Source: Antedon mediterranea (lineage: Eukaryota > Animalia > Echinodermata). Taken from it: 64,000 nt of DNA. The position numbers and the translations under genes were made by a program. Numbering within the stretch: position 1 is the first letter of the stretch; each line of letters opens with the position of its first letter. The DNA is taken from the NCBI RefSeq assembly GCF_964355755.1, contig NC_092680.1, forward strand, positions 310,001-374,000, written 5' to 3'. The notes beneath the pieces are model-generated. The model did not search any database and was not told where the DNA came from. It was given only the letters and a program-made list of their open reading frames with translations. Positions 1 through 64,000 of this stretch are shown piece by piece.

Positions 1-496
1 AAAACGCTAGCTCATTATCCGTTTAAAAAAAAATTATATCCAACCTCTGCAGCACAGATTGAAAAAAAAAATGGATCGAATTTCTGTTATGAGTATACAG
101 TAGTTGCCTTTACGACGCCTGAGGGAATAGACGCTTGTGGAACAGAGATTGGAATGTTCCATTCATCGCAAATCAATACATTTGTATAACGTATTTTAAA
201 TCTATCAAAATAGTATTTTTTAAAGAAAATCGGCCTGTCTTCAACATTATGATGCTGTACTCGAGCTGTTCAACCGGTTTTCAGCCATTAAAAACAATTA
301 TCGTAGGAGGAGATAGGAAAATGCGAAGCATCCTCGCATTATTGTCTGCGGGTATTTATCAAGACGGACATCCATTAGACAGTGTATACCACGATCGAAA
401 AACACCCCTATTTGGGGCAAATCGTTGAACCTAAATTCGTTTTAATCGTCAATAACTAATTATCTAACTCAATTTAATTAGTAAACAGGGTTACAT

Positions 497-600
497 CAGG
501 TGGTTAAAATCAGTACCGAAAGTACGAACCAACTTTATATACCATCGAGTAAACATTCTAGAAATAACGCGCGATTTACCGAATTTTGCCCTTACGTAAA
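497..600. repeat. Dispersed repeat, second copy at about 7096-7195
   Basis: aggtgg(t/c)taaaatcagtac..aagta...ccgaattttgccctta is shared by both sites. Confidence 0.6.
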
Positions 601-990
601 TTTATATATAGATGATAACAACTGACCAAAATAAAAATATTTGGAATGACAGAGAGTCTGCTGTAAACAAAGTGCTTTGAGCATAGCTGCATATACAGTA
701 ATATTACCCTTAGGAACATCCATATAAGTATTCCCTCTATGGACAGATTAGTGACTTATAGCAAAAGTTACAGTTGTAAATTATAGTATATAGTTAGTCA
801 TTCTCAATTGATGTACATGTACCGTATTATGAAATGATGTTATCCACTGTATATCTTACAAAACAGTTTGTGCATGTTTTTATTTTCATAAATATTTATT
901 TTTTTATTTATTTATTTATTCCTTTTAATGAAACATAAAAAGGGAGCACTGATGAGAGACAAGTGCTGTCAAACTATTGCCAAAGCACAT

Positions 991-1066
991 GTCTCTCCAA
1001 CCCAAAGGGCGTGTCTCTCCAACCCAAAGGGCGTGTCTATCCAACCCAAAGGGCGTGTCTCTCCAA
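991..1066. repeat. 22-bp minisatellite, about 3.5 copies
   Basis: Unit gtctctccaacccaaagggcgt. Confidence 0.9.
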
Positions 1067-4000
1067 CTATATTATTGGTTTCCGTCCAAAAAATATAAAT
1101 ATGCACGCTTTATTCTGAAATTTACTAACTGTTTAAAGGAATATGTTATAATTAGATTATATATATCTCAATATAATTCTAATGCATTCCTAAAATCAAC
1201 TCACCTGAGGACGTTACCATGACAGAGAATAGAAGATAGATAATCAATAGAATTATAAAAAAACTGATCAATTAACACAATAGGAACAATGGTTGATAGA
1301 GATACAATGACAGAATATGTAGAAGTCTGATGATCCTCTGTAAGACAACTTTATAGAACTGCCATTTTCTTATTCTTTTTGTATTTTATATGACTTTTAT
1401 CTTACTGAAATAAATTTTAAGACAAAATAATTATTTATTGATTTCAGAATGAAAAAAAAACAAGTTGTCATGATGTTTTTGTTGTCGTCATGATGTTGTT
1501 TCCAATTTTATTACTGTGTTTATGAATATTGGACAATACAAGATTTTTAATTTGTAATTTTTGAATTTAGGCTATGTGGGAGAGGATTCAAATTAATTTA
1601 TTCTATATAGCAATGCTAGATTGAAGTACATATAATAATAGTTGCTATTTGTATGATGGTAAGTTGCTGTTGGAAAGGCAATAGACCGATTGCAGCCATG
1701 CAATACATTTTTATGATAAATAATTAGTAAATAAGGATGGTCATTTCACTTTAATCTATTTTGTATCAAAAGCTCTCCCATAAATCAACATTTCTTTTTG
1801 TGCCAGAAACATAATTAGAACCAAAGAGTTAGTTTATACTCTTTATTCGCGAAGTGACAGGTTTTTTATTAATTGCATCAATGAAATGTCACTATATGAA
1901 TACACAGTTGAGTGTTGTTTAAAGTAGCGACATGTTGACACACTCAATTAATAATGATATAGGCATACAGTACTCTTAATTATTCACAAATGTCAAAAAA
2001 AGATACTTCAACTGAATTAAACCAAATCAATTTGATATTGGTGACACATCATTCAGTAGTCAATGTAATATGGTTTATAGTAGACAAATAGAAATACACT
2101 GTTTGATGACAGATCAGTGAAGTGGAGGCCTGAAGCCATATCAACTGAGGACATTATGTTGACTGTATTGTATGCTATGAAGTGCATACAGAAAACAATT
2201 ACTGGAAACAAGTTTAAACAGCAAGATGTGTTCCATGCAATTGCATTGAGTTGACTGTCCTCTACTGCAATAGGATCTTGATAGAGTGTATATTAAGGGT
2301 AAGGAAAATTTAAGCGTTGACAAAATCAAGAAGGTGTTGTAGGAGGTGATTGCCTTCCAATTCTAGTACATAAACTAATAAAGAAGCTTGCCATCAAAGA
2401 TCTACTGTACAATTCATTACACTATTGAAGAGAATGCCCTATTTCACTAACATTAGGACATTATACCAATGTTCAGTTGTTTTTTATTACTAGTAGTATT
2501 ACCTAATAGTGTCATATTTAACCTTGTTAAAAATTGTGAACATTTGAACTATATTTTAACCGATTAATTACAATCAATTCACCTGAACCATAAACCCTAA
2601 AACAAGATTCAAAGGATATTGCATCTATAGTTTTGTGCATTAAGTGCATGAAATATGTGTAGCAGTGCTTAACTGTACTGTATTGATAACATGTCACTAG
2701 TTTTCATACAAACACTATGAGTCACATACGCCATCCTGAAATTAGCACTTTGCCTACACATTGATTGATAATCTACAGAGCTTATTGACATTTGGAATTA
2801 AACTAATTTCTCTCTGTTCAAACATTTTTTTCATTCTAATATTGGACTTAGCATATCGAGCCTATCTGTACTATATTAACTGTATCCTTTCAAGATGCTA
2901 TACTCTCATTGCCTTGTTCTTCGGATTGGATGTAAAGCCTTTGGTTCTGTGTACGTAGTGCATTTTTAAGAACTTGGTACACTATTCATGGTCCCTAAGA
3001 GTAGGGACCATGGAGGGTCTAATCCGAATTCCCTCAGTTTGAGGACAAATATAAATACCAAATTTCTCCATGAATTTACCGATACCAATTCTTCTCTCAA
3101 CAGTAAAATCAAATCAGTGTAACTAACCACCCATATACACGTTTCATCCTCACATCAGCAGAAACTTAGCAAAGAGAAAGAGATTCAAAATAGTTGTGAC
3201 TTCGCGAGTGGTGTGATGGAAAGTATGATTGTAAGGCTTCAGGCTAGTGCATTCTATTTTGTTGGTTTACCGCTTACCATTACCGCTCATCTATGTAAAT
3301 TGGCCTTAAATCTCATAAGAGATATGAGTTTGAAAGCATGTCATCATGTGATTGTCGAGTCATGTGCTTTTTGTTGGATGTGTGTTAAAATAAATAATGC
3401 AACAAAATGTAATAATCAACTGTAGCACAATTAGTTCTCTGCCATTACTTCAACAGTCACAAACAGGAAACAGTTGTCAAAGCCTGAATGCACACAATAA
3501 TGTTAGAACACTATCATACTCAGTTTTGACCAGTCAGGTTTATTCCGGATTTTATTCCCATTCATCATGATGGCATGTTGTGAAATCATGAATAAAAACT
3601 TTGAGTGGTGGAAAGAATAATAGCAACAAAAAAAAGATTTTTACAAGTTTCAATCAAATAAGGATTATCCACAAGTCAACTCAAATACATTTGTTGATAT
3701 TAAATCCTAGAAACTTGTGGGGGTGTGTGGGGGAGATTAATTAATTGCTATCATTATTATTAGTAGTGACAACTTACTTAACCTTTTATAAATCCTACAA
3801 ACAAAAAATATAGCTTATTGAAAATGAAAATTAAGAAAAAATGTTAAAAAATTAATGAAGTGAGAACACTAAAGATACAGTAAATCCACAAAAAGAAAGA
3901 ATAAAAAATCAAGAAAAAAAGAGTTTCCAGAAGAAAATAAATTTAAAGAAAAAACTGAATCTAAATTGAAAATATTGAAATACAAGCAATAATTAAACAA

Positions 4001-4264
4001 TATGAGTATGCCAATAAGAAGAAGATCTGTAGCTCAGTTGGGTGTCAATTTGTGCATCAAACAGTGGCTGGTGAATCTGTAGATGGTTTAAAATCTTCCT
4101 AGAATATAAACAACGAGCAGAATACATTTTTCATGTGTTGATAACAACAAAGTACACTGTACCTGCACAAGGAGCTAATTGCCTTTTAGTCTATGAAAAA
4201 TTCATACATTTTCAATTGATAGGTTTGGATTCGTTATGTATCAAGATTACCTACTCAAAATAAA

Positions 4265-4415
4265 AGAGTCTCCCTCCCTTGAGGTATATATAATTGGGCT
4301 ACAAGAGTCTCCCTCCCTTGAGGTATATATAATTGGGCTACAAGAGTCTCCCTCCCTGGTACATATAATTGGGCTACAAGAGTCTCCCTCCCTTGAGGTA
4401 CATATAATTGGGCTA
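4265..4415. repeat. 39-bp minisatellite, about 4 copies
   Basis: Unit aagagtctccctcccttgaggtatatataattgggctac; explains ORF 4236..4442. Confidence 0.9.
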
Positions 4416-6750
4416 CTTTCATTAAATTCTAAATATTTATAAAATTAGAGTTATTAACACATACTGTAAATGCTTTATATAACTGATGCCCTTACCTACA
4501 CAAATATTATTTTGTTATATTTTGCGTTCAATGACATTCACAAGATGAGAGATAACACATGGTTTATAAAGTCTCTACAACATTCCTAATGATTTTTACT
4601 GAATTAAAAACTGATTTAATTATCAATCTAAGTTACTTTTAAAGTCTGAATATGTTTTAGAATTTTTAGTAAAAGGATTTAATAATTATATGTAGTTCTA
4701 GAATGTTAGTAAGTGCAATTCTTCTATGTTAATATCCTTTTATGTACAGTGTGTTAGTGTCACTTTTTTGGATTTATTTCTGTCTAGCTGTTATGGTAAT
4801 AGTTTGTAACATCCAATTTTATACATGATAGTTTTTTTAATATACTAATTGCATTAAAGAATATTTGAAAGATGTTGTTTTTTGGTTTTTATCTTTAATT
4901 TCAACTCTTGTACTGTAGGGCCTATACTAAACTAAATATTGTATTGTTATGTGGTCGAACCTTTTCTACAAAAATCTATTCCAAAAGAGAGAAGCAATCA
5001 GTTTTGGTTCGGAAAGTTGGCATGACTGGTGCTACAGTGTTGGGTGGTAACGATATACTACACACTTTCAGAGGGCCTATATATGTCAGAGTCTGGGAAA
5101 GACTGTGGGGCCTGTATATAATACTGAGCCAGGATAAATAGAGATTTATTTTATAATATCTCTTTTTATTTTCACAGAAACAGTAAATCATAACAATATC
5201 ATTAACTACAACTAGACATTTATTTATTTAAGTTATGATTTTTTATTTTACATCGTCATACATAAACTTCCTAAAGATCGTCAAAAGTGTGCTTAATTTG
5301 TTTCCAATTGATGTACTTACGGCGGCTTCCGATGAAAAAGTATGTCAATATCAAGTTTGCCCGCACTCTCCAGGACAGAATAGCTTTGTGACGCAAATGT
5401 AAATTTTCCAACTAAGCTGGAAGCTGAAACAAACAAATGAAATATAAATAGAAAAATATAACTAATAATATTATGTGCATAATAATGATGATGAAGATGA
5501 TATTTCTATTTATAGACTTGTATTACCGTTTTAACATTTTACGCTCTGTATTTTCCTGCTATGTTTTTTTTTAATGAATATAATAATAATGAAATAACTT
5601 TTTTTAGGTTTACAGCTCAGCTACTGTACAGTATGTATATATTTATATATTTTTATATTTATACATTAATTGTATGTTGTTGTTATGTTGTTAACGTTTT
5701 CCGTCTTCCGACATTACGCTTTCCACAATTTGTTTCCATTTTTTTCTGTTTATGGCAGGATGGTTTGATTAATTGTATAATGTAATAATAATTAAACTAG
5801 CCACATTGTTCAGATCCAATATTTTAATTTATTAGTGTGTAAATTATATATGTTTTTTAATAATATGAATATTTATAAGAAATAATATTTGACTATTACA
5901 CATGCTTTTATTAGTATAATGGAATATAAGGCTTTTAGATCTCTAATTAGTGTGAAATCTATATATAAATTCAACAACATACTGTGAAGATATATTCTCT
6001 GTAGAGTATCGTATCTAAGTAATTTAGTATATTGAGTTGAATTGAAAAAAGGCTTGTATTCAGCAAATACTAATTTAACCTTGTACACCAAAGCAACTAC
6101 AACCCGATGCAAATTACACTGTAAAATAGATCATGTAATCACTAATTTATCTATTAATGTACCACAAAGAAGGTATGTAAGTCTCATTGTGGACTTATGT
6201 ATTTCATTCACACAAGTTGATTGTATAAAGCAGAGATCAATTTACTATATACTGTATATGAGATATATACCATAAATGCTCCAGGGTTTTGTTTTAGGAG
6301 TTTATTTGAGTTTAATCTTTTGGGTATATTATGGTAACACATGAAATCAAATAAATTCAAATCTTATAAACATGCTTGGTCAATTCTTGGTAGATCATAA
6401 GTCAAGGAATTCTACTACAAATAGAAATTTCTTACAATACATTGCATGTAGTATATTTATTCAAGGAAAATATTAATTTATTTGGGTGGGGCATTCATTT
6501 ACAATCAATGTTCAATGGGGGCGCTTATTCGAGAAGGAGTTTATTCAAAGTGTGGCGTTTATTACAATATGGTAAATATGTATATCAAACACAACAGGGT
6601 TTTTATTATACTTACTTAGACTTTCTAATCTTTACAGATTTTATTTTTGTTTTGTCTTTAATATTAACTAACACTAACCTTCGTAGTCCTTGATTGACAC
6701 CGAAGTGTTTAAGGTGACTAAATATTTTGAAACCAAACTAAATGCCATAC

Positions 6751-9700
6751 CTGGAGGGAATTCAGTCTGGCAGCGACTCTGTATATTCTGAACCTTTTCC
6801 ACCAATGCCAGCATTCGAGGGGGACCGGTTGGACGGACGAGAGAACGCTTACCACCAAGTAAGGAACGTACTGCTGCATGTCGGAATCTATGCAATAGTA
6901 ATAGTCAATTAACAAAAAATCTACAATAAATATAAAATTCAGATGGTTTTTAAATAGCTTCGGCATAAATCTGGCAATTTTAGAATTACATGCTACATGT
7001 GCACCTGGCTGTGTACAACAGACTATAACTGTCATCTATAGGGCTTAGCTCTTATTCTTCTATGCCTGAGATACTATTTAGGCTAGATACAAATTAGGTG
7101 GCTAAAATCAGTACTGAAAGTATGCAAACTTTCAATACCATTGAGTAATTTTTCTAGATTTTTTATTTGATTTTCCGAATTTTGCCCTTATGTCTATTTT
7201 TACATACATATATAAAAAAACATATCATAAATTTAGGTATTTTCATACTTTTTGAACAATTGCTTGTTAATAATCTTAAGACATCAAAGAGCATACACTC
7301 CATTCTAAGTTTGAATTGACTTACTTCGCTCTAGCAAATGTTGTGCGGCCATCATCTGCTTTCAGTAAACGGCAGTCTTCGTCGCCCAATTCAACATCTC
7401 TCGTCATTCTTAAAGAGAACAATTTGATTATATATACTTAAAAATTTGATGTTGGCTTCATAAGCAAGGTTACAATGTAACTTAATTTGCATAATAAGTT
7501 TATGTAAATTAATATGCCGGTAACTTTATTTGCATAACAGGTTTATGCAAATTATAATGAACACATGAACAGTGATTATCAAATCCCAACCTTATAATTA
7601 TGTCAAAATTAAATTAATTATCAATGTACATGGCTACTATCCTTAAGCCATTACTCTATGCTATAATTAAAGGAAATCAAATTGATTACAGCAAAGTATG
7701 TGTCAAGGAATAACATTATAATTTAACTGTTGGGTTGAACGTTCTGAGACAACAAATATTTTTTTGTTGAATATGCCATTTTAAATGTCACATAATAGTT
7801 ATTCACTTCAACCAAAAATTGGATCGAGAAAAATCTATGGAAGTGATTACTTTATTAAAACTGCGAAATGGCCAATTCAAAGTTCTTAATTTTTCATGTT
7901 TTTTTTTTGTGATAATGCATTTACTTTATTTCAGAGTTGGCCTCACAAACGTGTAGAATTGCGATTGCCTAAAGGAAGGTATTACAACAACAGATCTATC
8001 ATGTAATTGTTTTCTAATAGCCAGATTACTTACAACTCATTGTTCTTATCTTCAGTAGTTGCTTTCACATTTAATTGACTGAAATTAAAATGAGAAAAAC
8101 GGCAACATTATTTTACAGTATCAATATACTGTAAACTAGAAGAATACATTATCATGTTTGAGACCGCAGACAAAATTTAAAGACAAACAATTTGACGTTT
8201 ACTGTATTTAGTAAAATAAACACTTTGAATAAATTACCTCTCAAATAAACTATAGAGCATCATTTTTAATAAATGCATTTAAGCGCCATGCCACTGTATC
8301 ATCTGCACTTTACCGAGCATTTTGGTACAATTTGTACTGTATCTTCTTGATATTTTGAATAACTGTATTTAAGCGCCATGCCACAATATGATCTACAGGT
8401 CACCGAGCATTTTGGTACTATTTGTACTGTATCTTTTTGATATTTTGAATAACTGTATTTAAGCGCCATGCCACGATATGATCTACAGGTTTACCGAGCA
8501 TTTTGGTACAATTTGTACCTGTATCTTCTTGATATTTATTGTGTTTTTCTTAACTAGCAGGTATTTATTTTATTGTATATGTTACCATACACCCCAAAAA
8601 CTCCCTTGAATAAATGCCTTCCTCGAATAAACCCCTCACCTAACAACTCTGCCGAACAATAAAATAAATTATTATTATTTGTATTTTTCTGAATCTGTAA
8701 CATTTTTTCAATTCAATACCAATTACAAAAAGTGCTCCTTTAAACTTGGTCACTTTGATAGCGACGACGACGACGATGATGATGTTTGATTTAAAAATAT
8801 ATCAAACATAAATATTATGAATTTACACATGTATAGAAATATTTTTAGTCATTACATTTGATTGTAAAAATGTCAGATAACTATAAACTACATTTATGTT
8901 GTATTAGGGATGCTAAATAAGCTACAATACAGAAATAACATTTGAGTATACACTCTGAGTGGCATTGAGAGTAAATTGAAAAATATTTAAATCCAATGAA
9001 GGATATGTTTTAAGCTCGGTCCACAACACGAATGTGATGAGTGGACACGATGACATCATATCACTCCCATATATGGACACGATGACATCATATCATTCCC
9101 ATATATGGACATGATGATGAACATATCAATCCCATATATGGACATGATGACATCATAACATTTCCATATATGGACACGATGATATCATATCATTCCCATA
9201 TATGGACATGATGACATCATATCACTCCTCATAGTTTGTCAAATCACACTTGTTTCAAAATTCAATTTGATCAATGATAAGTCCACCAATAAGTTGCTGT
9301 AGGCAGTGGGCTAACTTTATGTTTGATTAATCAAAACAGAAATGATCAGGACTTTTGTGATCTGAAGAGACAATAAAGTTGATCCAATGAGCCCACATTT
9401 CCCTCAAATTCAAAGTTTTTAATTTTAAGAAAATAGCAACAAACATGGGCTTACAACTGAAGTATTGACGAAAAATGTTAAACATAATATTTATGATAAA
9501 CAATCATTAAAACAAAGTCACCTTTACAAATATTCTACTAATGACTTGCATCATTAAACCTAAATACTATCAAATTAAAAATTGTGATTACACTCTGAGT
9601 CCACTAAGCTGTGTCAGTCAATTAAAATTACCATAAAAGCAAAATTGATTAAGGATGACTACAAAGTTACAAGACAATTACTTAATGTAAGCCAACAGTA

Positions 9701-12111
9701 TCAGGCTGAAAAATTATAGTGTTTTCTCCATGGTAATACTAATCTTAGCCAGAGGTGTTTATGGCTATATTTAGACCAATACTTGTACAATAGAATGTAT
9801 AGTGCAAATGTCCTAACCAGAAGACAGACCTAAAGATATGGAGTCTCCAGGGACTTATGTACCATGTAGGCTGTTCAACAGTTTTGTAATTATCAATATC
9901 CAATTGATCACGACATAATCATCCCAATAACAAATGGCGATAAAATCAGATAAGAATAATAATTTTAATATATCTAAATTCTATAAAATTATAGATTCTA
10001 TAGAAATTCTATAAAATTATAGATTCTAAAGAAAATAAGAAACATTTTATAGACACTAAATAAATTCTATAGAAATTAAAATATATTTCAATAGAAGTGT
10101 TCTATACAATATCATAGAGCTCTATTAAATGTTCTATACAATTCTATAGAAATGTTTGTAAGGGTGTGCTCAATGTAAATGAATAACATGGCTCAATTTG
10201 TCCAGTGAAATTAGTGATAAGCAGAAAAATTATAAACATTTACAAGTTATTCTACTTTGAAAATGAGCTTTTTGTTTTATTTCATGTGTATATTTACATA
10301 TGTGCTTGTTTCACAATTGTTATACAATCTTCATGAGAAATAATTTTTGGTATGAGTTTTGGTATGAGTTTTGGTATGAGTTTTGGTATGAGTTTTGGTA
10401 TGAGTTTTTCCTGTCTGTAAACTAAAATAATTATAGTACTAAATATTATCTAATTAATTATTTGTAATGTCTTAGTTTGTAGAACACAATACAATAGTTA
10501 CTATAATTAGACACATTACACAATACAATAGTTACTATAATTAGACACATTACACAATACAATAGTTACTATAATTAGACACATTACACAATACAATAGT
10601 TACTATAATTAGACACATTACACAATACAATAGTTACTATAATTAGACACATGTAGTAATCAGAAGACAAGTACCTTTGTGCTTTCTCTGCTTCCAAATG
10701 TGACAGAGAAGGCGATATGCCATGAATCACACTCTTCTTAGGTCCACCATTTATAACACGTACATTCTATATTATAAAGAAAGAAAGATTAAAAGAACAT
10801 AAAGAAAACAAATTGGCTCTTGCATCTCCCAATAACTAAATAGGCATATCATAGAGATAGTGAATTATAATACTGTATCAGGCCTATCAAAGCTATTGGT
10901 GTAGTGAAGCCAGAGAGGCTACATCTTTAGTCATCTTTTGGTCCAATAATGTACTCTCACTTTTACAGAGCTTATTTTTAAAGGAGCTTTTTACCATTTT
11001 TCCTCCTGGACAATGTTGAGGTTTGAAATACTCAATTTAATTTAGTCCATAAACGTACTCTCACTTTTACAGGGCTTATTTTTAAAAGGGCGTGTTTTCC
11101 ATGTTTCCTCTTGGAGGTTTGAAATACTTAATTTGGTTATCACTTGAGTCCTAGTACTAGTAGTGTCTACTGCTTTGTAATTGTAAACAACAGAAGAAAT
11201 TTGCATGGAAAAAAATAAATTTGTAATTAAATGTCTATGTATTGTACTAGTATGAAGACAATACTATTACTATAGTATGTTGAATCTTCACATTAGACAT
11301 TTTGTAATATAGTGTTGTGTTGTTGAGGTACTGACTTGTAATGAAGACTCTTACTCGCTTAACTGTCGTAACACATATATTGTTTATTCAGTATAATATT
11401 TGATACGTGCGATAATAATGATACAGCTAACTAACTAAGGATAAGGAACGGAGGATCAGTGATGCTGTCGGTGAGATGTGAAGTGTGTAGGTCTGCTTCT
11501 GTAGAAGTGGCTGTAAGGTGTGTGCTCCGTGAGGTGGCTGTAAGGTGTAGATGTTCTTCTGAAGAAGTGGCTGTGAGGTGTGTCTGGGCTCTTCTGAAAC
11601 TTGGGGGTATATTGGCTTCGGTTCATTTGCATATGTTACTACGTCATCTGTGAGGGTAACGATTACTACTACTATTACTACTACTACTACTACTACTATT
11701 ACTACTACTATTACTACCACTACTACTACCACTACCACTACTACTACTACTACTACTACTATTACTACTACCACTACTATTACTACTACTATTACTACTA
11801 CTATTACTACTACTACTACTACTACTACTACCACTACCACTACTACTACCACTACTACCACTACTATTACTACTACTACTACTACTACTACCACTACTAC
11901 TACTACTACTACTACCACCACTACTACTACTACCACTACCACTACTATTACTACTACTACTACTACTACTATTACTACTACTACTACTACTACTACTACC
12001 ACTACCACTACTACTACCACTACTACCACTACTATTACTACTACTACTACTACTACTACTACCACTACTACTACTACTACTACTACCACCACTACTACTA
12101 CTACCACTACC

Positions 12112-12160
<49 letters not shown>

Positions 12161-15100
12161 TTACTATTACTACTACTGTAGTGGTTACTACTACTACTAT
12201 TACTACTATTACTACTATTACTACTACTATTACTACTATTACTACTACTATTACTACTATTACTACTATTACTACTATTACTACTACTACTATTACTACT
12301 ACTATTACTACTACTATTACTACTATTACTACTACCACTACTATTACTACTACTATTACTACTACTACCACTACCACTACTATTACTACTACTACTACTA
12401 CTACTATTACTATTACTACTACTGTAGTGGTTACTACTACTACTATTACTACTATTACTACTATTACTACTATTACTACTACTATTACTACTACTATTAC
12501 TACTATTACTACTATTACTACTATTACTACTACTATAACTACTATTACTACTATTACTACTACTATAACTACTATTACTACTATTACTACTATTACTACT
12601 ATTACTAATACTACTACTACTACTACTACTCAGGGGCGCAGCCAGCAAAGAATTAAAGGGGGGGTCAACCAATATGTGAGTATTTTGCGAGCGAAGCGAG
12701 CAACCATGGGCTGGGGGCCAGGGGGCCGCCAAGGGCCCCCGGTTGGGGTCCAGGGGGGCGAAGCCCCCTGGAAGCTTTGGCGGTCTAGGGCAATCTAGAT
12801 CATTTGAATCGGTTTACGCACACACAAATATGACAATGTTAACACTAATAAACTGAAACAAAGAAAACAAAAAACAACTCTCATTTTCATTACAGAACAT
12901 TTTTATATTCCAGGCTGCCACAGACAAACACTTTTTTTCTTGCTTGTTTGTTGATTTGTTTAGAGAGGCTGTAAACTCAGAGGAGGAATTATTTGAATTC
13001 CTCCCTTTTCACCAATACAAAAGTTGCATGAAATGAACGTAGAGATGCAAAAGTTTGAAAAAAGAAATTAGAATGATAGCATGGAGGGAGTGATATTATT
13101 AAATGAGAACCGTAAGGTTAGAGTTCATACACTGTGCAAGTCCAAGAAGCTATCTTGGCTCCGTGTGTATGTGAGACGCTTATCATACCCAGTACATACA
13201 ATATTTTGTTTAAAAATATACCTATTTTGTTCGAATGTATAGTATAGGTGATAGCTTATACATAATTGTAATAACTAACTTCTAAATTATTATCATACAT
13301 TTTACGTTAGTTACTATAACGGCGCTCTTGACATCGCGTGATGCATCTTTAAACATAAGTTTGGAACATTCTTCTTGGCTTGGAGACAGAATTCGCGAAT
13401 GACATTCTCTGTATTAATGTTCATGTTAAAGTGTATTTTCATGAGGCACAGTCCCGAAAGCTGCTCATAAGACATGTGATTTCCCAAACAGGTTTTCGTT
13501 CTCCATAAAGTCGAAAAACTCCACTCAGCTTCAGCAGACGTTACGGGCATAGGCCTACGCGATTAGAAGAAGTGCACGCACATTCGGGAACACATTTGGA
13601 TCCGCTAATTTTACACAGTCGCTTCCATCACTGAAGCTCGGAATGAAGATGTTCGTGTCTTGGCAGATCATCGTACCAAATTCAAGTTCCTTGAAAACTT
13701 CTTCAACATTACACTTCACTATAGACTCGGGTGCTACGCCAAATATTTTAAAGCATGGCCTGTCATCGGCAGAAAAACGGGTTTTTAACTCGGTTTGTAA
13801 TCAAGAAGTTGATTTGGTAATACTGCTCGGTAGTAATCTTCCACAGTATCTCCAGAATGATTTGATCTGTATTGTTGTCTCATGTTTTTATTTATTTTTT
13901 CTAAAAAAAAGGGGGGTCAGGACCCCCGTGACCCCCCCACTGGCTGCGCCCCTGCTACTGTAGTGGTTACTACTACTACTATTACTACTATTACTACTAT
14001 TACTACTATTACTACTACTATTACTACTATTACTACTATTACTACTATTACTACTACTGTAGTGGTTACTTTGAAATTGATTGTAGAATTGTTACTGAAT
14101 ATTAAAACATTCTGGTTACTAACCGTAATTTGATCATTTTTCAACATTCATTAAAATAAATGTGATGTATAATTTTTTTATTTTATATACAAATAATTGT
14201 AAAACTTTTAAATATTGTATGTATTTTTATTTATTTTTAAAAAATTGTATTTATCTGCACTGTTCTAAAAGTAGAATTCCATCTCTCTATCACTCATGTT
14301 AAATAGGCCAAATTATTTGTGAATCTTCAAAATGCACTAATATGGGTGAATGGATTTTATATTAACATACGCATTACGGATGAAAATGTAACAGTCATCC
14401 AACCCAAAAAAAAATATGAGGATATGTCCTATATCAGAAAGGAATTAATTTTTGGAAAAGAGACAGAATAAATTTCTTCAATTCCAAAACCTCATCATAA
14501 TGATTAAAATTATCAAGAATTTACTGTATATAGGTGGTCGTGTAAACACGGTTTATTAAACCAATTTGATAAATAAATGAGTTTACAATGTACCGTGCAT
14601 GTGGTCTATAGAAAGCAAATAACCCCATCGAAAAAAAATTGAAACTTAACAAAAAGGTTAGCAAAACAAAAGACTATAGCCTATATATGCATAGTCCTTA
14701 ACTTAACAAAAAGGTTAGCCACAAAACACTATAGCCTATATATGCATAGTCTTTAACTTAACAAAAAGGTTAGCCACAAAACACTATAGCCTATATATGC
14801 ATAGTCCTTAACTTAACAAAAAGGTTAGCCACAAAACACTATAGCCTATAATATGCATAGTCCTTAACTTAACAAAAAGGTTAGCCACAAAACACTATAG
14901 CCTATAATATGCATAGTCCTTAACTTAACAAAAAGGTTTAGCCACAAAACACTATAGCCTATAATATGCATAGTCCTTAACTTAACAAAAAGGTTAGCCA
15001 CAAAAGACTATAGCCTATATATGCATAGTCCTTAACTTAACAAAAAGGTTAGCCACAAAACACTATAGCCTATATATGCATAGTCCTTCGTGAGGACTGT

Positions 15101-18100
15101 AAACGATGATCGGCAACAGTGAAATAAATAATACATAAACAGTGACATATAATTTATTAAATTATAATAAAACATCTTTCATTCTCAGTGTCAAATAAAT
15201 TTATTACATTAAACGAGACTTTCCATTTCGTCAGATTAGGAATATAGCTTTTGTTCTGCAATTCTAACCATACTGAATCTCCTTATATGGATTCTTATAA
15301 TAGCGTACTCTCCTCATTATCCAATCTCAGATTTCTTTTTTTCAAACAAATTTTCCCAATAATATTTATTTCAATGAAATGAAGGTTACAACTATTTATA
15401 TACTGAAGACTAAATAAAATAAATGTTCCCCAATGGTATCATTTATTTGGTAATGCGCATTTCACAGTTAAACTATTGTGACTGTCAAGTCCTCTTTTTC
15501 TTTTCATTCTTCTTTCTTTCTACAATTTTTTCTACCTAAAAGTGATATCTAATGGTGATAATTAGGACGCTCAAATGGACGTTCAGCTCATAAACATTCA
15601 TTATTTGTATATTAGTTGGGCCAACATTTGGTTCACATGTTGGCCACAATTTGAGACACTGTTGTGCTTGAACAACTTAAAAATCATTGCTACTAAATCA
15701 TCATTAATATTAAAGCTAAACCATAGAAAATATCTCAATGGGTAAACTAAGGAAACATGTTATTTTATTTATGTCGTGAGGTAATTTTGTACCTTCACAC
15801 AGTTTAAGAGAGTTCAAGAGAGGCTTATGATTATCAATTGAAAGAATTATGTGGCACAACCAATTCCCATCTTGAAAATAAAAAGGTAACAAAAGCCAAC
15901 TGAATCATAAGATAGACTTTATGTTTGTGAATAATATTTACTCAAACTCTCATTATCTCCAAAAATGATAATTTACATGTTGTTTGATTATCCACATTGT
16001 CCTTATAAAACACGAGGAGCATCAAGAATTACGTCACGTAACCTTAAATGTTTCCATGCGACAGATCACTTGGTAATTTTCATGTCAATTTAAGAAGCTG
16101 TTTTAATTTAAAAGACGTGCTTAATCTAGGAAGATGTATGATCTAATAAAACCACAGAAAATGTGTTTCCTAGTCTGGCATGTATGGCCATTGGCTCCAC
16201 AATGTCTTGCAATAGTTAGTGGAGGAAAGTTCATTAACTAAAACACACACACAGACAAAACAATCCACCTTGTGCTCATCGATATGTTGATTTAATAAAC
16301 TGAAATGAGTGGCTGGAAGAGCAAACGTAAATTTGAATATTTGTTAATACGTAATTAAATAAAGAAGTCCTTGGTTTTCTAAATGATGTTTTTAATTTTA
16401 AAAATAAAGATAAATGTATATATTATTATAAGCATGATATTAACAAATATATTATATATTATATTTATAATTATTATTATTATTAGTATGTTAATATTAT
16501 AATAATTTCTAACACTGATGTAGGTAGGCTAACTCTGAAAATAATTATTAAGGCTGCAACACACAAGGACGATAACAAATTGACAATAAATAGATAAACA
16601 CACTTTTGTGTTCATAAAACAAAAGAAATTAGAAAAGTTTTATAATTGAAATAAAAAATTGCTACCTTCTCGATTGGTTTAGGCCTTAGCCTAGCATCTT
16701 ATTCAGAAATTGGATTGCTACCTTCTCGATTGGTTTAGGCCTTAGCCTAGCATCTTATTCAGAAATTGGATTGCTACCTTCTCGATTGGTTTAGGCCTTA
16801 GCCTAGCATCTTATTCAAGAATTAAAATTCAAAGAAAGATGAAACATTCTATTTTCAATTGGCCTCACCTTTCATCTTTCACCTCTTGAAATTATTTGTA
16901 CCATTGGACTCATAAACATTCCTTATTATTAATATAAGCTAACTTTGTAAATTGTCTATCCTTATGACAATCAATATCGCATGCTGAAATAGATGTTTGA
17001 ATATTCAGGCACTATGGGGCTACATTTATGACTTGTCATAGGATGACCATGCACAGTGTTGTAAATAATAATAATTCATTTACTATATATTATTATTAAT
17101 AATTTTGTTTGTTCCTCTAGGATGTTCAAAAAGTACTACTAACTCAATGGCTAAGCATACATTCACTGATGCGCCTACTGTACTAGTGAGTAGCTGCTAG
17201 CCTAGTCGGTAGCTTAGCCTAGCAGTAGTCTAGCTAGGCCTGGGCTGGCTAGGCGCGCCTACAACCCCCGGTCTAGCCTAGGCTAGCCTAGTTAGTATCT
17301 AGCCAAGCCTAGTAGACCACACTACCGGAAATCTGGTAAGCCTAATTATGTCTAAGGGCCTTAGCTAGTTTCACACAAACCATTACCATTGAATAGGCCT
17401 AAATTCATGATACAAACAGGCTTTTATTTTATCACCGAAAACTATGCGAAAACTTTTTAGGGAATTCCCCCAACTCTTAATACAGCCCGCCCTCATCGTT
17501 CCTAATTTAGAAAACTTTTTGAAGAATGTAAAGTACAGTACATGCTTAAAAAATAGTACACTCAAAACCATTTTATTGTAATTGTTTTGTACGGTAACAT
17601 AAATCCTTTTTATAGCCTAAACAATGTTTGTGAAACATTCATTTTCCCCAACTTTGACAAGACGAATTGTACACTGTAATAACCAACTATCTCCAGATCA
17701 TTATAACCATGCCACCGAGAATGTTAACAATTTACTATGAAATAGTTTTCAATCATAATCTCACTTCACATTGTTTCTCTTTGAAATGTTACAGGTGTAA
17801 AAAATTAAAAGTACAGATACAATGGTTACAGAGGCCTCTTTGTCAGACTTGCTTGTGGAGTATCCAAGAGGACAACAACCACCAAGTACCACTAAGTACC
17901 AAGTAGCAAGTAAGTACTTACGTGTTGACTGCTGCTGGTATCCTGAACACCAACCGCACCACGTTTACTGCACCACCAGCCATTATCTTGTGCATACGCT
18001 GACAGAACCAAGACGGGAAAGAAACCTAATGTTACCCAGGCTTCCCAAAGATCAATTATTCCTGGAGTAATCAACATTAAAACAACTAACATCCAAATAT

Positions 18101-18674
18101 ATGCAAAAATCGACCAAACTGCCGTTAGCATAAACACACCAAAGTCATTGATTCGCTTCGTCTGCGGCGACGGCACACTGGCCACGCACACGGCTGTGAT
18201 CATAAGCAGGTTGAACGCCGCACTGCCGATAATTGTATAAGTTCCAAGACTATCTTTCTTTTCAAGTACAGTTAATGTACTCACAGTTTCAACAACTGCA
18301 AGTAAAATTTCAGGTGCACTGCTCCCCAGTGCCATAAGTGTCAGGTTCGCTACTGTCTCGTTCCAAACTAATACTTCTCTTTCCGTTCGTGCGTTTTTAT
18401 CAGCGTCCCATTTCACAACTGTTTTCTTTTTACTTGTTATTACCTCTATACTGCACATAAACACATCGCTTATTATAGCTATGCCTATGAAGATATATAC
18501 CATGGCAAGGATGTATAGAAATCCCCGTATTCCTTCCGACCAGAGGTTTTCGGCGGGAAGTAGCAGCCAACTGGTGCATGGTTCAATGTCTGCATTATCA
18601 AGAATTTCTATCACATAACCACGTGAATAATTTGTATAATGCCAAACCATTGTCGTTAGCTCATCGGCCTCACC
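6751..18674 (-). CDS. SLC8A: Na+/Ca2+ exchanger (SLC8/NCX family), 5' part; exons 18674-17922, 10766-10675, 8078-8034, 7408-7325, 6887-6751 (or 6679); continues beyond the left edge
   Basis: Large exon encodes NCX TM1-5 with alpha-1 repeat ([31 protein letters not shown]). Downstream GT/AG exons chain in phase 0,2,2,2 and give [17 protein letters not shown], resembling NCX loop SRAFYRIQATRLMTG. No Calx-beta exon found in 1-6678. Confidence 0.85.
8276..8537. repeat. 90-bp tandem repeat x3
   Basis: aagcgccatgccac at 8281, 8371, 8461. Confidence 0.9.
9034..9257. mobile_element. Degenerate copy of the AAGCTCTGTCTACAC MITE family with an internal ~30-bp tandem expansion
   Basis: Repeated catatatggacacgatgacatcatatca matches the MITE interior. 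Confidence 0.7.
10345..10408. repeat. 12-bp repeat x5
   Basis: Unit ttttggtatgag. Confidence 0.9.
10484..10652. repeat. 34-bp minisatellite x5, just downstream of an NCX donor
   Basis: Unit acacaatacaatagttactataattagacacatt. Confidence 0.9.
11661..12630. repeat. Compound (ACT/ATT/ACC)n microsatellite, continued at 13955-14070
   Basis: Triplet array with a recurring actgtagtggttact landmark on both sides of the hAT insertion. Confidence 0.97.
12631..13954 (-). mobile_element. Internally deleted hAT DNA transposon with transposase C-terminal remnant
   Basis: TIR caggggcgcagccag / ctggctgcgcccctg; ctact on both flanks. Minus-strand [41 protein letters not shown] is the hAT dimerisation domain, broken by a stop and frameshifts. 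Confidence 0.88.
14643..15088. repeat. ~55-bp minisatellite x8
   Basis: Unit aacttaacaaaaaggttagccacaaaacactatagcctatatatgcatagtcctt. Confidence 0.95.
15195..15420 (-). mobile_element. Possible decayed L1/Tx1-like LINE 3' end
   Basis: Minus frame INILLGKFV*KK...NLTKW resembles an L1-clade ORF2 C-terminus; stops present. Confidence 0.35.
16658..16817. repeat. 56-bp tandem repeat, about 3 copies
   Basis: Unit begins attgctaccttctcgattggtttaggcc. Confidence 0.9.
17180..17500. promoter_or_regulatory. Promoter-like island inside an NCX intron
   Basis: CTAG/AGGCCT-rich tract, ETS ACCGGAAAT (17324), NF-kB-type GGGAATTCCC (17460), GC box (17485), donor-like sites on both strands. Confidence 0.4.
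17922..18674 (-). CDS. SLC8A: NCX large N-terminal exon (TM1-5, alpha-1 repeat); in-frame ATG at 18650
   Basis: Acceptor tactttcag, donor CAC/gtaagt; strong NCX motifs. Confidence 0.93.
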
Positions 18675-19234
18675 CTGAAAGTAAATGTATACATCATTAA
18701 TTTTATTGAACTTGCTTGGACCCATGCAAAACACTGTGACCTCCTCTGTCGTCACATAAAAGATTAATAAATGAACAATTATTATTTTAAACCGTAAAAT
18801 GTATAATTGCAATTTATGTAAACGTCCCTGATTATCCCCAATACCAGTTTTAATGTTAAATATTAATGTTTAATGCTAATTTTCAATGTTAATTTGAATG
18901 TTAATCCTAATCACGCGCGAAATGCTGCTACGCACGCCCGTACGCACGTCGCATCATGTTCGTGTTGTGTCAACGCTTGCAACCAATTATGATTCTTCGT
19001 TGACAATTTATTACGAACAACATAGACAAAATTCGTTCCTAAAACAAAGCGACTATGATTCTTAATAATGCTATTGGTCTATATATCCTATATTTAGTTG
19101 CATCTTTGTATTTAGCCGCAATAATCAATGAATCTACAATCATATAATAAATTAAATTTTATTTTATCGTTTCTAAATTAGCATCTTAACAATCGGCTTA
19201 TATCTATATGTTTTATGATCCATTTTGATTAGCA

Positions 19235-19261
19235 TTGCCCAGCAACGGTTACCATGGTAAT
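19235..19261. promoter_or_regulatory. Tandem RFX X-box-like motifs upstream of the NCX large exon
   Basis: ATTGCCCAGCAAC followed by GTTACCATGGTAAT. Confidence 0.45.
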
Positions 19262-19471
19262 CATTCTTTAAAGTCGTGTTTTACAATACCCTTTAACAAC
19301 TTGGTTCATACTAATCTTATTATAATTTTAGTAAGAAAAAAAAGTTTGTTATTGTAAACGTCAGTAGGTAAAAATGGCACTGTGAAAGATATTTAATTTC
19401 GTTTTTAAAGCTGTTTCAATTTTTCGATAAAATAAATTTTACAGAATAACGCATACAAAAAGTGACGATCC

Positions 19472-19718
19472 CACTACATGTTATTCGACATGGTATTACT
19501 TACCACACTTACTTACTTATTTACCGTTTACACTACATGTTATTCGACATGGTATTACTTACCACACTTACTTACTTATTTACCGTTTACACTACATGTT
19601 ATTCGACATGGTATTACTTACTACACTTACTTACTTATTTACCGTTTACACTACATGTTATTCGACATGGTATTACTTACCACACTAACCACACTTACTT
19701 ACTTATTTACCGTTTACA
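19472..19718. repeat. 59-bp minisatellite x4
   Basis: Unit cactacatgttattcgacatggtattacttaccacacttacttacttatttaccgttta. Confidence 0.93.
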
Positions 19719-20844
19719 CATACCTTATAGTTTTTAATGTATATAGGCCTAAGTAAGTAACATGTAAAGAATTGATTTTTCCTACATTTTTTCCAAAACA
19801 CATTTAAACAACGTTAATTTAATAAAAACAAATATTAAATTATTCAAAATAAAACATTAAATATTAAATTATCTTGGACTTTAGCTAGATGTAAATACTT
19901 GTCTCTCATAAACCTCTTGTTACGAACATTGAAATGGCTTTCTCATGTACTGTGATTTTAAATAACATTATCCATTGAACATTCTGTTGACCTAGAAGCC
20001 AAACTAATAGTAACGTGTAATCAATGTATTTCAAATACAATACTCCTCAATTAACGTATTCTGTAAAATCATTTTAGGTAATCATAATCATATCATCATT
20101 CTGACAGTAAACTCATCACGGGTTCTGACGACTTCCTCTGTTCATAAATAACACTCAATGACAAGAAGTTTTTTAATCTCATAGGCCTAACATTTTGTTC
20201 CTAGATTTGTCTTAAGCTTTTTATAAGTGATGACAAGAAAAACACTAACATTACATCACCTCATATCAATCACACGTATTTAGTAAATATGGTTAAATGT
20301 CACAATAAGTTATTAACATTTTAGTGTGATTTGTGTTCTAATAATAGGATCAAAGGAAAATAAGATAATAATAATAATGTCAACACACCCAAACAATAAG
20401 CACGAAGCTAAAAAGTAAAATGTCGATATAAAGTTTGCGGTACACCACGACATTATATCAACATTTCGCCATGCAAACCTTTAAAAAATATGTGTAAAAT
20501 GTCATCATAATAAAACATTGTGTGGTTAATTTTTTTTAACGGATTAAAATGTGCTTTTATTGTTGCTTTTTCTTTTATATTTATGTTCATTTTTGTAAAT
20601 GTTGTTGCTTAACCGCACCTTGATGTTAAGGTGAATGTTAATACATTTTGTGAAACGTGCTTCTTATATATTGACTTGTTTATACAATATATAATGACAT
20701 ACTGTCTGGTTTTGTCGTCCGTTGCGAATGTATTTTTAATCCATGTTTTTCACACAGCCTCTCATTTTACACAGTTTCTATTTTGTATACAAAATCTGTT
20801 CACACGCTGCCAACACCTACACATATTATGATACGTTCATTTAC

Positions 20845-20889
20845 GGCTTGTATGTCGTCAAGTGATTGTAAGGTTGCCGCTGCCGCCAT
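20845..20889 (-). CDS. Candidate upstream coding exon of NCX (MAAAATLQSLDDIQA)
   Basis: agcATGg context; phase-0 donor GCC/gtaaat matches the phase-0 acceptor at 18674. Confidence 0.35.
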
Positions 20890-22755
20890 GCTTTTGATAT
20901 ATTGTTTATGATGTTTTCGGAATATTGATTTGCATAATGGTATTCACGTACTCATTCGTTAGTTTGATAACAGCATTAGTAGTTGCATTTCCAATATGCC
21001 ACTGCATACTTAATTACCGTACACTCGTCTTCAATCCACAAATCGTGTTTAAAATAAAGTTAATGTTTCAAGTTTTAATGTTCATCATGTATAATAATTA
21101 TTAAATACTGTGTTAACAACCTGTATTGATTGTCTGAAATTACAAAATGTGAAAACAGTTTTACGCACACAAAAGAGGAAAAGCAATGTGTTGAAACACA
21201 TGAATATATGTTAAAATGCAGGTGTATTGCAATCATGTATTGAAATTTAAATAATTCTTTTAGTATTCTAAATTATATATTACATCAATATTTTCTAGGA
21301 CTAACATTTTCAACTATTTGTTATCCTACGTTGTTAATGGAATGCTAGTACTTCCCGATTTCTATCCACATTACATTACAAGAGGAAGAAAGATTCTCGT
21401 GCATTTCTTTTGGATCCAAGAGGAGAATCATACGCTATATGATAGCATCATTCCACCATTAAAGCGTCTCTATATACATTGTCAAACTTTATGTGACAAA
21501 TAAATGTGATGTGTCCATGATGATGATGTCATATCACTATAACTATATATGGACACATCACACTTGTTTTGTCAAAATAGATAGTGTAGACACATAGCTT
21601 TTAACACATTCTTACTCATACAATGTTTGGTGAAGGAAGGGGTTAATGGTTAAAAGCAACCAAACACAATATAGTTTCTAAAGCTCTTTTTACATTATCA
21701 AAGAGTATGTGGCAAAAAAATGTGATGTGCCCATATATTGACATGATGATGTCATATCACTACCATATTTGAGGATATCACTACCATATTTGGGCACATC
21801 ACACTTTTTTTTTCGAACTACATTGATAATGTAGACAGAGCTTCAAAAGCATGTAAATTGATTGTTATAAAGTCAATGGTGTTGTATCGAGTTAGTCGCA
21901 AAATATTGCTTATCCGAAAGACACCGGTATACACGTCTAATTTAATCTTTTTGCTCGTCTCGTATCTCAAAGTTACTAATCTGAATGCATCATCATTAAT
22001 GGAACTGTCGCTGTCACACTAAACCGAATAAGTCAAGTTGCTCCTTTTCATTTTTAAATAATTACATCAATCTTCTCTTCTTTGACCTATGACCCCTTTC
22101 ATTAATCTATTTGATTTACGTTCTACCTTTGGCTCTGCTTGTGATATTCACTCGAAAGTGTTTTCTATACATACAAAAAATAAAACACATTCAAATACAT
22201 ACAAAATGTACTGAGCTATGTTACGCGAAACATACGAGCATTAATGCTAAAATAGCTAACTTGCGCTTTCTTAAAAAGCAAAAGAATTATGAGTTTGACT
22301 TACTATATACTAATAAAACCATTTTAAAGCATTTACTCTGCTAAAAAACCTAAGAAGGTAACAACTTACAGTCAAAAGAATGAATTAACACATAATACAA
22401 GGATTCTGCTTGTGCATTTAGTATAAAAACGAGTGTGTAGACGCTGAACAAAATCAGAGAATTACATATCATCAGCAAACGAAATCAATGATCACCAACA
22501 AATAATAGTTTACTTAGTTCAATGATATTGATGTATATCAGTAAAAACGGCCTGGTTGTGTGAGCAACGCTTTCTCTTTACTAATTATTCAACAAATTAT
22601 GATTTCACTTCACTATATATTTGTCAATTCAGATCATCAATCAAACCATATATAAATAGAACACAAAACATGAGTAAAATGACATTTTAGGCAATGACAT
22701 GACATGACATGACATGACATTTTAGGCAATGTCAAATATATTTTACATTATAACT

Positions 22756-22918
22756 AAAGCTCTGGCTACACTATCAAACGTATGTGACAAAAAAAATGTG
22801 ATGAACTCATAATGCACATGATGATGTGATATCACTACCATAGTTGAGCACATTACTACCATATTTGGACTATCACACTTGTTTTGTCAAACTAGTTTGA
22901 TAGTGTAGACAGAGCTTT
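22756..22918. mobile_element. ~165-bp MITE (TIR AAAGCTCTGTCTACACTATCAAAC), TA/TWA flanks
   Basis: TIRs at both ends; relatives at about 21460-21601, 21680-21843, 24025-24109, 33881-34043, 34983-35120, 48728-48865, 61290-61429. Confidence 0.85.
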
Positions 22919-25494
22919 ACTGTAATCTCGTACCCGTAGATTGTTCATCTTCTTATAGTGTAAAATGACTCTTATTTTACTTAATAACGTGTGACGTGTA
23001 ATACTGTAACGTTTGACTACAAATCGAATTATGATATTTTAATACCTGTTTCAGTTATCTAAAAGTTACATACAAATCAAATTAGACATGGACTGATGCC
23101 ATTGCTTGATTGGGATTATTTTACAGTTCAAAATCCTATCACGTCTGAATGGATCGAGAGAAAGCAATTAAAAGCATTGAGAAGCATGGAAACACCTTCA
23201 AACATAATGTCGTTACTTATAATTTAGTTCTAATAACATCTTCCTTCTTGCTTATTTGTCTTAATTTTTTGTATTATGTTCTCTTCTTCTGACTTATTCT
23301 TTAATTCCACTTTTGCTGAACTATCTTTAAATTCTTATAGTATTATTTTTCTTCCTAATTTTAACTTTTCTTATTAATTAAACTCTTTTTTTCTGTTTCT
23401 TACTTAGGCCTATTCATCTTCTTGTTACGATGCTCATCCTAATAGAATGCATAGTAATGCTATTTAGCAATTATTCGTTGAGTAATAGCCGTAACTGTTA
23501 AATCACCAATTAACATAACCACCAAAATGTAGGCATAACATTTCGTATAACAGATTCAATGGCCGCTTTGCATCAATCAGAATGACCTTTAACCTTTTAG
23601 TCCTCACAATGTGTTTTACTAAGTCTTTATTTCTATTCAGAACATTTTGTTATTTGATACAATGATTGGCATACTTGGTAATACAGGGCCGTACGTAGGA
23701 TTTGGGCTGGGGCGAATTTATCTAATTGGGACCAATTTCACAATACTGAGTAATTTGCAAGAGAAGAAAGCAACCATGGGCTGGGGTGCCGCCAAGAGCC
23801 GCCAATCTTTTATTAATTCCAATTGGTTTACCATTACGGGGCTCATAAATACAGCACATTTCTTTTAAGTTTAAAAATTCTGAATTAAAATTAAGGTTAA
23901 TAAATAAGATAAAAAATGGCCGGTGGTGGCAATTGACCGGGTGGCAAAAGGCCTAAGGTGGCAATGGACCAGGTGGAAAAAGACTAGGTGGCTAAAGGCC
24001 AGGCGGCAACGGGCCTAGACCCATTGATATGACATCATCTTGTCCATCCATCATGGGCATATCATTTTTTTTTTGTTTCACATAAAGTTTGATAGTGTAG
24101 ACAGAGCTTTAGATTGATTTTTCATCAATATAATGCGCATCTTATCTGAAAATGTGACTATAATAAAGAAAAAACATCGTCTGTTAACTATAGGCCTAAT
24201 GAATACATAAACCACAATCTCTAGCGGGGTAATCACGGCCTTTGAAAATCATTAGGAAGTATAGCAGTCAAATATAAATTATGCAATGAAGTGGTAGCTC
24301 TTTTTAATTTCCTAGAAACACCCGTAGGAGCAATATTAAATAATAAACAATATTAATTGTTACATAGAAACAAATTAAAATACGCCAAGGCAATAATTGC
24401 CTAACCACGAACTTGTATATATTCATACGCCAAACAAGTAAAATTCGCGACGTTAGAAACAATATTTTATTAGATAAAATATCAACCATAATTATTAGTT
24501 TATCCAATTATGATGGCGAATTTGGCTCATTAAAAACCTCGTAATCACATAATGTTCAATGATGCATTATTTCACGCAAACAATAACACATTTTGGAACT
24601 TGACCAGAGAGTTGTTAACAATTGTTGAGTATCGCAAGAGAGAAAATCTGGTTTGTTACATCTTAATATTAACTTATTATACATTCCAATAATGATCAAT
24701 TTATGCCTATACCTGAGCGTTAAGAAATGTACCGTAATAATTCGTATTCTTTCAAGTAAAATTTTAACTACGGTAATACCTGTAGGGGCCTATACAGTAT
24801 TATATACAGCATTATTAGATCTATTATAATGAGTTGTATATGACTGGAACCCTCTATCGCAAGAATAACTAATGGGACAAATAAGCTAAGCCTCTAAGTC
24901 CTAAAAAGTTCAATGAAAATCAAGGTAACATTACGTTCCATTGTTTATTATACGAAGACTTACATGACTACATGAATTACAAACTCTGTAGTGCGATGTG
25001 AAGGAATAGCGTAAACAAACGTATACATACCGACTACACAGACAAAATATATCTGAAAGATTTCTGTGGTCTTGAAATCAATTGAACATACTAATTTAAC
25101 TCAAAATAAACGATATCTTTTATGCGATATTTTTTATTGTGTTCATAAGTCATTATTAATTATTATATTTTTTCAGTACTGTATATATACCGTACACCGT
25201 ATAATGTTTACAGTAAAGACAAATTAGTCTCAATATTATGCAATGAGGTGATGTTGCTCTTTTAATTTTAAATAAAGTTAGCGATTCTAATATAATTATG
25301 CCTACATTACAATTTAAACACATTCAGATGATCGTAAATATACTGCAAAAATGAGTTTAACCACATAATATAGGAGCGGAAAGGAAACATCAAACATTAC
25401 GGTTTCTTAGAAGAATACATAATTCTAAAATTAACATCCAGTAAACAGAATGACGGATGGAGTGCGATAGTCTGCAGAATCAGACGGTTTTGTA

Positions 25495-25896
25495 AACATG
25501 GTTTAATAACCCAATCTGTTATTCTGGTTGGTGGTCGTGGTACACCAAGGTTTATTAAACCAATTTGTTATTTTGGTTGGTGGTCGTGGTACATAATGGT
25601 TAATTAAACCTATTTGTTATTTTGGTCGGTGATCGTTGTGGTACACCATATTTTATTAAACCAATTTGTTATTTTGGTTGGTGGTCGTGGTACACCATGG
25701 TTTATAAAACCAATTTGTTATTTTAGTTGGTGGTCGCGGTACACAATGGTTTATTAAACCTATTTGTTATTTTGGTTGGTGGCCCTGTTACACAATGGTT
25801 TATTAAACCAATTGTTATTTTGGTTGTTGGTGGTCGTGGTGGTACACCATGTTTTATTAAACAAATTTGTAATTTTGGTTGGTGGTCGTGGTACAC
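25495..25896. repeat. ~45-bp minisatellite, about 9 copies
   Basis: Unit ggtttattaaaccaatttgttattttggttggtggtcgtggtacaccat. Confidence 0.92.
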
Positions 25897-28800
25897 TGTG
25901 CCCTGGAGGAAATTCCGCCATTGGTACACAATGACTGAATTACTAATAAAGTGTGACTAAGGTACGGGCGTGTTTGGAAGTTATGGTATATAAATACATG
26001 AGTTTATAATAATGTGATAATTGTGGTGCTCTTGGATATACACTGTATGGTAATGTTTGTGAGATTTGTTAGAAGACCATGTGACGATGATCCCGTCTCT
26101 AATGTTTATGTTTGTTCTTAAATTAAAACATAGATAGATAGACGTTTCAGATAATTCATATTCCATATAATTATAAAACCAAATCCCGGACTTGAAAACA
26201 TGTATTCAATAATGTTATACATTGAAATTGTACTTTGCAACAGACAAACATAACTCTACACTTTATAACAGACCATTATCAGTACACAAAACCTACCTAT
26301 TTTAAGACATAGTTCGATACGGTACGCAACTCAATATCAGTTGTATTCAAAGCACGTTATACAATAAATCGATACAGCTGCTGCTGCCTTGAAAAAGTCA
26401 GCTCTCTACCACACTAGTAATTCCACACATATTATCCTGGTTGAATTTTGTTTAAAGTACACATAGACAAGTTTTATCGTCGAACTTTTTGATTTGTAGA
26501 TGGCGGTTTACAGGTGTAAATCATCAACCCCTATCGTTCAGTGTTTTGTCTTGAGTTTAATTCAAATAAATATAAATAAGACCAAGACCTCTCTTGAGCA
26601 TTGTTCTTAACTGCAATTTTAAGATGCTAACTTGTCTTCCTAGCTCATATAAACGACTTGAAGACCAACGTTGTAAGACAATGCACTAATAGTGTACATT
26701 GATCTGGTACATGTCTATCAATGATGATTTAAAGAAGCCTGTCTACTAACACTTTGTATTGGAGCTGTCACTAAGAGCCATGACGTCACGACCAATACAA
26801 TAACGATAGTTTTTGTTTCATTTCGTGCGTTTAAATAATAGAATCGATGAAGCGTAGCGAATCTTCGATTATAAATTATTCATAAACCGCACTCTTGCAC
26901 ATAATCATCATAATTTCTTACATTTATCTTAATTGGTTTATTGAGGAAATGTTCTGAGTCTGCGCATTAACCACTGACTGGAAAACGATCGTCAGCCGAT
27001 GTTGTTCTGAGTACTAGGCCAAGTGGGTACTTTAAGAACTGGGACATACGTTAATTTGTTTTCATTTCCCCAGGGATTACAGAAGTACCTACCCTTTAAA
27101 CATGATCTTTATTGAATGATGTTTTAATATAGTACGTCTACTTTGTTTGAGAAGAAACGGTATGTTTACGGTCTGTGTATGCCTACGGTATTAACATTAG
27201 GCCTATGTTTGGAGCAAATGTGATTATCTTGTACTACTAGTGACGACACATAATTTCTAACATAACATTAAATTCTATATCAATTTAGAAATAATGATGA
27301 TCATTGTCAAGTGTATAGACAAATATAAGAAAACTAATGAAAAAGGGAGGTAATACGGAATTCAAGTAAAAATTTACTGATGAATTGTAACGACATTTAG
27401 AATTAATAAAAATGTGTTAAATTATATGATTTTATGTAATTACATGAGATAATATGAATGTGAATAAAAGTGGTGTTTGCGCCATAAAAAGAGAAAACAA
27501 AATTTGAAATAGATGACATTACTTCATAATCTAAATATAATTTAAATCTGTTGCAATAAAAATATAAAGTTTTACAATGACTTAAGTAGGCCTAAACAAA
27601 AAATCATATAGCATTATGAATATTCAACAGATAATGATAATGTTATGAGAAGCGTAATGTAAACAGAACTTAACATTATGTATATATCTAAGTACATTGC
27701 TTAATAACATTAATTCCATGTGACGTCTAAAAGTATAAAACTCAAACGAGTAAGTAACAGTTTGTTGAGGTATTTTAAAGCCTCCTCCATTAAAAGTATC
27801 AAAAGACATTACTGCAGAAAAGTAGCGGGAAAAGCAGACAAGTTATGGATGAAATAAGCTTCTAAGTAGGACAACCCTCTGACAACTGACGGCATCATTT
27901 CACAATAGAGACAGTAGGCTTACTTAGAATGTGCTTATTATGTTGGGTGCTATGCTATTGAAATCTAGGTAAACAGTTGTTTTCGCATAATGTTTTTTCA
28001 GTACTCTTGGGTGGGCTTCTTTTTCCACATGGATTTTTTTTCGAGATTACTTTTGCAAACTAAAAGAGGGGAGCTGCTAGGTTTCCACCCCAAAAATGTT
28101 TTATTTACATGATTTAATAAATTTAACAATGCGTGGTGCGTTGACTGCGAATGACTAACAATGTACCATCTTCCCCATTACAAATGCACAAACTCATTTG
28201 CATGACAACGCACAGCATACCAAACTGTTTAAAATAGAGCTGCAAGGTCCCCGGAAATGACATCTATTATTTTGAAACAAATGTATAAGAGTCTTCAGTA
28301 CCCCACCATGGTTGGGGCTGAGCGAAGATAATTTTGAAAAATAGAGCTGGTAGGTTTCCGCCCGAAAAAATGGTACTTTACATGATTTGAAATTATTTGA
28401 AACAAACTTTTTAAGACTCACCAGGACAATAGAGCTTGTCCACGGAAGGTACACCTATTCATTGAAACATAATTAAATATTAAGTCTCCAGAGTACTAGC
28501 CATCCGTGGTTGAGGCAGAGCTCAGAATGAACATAGAGCTAAGTCCCCAGAATTGCACTTATACTTATTATTATACATAATCACCTATGATAATTATGAT
28601 AATGTATGTCTACAACTATCCAGATCGACTTTACAATGTTAGGTGGGATTTTCTACTTAACAAACTCGACTTCGTAAATGTCTAAGGCCTAGCCCGGCGG
28701 CGGAATTTATCTAAGTTTCGAAGTTGGTCTACACATTGGCATCTTTGCAAATGTTCTATATTTGATCTTATTTCACTCCCCTTAACCCCATACAAAAACC

Positions 28801-29467
28801 ATCGGAGACAAACTATCTGTTTAAAGAATGTTTATTCTGGGACGGTGCGGCCATTCACACCAACTATTATAAACGTTTATTCATAACATATTATAATACA
28901 ATATCTTGCATGGATCGGATATTTTGCTAGCAATGTAGGTAGTAACATTGATTAATAAAAGCAAACTTTAACAATGTGGTATGTTGATCGCGAAAGACTA
29001 AACAATACTGTCTTTCCCACTACACCTGTATAAACTCATTTGCATAACAACGCACGGCATATCAAACCGTTCCGTATAGTACACCTGCAATGAAATATTC
29101 CATCCTACTATTAATTTCTTTTAAAATTGAGGGCGCCAAACATAACATTTACGAGATCTAATACAGGTTGAAAAAATTTTTTTTTTTAAAGATGTTAAAT
29201 GTGCTCTCCCTGCCTCAGCACTAAGGCCCTGCCACAGCCTTTTGGGGTCGTTTCCAGCACATCACCAGATGCATTGATGTTATCGCCTCATGATGTGTGG
29301 TGGAAAGGGGGACGTATGATCTGTGAACCCCAAACACAGTGGCTCGCATAGCCTTAACTCTATTCCACCGACCAGCAACACGACGCTCAGGCGACTGAGC
29401 TAACTGATCATTTTAGTTTTAACAAGGTTAATAAGATATTTATGATGTAATGATGCTTTGCGTAAGA

Positions 29468-30007
29468 CACGTATAAATAGACTATTATCTGTTCAGCTGT
29501 TCAGTCATGTACGTTGTGGCTTAACGGGTAATGCTCGGCGTTGAGTGCTCTCAACTCTACTAGATTGGGGTTCGGTTCGAACCTCGGATATGTTATTTTT
29601 GTTCATGGAAAATGAATTTTTTATTTTGAAAGAGAGATATTTAGAGGGTTAAAATGTCAGTATACAAAAAAATGTTAATTATATATATATATATATTAAA
29701 TATTCTTCCTTAAATTGAGAACATTTGAATTAGGTCCTCTACGACCTACACCATGATTTTATTGTTATTAACGAATTGTGACGTAATACAATTTGACGTA
29801 TAAATAGACTATTATCAGCTGTTCAGTCATGTACGTTGTGGCTTAACGGGTAATGCGAGTCGGCTTTGAATGCTCTCAACTCTACTAGATTGGGGTTCGA
29901 ACCTCGGATATGTTATTTTTGTTCATGGAAAATGACTTTTTTTTTATTTTGAAAGAGAGATATTATATATATTGTCATTAACGAATTGTGACGTAATACA
30001 ATTTGAC
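29468..30007 (+). mobile_element. Locally duplicated tRNA-derived SINE-like head (about 29501-29590 and 29823-29910)
   Basis: A box tggcttaacgg and B box ggttcgaacc inside a ~330-bp direct duplication. Confidence 0.55.
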
Positions 30008-30348
30008 CATTCGGAGAGCATTTAGTCCCTTCATCATAAACATTTATTTTTTTATTATGTTAAATTTATTTTACTTTATTCCGGTATAAAAAGTGGACCT
30101 AAAGGCAAAGAAATGTCAATATAACAAAATATTAACATGCAACTTTACCAGACAACTAGGGCAATACAGCGGTACCTATATTAAAATGGATTTTGAAAAT
30201 AAATCTTGAGGCTCTTGATTTTAAGCAATTGTACTAAAACAAACAATAAGTATCAGATGATACTAGTTTATATAAAAAATACAGAGCCGTGACTATGTGC
30301 ACAAATAATAGATATAGCGCCCTCAATAAATAGTAATATCTCGATTTT

Positions 30349-30362
30349 GTTACCATGGTAGT
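30349..30362. promoter_or_regulatory. RFX X-box-like motif in the ZNF474-like promoter; non-coding exon ends at 30516
   Basis: GTTACCATGGTAGT about 150 nt before donor aag/gtaggt; acceptor at 30771. Confidence 0.5.
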
Positions 30363-30819
30363 CAAGTATACATTACAAATTGGATCTTTTAAGTACGGAC
30401 GGTACGTCGTACAATCTAAGACAATACATTACTTGCCGGGTTAGTAGTCACTGTCAGTTTTATACAGGCAGTCGTGAACTAAAGTCAGAGAAGTGTGCTA
30501 GAGGACAGACGTTAAGGTAGGTACGTACTTAGTTCTTACTTACATTAACGTAATATAACATTAACAATCAAACACTAAATCTAATGTAACATTAGGGTTA
30601 GGGTAGGGGCGTGTTAGTTGGTTAGGGGAGCAGGGGTCAAAACATAAATATTGACTTGAGTACTTTGGCTTGTCGTCTGTCGCCATTTGCTCCGCTTGCA
30701 AACTTTACGAACAGAGCCTTCCAATTCCAGGGAATAAATAAACAACAGTAATTGTTATGTTTCTTAAACAGAAAAACTGAAAAGCTGATGTCAACAATAA
30801 TAAGAGCAAACATTATGAG

Positions 30820-34782
<3,963 letters not shown>

Positions 34783-35643
34783 TTTCACCTTTCACCTAGT
34801 TACCTGATACAGTACACTTGACTGCACAATGTTGAAATACTGCGATAGTAAACACAAAACGGCGGTATGAGCTGGTTGCTATGTACTGTACACTAGGTTG
34901 CTAGGTTTGGCACTATCATTTTGGCCACAGGACCCTTTCAGATACTACTAAAACAGAAAATGTGTTTTGTCAGAAAGTGGCTAAAGCTCTGTCTACACTA
35001 TCAAACTAGCTTGACAAATATGTGATATGCTAAAATATGTTAGTGATGACATCATCATGTCCATATATGGGCACATCACATTTGTTTTCACATAAAGTTT
35101 GATAGTATACACAGACCTTTATAAGCATTGCACCAGAAAATACACAACGTTTTGTTGTCATGGGATCAAAGAAGATAGTCTTTTTACTTAAAGTCAAATT
35201 GTTCTATTTTTAGTGGCAATGAATCCATTTTTTTCTCTTTTATGAATGTTTCACTAGATAGTACTATGTTCACTATTTCAATACATCCTTTAATGTTGTT
35301 AAATTGCAAATTATAATTATTATTATATAGATTTATTCACATTTTGAAGTATATTTTTGTTAGAAGTGCAATACAATTTTAGAAAATATGGCATGACGTG
35401 TGTGCGTGTTTTTTTTTCTAAGAAAAAAATAATACAACAAATTAGTTTTTTCTTACGGCAATCAATACACAATTTGCAGGTTGTGACAAGATTATGACAT
35501 GATACATTCATAAAATTGTTATGAAACTACGGAAACAAATGATTGGAATTCTTATTATTACCCTTGTTAGTATTACAATACAAAACTTGCAAATCTATAA
35601 TTATATACATTTTAAATTGACTGCTTACTCATTTACGAATGAA

Positions 35644-35794
35644 TTAGTTGATGGGAGTACTATTTGTACAGTTAGTTGATGGGAGTACTATTTGTACAGT
35701 TAGTTGATGGGAGTACTATTTGTACAGTTAGTTGATGGGAGTACTATTTGTACAGTTAGTTGATGGGAGTACTATTTGTACAGTTAGTTGATGG
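35644..35794. repeat. 28-bp minisatellite, about 5 copies
   Basis: Unit ttagttgatgggagtactatttgtacag. Confidence 0.92.
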
Positions 35795-37598
35795 TAAATG
35801 TGATCAATATATACCGCTTTCACATTGCAAAAACCGGGGTATCAACACCGACGTTTTGATTGGTGTGAACTAAAAAATCAAACTACCTTGGAATTAAATA
35901 CACCAGAGTTGAAGAGCTGAATGCAATGCGCCCTTCAAAGTACAGAAACACACTGGGTATGCCATATAGAATAGTTATAATAACAGACTTGCAACAGATT
36001 AACATTGAGAATACAGTTTATTAACATTAACACAATCTAACAATGAAAAACAATGAATTTACATTTGTCCAACATATCAGCAGGCTTGTAGGCCCAATTG
36101 CTCAAAGCGCAACAAAGTCTAAAGATGTGCAAAGACTGAGTGAATATAGACGTCCACAAGACCAGTAAGTTTATACACCAATGTGAAATATGTTTTGCAA
36201 ATAGTAGGTCTAAAACACGACTACTAGCCCCAATGCAACATGTAGCTTAGGAGTGCTAAACCAGGGGCTTTTCCCCTTTTCATTTTACGCCACTATTCTT
36301 AGTGTATTAACAGTTGTATCCTCAGTTTAATAATGAAGTTAAATAATACAATATAATAAATACTAGTTCAGTAAACTTTAACCTTTGAATTAGAATTTTT
36401 GCATGGTTCTTATTTACAGCCAGTCGAATCAATAATAAACAATGGTAATCAAAAACGTTTGCATTACACAGCAAAAGCCAAGCAAGAAATGATACGGTTA
36501 CATTATAATAACACAGTTCATGCAATCAATAGCTAAATTATTATAAACGTTTTTGTGAGGAATGTTAGGGTATCTCTTTCAAACTGGGAAGGAAATTTCT
36601 ACTGCTATATATTACATTACATTATGATTACTGAATCTCTGGGCATCACTAATTGACATCACATTAAATAGTTATCTAGGTCATAGACTATGCATTATAC
36701 ACCTAGTTGTAGTTACTTCGTCCCTACATGGTAACTTGATGCCAGGATGGGAACAAACTACCCCCACCCTAGATAATGCATTATACACCTAGTTGTAGTT
36801 ACTTCGTCCCTACATGCTAACTTGATGCCAGGATGGGAACAAACTACCTCCACCCTAGATAATACAGGTCTAAATGCAGTGACATCTTACATTCTATCAA
36901 CATTACATGCCAATGTTACATATCTATCCTAAATGAGATGGAAAATTAGATGAGGTGGTAGATATTTATTATAGCAGAAAAAAAAACATGATATATTATT
37001 TATTTAATTCATACTAGTCTGTAATGATATAGAATATACAATTGATACTGTGTTCCCATTCATACTTACACCATTACAATATACAATTATTATGGCTAAT
37101 ACATTCTTATTTTACTGCTGTATTTTAAACATTAAAACCATATCTTTATAAAATGAGTAAATACAAACTTCAACACCAGGAATACACCAAATTTAAACTA
37201 AAATGTTTTATCAAACATCGATTGTGACACGAATGGGCTTTAAATTATGCAAAAATTAACTTCACATAATTAATAATTGTAGCAAAACTGTCAAGGTAAA
37301 TATAAATTTGTTAAAAAGAATCAAAATTCACCAGTTTGAAAGAGATAATAAAATTCACGCTTTTTTTAAAAAACAAAATGCTGATTGCCAGTGACCAATT
37401 ATGAAATAGCTGACACAAAACTGAATACTGTATTTCCTTTTTTCACAAAAGATGATACTTCGCTTTCATTCTTGGGAGAAATGTTACCTAAATGTTTAAC
37501 ACCACAACACATTTTATGTACAGATGTCGGAAGAGTGAGGTTTTAACTATAAACTATATGTTTACGAGTTTTACTTATAAATGAATGAAATTTGAATC

Positions 37599-37736
37599 AA
37601 TGCAATGTAACTAGTAATCTCTTACAGTACATATGGATATATTAATGCAATGTAACTAGTAATCTCTTACAGTACATATGGATATATTAATGCAATGTAA
37701 CTAGTAATCTCTTACAGTACATATGGATATATTAAT
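37599..37736. repeat. 45-bp tandem repeat x3
   Basis: Unit aatgcaatgtaactagtaatctcttacagtacatatggatatatt. Confidence 0.92.
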
Positions 37737-39295
37737 ACCATTAAATATAGTTATACTATACACAACTCATAAACAGAAATGCAATAATTTAAACAACGAA
37801 TAATCAACATATATAGTTACACATGATCTTTTATATATTTATTAGTAGGTTTATATTTCTTATACTATCAATGGCAATAAATGCCAAATGTAGGTACATC
37901 ACTATAAAAACAAGAAAGCAACACATTCCCATAATAGAATCAACCAATCATTGCATTTGATTGGCAAGTTGCAAACTTGGGACTAGTGAATTAAACTATA
38001 TTTTTGGGATTTTGTACGATAATAATAAATCATAATAATGCATATTTCTGTCCGATTATTTGTATTCCATATGATTAAAACAGTTTCAAATATGTACATT
38101 ATGTGAGAAAAATCACAATAATACAGAATATATAAATATACATATATATAATATATAAATGATTATCCTACAGAGAACCCATTGGATTAGTTCAACAAAA
38201 AGTGACAAATTTGGTAGTTTATCAAGTCGAGTCTGAGTACTAATTTTAAAACAATTATAAAACTATCAGAATCAGTAGTAACTACTAAGAAATAGCAGTA
38301 CATATATTGATCAAATAATTGCATTATAAAAAAAAATTATACTAATACTAAAGGCATGTATTAGCTAAAGTATATTTATTTAAAAAAAGTTGTTTGTGGT
38401 TTTTTTAAATTCAGTTTAGATGACTAGATGCCCACTTGAGAACAAACCTTGTACTAAAGTATAAGGCATCTCAGAAGGGACAGGCATCTCAGAAGGGACA
38501 GATATCTCAAGAATTGTTAGGAATATATTGCCTGAAACATAAAAACAACTTTAAAAAATTAAATCGGTCAAAACAGAAATCACCCAAATTTATTCTTTGG
38601 AATATCAGAATCATTTGGAATCTATATCTATTTGCTTTAATTAACAATATCTGATTATTTTCACTAATCCATAACTGCTAATAATATATTATATTTACAA
38701 TTCAGATATTTTGTATATAGTTGCTATGGAAGAGTTCAATTAAATTATCTTCCATTTTTCAATCAGTTCAAAACCCTATCTTTCAGAAACAAAATCTATT
38801 AGCATTATATGCTAAAATGCCATCAGTGTAAACAGGGCCTTAATTTTATCATATGTATTCACATGACGTATCAAATCAAGAACCTTGCTAGCTACAGGGC
38901 TATTAAATGCTCAAATTAATGTTACAATTTTTAGTATGCTACAAAATAAATTGTTTCAATTAAATTGTATCTCTTATTTATTGTGTTATTTCCATTTTCT
39001 TTACCAATTTGTAATTTTTCCCCTCTAGATTATGTGATGAATGAATATAAATTGTAATAACTGATTAACTATTATAGTAACCATGCCATTCCACTACATA
39101 ATTGATCATTGTTGACTAACTAAGGGAATGACTTTCTAACCACCACCACCACCTAAAAGGTAAAACTATTTTATATACTTTCCACACCATCCAGTGTTCA
39201 ACAACATACACAACTTCATCTTATAGGTAGTATATCTCAAAAACCTCTAAACAGTAACATTATTTAAATAATTTAAAACTCTTTCTTCTTATTCA

Positions 39296-42200
39296 TTACA
39301 TTTGGTTATTGCCGGCGCTGGCACCACTGAACATTCCAGAAGCCATACCACTTGCAGCTCCTTTAGCTGCTTCCTTGGTTGCGGTTTGAACGCCTGGGTT
39401 GGTCACGACACCTCGGGCGAACTCTTCTTGTGCTTTCTGGAAACTTGCACCGGTACTTCGGTACAAGGAGTGTACCTGTGAATGGTCATTGAAAGAAATG
39501 TTATCAAAATATACTTTATTATTTCACAAAAAATATGATACTAAAAATTTGGTTCATACATTTTTTTTCTGTTTTTTTGCTCATTTTAAAATATAAATAT
39601 TTTTCTGTTAAAAAATGTTTTGTTCATGAGAATACTGCAACAATTTAAGGTAAATTTATTAAAATATCTATTTATCTTTTGCTTACATGCATTAATAGAG
39701 AATACTATTAAATGCACAATGAATTGATACAGTTTATCAATATTAATATACAGTGATATGAATGGTATGTTTTGGTGTTTTGTTATTGGATGAAAATTAA
39801 ACATGATTATAAAAGAAAATATGCAAATAAATTATTATTATAAGATTATTGTAAGCAAATATATGTTATTCAATTATTTAAATAATTGTATATAAAATAA
39901 AATATTGATAATTATATATTACATAATATGTATATATAATGTATTATTATACATTACATAATGTTATTTATAATGTATTATTTAAAATTGTAATTCAACA
40001 GATTATAAACAAAAAAGTAAAATTATTTTAAACATTTTGTTAAATTAAGTTAGAAAATAATGAGTTAAGAAATAAGCTTGTTTTTTGCAAAGCTTTTTAT
40101 CCAAAATATTGAATTAAATTTAAAATTCCACCACCATAAGAAAATTTAAGAAAACAAATCAACATACACATACAAACAAATCAGCACGTTCATAAGTTAT
40201 TTACCCGGGTTGACTTCATGAACGAATCATCGCTAACTTTGCTGGGTAGATCAGCAACTTACCCGGGTAGATCAGCAACTTACCCGGGTAGATCAGCAAC
40301 TTACTCGGGTAGATCACCAACTTACCCGGGTAGATCAGCAACTTACCCGGGTAGATCAGCAACTTACCCAGGTAGATCAGCAACTTACCCGGGTAGATCT
40401 CCAACTTACCCGGGTAGATCTCCAACTTACCCGGGTAGATCTCCAACTTACCCGGGTAGATCATTAACTTACCCGGGTAGATAACCAACTTACCTGGGTA
40501 GATAACCAACTTACCTGGGTAGATCACAGAATTACCTAGGTAGATCTCCAACTTACCCGGGTAGATCTCCAACTTACCCGGGTAGATCACCAACTTACCC
40601 GGGTAAATAACTAAGCATGAACGTGCCCATAGTACAGAGCACACATTATTTACAATACACAATCTGTAATTACACTGTATAAACACACATACAAATTACA
40701 AATACTATCACTACAGATCTCAGACACTAAACTGTTCTTACATTAAATACTCACTTCGTTCAATTTAAAAAAAAATCTAATAACAAGCAATTGCATTTTT
40801 ATTGCGATATTATTTTTATATTTTCCTAATTATTCATTTATTTATGAATTTTGTGGCAGAAGAAAATTATATTATATTTTGAATTTTAAATTGATTTATT
40901 TTGTTGTTATTTTTATTTATTATTTAATCAATCAATTTATTAAAAATTCGCATTAATTTGAATTCATTTAAATACAAACTTGTATCAATATTTATTTTTG
41001 TTGAAATGTTTAAGTTTAATTTCAAATTTTAAATAAGAGAATTAACTATATATCATCTGTATATACCAATTTGTTTTAGGATATTTAACTAGTTGTTGGA
41101 GACTTTCACTTTACCAATGCAATCTTTTGGTCATTTCCATACCTTTTTTAGAAATAATAGATTTAATGTAGCTAGTACAGTGAACAGGATTGCAACTATC
41201 ATCATGATTAAACCAGTGGATATGCGTTGAGCGTTGGACATGTCACCATCGGTGAACACTTCAATGGACACGATCCAACCGCTAATGACATTATACAGTG
41301 ACAGTACACACAATGAGTAGAAGATGAAGGGATGGAGGTAGTGAATATATGAAAAGAAAGCAGTAACATTAATAAAAGCAAAACGAAACAAAAAAGTGTT
41401 ACTAAAATGTTGTCATGATAACATATGATTTTTCTTGCTTTAAAAGCTCTTTTAAACTAAAATGTTTGACAAAACTAATAAATGTTATTTTATGTTATAT
41501 ACAGTTAACTCTTTTGTCCACCATATACAGCAGATTCTATAAGATGATGCTAAACTGAATATTATAAATTTTGGGAAAACGTGGAACGTTTTACAATTTT
41601 TTAAGTAGTTTATATCAGCTTCTGCTTTTACAGATTTTTTCGAGAGAAAGTGTTTAAGGTGATGTCATGAATAATATTGCCACACTACTACTTTTAAAAT
41701 TTAAAAAATTAGATGTTACCATGATCAACACTACTATAATACCTTTGTGCAATATTAAGCAAACTAAAAGAACTATATACAACTGTTAGAAGTTGTTAAA
41801 TAACATATTATTGGGACTGGGTTGCGTTTATACCTTCTTGATGAATAAAAGATTTAATGTAGCCAATGCGCTGAACAGTATAGCGACTGTCATCATGATA
41901 AAACCAACTGACAGACGTGAGCCTTTGCTAGATTCACTGTCCGTTAAAACTTTGATTGTTACTATCCAGCCACTAATATACATGATAAAAATTGTAAAAA
42001 AAAAACATTAAATATATTGGGTGTTTTAATTTTAAATTAAAAAAACAAACAAACAATAATGTATAGAAAAATTCATTTGATTTTGTTATCATGATGACCA
42101 AACCTGAAAATATGAAACGTAAATATTTTGGAACATAGCGTTTCATACGTATACTTGAGCTTGTTAACATCTATTAAAGTAAAGGTTCTCAAGTAATAGC

Positions 42201-45200
42201 CGATATAGAGACATAACGCTGTAAACATGGCGGCACAACAGATTGTTTTGCTTCTAATCAAATTCATCTTTCATTAAATAACAGACAATTTATGAATGAA
42301 AGTTAACAAATTTCTGAAATATAGTCAACTTGTCAAAAAAATTAATTAACAAAGCAAAAAAAAAATTTATTTGGTTTCTGTAAATCCCATTATATTCAGT
42401 TGGCAATGTATTTAAGCTAGGCTAAAAAAATGCAAGTTTAAACAACAAGATACAGTACAACAAAGTTTAGAAAAAACCATTGTACTTTTATTTACCCGTG
42501 TCTTAAATTATTATCATTTGACCTTAATACTAAGTTTTTTAAATAAATATTTTTAAGCATTAGTAGGTCCTTTCCTTTGCTGCTTAATTTTACTAACTGT
42601 AATATGTCATAACTGGATTTATAACTGCAGTTATGACAATTTTATAACATAATTGCCTTTAATATGCGTTGTTAAAGAGCAGCACGCACGCAAAACCTGA
42701 TTAATATTTTTCAGATGATTTCAAAATTAGTAAACATTCACCTACATGTAAAGTAATTTTTATTTTATTTTTTTATTAGCAAAAGAAAATAAGAGTGTTT
42801 TATTAAATACCTTCCTAATATAAAATAGTTTTAATATGGATAATGCAGTGAATAAAATGGCTACACACATCATCCACAAACCAACAAACGTTTGTCCACC
42901 TGATGAACTATTTGTCAACACATTCAGAGCTACAAACCAGCCACTGTCAAAGTTCAAAAACATTTTTTTAATAAAAATAACAAAATACTAAATTAATATA
43001 AAACTAAATGGAGGAATGACATTTGTAAAACCTAATTAAATCATTATTATTATTATTCTACTTCTTGAGGGCATGGTTCATAGATTATACAATTTATGGA
43101 GAGGGGTAGTCAATGCATTTTCTACTTTTTGAGTTATATCTCGCTCTCTGAGAGAGGCTACTGTTGGTTTATCCAGGTAAGCTAGACACAAAATAGTCAA
43201 TATTATTGGTTGAAAGATCATCACATGACCAAGTGTAGATTTATTAATTTCAAAGTTGGGCGCGTTGGACTAAATAGTGAATTTAGACTAGAATAGGAAA
43301 AGTATATTTATATAATAACAGTTCATCTAGTGATAAGAAAATGACCGATAAAAAATGAAAGCCAAAAAAATAAATAAATTATGGTAATACAGTTAAAGTC
43401 CAGAAAAATAAAAGATGATTGAAGTCAGCAAACTTCACTATGTTAACCTATATTTTCTTTGTGTAATTGTCTTATTTATGTATTGTCCTGTCATTGTCAT
43501 GTTTATATTGTCATTGTTCGTTTTATATGTATAAGTTTATTGCCTTAAAAACGCATTTTGAATTTTTCTCTCAATTTTTTGCATTATTTTATCTATTTAT
43601 CTCACCTTATATTCTTATGCAATTTGGAAATATATTGAAATGAACTATTTGGTATGTACACAGTTAAATTATATGAAACTCTGTGCTAGACGATGATTTA
43701 TTTTGACCTATAGATGATTTATTTTGTAAGAGGATTTATAAAAAAAATGTACTGAACATTAACGGATCGAATGAATGTTTAATACTCGCAGAAAATGCTT
43801 TATGAAATGTGTATGTTCAATTGTAAAAAGGAAAAAAATGAATATTTTATGGTGACTTAACAAAGGGCAACATCGACAGATAATGGTATGCATGGTTGCA
43901 CAATTAGAAGAAAATGCTTGTGTATATGTTGATAATTAGCTGGTGTTTGCTGTATTTGGAACAAAAGCTGACACTATGATGATAAACACTGATGGTTTAT
44001 TAAGATGACTTAGATCACCTTTTTGAGATACATAGCATCCAGTGTAGCCAGCAAGGACCAAACACCACCCATAAATAACATCAAACCGCCAACAACTTTT
44101 GCTCCAACACCGTCTTCTTTTACTACACGAATACCATTGATAAACCCGCTGCCAGAGTTAGAATATTGTATCAAAATATATTTGCATGATTCAATAAACA
44201 TAAAGGTAAAAGCACTATTGAGCGTTCAATAGTGCGTACTATTGCAAGCCATGTGACCAACAATAATCTAATTAAATGTCAGGAATTTATATAGGTGTTA
44301 TATAAAAGGTAATGTTGTATAAAAATATAAAAGATATTTGCATGATTCAAGATAACACCATCAATGCGATAAACTACTTGTTTTTTACCAGAACCAGTGT
44401 CACTGAGACTTAATTAAGTCTCTGGTGAAATTCATAAGAGATTTTGTAGGTACTAAATAATAATTGTTTGACACAAGAAAATGATGATACTGTAGGACCA
44501 ACAATTTGAAATGTTTGACAATAAAAAAAATAAATATAAAAAGGTCTAAATATTTGAGAGAAAATAATCAATGAAAAAATCAGAAATTTAGTAAGAATAC
44601 TTATGAGGAGCTACTGTGTGGAAAAAATGTAGTAAAATATATTTGACTCTGTAATAAAGTAAAAATATTAGGATACTTTAAATGCATAAGATATTTCAAA
44701 TACATATACCGTATTTATTTGAATAAACCCCCCGGGTTTCATTGGCTATTTGAAGGGGGAGTTTATTGCAAACGATGTTCTATGAAGGGCATTTTTTCGA
44801 GGAAAGTGTTTTTTTCAAATAAATACAGTATATAAACATTAACATTAACAACATGAAATAAAGATGTCATCACATATTTTATCAACAAACTAGACATTGC
44901 TGAATGAAATGTATCAATGTTGATATGGAACAACGCTGTGAATTCTCTGGAGTTGTATCAAAGAACTTATAACACAAGAATCTCCTGTTCTTCAATTTGC
45001 ATTCAAAACACAGTATCGGAAGTACAGGGTTAAAAGGTCAAACTGGGCGACGCCATTTCACAGCATGGAGCAGCGCCCCCTCCAAACTAGGAAGTTAATT
45101 ACTCTACCCCCCTAGAGTATTAGCAGATCCCCTCTATGATTTTGACTTTCTAATTTGATGCGGGCGCCCTACTCCTCAGTCAATTACTCTATCCCCCCTA

Positions 45201-48200
45201 GAGCATTAGCAGATCCCCTCTATGATTTTGACTTTCTAATTTGATGCGGGCGCCCTACTCCATGGCTCACAATGGCGGCACCCATAGCTCTATTCTATCC
45301 CACAATGCCTTTCGAAATTGTTACGCGCTTCGGACGAACAGGAGATTCTTGTGTTATAAGTTCTTTGGTTGTATGTAGATATTGCTTTATAATATTTAAA
45401 TAGTAAGCCTGTTGATTGGTCAAATATAAGCAATAAATAAACAAATCACTAAAACTTGTCATAAAATGATTTGACACATTACTATGTATCAGAAGTAAAA
45501 TGAGATACGTACCACGTGCCCCAACCATCTAATCCAATGGCCTGTACAACATTAGCACAAAATTGGCAGAAAAATACAAAGAAAAACATAAAGAAATTGA
45601 ACGAACTGTCACTCCTATAGAAAAAAAAAGACAAAATAAACATTAGAAATAAAAACCAACCATTAATAATAAATATATTAATATTAATAATACATACATA
45701 TATTACATTAATTAAATATTTTTCTATAACTTATCAAACTAGCATGAAACTTCTATCCAACTAAATTTAAAGTAAATATTTTTAAAAGTTGAAAGCATGG
45801 TAATTTGTTTTTTTTTAAATGTTCTTAGGCTAAATGTGGTAAAATTATGTAGAAATTTAAGTCTAATTCCGATTTTAAAACATGAATAAGTTTTCTCTAC
45901 ATTGGAATTAAAGTCTTAATATTGATTAAGATTCAAGTAATTGTATTGGTACACTTTAAAATGGAAATTCGGTCTGCTTTGCATAATTAAGACAATAAAA
46001 CAACAAAGAAAAATACATCAAATTGCAAAAGGCAAAGTTCATTTGTTGAACTTATGTCCTTTTTTAAGTTTAAAAAAAATATAATTTGTATAGCGCCTTT
46101 CCAAATTGATCAAGGTGCTTCACATTCTAATGCATAGGAAACAAGCAAGTTTTAAGGCCTTTCTTAAATAGATCTATCGATTTTAGTTCCCTTAATTCTA
46201 TTGACAGAGGGTTCCAGAAACTTGCTCTAAATTTGGAGAAAGCAATGTCCCCTGAGACACGCCTTTCAAGGTGGTCCTCTAACCTGGTTGGATCATTTTC
46301 CGACCTGAGACCACGCCTCCCACAATTATAGAGGTTAATCCTAAAGATAACCTGGTGCTCGGTTCAATTATTAAATCCAATAACACCGCCAACTTTTTTC
46401 TTTTTATTTTCTTAAGAAGATCATATGCATTTCAAAGTATAGTATTTTGATTCACTAATTTATGATGCAAGCTAATTTTAATCTTAAATTTTTAAAAGTA
46501 TTATTTTTATTTTATGAGAAAAATATTAATTTGGATGAAAATGATGAAATGATGCTTTACCTGAAGGCCTTGTACATAGGTCGATACCAACAAACGAATG
46601 AGCATGGACTGAACGCTACAAACCAGACTATTGCAAGACCAAATGTTGTCGCTTTACCTCCATCTGTTTTTGAAAATAGGTACGCCATGGCGCCGATCAA
46701 ATTCAAGAATAGGACTAATACATAAACTGAAATGAAATTCACGATATGAAATGCATTTAAAAATGGTATTATAAGCAAATGTGAATGGTATCACAATTAT
46801 GACGCGAAAAACTATGATAAAAAATGGTAGATGGCTTGATGAAGAAAGAAACAAACCATGACGTGTCGCTGCCTGCTCACCTAAAAGCTTTATACAAAGG
46901 CCTAAACCAACACACATAAGAACATGGATTAAAAAGTACACAGAAAAATACAGCCAGGCCAAAACATCGTCCACTATGACTGACTCCTGTACTGATGTAA
47001 CCAATAGATATCAGCACATTTATAAATAACAACACACCATAACCTGAAAGACGTCAATCATTTTATAATATACATACTTTATTTATTTATTAAGGTGAAA
47101 TCTACAAATTTTTCCCAACAGCCAGGTGCGGATCCAAGTGGAGCCCAGTCGGCCAGAGCCCCCCTAAATTTCACAAATTGTAATGCAAAGATAGGAAATC
47201 AAGCTCAGCCCTTCATTTCACCATTTTAGGCCCTGGGCCCCTCCTATTTCAAAATTCTGGATCCACCACTGACAGCAGAAATGAATCCTGCTAGAGAAGA
47301 GCAATACTAGAAATTCTAAAAATTAAATTAGTACCTGATTCAGAACGGCAGCACAAACAAACAATGAAAACAATGGCAAACGTGTTTGGGCTTTCTTTCA
47401 ATTAAATTTGCTAGACTGGATAGCTACCTAATAATTATTCATGAGGCTTTTTAATTTGCTTGTGGAATTCCTAAACACGTTCAAGTATAGGCTGTTTTCT
47501 AAACATGTTTTTGCCGTTGGGAATAATTTGTAGATCATGTCTAAATGAGAAAATGTTAAAGAATTTATTTACGTACCATTAGTGGCTAATTATTATTATA
47601 ACACACCTGATCACATGATATTCAATAAATATTCTATTGAACTCTAAATTACGTCAGAGTGCAATGTAACTACTTATATGTGACTACTGCAATTTTGTTT
47701 TGTGCATTCATTTTTGATATACCACATATGCAACATAAGGTTGGTGTTGACTGTAGTAGTGTTGTCGATGATATCGGAGGCCTGTATTTTCGAATAAGTA
47801 AATATATAATTCACGCAATTCATGAAATTATTTGTACCATTGCACTCATAAACATTTATTATTATGAGCTAGACCATATTGAATGTTTTAAACATTAAAT
47901 GTAACTTACACATCCACAAATAATATCCAGTTTTCACTGTACGCTGAAAGTCCAAAGGAATGTCTACTGAAAAATCTTGATAAAAGCAAGGCTGGATGTG
48001 TAACCATGACGGCAAAGGAGGCCAGTTGTTTTGTCGTGCTAAAAAATAAAGTATTTAATTAAGTATTATTATGAATGAAGGATGAGGTCTACAAGGAGTC
48101 AAAGAAAGATGTTCCTCCTCAATAACAACTCTTTTAAAGTAGTTGATTCTTTCATGTACACAAATGTTTAGAGATAAGGCAAAGATTTATTAATATCAAG

Positions 48201-51200
48201 AAATAATGCATAACAGGCCAGATGAGCAATGTGTGTCCAGTGGCAATATTCAACATTCAAGCGAAACATTTCTCCTAAATAAAAACGTATAAATAAACCT
48301 TGAATAATACAAAAAGAGATTTAGACTCAAACGTAAAACTAATACCATAAGATTAGCAGAGAATGTTAAATTCTCCTATCACGCTAAATGAGACTGTATA
48401 GTTTTAATGGTTCTAACTTACTATTATATTGAGCATTATTAATTTGTTGTTCTCTTCTTTGTAGTTCGGCTGCTTTGCGTTCTAATTCTTCTTGTCGTCG
48501 TATTAAGTCTTCATGTCCAGCTTGCACTGCCTATACAGTAGGGCAAACAAATAAAACACAAATTACATGGGTCAGACCAGGTCATATTTAGTGGGATGCC
48601 AAAGGTAAATAAAACACAAATTACATGGGTGAGACCAGGTCATACTTAGTGGGATGCCAAAGGTAAATAATCTATTCCTTTTTGTCCTATTCTTTACATG
48701 TACATTCTCAGCCAGGGAATGTGTATTAAGCTCTGCCTACACTATCAAACTAGTTTGACAAAAAAGTGTGATGTGCCCAAATATAGTAGTGATATGATAT
48801 CATCATGTCATATATGGGTACATCACATTTTGTTGTCACATAAATTTTGACTGTAAACAAAGCTTTACATTACAGATATTATTTGACACGCAAGAAATTA
48901 GAGTGAACAATATAGAAGCAACTTACTGGTTGTGCAGCTGATTGTGTGTAAGCAGGTGGTGGTCCTGTGGGTGGTAACACTGCAGGTTGGGGTTCAGACT
49001 TTGTAGGAGGTGCTGTCTGTCTATATGGTTGCTGTACATTAAAAAACAAAAAAGGAAAGTAAATCATTTAAATTATCTCATCATCTTATATTGTAGCTAG
49101 GGAAGTCAATGAAACATGCTTAAGCACAATGAAACATGCTTAAGCACAATGAAACATGCTTAAGCACAATGAAACATGCTTAAGCACAATGACTTCAATG
49201 GAAGGGCAACCTGCCTCCTTTGCTATGTAAATTATCTTTACTTTACTAATTTGCTGATTCACGAAGCAATCAAGACACAATTATTAAATAAACACATTGG
49301 TTTTCTTGAATCGTAACATTTCTTTAAAGATATGGATTCTTATGTCTTATACTGTACAGTAGGATAAATTTAACAAATGACCTCTCCTTTTAAATCTTAT
49401 TAAATGTAGATTACAAATATTAATACACAAATATTTTTTTATATGTTTTTTTTGGCTTTATTTGTGACGCAGAGCCTTATGTGTAGTGTTGTGAAGTCAA
49501 AAACAAAAATGCATAGGGTTTTAGCATTTGTACAATATAAGGAATACAAAATTATATACAGTACTGTACAGTATTTTTTAATTTTTTTTATTTTATTTTG
49601 ATATTTTGTATATGTTTTTCATATTTTTCTAATAATAATAATAATAATATGTGCACATACAGATTGTTTATTTGAATCTTCAAAAGGGTTATATTCTTCA
49701 AGACCTCTATGGCTGTTACTAGTTGCTTGTTGAACTGACTGATCCTGCAAGACAAATATAATCAGCAAGTTTAAAAATAATGCTTCCTGTTTCCTTACAC
49801 AAGTGTAGTGTACATTATGTTGAAGAGGATCCAGGAATTATGAATGAAGGATGTGGTAAAAACAATATATTTGTGCGAGAGGCACCACCTTCCCCAACCC
49901 CTGCTGGATCCGTTCCTGTGGATTGATGTTCATCTAGACCACCATGCTTATTTGTGCGAGGGGCACCACCTTCCCCAACCTTTGCTGGATCCGTTCCTGT
50001 TGATTGATGTTCATCTAGACCAGCATGCTTATTTGTGCAGTACACAGTACATAGCATTTTTTTACTTTTTATTCATGTATACAAAAAATTAATTTAAATA
50101 CAATGTATATTTGGCATCTGAAAAAACTGTAAATTGCACTTTAAACTGTAAAGACGACAGACTGACTGTAATGCATAGATACAGGATAAGAAACATTATA
50201 TACATCTGCATCAGATATGATTCAGAGTGCTTAAATTGTAAGGGTTATCCGTCGCCGTTATTACGTTGCTGACGACGGATGAAAGCTGTTCATCGGCTTT
50301 TATCAAACCTCTTGGGATGTAAACATAATGAAGATAGTTTGCCGGAAAATGAATTAGCTACTTTTTTACAAATGTCATGCTAGTATTATATTTTAACACA
50401 TTGAGGCATGTTAAACATAACTGTATACAATTATTGTGTAAATACTGTACTGTGTACTACAGTACAGTTGGATTAGAAGATGTTGTGACATCTTTAGTGC
50501 ATAGGAAAATCTACCCAATGAGTTCAATAAAACAAGAACCAAAAAGCTCACAAATTTTGTATAATAAATCGTAAAAAAAATTTTAAATTTTGATTTTTTT
50601 ATTCTTTCTTTAGCCTCTCTGGATTATTAAGTGTTTCTTCAAATAAGCATGCGTTTATATTATATATATTGATAAGAAAGCACATACCATTGAACAGCCA
50701 GTACAGTGAAATCCACAATTAGAATGCTATAAGCCTTTTAGATAATACTTAACAGATACATATGCAACACACGGTCCTGCATCTATACTATTAAAAGTGT
50801 CACTAATGTAAAGAACGAATCCTGAATCATTGACGCTTTTCCAAAATACTGTTTAGCCTAATAATCTCATTGGCTTTTAATTCTGAACTTTACCTCCTAT
50901 TTGATTAACTCCCACACCATATGGCTGTTGTATGGCTATGATAACAGCCGGAAAACCTATTCAATTTTGTAACAGAAAAACAAATACTTCATGTGTATAG
51001 TAAACATATAGCATCAAGTTATCACCCAAAAGTTTGATTTTGAGTTAATATGAGTGTGACTGTTTTTTGTATTGGTTTGGTGATAGAGGAGCACTTGTGA
51101 GTCCATGGAGACTTTACAACTAAGGTATGAGTAAATATCAAATTGCAATATTCCATTGTGAATGATGGGTACATGTACTCATAGAATGCCATAGTGAACA

Positions 51201-54200
51201 TTATCTGTGGTTATTAGAAATTATATGTTCATTAAATACAGTTGTAGCTAGTAGGTACAATTATATTTTATTATTTCATTTAGCAAACAATTTGCAAAGT
51301 TTTTAAAAGTCAAATAGTTTTAGTTTCTTTACCTCAATCAACAATTTTCAGTTGTTGTCTAACAACTTAGTCTGTTTGGTCAAAGCAGCATGACTAGAGA
51401 ACAACTTCCAAATGTTCATGCTTTATTTTGCCCAATCTGGTCTTATTGACAATTGTTCTGAAGGGTCTCATTTCTGATCTTGTATCCTACTTAAATCTGT
51501 TGTTCAATACATGCCTATACTGTACATAAATAGTCAGCTTTCGGGACAGTAAGTAAGCGAAAGGTGCTTTATACAAAAAGATTAAACTGTGCATGCGTAT
51601 AAGTCCATACTCCGTTCCGTTCATTATTGCGACTGTATTTGGTCAATTTAACATTCGTCGTTCCGTGGTCTAGGCCTACAGTAGATATACCATCGTCGCT
51701 TGTGCAAAACGCATTTAATAACATGACAAAAAACACTTTATACAAGTGTCATGCTCTGCTCTACTGTCCCGATGCGAAAGCTGACTATTTACTTCTTGGT
51801 TTTTTTGGGTACATGTCTGCTATTTATTTTTATTTTTCTTTCTCTACATTTTATATACTGTATATATATATTGCAGGCATTAATAACTAAAAGATAAACA
51901 TTGGTTGCAGATAATAGGTAATCCCATAATTACCATTGTCTGCTGGACCACAAATACAAACATATTTACTACAGTAAACACTCAATCCTTCTTTAGCTTG
52001 CACAAAGCAATGAATCTAAATATGAGAAATTGCACAGCTTGCATGCCACCTACTAATAATCAATGTTGCTTTGAATAGACAATTGGACTTGAATATACAG
52101 GTACGATTCAGCCATAAATTAATGTTCATAAACAATGGCAATATTTATCATATTAAAAAAGTCTACAATTTTCAGTATTGTACAACATATAAAACTGTAA
52201 GTTTATAAATAATACAAATAGTGAGATGACTACGTACAATACTAGCATTTAATGACATTTTATGTTATATCCATGGTGGCCTTTACAATACTAGCATTTA
52301 ATGACATTTTATGTTATATCCATGGTGGCCTTTACAAATGGCCATCCAACATAGAACACACACTACACAAGAACTACACTTAACAGATACATTTAGATGT
52401 AGTAAGTATATGCTAATAAATTAGATTTCTTGTAAGAAGATATTAAATAAACCAGATCTGAATAAACGCAAAGTATGTTTAATGTTTTTCTATAATAATA
52501 CGTTTTATTAACTGTAGGTCATTGTACAGAGTTGAATTCAAAAACAGCTGAAAAATGCATACTTTACCTGTACTACAAAAATAATTATGTAATAAAATCA
52601 ATAAAAATTCATAATTTTTACCTTTTCTGGATTAAAATCCATTTTTGTTTATTAAATGATAATGAAAATACCAGTAAAATGTAGGCTTAGGATCAAAGCA
52701 GAGTCTATTACATAGCCGTACAGTGTAGTCAGTAATAATTATTGATATTGTTATTATCGCAGTAGATAGAAGTCACATGGTAATATGCAAATTACTGTCA
52801 TGTGACATTCAACCTTCATCAGTTGTCACAGAATTTTAAATATTGAAAAAACTGCATTATTTTATTATAATTTAATATTTATTATTTATTAAAAGTATTT
52901 AAAAATTGTATTATAATCATTACAGAGTATAAATAACCAGTTTTATGCAAAATAATAATCAATATTGTTGTTAATTAGTTATGAGTAGTAGAGCAACGTT
53001 TTGTATTGTGTAAGTTTGTAACCTACCAGTATAATGTAAAAAAATGGAAATTAAATTTCATTATGATGCACAGCCGGTGTAAATACAGTACAAGCAAATA
53101 ATACCCAGTAACACAAAACCAGTGCATACAATGTAAAGAAGAGCATAGCTAACAACCAACTATTACACAATTCAGATAATAATATACTGATTGACTGGGT
53201 GTAAAGAAGAGCATAGCTAACAACCAACTATTACACAATTCAGTTAATAATATACTGATTGACTGGGTGTAAAGAAGAGCATAGCTAACAACCAACTATT
53301 ACACAATTCAGTTAATAATATACTGATTGGGTGTACAGTTGTTGTATATATATTTTCTTATTTTACTGTTTAAATAATGAACATGTTTAATACAGAAAGA
53401 ATTCTTGACTTTGCTAACAGTAGTGGTGGCGTGTCGTCATCACAGAATGGACAATACGAGAAGTTAAACCAAAATGGTGGTGATGAGGAGCCAATCAACA
53501 AGTCGCCAACAAGGATGCAATGGCTACAAACAAAGGTTGGAAACATCTCAACTAAAGTAAGGAATGTACCATCGAGAATTGATGCTATCATGCACAAGGT
53601 AATTGATTTCATCATCTAAATCATTATGGCAATTTAGTACCATATATCCTCGGGTACAATCCCACTTCGGGTTTAATCCTACCTCCTACTTTATGTCTGA
53701 TTTCCCAAACAGGCATATCCCGGGTATAATCCCAGTATTGTTTTTGGTCTGGATGTAGCCACTTCAGATAAGTTTTTCTTATAATTTTTTCCTGAACCAG
53801 GGTTTCCCCGGGCATAGTAAGTCCCACACCCCAAAGTCGGCCCAATTTTGGGTGATGAGATTATATCAGAGGATATACACGGTATTTAATAATCTAACTT
53901 TGTGTAATAGGCTTTACTTAACTGTACAGTAGGCCTATCCTGTAGTACAGATTATATTCTGACAGGCTAACATCAGCGGCATAATGGCTATAAGCGCTCA
54001 CTGGCTAAACACAGGGGCCAAGACAATGAGTGGCCCTAACTTTGGAGGGCTCCTTAGAAGTGCTAAACACAGGGCCTCTTTTGTACCAGCAATTCCTTGA
54101 TCTAGGCAAAATTGTCTAGCGCCTAACTGTGACGGTATAATTTAAATTACAGTAGGACAATCCTTGTTACTGATCTATATATATAAATTTATGTAAGGTA

Positions 54201-57200
54201 AAATTTCAGTAAATAATTAATCTTTAATAATATAGAGAGTTGGTACATACCTTTGGTATTGATTTTAACACACCTAAATGAAATCCAGTATTATTGATAT
54301 AATTAAGTTGAGTTAACTATTGGTTATTGATGATTAAAACAAATTTAGGATACAGTAAACCATAAACTATTTGCCAAAATACCTGCACACTGTCCACTGG
54401 TGGTGAATGCTGAAACATACCTTCACACAATACCTGTAATGTATGGATGTTTGATTCCTATCTCTACCCTACGCTCGCGCTAAGGTCAAATTTTTGTTCG
54501 CCAAAATGGCGAAAGGTTTTGAAAAACATTAGCCAAATTGAAAATCCTTTAGTCAAATTTAAAAAAACCATAAAAATTCGAAAAAATGTTTATTAAATAA
54601 ATAATGCATGTATTTTTTTTAAATTTTATTTCTTTTACATTTATATTATTATTAGGTATCCCAATGAACCTGATTTTCGTTACCGTGATTTTAACACGTT
54701 CGTGAAATTTCAAAAAGTGACGTGTCTTTGAAGTTAAAAATATACTATTCCTTATGTACCCATGAGAATAAAAATTATATGCCTGGAAAGATCTTGTTTA
54801 AGGGATTATTTTTATATATTTATAATCTATGTTTATTAAATATTTTAATAGAAAACGCGAGTTAAAAATGAGGTACAAAAGCCGGCGAGCCGAAATCTGC
54901 GCGCTAAAAATAACTTTGGAAAACACCTACCCATTTTCGCACCCGATCGCACGAGGTCCATAATAGGTGGTGGAGTAATTTTTGTTGCATGTTATCAGGC
55001 TTTATATACTCTTTATTTTGATATGTAAATCGGTTATTATTATTATGTACATCCGCCTCAAATGTAAATTTTAACGATAACAATTGAATTTTTGAGTCTT
55101 TCTCATTATCAAAATCTGGCTAATTTAGTATTGAATTTAAGCTAATTTATATTTCTGTTTGATAAAACACATCGTTTTATTTGACTTTGCGTGGACCTCC
55201 TGAAAAAAATAATCCCTACCATAAATATCAGTGTTTACCATTTTCCTTACGGGGGATTCAGTTCTCCGCTTATTACTAAATTACCGTCGCCCAGGCAATG
55301 TGCATGGTATGCATATGTATTAGCGCGTTAATTAATGATTGGATAACCCCCGCAGTGGACTGTTCCATTTTCTGAACTAGTCTTCGCCGCACACGAGGCA
55401 TGTCGAAAAATGTCGCCTCTCATCATGGAATACTGTATTTGCTTCTAAATTTCAATTTTACCGATTTATTAAGTGGAATATTTATCAATCTATTATATAA
55501 AACAAGAAATGTACCGCAGAAATTTAAGAAGCTTTGAATTTGCTACGCAGCGGCCGTAACCCATTCTATGTAGGCGGCCGAAACGCGCTTTGGCCAGGGT
55601 TGCCGTTGCAGTATACGCCGTTTCTTAGCTATTCAATTTAAAGCGCAACTTTCGGTTAGAATAATCGAAAGGGAAATAAAATTAAACATGTTAACATTAT
55701 ACTATTGAGGTAATTACTTTGTTAAATTTAAAATTCCCCTTTTTAAATAACAGAACAGCCTCGTTTACGGAAGTATTCGTCCACATGTTTCTGTTTACAT
55801 TTTCTTCTCGAAGTTCATTTTCTACGTCGAAGAATAGGGACTTCCCCTTTTATTCGCTCATCATCACGTCGACGACGGCCGGCCACGAACCAATCACATT
55901 AACTGTGTGTCATTAAAACGTCATCGAGGCACGCTCTGCGCATGTTTAAACAGCGATCGTGACGTCGTCACATAAAATGCTGTGGTGGTAAAAAGTGTAC
56001 ACCCGAGTCAGAAAGTACCGAAGTGTGGCGAATTCTCGCTCCCATAAGAATTCACGCCGACCAGGCTAGGCCTAGGCTTGGAAATGTATTTTCGCCAATT
56101 TGGCGAACGAGGCAATAATTATTTTCGCCAAATGGAGACTCCAGTCGCCATTGGCGAATTGGCGAGCGGTTAGCGCGAGCGTAGCTACCTACAGTACATA
56201 GTTATTATTGCTGAAAATGTGGTAAACAGTTTGAATACTTCATAATGAAAAAAAAACTATTTGTATAGTTAGAATGTTTAATCAAATGCAGTGCTGGTGG
56301 TGAATATTCTACAATCTTTATTTATTTTTTACAAACTTCAATTCTCAAACCAGTACAGTACTTAACAGAACAGAAATTCAATAATGTTCAAAGATCTGTG
56401 ACTGCAGTTGGTAAACAAATGTTGCTCAACCATTTTAATAGCTATACTTTTCAGGGATTTTAATCTATGATCAATCACTGAAATACATAAAATTGTGCAT
56501 AAGTCACGTTGCGCAACTCGGATGTCATTCAAAAATAGGAGGTGCACAAATTCATAAATGTTGTATGTAGACAAAGTTACAATATTTTCTGTTAAGACGT
56601 TCTAGAAACGTGATGTACAAAAAAGGAAGAAAGAAGGATAATAATAAATATAGAAAAAAAAAAGATCCACACAGTACAATAACAAGGAGTTACAGTATAC
56701 GCATATTGCAGATAACTAATAATACAGAAAAAAAAATAAAGATAATGCACACAGTACAATAACAAGGAGTTACAGTATACGCATATTGCAGATAACTAAT
56801 AATACAGAAAAAAAAATAAAGATAATGCACACAGTACAATAACAAGGAGTTACAGTATACGCATATTGCAGATAACTAATAATTTACAGAAAAAAAAATA
56901 AAGATGATGCACAAGCACAAAAAAAAATAACTAAAAAAACAATGCTCAGGAATGTACTTAAAATCAAATGATAAAATCAAATACTGTTATTTCACTTTGA
57001 GGAAAATCATTGTTTTCCTACAAATTGAATAAAACTACAGTATCAAGATATAAAAGACTTTTAAGACTATTAATGTATGATACAATATCAAACAATGAGC
57101 TATTATAATTGTCATCAAATCATTTACAACAAATGAAACTTTATAATTAAAGTGATGAGTGGAGGTCATCTTTTGATATGCAAGTAAGTTTGCTTATTGC

Positions 57201-59307
57201 TGCAACTTCTGCTTTATTCAATTAAATCATTCATTTACTTCCTGGTAATAGTTTTATCTAACTAAAATAATCACTGTCTAATTCAATGAATAACCACCTA
57301 AAAGTGTAGGAGGTGGTTAGAAACTACATGAGATTTTAACTTTAAAATTGGATTTTATTTTACCCTCAGCTAGCAGAACACATTAACTCCTTCCTTATTA
57401 ATATTATACACACTCATAATAAAGACTACCAGAGGAATACGCTAAAGGCAAATTTACACAGACGAGTGGTAACGGTATCCATAGCTAGTCCCACGTACAA
57501 TCTGTATCTGTCCTGAGCAAAACCACCCGTCCGCTTCATGTTGTGTGTAAATGGTCATAACATAGATTCTATATTTTTACTATTGTTACGGCTCGTATGT
57601 GTAAATTGGTCATTCTTCATTATACTATCAATTACATACTCAGAAATGATATTTCATCCAAACATCTTACTGTTACAGAAAGAAAATACTGCAAATTTTC
57701 CTACAAGCTTTTCTAGTTGCTCGAGTAGTTCCAAATTACAGCCAATGCAAAGCGTTGGTGATGACAACACCACATGGAAAATCACCTCCGTCCAATAGTA
57801 AACAAGTAACTACTGTACAGTACCTGCCTCAACCCAAATGTTTTAAATTATTTTTTCCGTTATCAAATCTGGCTTATTAAGTATTTTATTAAAGGCAGTT
57901 TATACAGTATTTTTGTTCTATAAACTGCATTATTTTATTTGGTTTTGCGTTAACCTCATGCGAAGAGAGAAGATCAGCTACTGTATTATTTTATTTGGTT
58001 TTGCGTTAACCTCATGCGAAGAGAGAAGATCAGCTACTGTATTATTTTATTTGGTTTTGCGTTAACCTCATGCGAAGAGAGAAGATCAGCTACTGTATTA
58101 TTTTATTTGGTTTTGCGTTAACCTCATGCGAAGAGAAAAGATCAGCTACTGTATTATTTTATTTGGTTTTGCGTTAACCTCATGCGAAGAGAAAAGATCA
58201 GCTACTGTATTATTTTATTTGGTTTTGCGTTAACCTCATGCGAAGAGAAAAGATCAGCTACTGTATTATTTTATTTGGTTTTGCGTTAACCTCATGCGAA
58301 GAGAAAAGATCAGCTACTGTATTATTTTATTTGGTTTTGCGTTAACCTCATGCGAAGAGAAAAGATCAGCTACTGTATTATTATTTCCACCGAAAATATC
58401 TGTGTTTACCATTATTTTTAAAGGGAAATTGATATTATAATGTTAACATTATACCATTGAGGTACTTTAAAACAAATTTTTTTGTCGTCAACAGCTGGTA
58501 CAAATGCACAAAATGGACACATATCGAAGAATGATATCACTACAGTAGCTTAAATTCTTATTGTTAGATGTTAACAAATCAGTTAAATGCTAAAAAAGGT
58601 TTTATAAAAGGATACTTACGAAAGATATTAATGAGAAAAAAACACAATAGCACACTGTTTTAAATACATTTTTTATTTTTTCAGATTTACAATTTTTAAC
58701 ATTTAGAAAAAAATATTGATGACAGAAATAACCAGTCCTGGGCATACATATGTACACATTATTCAATAAAATAATTTTAATACATAACAGAACATAATAT
58801 ATTATTTATATTCTATGCAGCATGCAATTCAAAACATTAAACAATCATTCAAAAGGGTTTCGAGGAGCCACTAACTGACTAAAGAGAGCTAAACCGATTA
58901 TGCAATATTGGTAATCAAACTAATTTTTAAGTTGAGAAACATAGTTTTGTATTGTATTTTTTGCTACACAATTTTCAAAATGTGTAGCAATAAGGTTGTT
59001 TTGTATAGCTCTTTTCTATGCTACACTGGTGAAAATGTTCCCTGACTGAACTGTCATAAACAATCGTAATACAGTAACCACTGTTTATCAATCAGGATGC
59101 CGTTCATCACAGAAACACGTATGTGAGTGAGTGGGTAGGCATGCCTGCGAACCTAACCTAGCTAGCTAGCTACACACAGACTCAGTCAGTACATACAGTA
59201 GGCCTAGGAAATTGGCATGATTAAACCATCAAATAAAACCAATACTTTACCTGAAACGGATTAGATTCTTGTGGGTCAGCAAATGGATTACTATCAAAGT
59301 CAGCCAT
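39296..59307 (-). CDS. SCAMP1: Secretory carrier-associated membrane protein (SCAMP1-like, NPF-containing); exons 59307-59251, 49744-49661, 49031-48927, 48530-48422, 48038-47910, [47043-46881 or 46726-46561], 45614-45513, [44148-44019 or 42943-42811 or 41972-41834 or 41281-41143], 39475-39296
   Basis: [96 protein letters not shown]; all junctions GT/AG and phase-consistent. Confidence 0.95.
40235..40606. repeat. 21-bp satellite, about 18 copies, palindromic TACCCGGGTA core
   Basis: Unit aacttacccgggtagatcagc; explains ORFs 40216..40686 and 40218..40484. Confidence 0.95.
41143..41281 (-). CDS. SCAMP1: SCAMP alternative exon 8d (139 nt): [46 protein letters not shown]
   Basis: Acceptor cattag, donor AAG/gtatgg, phase 2 to 0, open frame. 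Confidence 0.88.
41834..41972 (-). CDS. SCAMP1: SCAMP alternative exon 8c (139 nt): [46 protein letters not shown]
   Basis: Acceptor tattag, donor AAG/gtataa, phase 2 to 0; absent from the supplied ORF track. Confidence 0.87.
42811..42943 (-). CDS. SCAMP1: SCAMP alternative exon 8b (133 nt): [44 protein letters not shown]
   Basis: Acceptor ttgacag, donor AAG/gtattt, phase 2 to 0. Confidence 0.87.
44019..44148 (-). CDS. SCAMP1: SCAMP alternative exon 8a (130 nt): [43 protein letters not shown]
   Basis: Acceptor ctggcag, donor AAG/gtgatc, phase 2 to 0. Confidence 0.87.
44707..44830. mobile_element. Tc1/mariner (pogo-like) MITE
   Basis: taccgtatttatttgaa / ttcaaataaatacagta with TA ends; relatives near 6450-6573 and 8560-8640. 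Confidence 0.7.
44959..45367. mobile_element. 409-bp non-autonomous TIR element, P/Galileo-like
   Basis: Perfect 32-bp TIR caaagaacttataacacaagaatctcctgttc; exact 7-bp TSD GTTGTAT; CA..TG ends; internal tandem duplication. Confidence 0.85.
46083..46345 (-). mobile_element. L2/CR1-type LINE 3' end fragment
   Basis: Minus frame [35 protein letters not shown] followed by an aggcgctatacaaat tail. Confidence 0.75.
46561..46726 (-). CDS. SCAMP1: SCAMP alternative exon 6b (166 nt): [55 protein letters not shown]
   Basis: Acceptor catttcag, donor AG/gtaaag, phase 1 to 2. Confidence 0.92.
46881..47043 (-). CDS. SCAMP1: SCAMP alternative exon 6a (163 nt): [54 protein letters not shown]
   Basis: Acceptor tctttcag, donor AG/gtgagc, phase 1 to 2; the supplied ORF track shows the wrong frame. 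Confidence 0.9.
47123..47271. mobile_element. hAT-like MITE with 5-bp TSD
   Basis: TIR caggtgcggatcca / tggatccaccactg; ACAGC on both flanks. Confidence 0.75.
49107..49192. repeat. 20-bp repeat x4
   Basis: Unit caatgaaacatgcttaagca. Confidence 0.9.
49868..50039. repeat. ~81-bp direct duplication containing a MITE-like end
   Basis: tatttgtgcgag..ctggatccgttcctg..catgc occurs twice. Confidence 0.8.
53132..53330. repeat. 68-bp tandem repeat x3
   Basis: Unit begins tgtaaagaagagcatagctaacaacc. Confidence 0.92.
53396..53598 (+). CDS. Candidate plus-strand exon antisense within SCAMP intron 1, possibly an upstream AP3B exon
   Basis: Acceptor tttaatacag, donor AAG/gtaatt, open coding-like frame ..[43 protein letters not shown]; in frame with the AP3B acceptor at 59778. 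Confidence 0.5.
53638..53884. mobile_element. pogo/Tigger-like MITE
   Basis: taccatatatcctcgggtacaatc / gattatatcagaggatatacacggta. Confidence 0.65.
54469..56184. mobile_element. 1.7-kb non-autonomous TIR element with 5-bp TSD (hAT-like)
   Basis: Perfect 15-bp TIR ctacgctcgcgctaa / ttagcgcgagcgtag; CTACC on both flanks; subterminal ttcgccaa..tggcgaa palindromes; CpG-rich interior. Confidence 0.82.
56650..56912. repeat. 80-bp tandem repeat x3
   Basis: acagtacaataacaaggag at 56671, 56751, 56831. Confidence 0.9.
57924..58382. repeat. 56-bp minisatellite x8
   Basis: Unit actgtattattttatttggttttgcgttaacctcatgcgaagag(a/g)aagatcagct. Confidence 0.95.
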
Positions 59308-59684
59308 GGCTTAAAATAGTTGATTTGAAGATGTTTTCTGATCAGAAATCAAAGATTTTACCTAAATGTTCGTTGATGATGGCATAAACCACAAACTGAG
59401 TTTGCGTAATGACCGCCGATAATGACCCACACGTGAGAATTATGTCATTATAAGTAATAAATCGGTTTTCAATATTCTTTATTAAGAACATTTTAAGTCA
59501 GTTTGAAAATAATATACAAATCAAATAAATATAAAAATATGATTCTAACACTATAAATGTTTTTTTAGTAAGAGTTTGTATCCAGTAAATATAATACTAT
59601 TTTTACCTAAACGGTGAAAGGTCATACTGAATGACATAGGGAGGCCTAAGCTAGATAAAAGAACACAGAATTCCCGTGAAATTG
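59308..59684. promoter_or_regulatory. Bidirectional promoter and 5' UTRs of SCAMP and AP3B
   Basis: Start codons 482 nt apart; AP3B non-coding exon donor ttg/gtaagg at 59684; CACGTGA E-box at 59430. Confidence 0.7.
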
Positions 59685-59789
59685 GTAAGGCACTCCCAAA
59701 TTTGTATTAAGAGATGGTTAGAATTAATAATTTTGTGTGCGATTAATTAAATATGATAATATAATTCGTTTTTATAGGACTACGACGAC

Positions 59790-62700
59790 ATGACGTCCAG
59801 TAGTAGTATGGTGTCTTACGCCAACGAACGTCCACATCACTTGGTGGGCGGTAACAGTAGTGGCGGTGGTGGTGGTGGAGGTTCGACAGGTGATGCGGAT
59901 GAGGCTAGCGATCCAGCTCGTGGAGGCTTCTTTGCAGCAGATTATAAAAAGTATAATAATATCACCATGATCGATTGTATTTTGTTACCTTGGATATTTA
60001 ATTTTATGTTGATTAATTTTCATAATTTATATTAATAATACTAAACTAAATAATTAATATTTTGTTATTAATAAATAAAAGATCAGTCAGAATAAAGAAT
60101 GAGAACGCATCATTAATTATTCATCATGTTTCGTCCCAATTTAGGCCAATAACAAATTCTTGTTTATGGGGTTGGGTGCGTGGGTTGGGATGCATTGTCA
60201 TAATAGGAAATGTAAAGCCATCAGCAACCACCTCAAACTTGATATGTATATGTGTAATTAACCGTAAAAATAAGGCATTAGAGACGCATGATAATGATTG
60301 CAATATTTATTTTTTTTAGCCAGTTTTTTTTTTCTATAAAAAGATCTCAATTAATATCAAATTTAGTAATTCTATTTTATTGTAAGATGTTTTCTTATAT
60401 CACATATTTTTTGTTTTTGTTCAGTAATGTTGGTTTTGGACCAATAAAACAAAATAAATAACAATATTATGTTTTTCTAATTGTTAGTTTAATTGTTATT
60501 TTTAGACATGAAGATCTTAAGTCAATGCTTGATAGTAACAAAGATGGGTTAAAGCTGGAAGCAATGAAACGTATCATTGGAGTAAGTACTAACAAAACGT
60601 TAGTTATACTGCATGTTTGCTTTCATCATTCCTCATATTATTTTTTTATTGAGTAATAATAATTAATTTGAACATACTTTTGTAACAGTGGCACACTTCG
60701 ATATGAAGGTTCATTGTACAATCAAAACCACATTACAATGCTAACTATAAAATGTACAACAATAATAATAAAAATGTAATAATAATAATGAAAACCAAAC
60801 AGTACCCCCCCCCCCCCCGATATTTATCGATATTTACCCACCCCCTCCCTCCCAGTATTGTTTGAGATAGAGTGGTCAATTAGGTCAAAAGTCATGTATG
60901 AATGGCTTTACACTCTACCAGCTATTCAAGTATCAACTTATTCCACCATATCAAAATAATAATATAATAATGTATAATAACAAAGGTTGGTGAGGGTGAC
61001 CATCACTACTACTGTAGGATTTTATCAGAAAATATTGAGCCATTTTTATTACATAATAATATTGTTTAAAGGTTTGCATAGTGAATAAACACTATCAATG
61101 AAGTATAAGAAATAGTTAAATTGTATTCTTTACATTAAAATAACAAATTGACAAGTCCTTTTCAAATGATACAGACACTCAGCATTGTGTCATCAGTATT
61201 GTATGCTAAAACACCCTAACTCTATCAGTGTGAACAGGGCTTTAATGCTATTATACTAATTGAATAGTAGGGCCTTTACCCTTAAGCTAGAAGATTATGT
61301 GACAAAAAAGTGTGATGTGCCCATATGGTAGTGATGTGCCCAAGTTTGTTTAGTGATATGACACTATCATGTCCATATATGGGCATATAATCTTTTTGTC
61401 AAATGATCTTGATAGTGTAGACAGAGCTTAATACCAATTGAAGAGTATATTGTTAGATATAATCAATATCTTTCAGATAATGTACAGAGCTATTCAATTA
61501 CATGGTTGATTGAATCTGTGCAGATGTAGGTTTACATACACTGAGTTGCACTGTGAATAGAATTAAAACTACTTTGATTTAATTTATAATAATACTGTAT
61601 TGGATTGTTCCACAGTGTAATAGTAGCAGTAACCTCATTAGCATAAACTGCCAGGTTAATTAGCATAATCCATAGCTTTAATTTAACACTAAACTTGCTT
61701 TTTGCCTTTAATTATAATGATAACATTAATCTATATTATTTTTTGCACTGAAGCTCTGCAATATTTTGTGACTGTTTTATTTGTCATTTTGATTTAGCTT
61801 TTTGCTTATTTTATTTGTATTTTCATTGAGATCCAGCCACTGATATATTAACATTAAATCATAACATCAATTGTTGGGTTTTTTTCAGATGATTGCTAAA
61901 GGCAAAGATGCATCTGATTTATTCGCTGCAGTTGTAAAAAATGTTGTCTCTAAAAATATTGAGGTAAAAGTAACCATAATAATAAATTTGTGTTTTTCAT
62001 ACTGTAAAGGCAAAAATGTTCGCACCTCCGTCATTTTCCTTATGCGTATGTAGAATGTAAAAATAATTTGATCTTTATTTAATCTTTTTTCAGATTAAAA
62101 AGTTGGTTTATGTTTATCTTGTACGTTATGCTGAAGAACAGCAGGACCTTGCTCTGCTATCAATTAGTACATTCCAAAAAGCACTCAAGGTAATTCGATC
62201 ATTTTTCTACCAAATATAAAGTTAAAACCTCCTGATAAGCATGTTTTCTTGTGACAATTATCCTTAGCAATAGGTCTAAAATAGAATAATAATGAAAATT
62301 AATGTAAGTGAGAAAATAACCTGCAATTGCTCACAGGTGTGGACGACAATCAGGATAATAACTATAAAATTTTAGGCGCTATCGTGCGGACAAACAAAGA
62401 AAGTACTTGTTTGTAATATTAATTGCTATCCACAATACAATACATTATGATTTGAAATTACCAAAATCATACAGAAACTAAATAATTATAACTGTATACT
62501 TTCTGTGTATATACAGGATCCAAACCAGTTTATTCGAGCATCAGCTCTACGAGTTTTGTCTTCGATTCGAGTAACCATCATCATTCCAATCATGATGCTT
62601 GCGTTAAAAGACAGCGTGACAGACATGTCGCCATATGTGAGAAAGACGGCCGCGCATGCCATCCCGAAAATGTACAGCCTGGATCCAGAACAAAGAGATC

Positions 62701-63689
62701 AACTCATAGAAGTTATTGAAAAACTACTCTCAGATAAAACAACAGTAAGCATTTTTTCTTAATTTTTTATTTACTATACAAATAAATAATACTAAACTTG
62801 ATCTGCATATATATTTCAAGAACTCATTTATTTTTGTAGTGATTATGTTTTATTTTAAAAAAATATATAATGTTGATATGTATAATCAAATAAATACCCC
62901 CTAGAACAAATATAAAACAATTAATATCAAGAAGTTCAATTTTTGGAATTAATGAGGATCGTAGTGTTAAATCAATTAATCATAAATATTTCACCTCTCT
63001 GACACAATTGTTTACTTTTATCAGTTGGTAGCTGGAAGTGTTGTGATGGCTTTTGAAGAGGTTTGTCCTGAAAGAATCGACCTAGTTCACAAGAATTTTC
63101 GCAAACTCTGCAATTTGTTGATCGATGTGGAAGAGTGGGGACAGATTTCAATCATCAATATGTTGACACGTTATGCCCGCACCCAATTTCTAGATCCAAA
63201 CAAAGCTGTAAGTATGGGTTTTTTTTATTAATAATTAGTAAACACATTTTTTAGCTAATTTTCTTTTTTATGATGAAAATTTTTTTTTTTTTTTTTATTA
63301 AACAAATTTGTACAAATATCATAGTAGTTTTGCAGAAAGATGAAATAAGCAAGTTACCTCACTACTGAGCTACCATGTCACTACTACATGTTTGATCCAA
63401 AACATGACTGGGGTAATAATGTGCAGCGCATTGAGAGCTTGGTTATATACGCTATATAAGAATGGACTATTATTATTATTATTAGTAATACATTTTTCCT
63501 AACTCCAACCTCTTTAAGGATTACATTCAAGAAGAAAATGAAAAATCATTTTATGGATCTGAAGATGATGAAAAAAAGGAGGATGAAGGCGAAGAAGAAG
63601 GAGAAAAGAAAATACCATATGTAATGGATGCTGATCATAGACTGTTGCTAAGGAGTGCCAAGCCATTGCTACAAAGCAGAAACTCAGCT
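59790..63689 (+). CDS. AP3B: AP-3 complex subunit beta, 5' part; exons 59790-59950, 60506-60581, 61889-61963, 62094-62189, 62517-62744, 63025-63207, 63519-63689; continues beyond the window
   Basis: [107 protein letters not shown]; phases consistent. Confidence 0.96.
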
Positions 63690-64000
63690 GTAAGTTATTA
63701 GGGAGCGTTACTTTGCACCAACCGCCGACCATCCCCTGCCTAGGTAAGGTCAATCGGCCAATTGTCAAATGAGACTGCCCAAAATGGCCGCTTTTTCCTG
63801 ATCAAATTTTGTGCAACCCTTCCATTTTATGTTTTTGATACACCAATGAATAACTGCCAAGTTTTAGAATGTTATCACAATTTTCCTCAAATAAGCATCT
63901 TGACAGGCCTACTTCTTTTGTATAATAAACAAGATGACTATTACGGTTAGCTCAGGTTAGCTCAGTCGACTGCTTTTATCCCATAAGGACAGTGATATCA

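Follow-up and report, generated by a model that had tools for sequence, protein, structure and literature searches.

Alternative exon arrays in a SCAMP gene of the crinoid Antedon mediterranea and the likely age of their splice switch

Introduction

Tandem duplicated exon substitutions, in which homologous exons of equal phase replace one another so that one is kept per message, are described in passages of two studies as old and enriched in membrane proteins; one of these is a catalogue of such events (PMC9741552) and the other follows their fate after gene duplication (PMC4494069). The catalogue is human-centred and, in the passages concerned, counts 21 events with invertebrate orthologues; because of this orientation, an event lost in vertebrates cannot figure in it. 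Several arrays within one gene, combined in a mutually exclusive manner, are likewise found in arthropod Dscam1 (passages of PMC1397879 and PMC8042237).

SCAMPs are proteins with four transmembrane segments (TM1-TM4) and an E peptide, whose role is discussed in passages of PMC8721997 that also assign five SCAMP genes to vertebrates, in contrast to the one gene with alternative exons in Antedon. A preliminary description of this locus knew of no earlier report of SCAMP exon arrays, and no published account of such arrays or swaps was found in the literature: the main texts of PMC9741552 and PMC4494069 contain the word "scamp" 0 times, and SCAMP is unmentioned in PMC5703972. The "SCAMP" of PMC8797185 is a sleep-analysis script, not the protein.

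The Antedon copies resemble clusters of homologous mutually exclusive exons in adjacency, length, phase and canonical splice sites, and SCAMP exon swapping is not a new mechanism. We propose, with a probability of roughly 0.6, that a single SCAMP gene contributes one copy from each array to every message, that this exchanges membrane helices, and that exon 8a and exons 8b-8d descend from an ancient pair.

Gene structure and protein family

The gene lies on the minus strand of the window (the whole stretch of DNA analysed, 64,000 nucleotides), and all coordinates are window positions. The first coding exon (59251..59307), which encodes two NPF motifs, matches the start of protein P0001. Gene reconstruction placed exon 2 with the third NPF (49661..49744), exon 3 (48927..49031), exon 4 with an N-terminal helix (48422..48530, also from the structure model) and the coding part of exon 9 through the stop, which forms the C-tail (39296..39475). 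Exon 5 (47910..48038), constant and containing the start of TM1, was seen in a spliced join to exon 6b.

The protein matches the PF04144 profile with 220 bits over residues 121-305 (cut-off 27), and it resembles that family in its NPF repeats, which are N-terminal as in long SCAMPs, its four helices and its E peptide. Hydropathy gives four peaks, and the AlphaFold model has four membrane helices joined by short loops, with the E peptide between TM2 and TM3 (core pLDDT 80-96). Neither sequence search nor Foldseek found a solved homologue structure; VIA-align returned four-helix bundles of a generic kind (best Z 12.2; 11.0 for synaptophysin), scores below the meaningful level for helical bundles.

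Two copies of exon 6 and four of exon 8 surround exon 7 (45513..45614, 102 nt), which is constant in Antedon, encodes TM3 and is bounded by RNA joins; these positions agree to the base with those given in the preliminary description. Exon 6 had been described there as the carrier of loop 1. That loop is included, but 6a (46881..47043, 163 nt) and 6b (46561..46726, 166 nt) each also encode the second half of TM1, TM2 in full and the greater part of the E peptide. The exon-8 copies encode a lumenal helix, loop 2 and TM4 and fall into a class without a particular tryptophan, represented by 8a (44019..44148, 130 nt), and a class with it, represented by 8b (42811..42943, 133 nt), 8c (41834..41972, 139 nt) and 8d (41143..41281, 139 nt). 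Each of the six copies is bounded by AG/GT, keeps an open frame and shares its phase with the rest of its array. Open AG..GT-bounded stretches are frequent, with 83 of them within 39296-48038, and so it is homology and not openness that provides the real evidence for the copies. By tblastn the 64 kb window contains precisely six (E 1e-33 to 0.03; next match E 0.21) and no further exon copy, and 6a matches PF04144 with an E of 1.7e-11.

Among the 64 possible inclusion patterns, a full open reading frame results from 8, exactly those with one exon per array, which bears out the claim that the frame depends on such use. Three of the predicted one-per-array forms are identical (0 differences) to RefSeq isoforms X1-X3, so that the automatic RefSeq sets already contain three Antedon isoforms letter for letter, with 6a and 8a absent there. 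When all exon-8 copies are skipped, the stop comes to lie in the final exon, out of reach of the usual rule for nonsense-mediated decay; two species have models of such forms (P0127, P0145).

Splicing and maintenance of the copies

Contigs of sequencing run X1 (distinct from RefSeq isoform X1), which was guessed to be an RNA run, contains DNA and was used for spliced joins only, show five GT-AG joins, each at a border that had been predicted (5-6b, 6b-7, 7-8b, 7-8c and 7-8d) and 0 joins from copy to copy. RefSeq isoforms X1-X4, which are automatic models, include one copy per array each: 6b in all four, 8b in X3, 8c in X2, and 8d in X1 and X4. Mutually exclusive use is supported by these two sets of observations, with the qualification that the 7-8b, 7-8c and 7-8d joins cover the 5' side of exon 8, joins to exon 9 being outside both mapped stretches. 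Contig depth is 12, 26 and 31 for 8b, 8c and 8d, respectively, figures that are not expression levels. One 8d contig extends 24 letters further.

For the Antedon gene, 3 of the 8 isoforms proposed in the preliminary description (2 x 4) are thus shown, namely 6b with 8b, 8c or 8d. No splice join of 6a or 8a was seen in the run X1 contigs or in RefSeq X1-X4, and 6b is the only exon-6 copy seen in use in Antedon in these sources. Contigs tend to drop rare forms, and missing cover or joins of 6a and 8a in run X1 contigs is no evidence of silence. These absences, together with that from two Anneissia isoforms, would fit a gene in which 6b with 8b-8d alone are in use, giving 3 isoforms, and 6a and 8a survive as relics of recent silencing. 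We regard this as improbable, since the reading frame and splice sites of both exons are intact, 8a shares 54% identity with the exon used in an Amphiura model, 6a shares 56% with an exon annotated in a sea urchin, and rare forms get lost from contigs; the SNPs of run X1 (in 8a, 2 synonymous and 0 missense; in 6a, none) point the same way but are too few for significance. It is likely that 6a and 8a are tissue- or stage-restricted.

An assembly artefact, neutral evolution of the copies and a single transcribed variant per array had each been raised in the preliminary description as possible objections, and the data speak against the first two and, for exon 8, against the third. Read contigs join 6a to 6b and 8b to 8c, introns included, and run X1, which differs from the assembly by SNPs, contains 6a and 8a with flanking intron; the arrays are therefore not an assembly artefact. 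In 7/7 copy pairs, differences are more frequent at third than at second codon positions (Fisher p 0.0002-0.05), and dN/dS between 8c and 8d is approximately 0.14, a substitution pattern that indicates purifying selection on all six copies. As for transcription, three exon-8 copies are spliced to exon 7.

Helices, loops and the choice of one copy

The divergence between copies had been thought to be concentrated in the lumenal loops. Mapped onto the predicted topology, the bulk of the differences instead falls in TM1, TM2 and TM4: 12/17 positions differ in TM1, 11/21 in TM2 and up to 17/22 in TM4. The loops are 7-10 residues long, with copy identities of 0/7 in loop 1 and 0-4/10 in loop 2. Between Antedon and Anneissia orthologues the loops are the most variable part too (4/7 and 5/12 identical).

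These comparisons bear on the proposal, made in the preliminary description, of a Dscam-style repertoire in which the arrays serve recognition by diversifying two loops on the lumenal side or the cell surface, each cell making a stochastic choice. The loops are indeed the least conserved part between copies, 8b alone among them has an N-x-S sequon in loop 2, and three exon-8 copies are used together in one sample. Such loops are nevertheless short and equally variable between orthologues, most substitutions lie in helices, and a binding role of SCAMP loops is absent from the literature passages concerned. Moreover, Dscam1 makes tens of thousands of forms that vary in Ig domains, whereas Antedon SCAMP has 8 possible forms that vary in membrane helices under purifying selection (8c/8d dN/dS again being the case in point) and a docking-selector signal was not found. 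We consider a recognition repertoire very improbable. Under the helix-exchange reading that we prefer, one exon-8 copy would enter each message (as shown for 8b, 8c and 8d), and probably one exon-6 copy too; entire membrane helices would be swapped within a four-helix bundle, likely altering the membrane partners or compartments of SCAMP rather than a surface-recognition code.

How one copy is chosen can be narrowed in part. Steric exclusion, which operates below a threshold intron size, is unlikely because the copies are separated by introns of 154-1075 nt. For docking-site and selector pairings, the best common duplex was no better than shuffles in 4/4 layouts (7-12 of the 12 shuffles scored at least as low), in a test confined to one genome and to parts of introns. 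Among inverted repeats, the longest are a pair resembling a mobile element and AT-rich matches. Weak acceptor sites on the copies are not established: their pyrimidine content (0.50-0.65) is near that of exon 5 (0.65), with 0.85 for exon 7. Stops created by double inclusion lie 97-375 nt upstream of the last junction. Enforcement may consist of regulated splice-site choice, with nonsense-mediated decay of double inclusions as a backup.

Distribution and origin of the swaps

Swaps confined to exon 6, 7 or 8 were found among the database isoforms of 17/22 other invertebrate labels with at least two proteins, with matches in other echinoderms, lancelets, acorn worms and molluscs. RefSeq SCAMP sets with swaps at the same borders come from Strongylocentrotus, Lytechinus, Acanthaster, Apostichopus, Branchiostoma, Glandiceps, Saccoglossus, Liolophura, Octopus and Ostrea. 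Judged from these proteins, the array system is not a crinoid novelty; the tandem layout in other species is presumed from proteins. Lytechinus variegatus, Apostichopus and Glandiceps each have all four 2x2 combinations annotated, and B. floridae has 5/6. Two or three exon-6 forms are annotated in 10 other labels, and the four exon-8 copies of Antedon are the largest set among the species compared, the others having at most two. No duplicated exons were found in 80 metagenome loci. The "isoforms" of Hydra and Hydractinia were rejected as exon swaps, as their differences extend from the end of the first exon through the entire gene body.

Exon 8 forms two classes across phyla, 8a (non-Trp) and 8b-8d (Trp). 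Without the Trp column, the exons of echinoderms and lancelets assign those of molluscs to a class with an AUC of 1.0 (10 vs 16), the reverse classification gives 0.895 (12 vs 31), and the class order inside species is correct in 9/9 pairs. In both tree models, built on 39 informative columns after ten near-duplicate species labels were left out and rooted differently by the two models, crinoid, lancelet and most mollusc exons group by class and not by species. The sea-star and sea-urchin Trp exons change place between the trees, one sea-cucumber exon lacks Trp and has an unstable placement, and in acorn worms both variants have Trp yet score like the 8a class. Vertebrate-named proteins have a single exon-8 class, with Trp in 119/119, and Hydra-like proteins have it in 30/30; the compared proteins include no named anthozoan, sponge or arthropod one.

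The class split is likely to stem from a single bilaterian duplication, before the protostome-deuterostome split, and on present sequences the splice switch is likely very old and vertebrates appear to have lost it. The same two solutions could also have arisen in parallel in molluscs, echinoderms and lancelets, in an otherwise identical working system, if the fold permits two good solutions only. AU tests rejected no parallel-origin exon-8 tree (crinoid-only p 0.30, lancelet-only 0.44, echinoderm-only 0.37), exons 6 and 7 of the SCAMP gene have been duplicated in separate lineages, and according to passages of PMC9741552 the majority of human/fly events in orthologous genes are convergent. 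On the other hand, the class signal persists across phyla without its defining column and in both trees. In the Nucella gene model (P0123), which has both exon-8 classes, their order is as in Antedon, by itself a one-in-two chance. We hold parallel origin to be unlikely, although it retains some weight.

In the 8a class, the lumenal Trp may have been lost and small residues acquired four positions apart (i and i+4) on the TM4 face that is conserved, where 8a has a Gly; these changes would repack the bundle or its partner interface. In the proposed history, 8b-8d would be a later expansion in crinoids. Exon 6 would have been duplicated separately in echinoderms and in lancelets, whose exon-6 trio is a separate branch (94/98) in a tree that left out four labels and the molluscs beyond a kept set of nine. 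Exon 7 would have been duplicated in acorn worms and oysters. Vertebrates may have kept the Trp class alone and obtained diversity through gene duplication.

A broader scenario, which we put at slightly less than even odds, is that the protostome-deuterostome ancestor already switched SCAMP between two TM4 types through mutually exclusive splicing, a switch kept in molluscs, echinoderms and lancelets and reduced to Trp only in vertebrates and to non-Trp only in several compact animal genomes. Exons 6-8 would be a duplication hotspot, and invertebrates would build cell-type-specific SCAMPs helix by helix, as opposed to the five genes of vertebrates. If this is true, the non-Trp class represents a SCAMP conformation or partner set never sampled by vertebrate cell biology. 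Splice switches that predate the divergence of protostomes and deuterostomes are seldom found in the human-centred catalogue, and SCAMP would offer one lost in vertebrates; duplications of three adjacent exons, recurring in different lineages, would make a clean test of the trade-off between splicing and gene duplication. The copies amount to naturally occurring helix swaps in a trafficking protein for which the searches yielded no solved relative, and isoforms that differ in TM4 alone or in TM1-TM2 alone could provide a direct route to SCAMP helix roles and cargo choice.

Variation outside the arrays

The NPF-bearing N-terminus is not constant, contrary to what had been supposed. An alternative first exon, with a coding part of 7 codons (52622..52642) and without NPF, is used in RefSeq isoform X4 (P0004) and lowers the NPF count from 3, as in P0001, to 1. 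A similar alternative start is present in Anneissia isoform X1.

SCAMP exon arrays and their splicing

The window's minus strand contains a complete SCAMP gene, which runs from 59307 to a stop codon at 39296, with two homologous copies of exon 6 (6a, 163 nt; 6b, 166 nt), a constant exon 7 (102 nt) and four copies of exon 8 (8a to 8d; 130, 133, 139 and 139 nt). All are bounded by AG/GT on the minus strand and share a phase within each array, and the exon coordinates and lengths in the preliminary description proved exact. Since open AG-to-GT stretches of similar size are frequent by chance (83 in this gene region), homology is the main evidence that these are exon copies. A tblastn search over the 64 kb recovered the six copies and no others, codon position 3 is more divergent than position 2 in 7/7 copy pairs, and dN/dS between 8c and 8d is about 0.14. 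Three joined isoforms match RefSeq Antedon mediterranea isoforms X1-X3 with 0 differences; the fourth RefSeq isoform starts from a different first exon (52642-52622, minus strand) and retains one of three NPF motifs. Only one Antedon SCAMP cluster appears among the best 120 hits listed, which suggests that the species may have a single SCAMP gene.

The full reading frame results from only 8 of 64 inclusion patterns, namely those with one copy per array. Every double inclusion creates a stop 97-375 nt upstream of the last junction; loss of exon 6 places one at 230-239 nt. The usual NMD rule targets stops placed in this way, so both kinds of message would be cleared. Without any copy of exon 8, the stop falls in the last exon and the message would escape NMD; forms of this kind are modelled in Strongylocentrotus (P0127) and Glandiceps (P0145). 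The introns separating the copies measure 154-1075 nt, and a search for a common docking site in four layouts gave nothing above shuffles. From the stop positions and this lack of a docking signal, we infer that a regulated choice of splice site would pick the copy, with NMD acting as a filter.

Read contigs contain 6a with 6b, and 8b with 8c, together with their introns; sequencing runs X2, X3 and X5 come from one sample, which may be the window's own source. Run X1 departs from the window at SNPs, and its status as RNA is a guess only; it contains 6a and 8a with flanking intron as well as five GT-AG joins at predicted borders (5-6b, 6b-7, 7-8b, 7-8c and 7-8d). A sixth listed joint was rejected as a splice join, being a 416-nt intronic deletion. 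Of the eight isoforms proposed earlier, all eight one-per-array frames stand and no copy-to-copy join occurs among the X1 joins, but these joins lack 6a and 8a, so that only 3/8 isoforms are demonstrated. In Antedon, 6a and 8a are candidate alternative exons, both intact; the X1 SNPs within them, too few to test, are two silent ones in 8a and none in 6a.

Protein segments exchanged

PMC8721997 describes the four-helix topology of SCAMPs and what the E peptide does, and bioRxiv 10.1101/2025.07.03.662988 short loops and dimerisation through the N-terminal helix. According to the AlphaFold model, exon 6 runs from the middle of TM1 through a 7-residue loop and TM2 into the E peptide, most of which it encodes; exon 8 supplies a small lumenal helix, a loop with at most 10 residues, and TM4. 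Residues identical between 6a and 6b number 5/17 for TM1, 0/7 for the loop, 10/21 for TM2 and 8/10 for the E peptide, and 8a has 5-8 of 22 TM4 residues in common with 8b-d. The arrays exchange helices while the E peptide stays. Although the copies differ most in the loops, orthologues do too: between Antedon and Anneissia, another crinoid, identity is 4/7 and 5/12 in the loops, against 15/17, 20/21 and 19/22 in the helices. The suggestion of a Dscam-style code of exposed faces therefore does not fit, since what is exchanged here is membrane helices.

Two classes of exon 8 and their origin

Residue 3 of exon 8 is Trp in the 8b-d class and aliphatic or Phe in the 8a class. Trp is present in 119/119 vertebrate-named proteins checked and in 30/30 Hydra-like ones, of which six are from named medusozoans. 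The non-Trp class is seen in two tardigrade proteins and as the only exon 8 of eight genomic contigs whose introns match in position; five of these contigs have both flanking introns below 100 nt.

The exon-8 pair could have arisen once in bilaterians or in parallel, lineage by lineage. AU tests reject neither parallel origins (crinoid-only, lancelet-only or echinoderm-only; p 0.30-0.44) nor a single 8a-class clade (p 0.42), and sorting is imperfect for exons of sea stars, sea urchins and acorn worms and for one from a sea cucumber. The trees, which rest on 39 columns only, place 21/22 non-Trp exons with three sea-star Trp exons on one branch under LG+G4 (91/89), and 35/41 bilaterian Trp exons on one branch, with non-Trp exons outside, under a mixture model (88/85); in both, 8b-d cluster with the Anneissia exon and 8a is distant. 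Against parallel origins, however, the class signal crosses phyla even once the Trp column is left out: all 26 mollusc exons are classed correctly by comparison with those of echinoderms and lancelets (AUC 1.0), the reverse test, with mollusc exons as the reference for 43 others, gives AUC 0.895, and the within-species order is correct in 9/9 pairs. Part of this signal is in TM4: among non-Trp exons, one position is Gly in 10/10 from molluscs and 8/9 from deuterostomes, against Ala in 12/16 and 16/22 Trp exons, respectively, and four residues later the non-Trp class has Gly or Ala instead of Thr or Ser. We favour a single bilaterian origin of the pair over parallel origins, at odds of about two to one.

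Exon 6 was likely, if not conclusively, duplicated early in echinoderms, given that a crinoid-only origin of 6a and 6b is borderline (p 0.06); the lancelet exon-6 trio forms a separate branch (94/98). A Cys directly precedes TM2 in 6a (46881-47043) and, among sea stars and sea urchins, in at least one of the exon-6 forms, and the matching position is Thr or Val in 6b and the remaining sea-star forms. Exon 6 may possibly fall into two echinoderm classes by this residue.

Distribution in other animals

Named proteins were assigned to species from their printed names (60 labels, some lancelet names being shortened) and cut at the window's exon borders. Among 22 other non-vertebrate bilaterian labels with at least two proteins, 17 keep exon 5 constant and show a swap limited to one of exons 6, 7 and 8; one (Arion) is ambiguous and four have no swap. 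Exon 8 is swapped in 12 labels (sea urchins, Acanthaster, Apostichopus, both acorn worms, lancelets, chiton and octopus), exon 6 in 10 (echinoderms, and lancelets, which have three forms) and exon 7 in three (acorn worms and Ostrea). Three species have annotated proteins for all four 2x2 combinations, and B. floridae for 5/6. These isoforms are automatic models, and the swaps are known from proteins rather than from those genomes; a Nucella gene model has two exon-8 copies in series, a tandem layout in a mollusc.

SCAMP isoforms of Hydra and Hydractinia (P0270, P0337, P0338, P0344 and P0357) have a common first exon and a wholly different remaining gene, which suggests tandem gene bodies spliced to one first exon, a third route to SCAMP diversity. 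Metagenome contigs L046 (7001-9799) and L064 carry an intron-poor SCAMP whose exon-7 region is broken, either by a long insert or by a rearrangement.

Probable function, and novelty

Roles reported for SCAMPs include control of channel and aquaporin surface levels. Exchanging TM4 or TM1-TM2 with the NPF region, N-terminal helix and E peptide kept would alter the choice of partner or compartment and leave the fusion-related parts untouched. If Antedon has a single SCAMP gene, splicing would provide what five vertebrate paralogues provide, much like the splicing-versus-duplication cases in PMC4494069.

Mutually exclusive exons are a known kind of system; the SCAMP arrays are real and, in the texts searched, undescribed. 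A full-text literature search found no paper on them, subscription papers, supplements and exon databases being places that may list them; none of PMC9741552, PMC4494069 and PMC5703972 mentions "scamp" in its main text, and the isoforms are partly present in RefSeq as unnamed X-forms. Their interest lies in age and repeated duplication more than in the count of eight.

Neighbouring features

A beta-adaptin gene on the plus strand (exon at 62517-62744 and onward; Adaptin_N, E 5.6e-21) lies opposite in strand to SCAMP, forming a head-to-head pair. Human SCAMP1 and AP3B1 are also head-to-head, which would make the pairing an ancient one. A polymorphic MITE-like insertion (44959-45367; 35-nt inverted ends, 97%) lies in the intron that separates exon 7 from 8a; it is high in copy in read contigs and missing from run X1 (a 416-nt skip). 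The last intron carries a tandem repeat (40244-40605; 21-nt unit, 17.2 copies, 92% matches), and open stretches on both strands of intron 1 (53374-53860; 81 aa on plus, 78 aa on minus) are perhaps a mobile-element remnant or a nested gene piece.

Follow-up and report, generated by a model that had tools for sequence, protein, structure and literature searches.

Exchange of a membrane-spanning part by alternative exons is known from Dscam, one cluster of which swaps a transmembrane segment. Dscam1 carries several tandem clusters in one gene and thereby makes combinatorial isoforms (PMC1397879, in part), as would the gene described here. The FGFR IIIb/IIIc pair is likewise a tandem exon duplication that was kept very long and swaps one part of a membrane protein, and it is also found in amphioxus (PMC5703972, in part). 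In the text and supplement of that study, the only SCAMP entry is an Esrp-dependent exon of human SCAMP5, and a cluster of the kind described below is not listed. SCAMPs themselves, which are vesicle-trafficking proteins, have cytoplasmic termini and an E peptide between the second and third transmembrane helices (TM2 and TM3), and it is to this cytoplasmic peptide that published work points as functional (PMC8721997, in part). We found no title or abstract describing mutually exclusive SCAMP exons in literature that mostly excluded subscription journals; supplements of other exon-cluster surveys could list the gene.

Tandem copies of exon 8 in a crinoid SCAMP gene

The window, a 64,000-nucleotide stretch of the genome of the feather star Antedon mediterranea, contains a minus-strand gene (Table 1) that encodes, residue for residue, the SCAMP1-like protein in RefSeq for this species. 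PF04144 is carried by the full protein and is matched above the curated cut-off by exons 5, 6a, 6b, and 7. Three NPF motifs lie in exons 1 and 2, N-terminal NPF repeats being a feature of long SCAMPs, and the CW motif is found in both 6a and 6b.

Table 1. Coding exons and one repeat of the Antedon SCAMP gene, in window positions
Feature	Position	Strand	Support or remark
Exon 1; start codon, two NPF motifs	59251..59307	-	Matches RefSeq X1-X3
Alternative first coding exon; 7 codons, without NPF	52622..52642	-	Same start in RefSeq X4 and Anneissia X1
Exon 2; third NPF	49661..49744	-	
Exon 3; proline-rich	48927..49031	-	
Exon 4; cytoplasmic helix	48422..48530	-	
Exon 5; SCAMP domain start	47910..48038	-	
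Exon 6a; alternative TM1-loop-TM2-E peptide exon	46881..47043	-	PF04144 E 1.7e-11; RefSeq isoforms 0/4
Exon 6b	46561..46726	-	RefSeq isoforms 4/4
Exon 7 (TM3); single copy, split Cys codon at end	45513..45614	-	
Exon 8a; non-W type, intact	44019..44148	-	RefSeq isoforms 0/4
Exon 8b; GW type, NSS sequon	42811..42943	-	RefSeq X3
Exon 8c; GW type	41834..41972	-	RefSeq X2
Exon 8d; GW type	41143..41281	-	RefSeq X1 and X4
21-bp tandem repeat, 17 copies, intron 8d-9	40244..40605	.	
Exon 9; last coding exon, contains stop	39296..39475	-	

Four segments between exons 7 and 9 are tandem copies of SCAMP exon 8. A first-pass annotation had proposed such a four-member array, and exon ends, frames, a profile search, and RefSeq isoforms bear it out. 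Exon 7 ends in TG at 45513, and all four copies complete the split Cys codon and continue with G(F/W), as that annotation had read them; the (L/I)(K/R)K ending it had noted before the GT donor is present in 4/4 copies, as is an AG acceptor. The copies are thus homologous neighbors with the same phases, canonical splice sites, and similar lengths (130 nt in 8a, 133 nt in 8b, and 139 nt in both 8c and 8d). A profile built from 104 exon-8 variants of animals other than crinoids, run over the 8.4 kb from exon 5 to exon 9, matched all four at E values of 9e-13 to 5e-9, while the sole other match listed had an E value of 0.34, so the four matches are not due to chance. Against Pfam SCAMP positions 125-164, 8b, 8c, and 8d matched below the curated cut-off and 8a was unmatched.

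The pair described as closest, 8c and 8d, is identical at 26 of 34 anchored columns, followed by b-c (19), b-d (18), a-c (14), a-d (13), and a-b (9). The proposed grading therefore holds as far as identity goes, with 8b intermediate and 8a most distinct, but it is not a simple age ladder, since 8a is of a second exon type (see below). A second tandem cluster, the pair of exon-6 copies, had been overlooked at first reading. All eight exon-6 by exon-8 combinations have open frames, which gives the gene a potential of 2 x 4 = 8 membrane cores. A tree test of exon-6 history was not significant (p-AU of 0.17), and outside the copies in Table 1 a profile search of the locus returned no exon 6, 7, or 8.

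About 70% of synonymous sites differ between exon-8 copies. Synonymous change has nearly saturated, whereas nonsynonymous change is much lower (dS 1.75 and dN 0.24 for c-d; dS 1.71 and dN 0.30 for b-c). In BLASTn, no two different flanking introns matched on the same strand, in agreement with the dissimilarity claimed for them. Selection on each copy, also claimed at first reading, is supported by dN far below dS, by frame logic, and by RefSeq isoforms for 8b, 8c, and 8d. We found no point in favor of the array being an assembly artifact or a set of neutral pseudo-exons, and consider this extremely improbable: the synonymous divergence and the three copies in RefSeq isoforms contradict it, and overlapping contigs of two DNA-like runs from one sample span 40591-44258 with zero differences.

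Probable use of one copy per mRNA

We consider it highly probable that the four exon-8 copies are spliced one per mRNA, so that the lumenal helix, the loop, and TM4 are predicted to differ between isoforms, an explanation that takes in the anatomy together with an inferred history, mechanism, and function. The four RefSeq models (XP_071965285-288), which are predictions, each contain one exon-8 copy and have an otherwise identical membrane domain. Inclusion of two copies shifts the frame in 6/6 pairs and leads to a stop 97 to 118 nt upstream of the last junction. The triple and quadruple inclusions tried also stop early, as does the form that skips exon 8, whose stop lies within the last exon. 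The mutual exclusivity first proposed is supported for 8b, 8c, and 8d, each alone in predicted RefSeq models and out of frame when doubled, but 8a appears in none of the four.

The position of 8a deserves separate consideration, since it is present in 0/4 Antedon models and likewise in 0/2 Anneissia RefSeq isoforms, its donor falls in the weakest class (3/6), and it lacks a Pfam match of its own. These observations would fit a gene that uses only 8b-d, in which 8a has recently fallen silent as a relic of the old second type. We judge this improbable, given that 8a kept an open frame and both splice sites while its synonymous sites became saturated relative to the other copies, that the exon-8 profile scores it about as well as 8d (34.5 versus 35.8 bits), and that annotated isoforms of urchins, starfish, a sea cucumber, and amphioxus carry its type. 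A weaker point is that a second data set differs in 8a at two sites, both of them synonymous (2/2). It is likely that 8a is used too. The RefSeq models, made automatically for the same gene, carry 8b, 8c, and 8d singly, lack 8a and 6a, and contain no statement on mutual exclusivity or history.

Contigs from run X1 were counted neither for nor against use of any copy, as they come from one study and are contigs only. One, with a depth of 124.6, stops at 39477, the point before exon 9 at which the intron and the ends of exon 8 part ways; the end of another, over 8c, is 39 letters away from 41869, consistent with a branch at the 8c donor. A contig of depth 10.8 passes unspliced through 8a. The joint contig table was filled by repeats, and no exon junction appeared among 15 of its 317 rows; one of the runs may be RNA.

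Exon-8 donors match GTAAGT at only 3 to 4 of 6 positions, and all 15 sense-strand G/GTAAGT words of the scanned 19.8-kb intron-exon span sit in the tandem repeat downstream of 8d. Weak exon-8 donors may compete for the exon-9 acceptor, with tissue-specific splicing factors governing donor choice, and nonsense-mediated decay would remove double inclusions. Pairing between a docking site and selectors is a common mechanism in large invertebrate exon clusters, and a Dscam-like arrangement, with one docking site competed for by a selector beside each copy, would suit introns between copies (1,075, 838, and 552 nt) that are too long for steric exclusion. We regard such pairing as unlikely here, though worth keeping in view: the best shared pairings (-11.7 to -14.1 kcal/mol for the worst partner) were no better than six shuffles each (-11.7 to -16.8), and none rose above shuffles in 4/4 coarse scans of 150-nt flanks at the Antedon locus alone.

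Two further mechanisms were considered and rejected. Steric exclusion of the alpha-tropomyosin type needs a donor no more than about 50 nt away from the following branch point, which introns of 552 to 1,075 nt do not provide unless branch points are distant. Pairs based on U2/U12 incompatibility mix major and minor splice sites; all donors here are GT and without the U12 consensus. The mechanism is of the ordinary exon-cluster kind, and the cluster is partly annotated already.

History of the two exon types

Among 43 species with several annotated proteins, 27 swap the exon-8 segment between isoforms, across six phyla and at the same boundaries. Annotated pairs occur in echinoderms, hemichordates, amphioxus, molluscs, nemerteans, and a brachiopod. 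Most species have two annotated variants; Lineus and a read-through model of Mya have three. Antedon is the sole species seen with four copies, the other genomes being represented by their annotated copies.

Judged by its residues, 8a is a member of a second (non-W) exon type common to echinoderms: it is closest to an exon of the brittle star Amphiura (18/34 identical columns, versus 7 to 12 for 8b-d), and the non-W exons of sea urchins are also near. Exons 8b-d would be a crinoid expansion of the GW type; with the Anneissia exon, they form a clade at a support of 98/96. Quartets group by type in 12/12 comparisons of crinoids with other echinoderms and in 4/4 of amphioxus with echinoderms, but in only 1/3 of crinoids with amphioxus and 0/8 of echinoderms with hemichordates. 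Trees of 34 columns do not reject a single Antedon clade (p-AU of 0.11, 0.10, and 0.16). An old duplication may have produced a pair in which a non-W exon (8a) precedes a GW exon, at least pan-echinoderm in age, probably deuterostome, and perhaps bilaterian; the GW exon would then have tripled in crinoids, to give 8b and then 8c/8d.

We tentatively propose that the choice between non-W and GW is one switch, undescribed in print, from the bilaterian ancestor, kept in at least six phyla. The two exons would define two cell-type-specific SCAMP classes with different packing faces; invertebrates would combine clusters at exons 6, 7, and 8, while vertebrates would have kept GW and duplicated genes. 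The GW type is present in 14/14 vertebrate-like sequences examined, and the exon-8 switch is not known from vertebrates. A single bilaterian origin is possible on these alignments. A plausible alternative, to which we also stop short of committing, is that several phyla each acquired their exon-8 duplication separately and that the two types are parallel outcomes rather than one inherited switch. This concerns history alone, and the array would remain a real mutually exclusive cluster under it.

Independent duplication would account for the 95 of 133 between-phylum quartets that join both copies within a species, although the same packing neighbors could alone make copies alike within species. 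Where quartets separate the copies, those by type outnumber cross-type ones 31 to 7. Trees point both ways: one of 54 rows requires four type changes and a protostome-only clade is not rejected (p-AU of 0.37), while a 31-row tree gives the by-type split with one change at a support of 51/80. The SCAMP gene also duplicates exons often, with exon 6 swapped in 9/43 species and exon 7 in 8/43, and arthropods show no exon-8 swap in the three species with several proteins (0/3). Against parallel origins, a score trained on protostomes, with residue 2 and the loop masked, was higher for the non-W copy in 8/8 other deuterostome pairs (in the sea cucumber and hemichordates, "non-W" being replaced by the longer copy) and ranked 8a above 8b-d. 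The reverse-trained score was higher for the non-W copy in 9/9 protostome species. Moreover, the non-W copy comes first in two read-through mollusc gene models, as in Antedon.

Predicted protein consequences and known systems

The AlphaFold model has helices at 147-178, 186-218, 221-243, and 267-304, mostly with pLDDT above 90. Over exon 8, pLDDT is 95 to 98, with a helix at 253-260, a short loop, and the helix at 267-304. Four membrane helices with the E peptide between TM2 and TM3 are thus recovered, membrane insertion being predicted, and each exon-8 copy is predicted to encode a lumenal helix, a loop, and TM4. No solved SCAMP relatives were found among PDB sequences at E values up to 1 or by Foldseek at E values up to 0.001. 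In this model, the cytoplasmic NPF motifs and tail would stay constant, the packing face of TM4 and the surface on the lumenal side would vary, and the swap of exon 8 would tune partner or cargo binding and sorting.

The account of loop chemistry in the first-pass annotation holds roughly, but the loops are nearly alike in net charge (0, 0, 0, and -1), and the whole of TM4 changes, not loops alone. The NSS sequon noted in 8b is present. Since it lies 8 residues before the TM4 hydrophobic core and about 14 residues are needed for glycosylation (PMC3613178, in part), it is probably too near TM4, and glycosylation is unlikely.

A long-kept alternative TM4 and lumenal loop amounts to a natural experiment, which suggests that the lumenal/TM4 side of SCAMP matters. 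Isoform pairs ready for tests exist in sea urchin, amphioxus, and oyster. If a single bilaterian origin is true, few mutually exclusive pairs that have been kept would be older, and the gene would offer a clean contrast between splicing and gene duplication.

Compared with Dscam1, the SCAMP locus is small, with 8 possible cores against 38,016 isoforms (PMC1397879); a coarse scan found no docking site, and there is no evidence of a recognition code. The FGFR pair exchanges an extracellular Ig half-domain, whereas the SCAMP cluster exchanges a membrane helix, and it is chordate-specific and Esrp-regulated (PMC5703972), whereas the SCAMP pattern reaches protostomes. Mammalian SCAMP1-5 share with the Antedon protein four transmembrane helices, cytoplasmic termini, and an E peptide between TM2 and TM3, but their diversity comes from five genes (PMC8721997).

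Exon-8 array of the Antedon SCAMP gene

Exons 1 to 9 of a gene at 59307 to 39296 (minus strand) encode a SCAMP protein (PF04144) in which exon 8 is present in four tandem copies, 8a to 8d, a cluster that is genuine and partly annotated. The RefSeq SCAMP1-like proteins of Antedon mediterranea, matched at 100% identity by exon 6b, form a cluster of four isoforms (X1 to X4), and automatic annotation already includes three of the four exon-8 copies, each singly: 8d in X1 and X4, 8c in X2, and 8b in X3. Exon 6, which codes for TM1-loop-TM2-E peptide, is itself duplicated as 6a and 6b, 154 nt apart, and 6b is present in all four isoforms. The fourth exon-8 copy, 8a, is intact and unannotated, the exon-6 alternative, 6a, is likewise unannotated, and the frame stays open in all eight pairings of an exon-6 copy with an exon-8 copy. 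The seven-codon alternative first exon of X4 is conserved in another crinoid, Anneissia, and would take away two of three NPF motifs.

Features of the SCAMP gene and its neighbors (window positions)
Feature	Position	Strand	Remarks
Alternative first exon	52642-52622	-	7 codons; begins X4
Exon 6a	47043-46881	-	PF04144, E 1.7e-11; absent from 4/4 RefSeq isoforms
Exon 6b	46726-46561	-	Exon-6 copy of RefSeq isoforms
MITE-like element	45370-44970		Intron 7-8a
22-nt direct repeat	44350-44329 and 44194-44173	-	
Exon 8a	44148-44019	-	130 nt; AG acceptor, GT donor; absent from 4/4 RefSeq isoforms
Exon 8b	42943-42811	-	133 nt; AG acceptor, GT donor
Exon 8c	41972-41834	-	139 nt; AG acceptor, GT donor
Exon 8d	41281-41143	-	139 nt; AG acceptor, GT donor
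21-bp tandem repeat	40605-40244		Intron 8d-9; 17 copies
Adaptin N-terminal domain gene	about 59790-64000	+	PF01602
Multi-C2HC zinc-finger gene	30781-34779	+	PF13913; downstream of SCAMP
Sodium/calcium exchanger exon	18869-17895	-	PF01699; downstream of SCAMP

All four copies have lengths equal to 1 modulo 3, complete a Cys codon left split at the end of exon 7, as the first-pass annotation had noted, and finish in phase 0 ahead of exon 9, which starts at 39475. That annotation had also proposed graded divergence, with 8c and 8d equal in length and closest, 8b intermediate, and 8a most distinct, and identities over 34 anchored columns bear this out (c-d, 26; b-c, 19; b-d, 18; a-c, 14; a-d, 13; a-b, 9). 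Its description of dissimilar flanking introns and intact frames likewise holds: a search for same-strand matches between different introns flanking the copies found none, and since pS between copies is 0.67 to 0.78 versus a pN of 0.21 to 0.48, reading frames were kept as synonymous sites neared saturation. Run over the 8.4 kb from exon 5 to exon 9, a profile built from 104 non-crinoid exon-8 variants matched 8a to 8d at E values of 9e-13 to 5e-9, with just one further match (E 0.34) among those listed.

The direct repeat, together with a hairpin, lies closely 5' of the 8a acceptor, and the high-copy MITE-like element has inverted repeats at its ends and contains an 86-bp duplication. The adaptin gene, head to head with SCAMP and beginning about 500 bp from its start, is one that we take to resemble AP3B1; in human, AP3B1 adjoins SCAMP1.

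Probable choice of one copy and the exchanged segment

We infer from gene models and frame logic that each mRNA carries one exon-8 copy. All six double inclusions hit a stop 97 to 118 nt upstream of the last junction and would be removed through nonsense-mediated decay; when exon 8 is skipped, the stop falls in the last exon. Sea-urchin and hemichordate models in the comparison set (P0129 and P0147) lack the exon-8 segment and match the predicted frameshifted skip form. The introns separating the copies, at 552 to 1075 nt, are longer than simple steric exclusion would allow, and four coarse scans for a common docking site gave nothing above six shuffles each. Because exon-8 donors match GTAAGT at only 3 to 4 of 6 positions, below those of exons 2, 3, 4, 5, and 7 (5 to 6), they fit regulated weak sites; exons 1, 6a, and 6b match at 4. 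Just downstream of the cluster, the 21-bp repeat contains all 15 sense-strand G/GTAAGT words of the scanned span, possibly decoy donors.

For the 8d isoform, an AlphaFold model built from 102 aligned sequences (mean pLDDT, 79.6) predicts long helices at residues 147-178, 186-218, 221-243, and 267-304, plus a short helix at 253-260. Exon 8 (residues 252-297) takes in that short helix, a loop, and the last of the long helices. Net loop charge is 0, 0, 0, and -1 across the four copies. PMC8721997 gives SCAMPs four transmembrane helices, cytoplasmic termini, and an E peptide between TM2 and TM3; the TM3-TM4 link would therefore be lumenal.

Exon-8 types across animals

We aligned 180 of 412 retrieved proteins, from named invertebrates, nine named vertebrates, and five sources that we take to be vertebrate-like. 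Species were labeled manually, and one amphioxus label was deduced from truncated names. A swap was scored where two proteins were identical in exon 5 and the exon 9 start and different in the exon-8 segment. Swaps occur in 27 of the 43 species having more than one protein: 7 echinoderms (A. mediterranea counted), 2 hemichordates, 2 amphioxus, 13 molluscs (Mya through a read-through model), 2 nemerteans, and 1 brachiopod. Among the proteins in the set, whose isoform sampling is partial, none was seen in the other 16 species, which include all three arthropods having more than one protein. Crustaceans, represented by one barnacle species with two proteins, likewise gave no swap. Typically one exon of a pair begins GW and the other G followed by F, I, L, or V (non-W), except that hemichordate variants are both GW and sea-cucumber variants both non-W. 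The non-W copy comes first in the read-through models of Nucella and Mya, as in the Antedon window. Exon 6 is swapped in 9/43 species (echinoderms and amphioxus, the latter with three variants) and exon 7 in 8/43 (hemichordates and oysters). The exon-7 (TM3) isoform pairs of oysters and hemichordates (P0055/P0108, P0149/P0150, and P0021/P0162) probably reflect independent duplications; this exon is single-copy in A. mediterranea.

The five best matches of 8a are Amphiura and sea-urchin exons of the non-W type, while 8b, 8c, and 8d each match the Anneissia GW exon best and form a clade with it (support, 98/96). These sequence comparisons suggest that the split of 8a from 8b-d likely predates crinoids, and we read 8b-d as an expansion within them. 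For the deeper history, a single bilaterian origin and repeated duplication appear about equally likely. After masking of residue 2 and the loop, quartets grouped by type in 12/12 comparisons of crinoid with other echinoderm (cases not independent), 4/4 of amphioxus with echinoderm, 5/6 of crinoid with hemichordate, and 15/15 within molluscs, and in 1/3 of crinoid with amphioxus, 2/6 among other echinoderms, and 0/8 of echinoderm with hemichordate; between phyla, 31 of 133 grouped by type, 7 crossed, and 95 grouped within species. Under the same masking, a protostome-trained score gave 8.7 for 8a, 3.9 for 8b, 2.6 for 8c, and 0.8 for 8d and also told other deuterostome pairs apart; its margin was matched in 1 of 512 label flips, with a phylum-level floor of 1 in 8 because six of nine training species are molluscs. 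A 54-row tree required four changes of type. One change (51/80) was required in a 31-row tree that included residue 2 and omitted hemichordates, sea cucumber, octopus, vertebrates, ecdysozoans, annelids, Lytechinus variegatus, Patiria, Asterias, and one oyster. AU tests did not reject a clade of protostomes (p-AU, 0.37) or one of the Antedon copies (p-AU, 0.10 to 0.16).

Relation to described splice switches

Among the papers listed in literature searches, none has a title or abstract opening that describes a SCAMP exon switch of this kind; the main text of PMC5703972 does not mention SCAMP, and its supplements list one human SCAMP5 exon. The Antedon cluster is part of a widespread, apparently undescribed splice switch. 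Tandem clusters of mutually exclusive exons are a well-known kind of system, and it is to this kind that the SCAMP array belongs.

Follow-up and report, generated by a model that had tools for sequence, protein, structure and literature searches.

A tandem, probably mutually exclusive exon pair in a crinoid SCAMP gene, and its likely convergent resemblance to vertebrate SCAMP4/5

The SCAMP gene on the minus strand of a 64-kb window of Antedon mediterranea (the window being the whole stretch of DNA analysed, 64,000 nucleotides) carries two tandem-duplicated copies, 6a and 6b, of the exon that encodes the end of TM1, the lumenal loop, TM2 and the E peptide. Each transcript likely takes up just one of the two, their duplication likely preceded the split of crinoids from the other echinoderms, and the two residues by which 6a matches vertebrate SCAMP4/5 are likely convergent; we put the probability of this combined reading at roughly 0.72. 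What the gene contains is a real, old and probably mutually exclusive exon pair, the 6a half of which is unannotated, alongside a second cluster of the same kind.

Exon 6b is identical to part of RefSeq SCAMP1-like isoform X1, and the remaining exons of that isoform also map within the window (Table 1). The product has the hallmarks of its family (PF04144): a domain scoring 220 bits, four long predicted helices, an E peptide between TM2 and TM3, and an NPF-bearing N-terminus with three NPF motifs, reduced to one when the alternative first exon is used. No SCAMP was found in the PDB sequence set; in the AlphaFold model of isoform X1 (mean pLDDT 78) the helices are predicted at residues 147-178, 184-218, 221-243 and 267-304, and exon 6 (residues 163-217) would span the end of the first, a short loop, and the second through the E peptide. 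The Antedon gene models probably miss two exons, 6a and 8a.

Table 1. Exons of the Antedon SCAMP gene, in window coordinates
Feature	Position	Strand	Remark
Coding exon 1 (start codon, two NPF)	59251..59307	-	100% to isoform X1 residues 1-19
Alternative first coding exon, 7 codons	52622..52642	-	equals residues 1-7 of isoform X4
Exon 2 (third NPF)	49661..49744	-	
Exon 3 (proline-rich)	48927..49031	-	splice joint in run X1
Exon 4 (long helix, predicted)	48422..48530	-	
Exon 5 (SCAMP domain start, first part of TM1)	47910..48038	-	joint to 6b, contig depth 64.9
Exon 6a (TM1 end, lumenal loop, TM2, E peptide; Y..F)	46881..47043	-	absent from 4/4 RefSeq isoforms
GT-AG intron between 6a and 6b, 154 nt	46727..46880	-	
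Exon 6b (F..Y type)	46561..46726	-	spliced 5-6b-7
Exon 7 (TM3), one copy in the Antedon gene	45513..45614	-	
Exon 8a (TM4, non-Trp class)	44019..44148	-	absent from 4/4 RefSeq isoforms
Exon 8b (TM4 variant)	42811..42943	-	isoform X3
Exon 8c (TM4 variant)	41834..41972	-	isoform X2
Exon 8d (TM4 variant)	41143..41281	-	isoforms X1, X4; linked to exon 7 by a contig of run X1
Exon 9, coding part and stop codon	39296..39475	-	

A sequence-only reading of this DNA had proposed that the pair mirrors the vertebrate division between SCAMP4/5 and SCAMP1-3, splicing supplying what vertebrates obtain from paralogues. Its description of the gene was accurate: the exons lie on the minus strand where it placed them, they are rightly numbered as exon 6 (five coding exons precede them), the intron between them has the length it gave, and they end in Y-V-C-W-F (6a; Tyr codon 46918-46916, Phe codon 46906-46904) and F-V-C-W-Y (6b; Phe codon 46598-46596, Tyr codon 46586-46584), signatures written below as Y..F and F..Y. 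Both exons, 6a with 163 nt (AG/GTGAGC) and 6b with 166 nt (AG/GTAAAG), are entered in phase 1 and left in phase 2, the length modulo 3 being 1 in each. They are 44% identical in protein (24/54) and 55% in DNA and match the same stretch of the Pfam SCAMP profile with 45.0 and 59.9 bits, respectively (cut-off 27), and their likeness is not due to chance: tblastn between them returns an E value of 5e-14, and an HMM finds exactly two exon-6 copies in the window. Either exon alone keeps the frame, and 5+6a+7+8a+9 stays open through to the natural stop, whereas joining 5+6a+6b+7 leads to a stop at codon 120 of 186 and joining 5 to 7 without exon 6 to one at codon 42 of 122. These are adjacent homologous exons for one protein region, with shared phases and a frame that breaks with both or neither, and transcripts exist in which 6b is included and 6a skipped (contigs of run X1; RefSeq isoforms X1-X4), as in a cassette of the mutually exclusive type.

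What, then, keeps the two exons from being joined? A close branch point finds no support in the sequence of the 6a/6b intron, whose pyrimidine run (nt 21-50) is followed by AG at positions 45 and 68. Scans for inverted repeats and for 11-mer pairing yielded no candidate docking/selector pair and no convincing long pairing, and the longest match (44959-44993 with 45333-45367) sits in a high-copy repeat; this element in SCAMP intron 7 (44959-45367; a 35-nt inverted repeat at 97% with arms 339 nt apart) is probably a small non-autonomous transposon. The likely safeguard is the frameshift itself together with decay of mis-spliced RNA, by analogy with the human clusters, 60% of which have exons whose length is not a multiple of three according to the accessible text of PMC5740500; mis-spliced products of the Antedon gene would then be cleared by nonsense-mediated decay.

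In run X1, whose kind was guessed as RNA and which also contains unspliced contigs, contigs join exon 5 to 6b (depth 64.9), 6b to 7 (depth 83.1) and 7 to 8d, so that 6a is skipped in the main form, and 6b is present in 4/4 Antedon and 2/2 Anneissia RefSeq isoforms retrieved. Exon 6a itself occurs in that run only in one unspliced 500-nt contig at depth 9.5 (intron-spanning contigs have 7-12). No spliced 6a joint is among those listed for the run, a listing that covers 12 of 32 loose ends and rests on contigs, which drop rare forms and cannot show absence, and the search of sequencing runs has no RNA run among the matches listed. Could 6a be a silent or nearly silent relic, its Y..F state having drifted once selection was released? 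Its absence from all four annotated isoforms, the spliced contig that passes over it and its long end branch (0.66 against a median of 0.17 in the 72-row tree described below) would suit such a fate, but the frame is open and the splice sites canonical, all 16 columns with conservation of at least 80% across 70 other rows are retained even though third positions are saturated (6a/6b identity by codon position 1, 2 and 3: 0.62, 0.66 and 0.38), random sequence with the base composition of introns yields an open frame of 53 codons in just 1.2% of draws, and starfish and urchins have annotated isoforms that contain exons of the 6a class. A relic seems to us quite improbable. Exon 6a looks maintained, with long-term conservation at the protein level, and presumably is used as a spliced exon, perhaps in a minor form restricted by tissue or stage.

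Comparable exon pairs occur well beyond crinoids, although those of other species were read from isoform proteins and not from their DNA. Annotated proteins differ over exactly the exon-6 segment in Patiria, Acanthaster, Asterias, Strongylocentrotus, Lytechinus and Apostichopus, and exon-6 variants are annotated also in Branchiostoma (three variants) and in three lamprey genera, where a SCAMP1-like gene has two alternative exon-6 segments (proteins P0046/P0197, P0190/P0191 and P0193/P0195) and thereby provides a vertebrate case. The variants in these RefSeq isoform sets swap the same segment as in Antedon but, unlike theirs, the Antedon 6a is in no annotated isoform seen. Retrieved isoforms show a single exon 6 in Saccoglossus, Glandiceps, Diadema, Lineus, Tubulanus, scallops, Crassostrea virginica, Haliotis and Patella, as do those of Mytilus (15 of 22 listed). 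In DNA, the metagenome locus L004 (546-3638) bears five tandem, intact exon-6 copies with shared phases and splice sites, in the order F..Y, Y..F, Y..F, Y..F, F..Y, the final two of which recur, followed by exon 7, in another locus (L003:609-1520).

How old is the crinoid pair? An exon-6 tree of 72 rows and 54 columns puts 6a with its top library match and the starfish and urchin exons that share a Cys-Phe-Gly mark (97/73), although no starred branch places it. AU tests were run on 39 rows and 53 columns, 33 of the 72 rows having been dropped (near-duplicates, long branches and most library-only rows), and on a 47-row set that adds the exons of L004 and L008. The sequence-only reading had named the grouping of 6a and 6b as a lineage-specific pair as a result that would speak against it, and no best tree joins the two. 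That they nonetheless are crinoid-specific duplicates unrelated to the other echinoderm pairs, exon 6 having been duplicated separately in each lineage, is very unlikely in our view. Separate duplication does occur in this gene: exons 8b-d group with an Anneissia exon (99/98), the two lamprey exon-6 copies fall among vertebrate exons, and the five copies of L004 cluster together with two library rows; a tree joining 6a and 6b moreover has a p-AU of 0.23 in the 47-row set. The same tree, however, falls to 0.03-0.06 in the 39-row set and to 0.029 there without the signature columns, and each Antedon exon shares a mark with a different class of exons elsewhere, Cys-Phe-Gly linking 6a to starfish and urchin exons and Thr-Phe-Gly linking 6b to the other starfish class. 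A duplication that preceded the separation of crinoids from other echinoderms is the reading we retain.

Does 6a share more than its signature with SCAMP4/5? The SCAMP4/5-like labels were given in this analysis, no named SCAMP4/5 record having been retrieved, from a shared exon-6 motif and from a missing NPF N-terminus in the longer records, which we take to mark SCAMP4/5. So labelled, 29 of 150 library matches are SCAMP4/5-like, one of which the Atlas puts in chordate SCAMP clusters. The split that the earlier reading had described does exist in the vertebrate rows used, where SCAMP4/5-like rows are Y..F in 8/8 cases and SCAMP1-3 or cyclostome rows F..Y in 14/16 and F..F in 2/16; among the 150 library matches, Y..F is found in 29/29 SCAMP4/5-like ones plus 11 others, with four lacking a parsable motif. 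The trait of Tyr and Phe around the E-peptide Cys-Trp is present in 6a, as it is in 13/235 non-SCAMP4/5 segments, and the absence of an NPF N-terminus, another SCAMP4/5 trait, does not apply to the Antedon gene. Outside the signature the picture is echinoderm. When 1.84 billion representatives are searched with 6a, an F..Y exon that bears the Cys-Phe-Gly mark comes out on top (58%) and SCAMP4/5-like rows start at rank 45 of 150, and Cys before Phe-Gly, as in 6a, characterizes 11/19 other echinoderm rows and 0/24 vertebrate rows. A word-index search with 6a produced no candidate for a separate SCAMP4/5 gene, which is weak evidence; the search bearing on a second crinoid SCAMP gene covered the best 120 of 1793 matches.

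These letters bear directly on the possibility that the resemblance is inherited, i.e. that the deuterostome ancestor had both a Y..F and an F..Y exon 6, of which, once the gene had been duplicated, SCAMP4/5 retained the former and SCAMP1-3 the latter. Exon-6 variants in echinoderms, amphioxus and lampreys mean that an alternative exon could predate the split of the vertebrate genes, and such a process has precedents, 11 cases being described in the accessible part of PMC4494069 under the name of splice isoform separation. Yet 6a lacks the Thr, Cys and Trp of TM1 and the Trp of TM2 that SCAMP4/5-like rows (8/8 for each) share with 14, 11, 12 and 16, respectively, of the 16 other vertebrate rows; with Asn before Phe-Gly added, all five marks are present in 8/8 SCAMP4/5-like rows and none in 6a, and the TM1 Trp is found in 0/19 echinoderm rows. 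Over TM1-TM2 it is 6b (39%) that is closer to SCAMP4/5, not 6a (30%). The starfish and urchin exons of the 6a class are not Y..F, both lamprey copies are F..Y, and the amphioxus copies are never Y..F. Shared ancestry is therefore disfavoured, because beyond the two signature columns 6a has echinoderm letters and SCAMP4/5 vertebrate ones.

The trees point the same way, within the limits set by 54 columns, which are few, and by the long branch that SCAMP4/5 forms in exon trees. In the 72-row tree SCAMP4/5 (100/99) is nested in the vertebrate group (87/93). Exon orthology of the paralogues is absent from every best tree, the corresponding constraints being 15-24 log-units worse, with p-AU of 0.008-0.29 depending on row set and columns. 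With all columns of the 39-row set, the tree joining 6a to SCAMP4/5 is 15-19 log-units worse but escapes rejection (p-AU 0.25-0.29 across four models, and 0.39 in a quick run that had converged poorly); the paired version has a p-AU of 0.046-0.14. The two largest supports for the link between 6a and SCAMP4/5 are columns 42 and 46, i.e. the signature; without them both trees are rejected, at a p-AU of 0.030 for that link and 0.008 for the paired version. In the 47-row set the link is 18-20 log-units worse yet escapes rejection (p-AU 0.11-0.12), even without the signature (0.12), and a clade of all Y..F exons has 0.28 with the signature columns and is rejected at 0.011 without. One 47-row search set SCAMP4/5 beside a Y..F library exon (90/79), and a tree 6 log-units better returned it to the vertebrates; a tree of the flanking exons (41 rows, 110 columns) left SCAMP4/5 unplaced, drawn to long library rows. 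On human 15q24, SCAMP2 and SCAMP5 are close neighbours, an arrangement that would agree with SCAMP4/5 having arisen by local gene duplication. Ancestry of the link is disfavoured in every row set, if short of firm exclusion, and we regard the separation of ancestral splice forms into paralogues as most improbable. Were it true, splice forms would have turned into paralogues deep in the deuterostomes, and the SCAMP4/5 split could be dated thereby, but the data do not favour it.

The resemblance is most likely a convergence at two labile positions. Both signature changes are single-base Phe/Tyr swaps, and the 72-row tree needs at least six changes for Y..F and at least 11 for W-F/W-Y, rising to 10 and 21, respectively, on 260 rows; W-F is found even in an NPF-bearing lamprey SCAMP and in a SCAMP2-like row. 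Across ten exon-6 clusters the signature is uniform in all copies in six (W-Y in three starfish genera, Lytechinus and lampreys; Y..F in Apostichopus), differs at one position in two (Strongylocentrotus and Branchiostoma) and is fully swapped between Y..F and F..Y in two, Antedon, the sole echinoderm cluster seen to do so, and L004, whose discovery is biased because it was found with the Y..F pattern.

Is the lability itself constrained? Among 259 distinct segments, 184 are F..Y, 37 Y..F and 36 F..F, with two others and not a single Y..Y. The avoidance of two tyrosines is pronounced in a Fisher test (p 5e-10 over 235 non-SCAMP4/5 segments), although starred branches hold just two independent pairs and the sign test was blank. 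The absence of Y..Y is to be expected if the two positions have a single hydroxyl between them on a common helix face, a condition under which the functional idea of the earlier reading stays alive: in the AlphaFold model the signature residues of isoform X1, 205 and 209, are four apart on helix 184-218 and would accordingly face the same way. One might extend this to a gene that acts as a cassette across bilaterians, with exons 6, 7 and 8 repeatedly duplicated, lampreys included, and with a two-state Phe/Tyr toggle reached three times, in the crinoid pair, in L004 and in SCAMP4/5, which would set the fit of the E peptide in its PI(4,5)P2 interface. We hold this extension to be rather unlikely; if it were true, the exon pair of a single crinoid gene would be a naturally matched set with which to test it.

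What is known of the E peptide shifts attention elsewhere. As far as the accessible text of PMC7906166 goes, that of SCAMP2 starts at Cys-Trp and binds PI(4,5)P2, an Arg mutant being noted, and the accessible parts of PMC8721997 and PMC10316736 assign cargo regulation to its Cys and Trp. Exons 6a and 6b do not differ in the residues so named (Cys, Trp, Arg), and the upstream signature position lies two residues ahead of the E peptide, whereas about two thirds of the residues on the TM1-TM2 membrane and lumenal face differ. Because the functional residues of the E peptide are the same, the main functional difference likelier concerns the TM1-loop-TM2 surface: the choice between 6a and 6b would alter that face and perhaps the selection of cargo or partners, leaving the Cys-Trp-x-Arg core unchanged in either form. 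The motif resemblance described in the sequence-only reading is real, and its proposal of ancestry is disfavoured by trees and by letters outside the signature. The idea that splicing supplies what paralogues supply is weak, because most clusters elsewhere carry one signature in all copies, the E-peptide Cys, Trp and Arg do not differ, and exon 6 leaves NPF loss unaffected. The pair lends itself to testing whether it matters which of Tyr and Phe occupies the positions around the E peptide.

The second cluster, which the sequence-only reading overlooked along with the alternative first exon, concerns exon 8, which encodes a lumenal helix and TM4 and is present as four tandem copies, 8a-8d (window 44148-41143, minus strand), leading from phase 2 to phase 0 with a length modulo 3 of 1; 8b, 8c and 8d are each used in at least one RefSeq isoform. 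Judged by their grouping with the Anneissia exon, 8b-d look crinoid-specific, whereas 8a, found in run X1 with two synonymous differences, belongs to an older non-Trp class and joins the non-Trp exons of brittle star and starfish (89/80). The non-Trp exon 8 of amphioxus, urchin and sea cucumber forms a starred group (98/95); the exons of the class are not one clade across phyla and require at least four changes, so that they do not demonstrate a single bilaterian origin. All vertebrate exon-8 rows (12/12, SCAMP4/5 included) are of the Trp class, so that the TM4 cluster was not divided among the vertebrate paralogues either. Alternative copies of exon 7 (TM3) are seen in hemichordates, oysters and mussels (P0021/P0165, P0018/P0152, P0043/P0228 and P0120/P0201), and two tandem copies in each of three loci (L020, L021 and L023) which we take to be nematode-like. 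The alternative first exon, for its part, drops two of the three NPF motifs and has a counterpart start in Anneissia isoform X1, and Asterias, Acanthaster, Lineus and lamprey have annotated isoforms without any NPF. Since SCAMP4/5 are defined by the loss of NPF repeats (accessible text of PMC7906166 and PMC4235465), NPF loss by an alternative first exon is nearer to their defining trait than exon 6 is. Two forms of exon 6, four of TM4 and two first exons would allow up to 16 forms from one locus.

How does this gene compare with known systems? It shares with mutually exclusive tandem exons, as the accessible texts describe them (Hatje et al. 2017, PMC5740500; Abascal et al. 2015, PMC4494069), adjacent homologous exons of similar length, common phases, a common structural region, age and conservation, and differs from them in having two clusters within one four-helix membrane core; SCAMP has no match in the main text of either paper. 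The cases of splice isoform separation given in the accessible part of PMC4494069 (CALU, FYN and MARVELD3, the last also a four-helix membrane protein) follow the pattern that the earlier reading had proposed, but that process requires each alternative exon to be orthologous to one paralogue, for which the Antedon trees offer no support. The vertebrate comparison has two sides: 6a has the SCAMP4/5-type Tyr/Phe around Cys-Trp and 6b the SCAMP1-3 type, whereas SCAMP4/5 are separate genes that lack the NPF N-terminus and are vertebrate-like in the rest of exon 6, and three NPF motifs are encoded by the Antedon gene. In the full-text literature covered, from which most subscription journals are absent, we found no work on alternative exons of SCAMP or on how SCAMP4/5 arose. 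The exon switch spans the functional core of a trafficking protein that is itself conserved, and it is widespread in deuterostomes; one-gene invertebrates appear to vary the SCAMP membrane core by splicing, and jawed vertebrates use five genes.

Upstream, the SCAMP gene stands head to head with a gene for AP-3 beta (59792-63228, plus strand), the start codons being about 485 nt apart, and it thereby resembles human SCAMP1, which forms one block with AP3B1 at 5q14.1 in the portion of PMC8319724 available. Elsewhere in the window, a plus-strand gene at 30781-34779 encodes repeated C2HC zinc fingers (PF13913; six stretches in a frame of 512 aa), with further zinc-finger exons near 34105-34779, and a long minus-strand exon at 18869-17895 belongs to a gene of the sodium/calcium exchanger family (PF01699). 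The last SCAMP intron contains a 21-nt tandem repeat with palindromic units (40237-40606), and long degenerate trinucleotide arrays at 11600-12600 and 13900-14100 give rise to spurious poly-Thr, poly-Ser and poly-Val frames.
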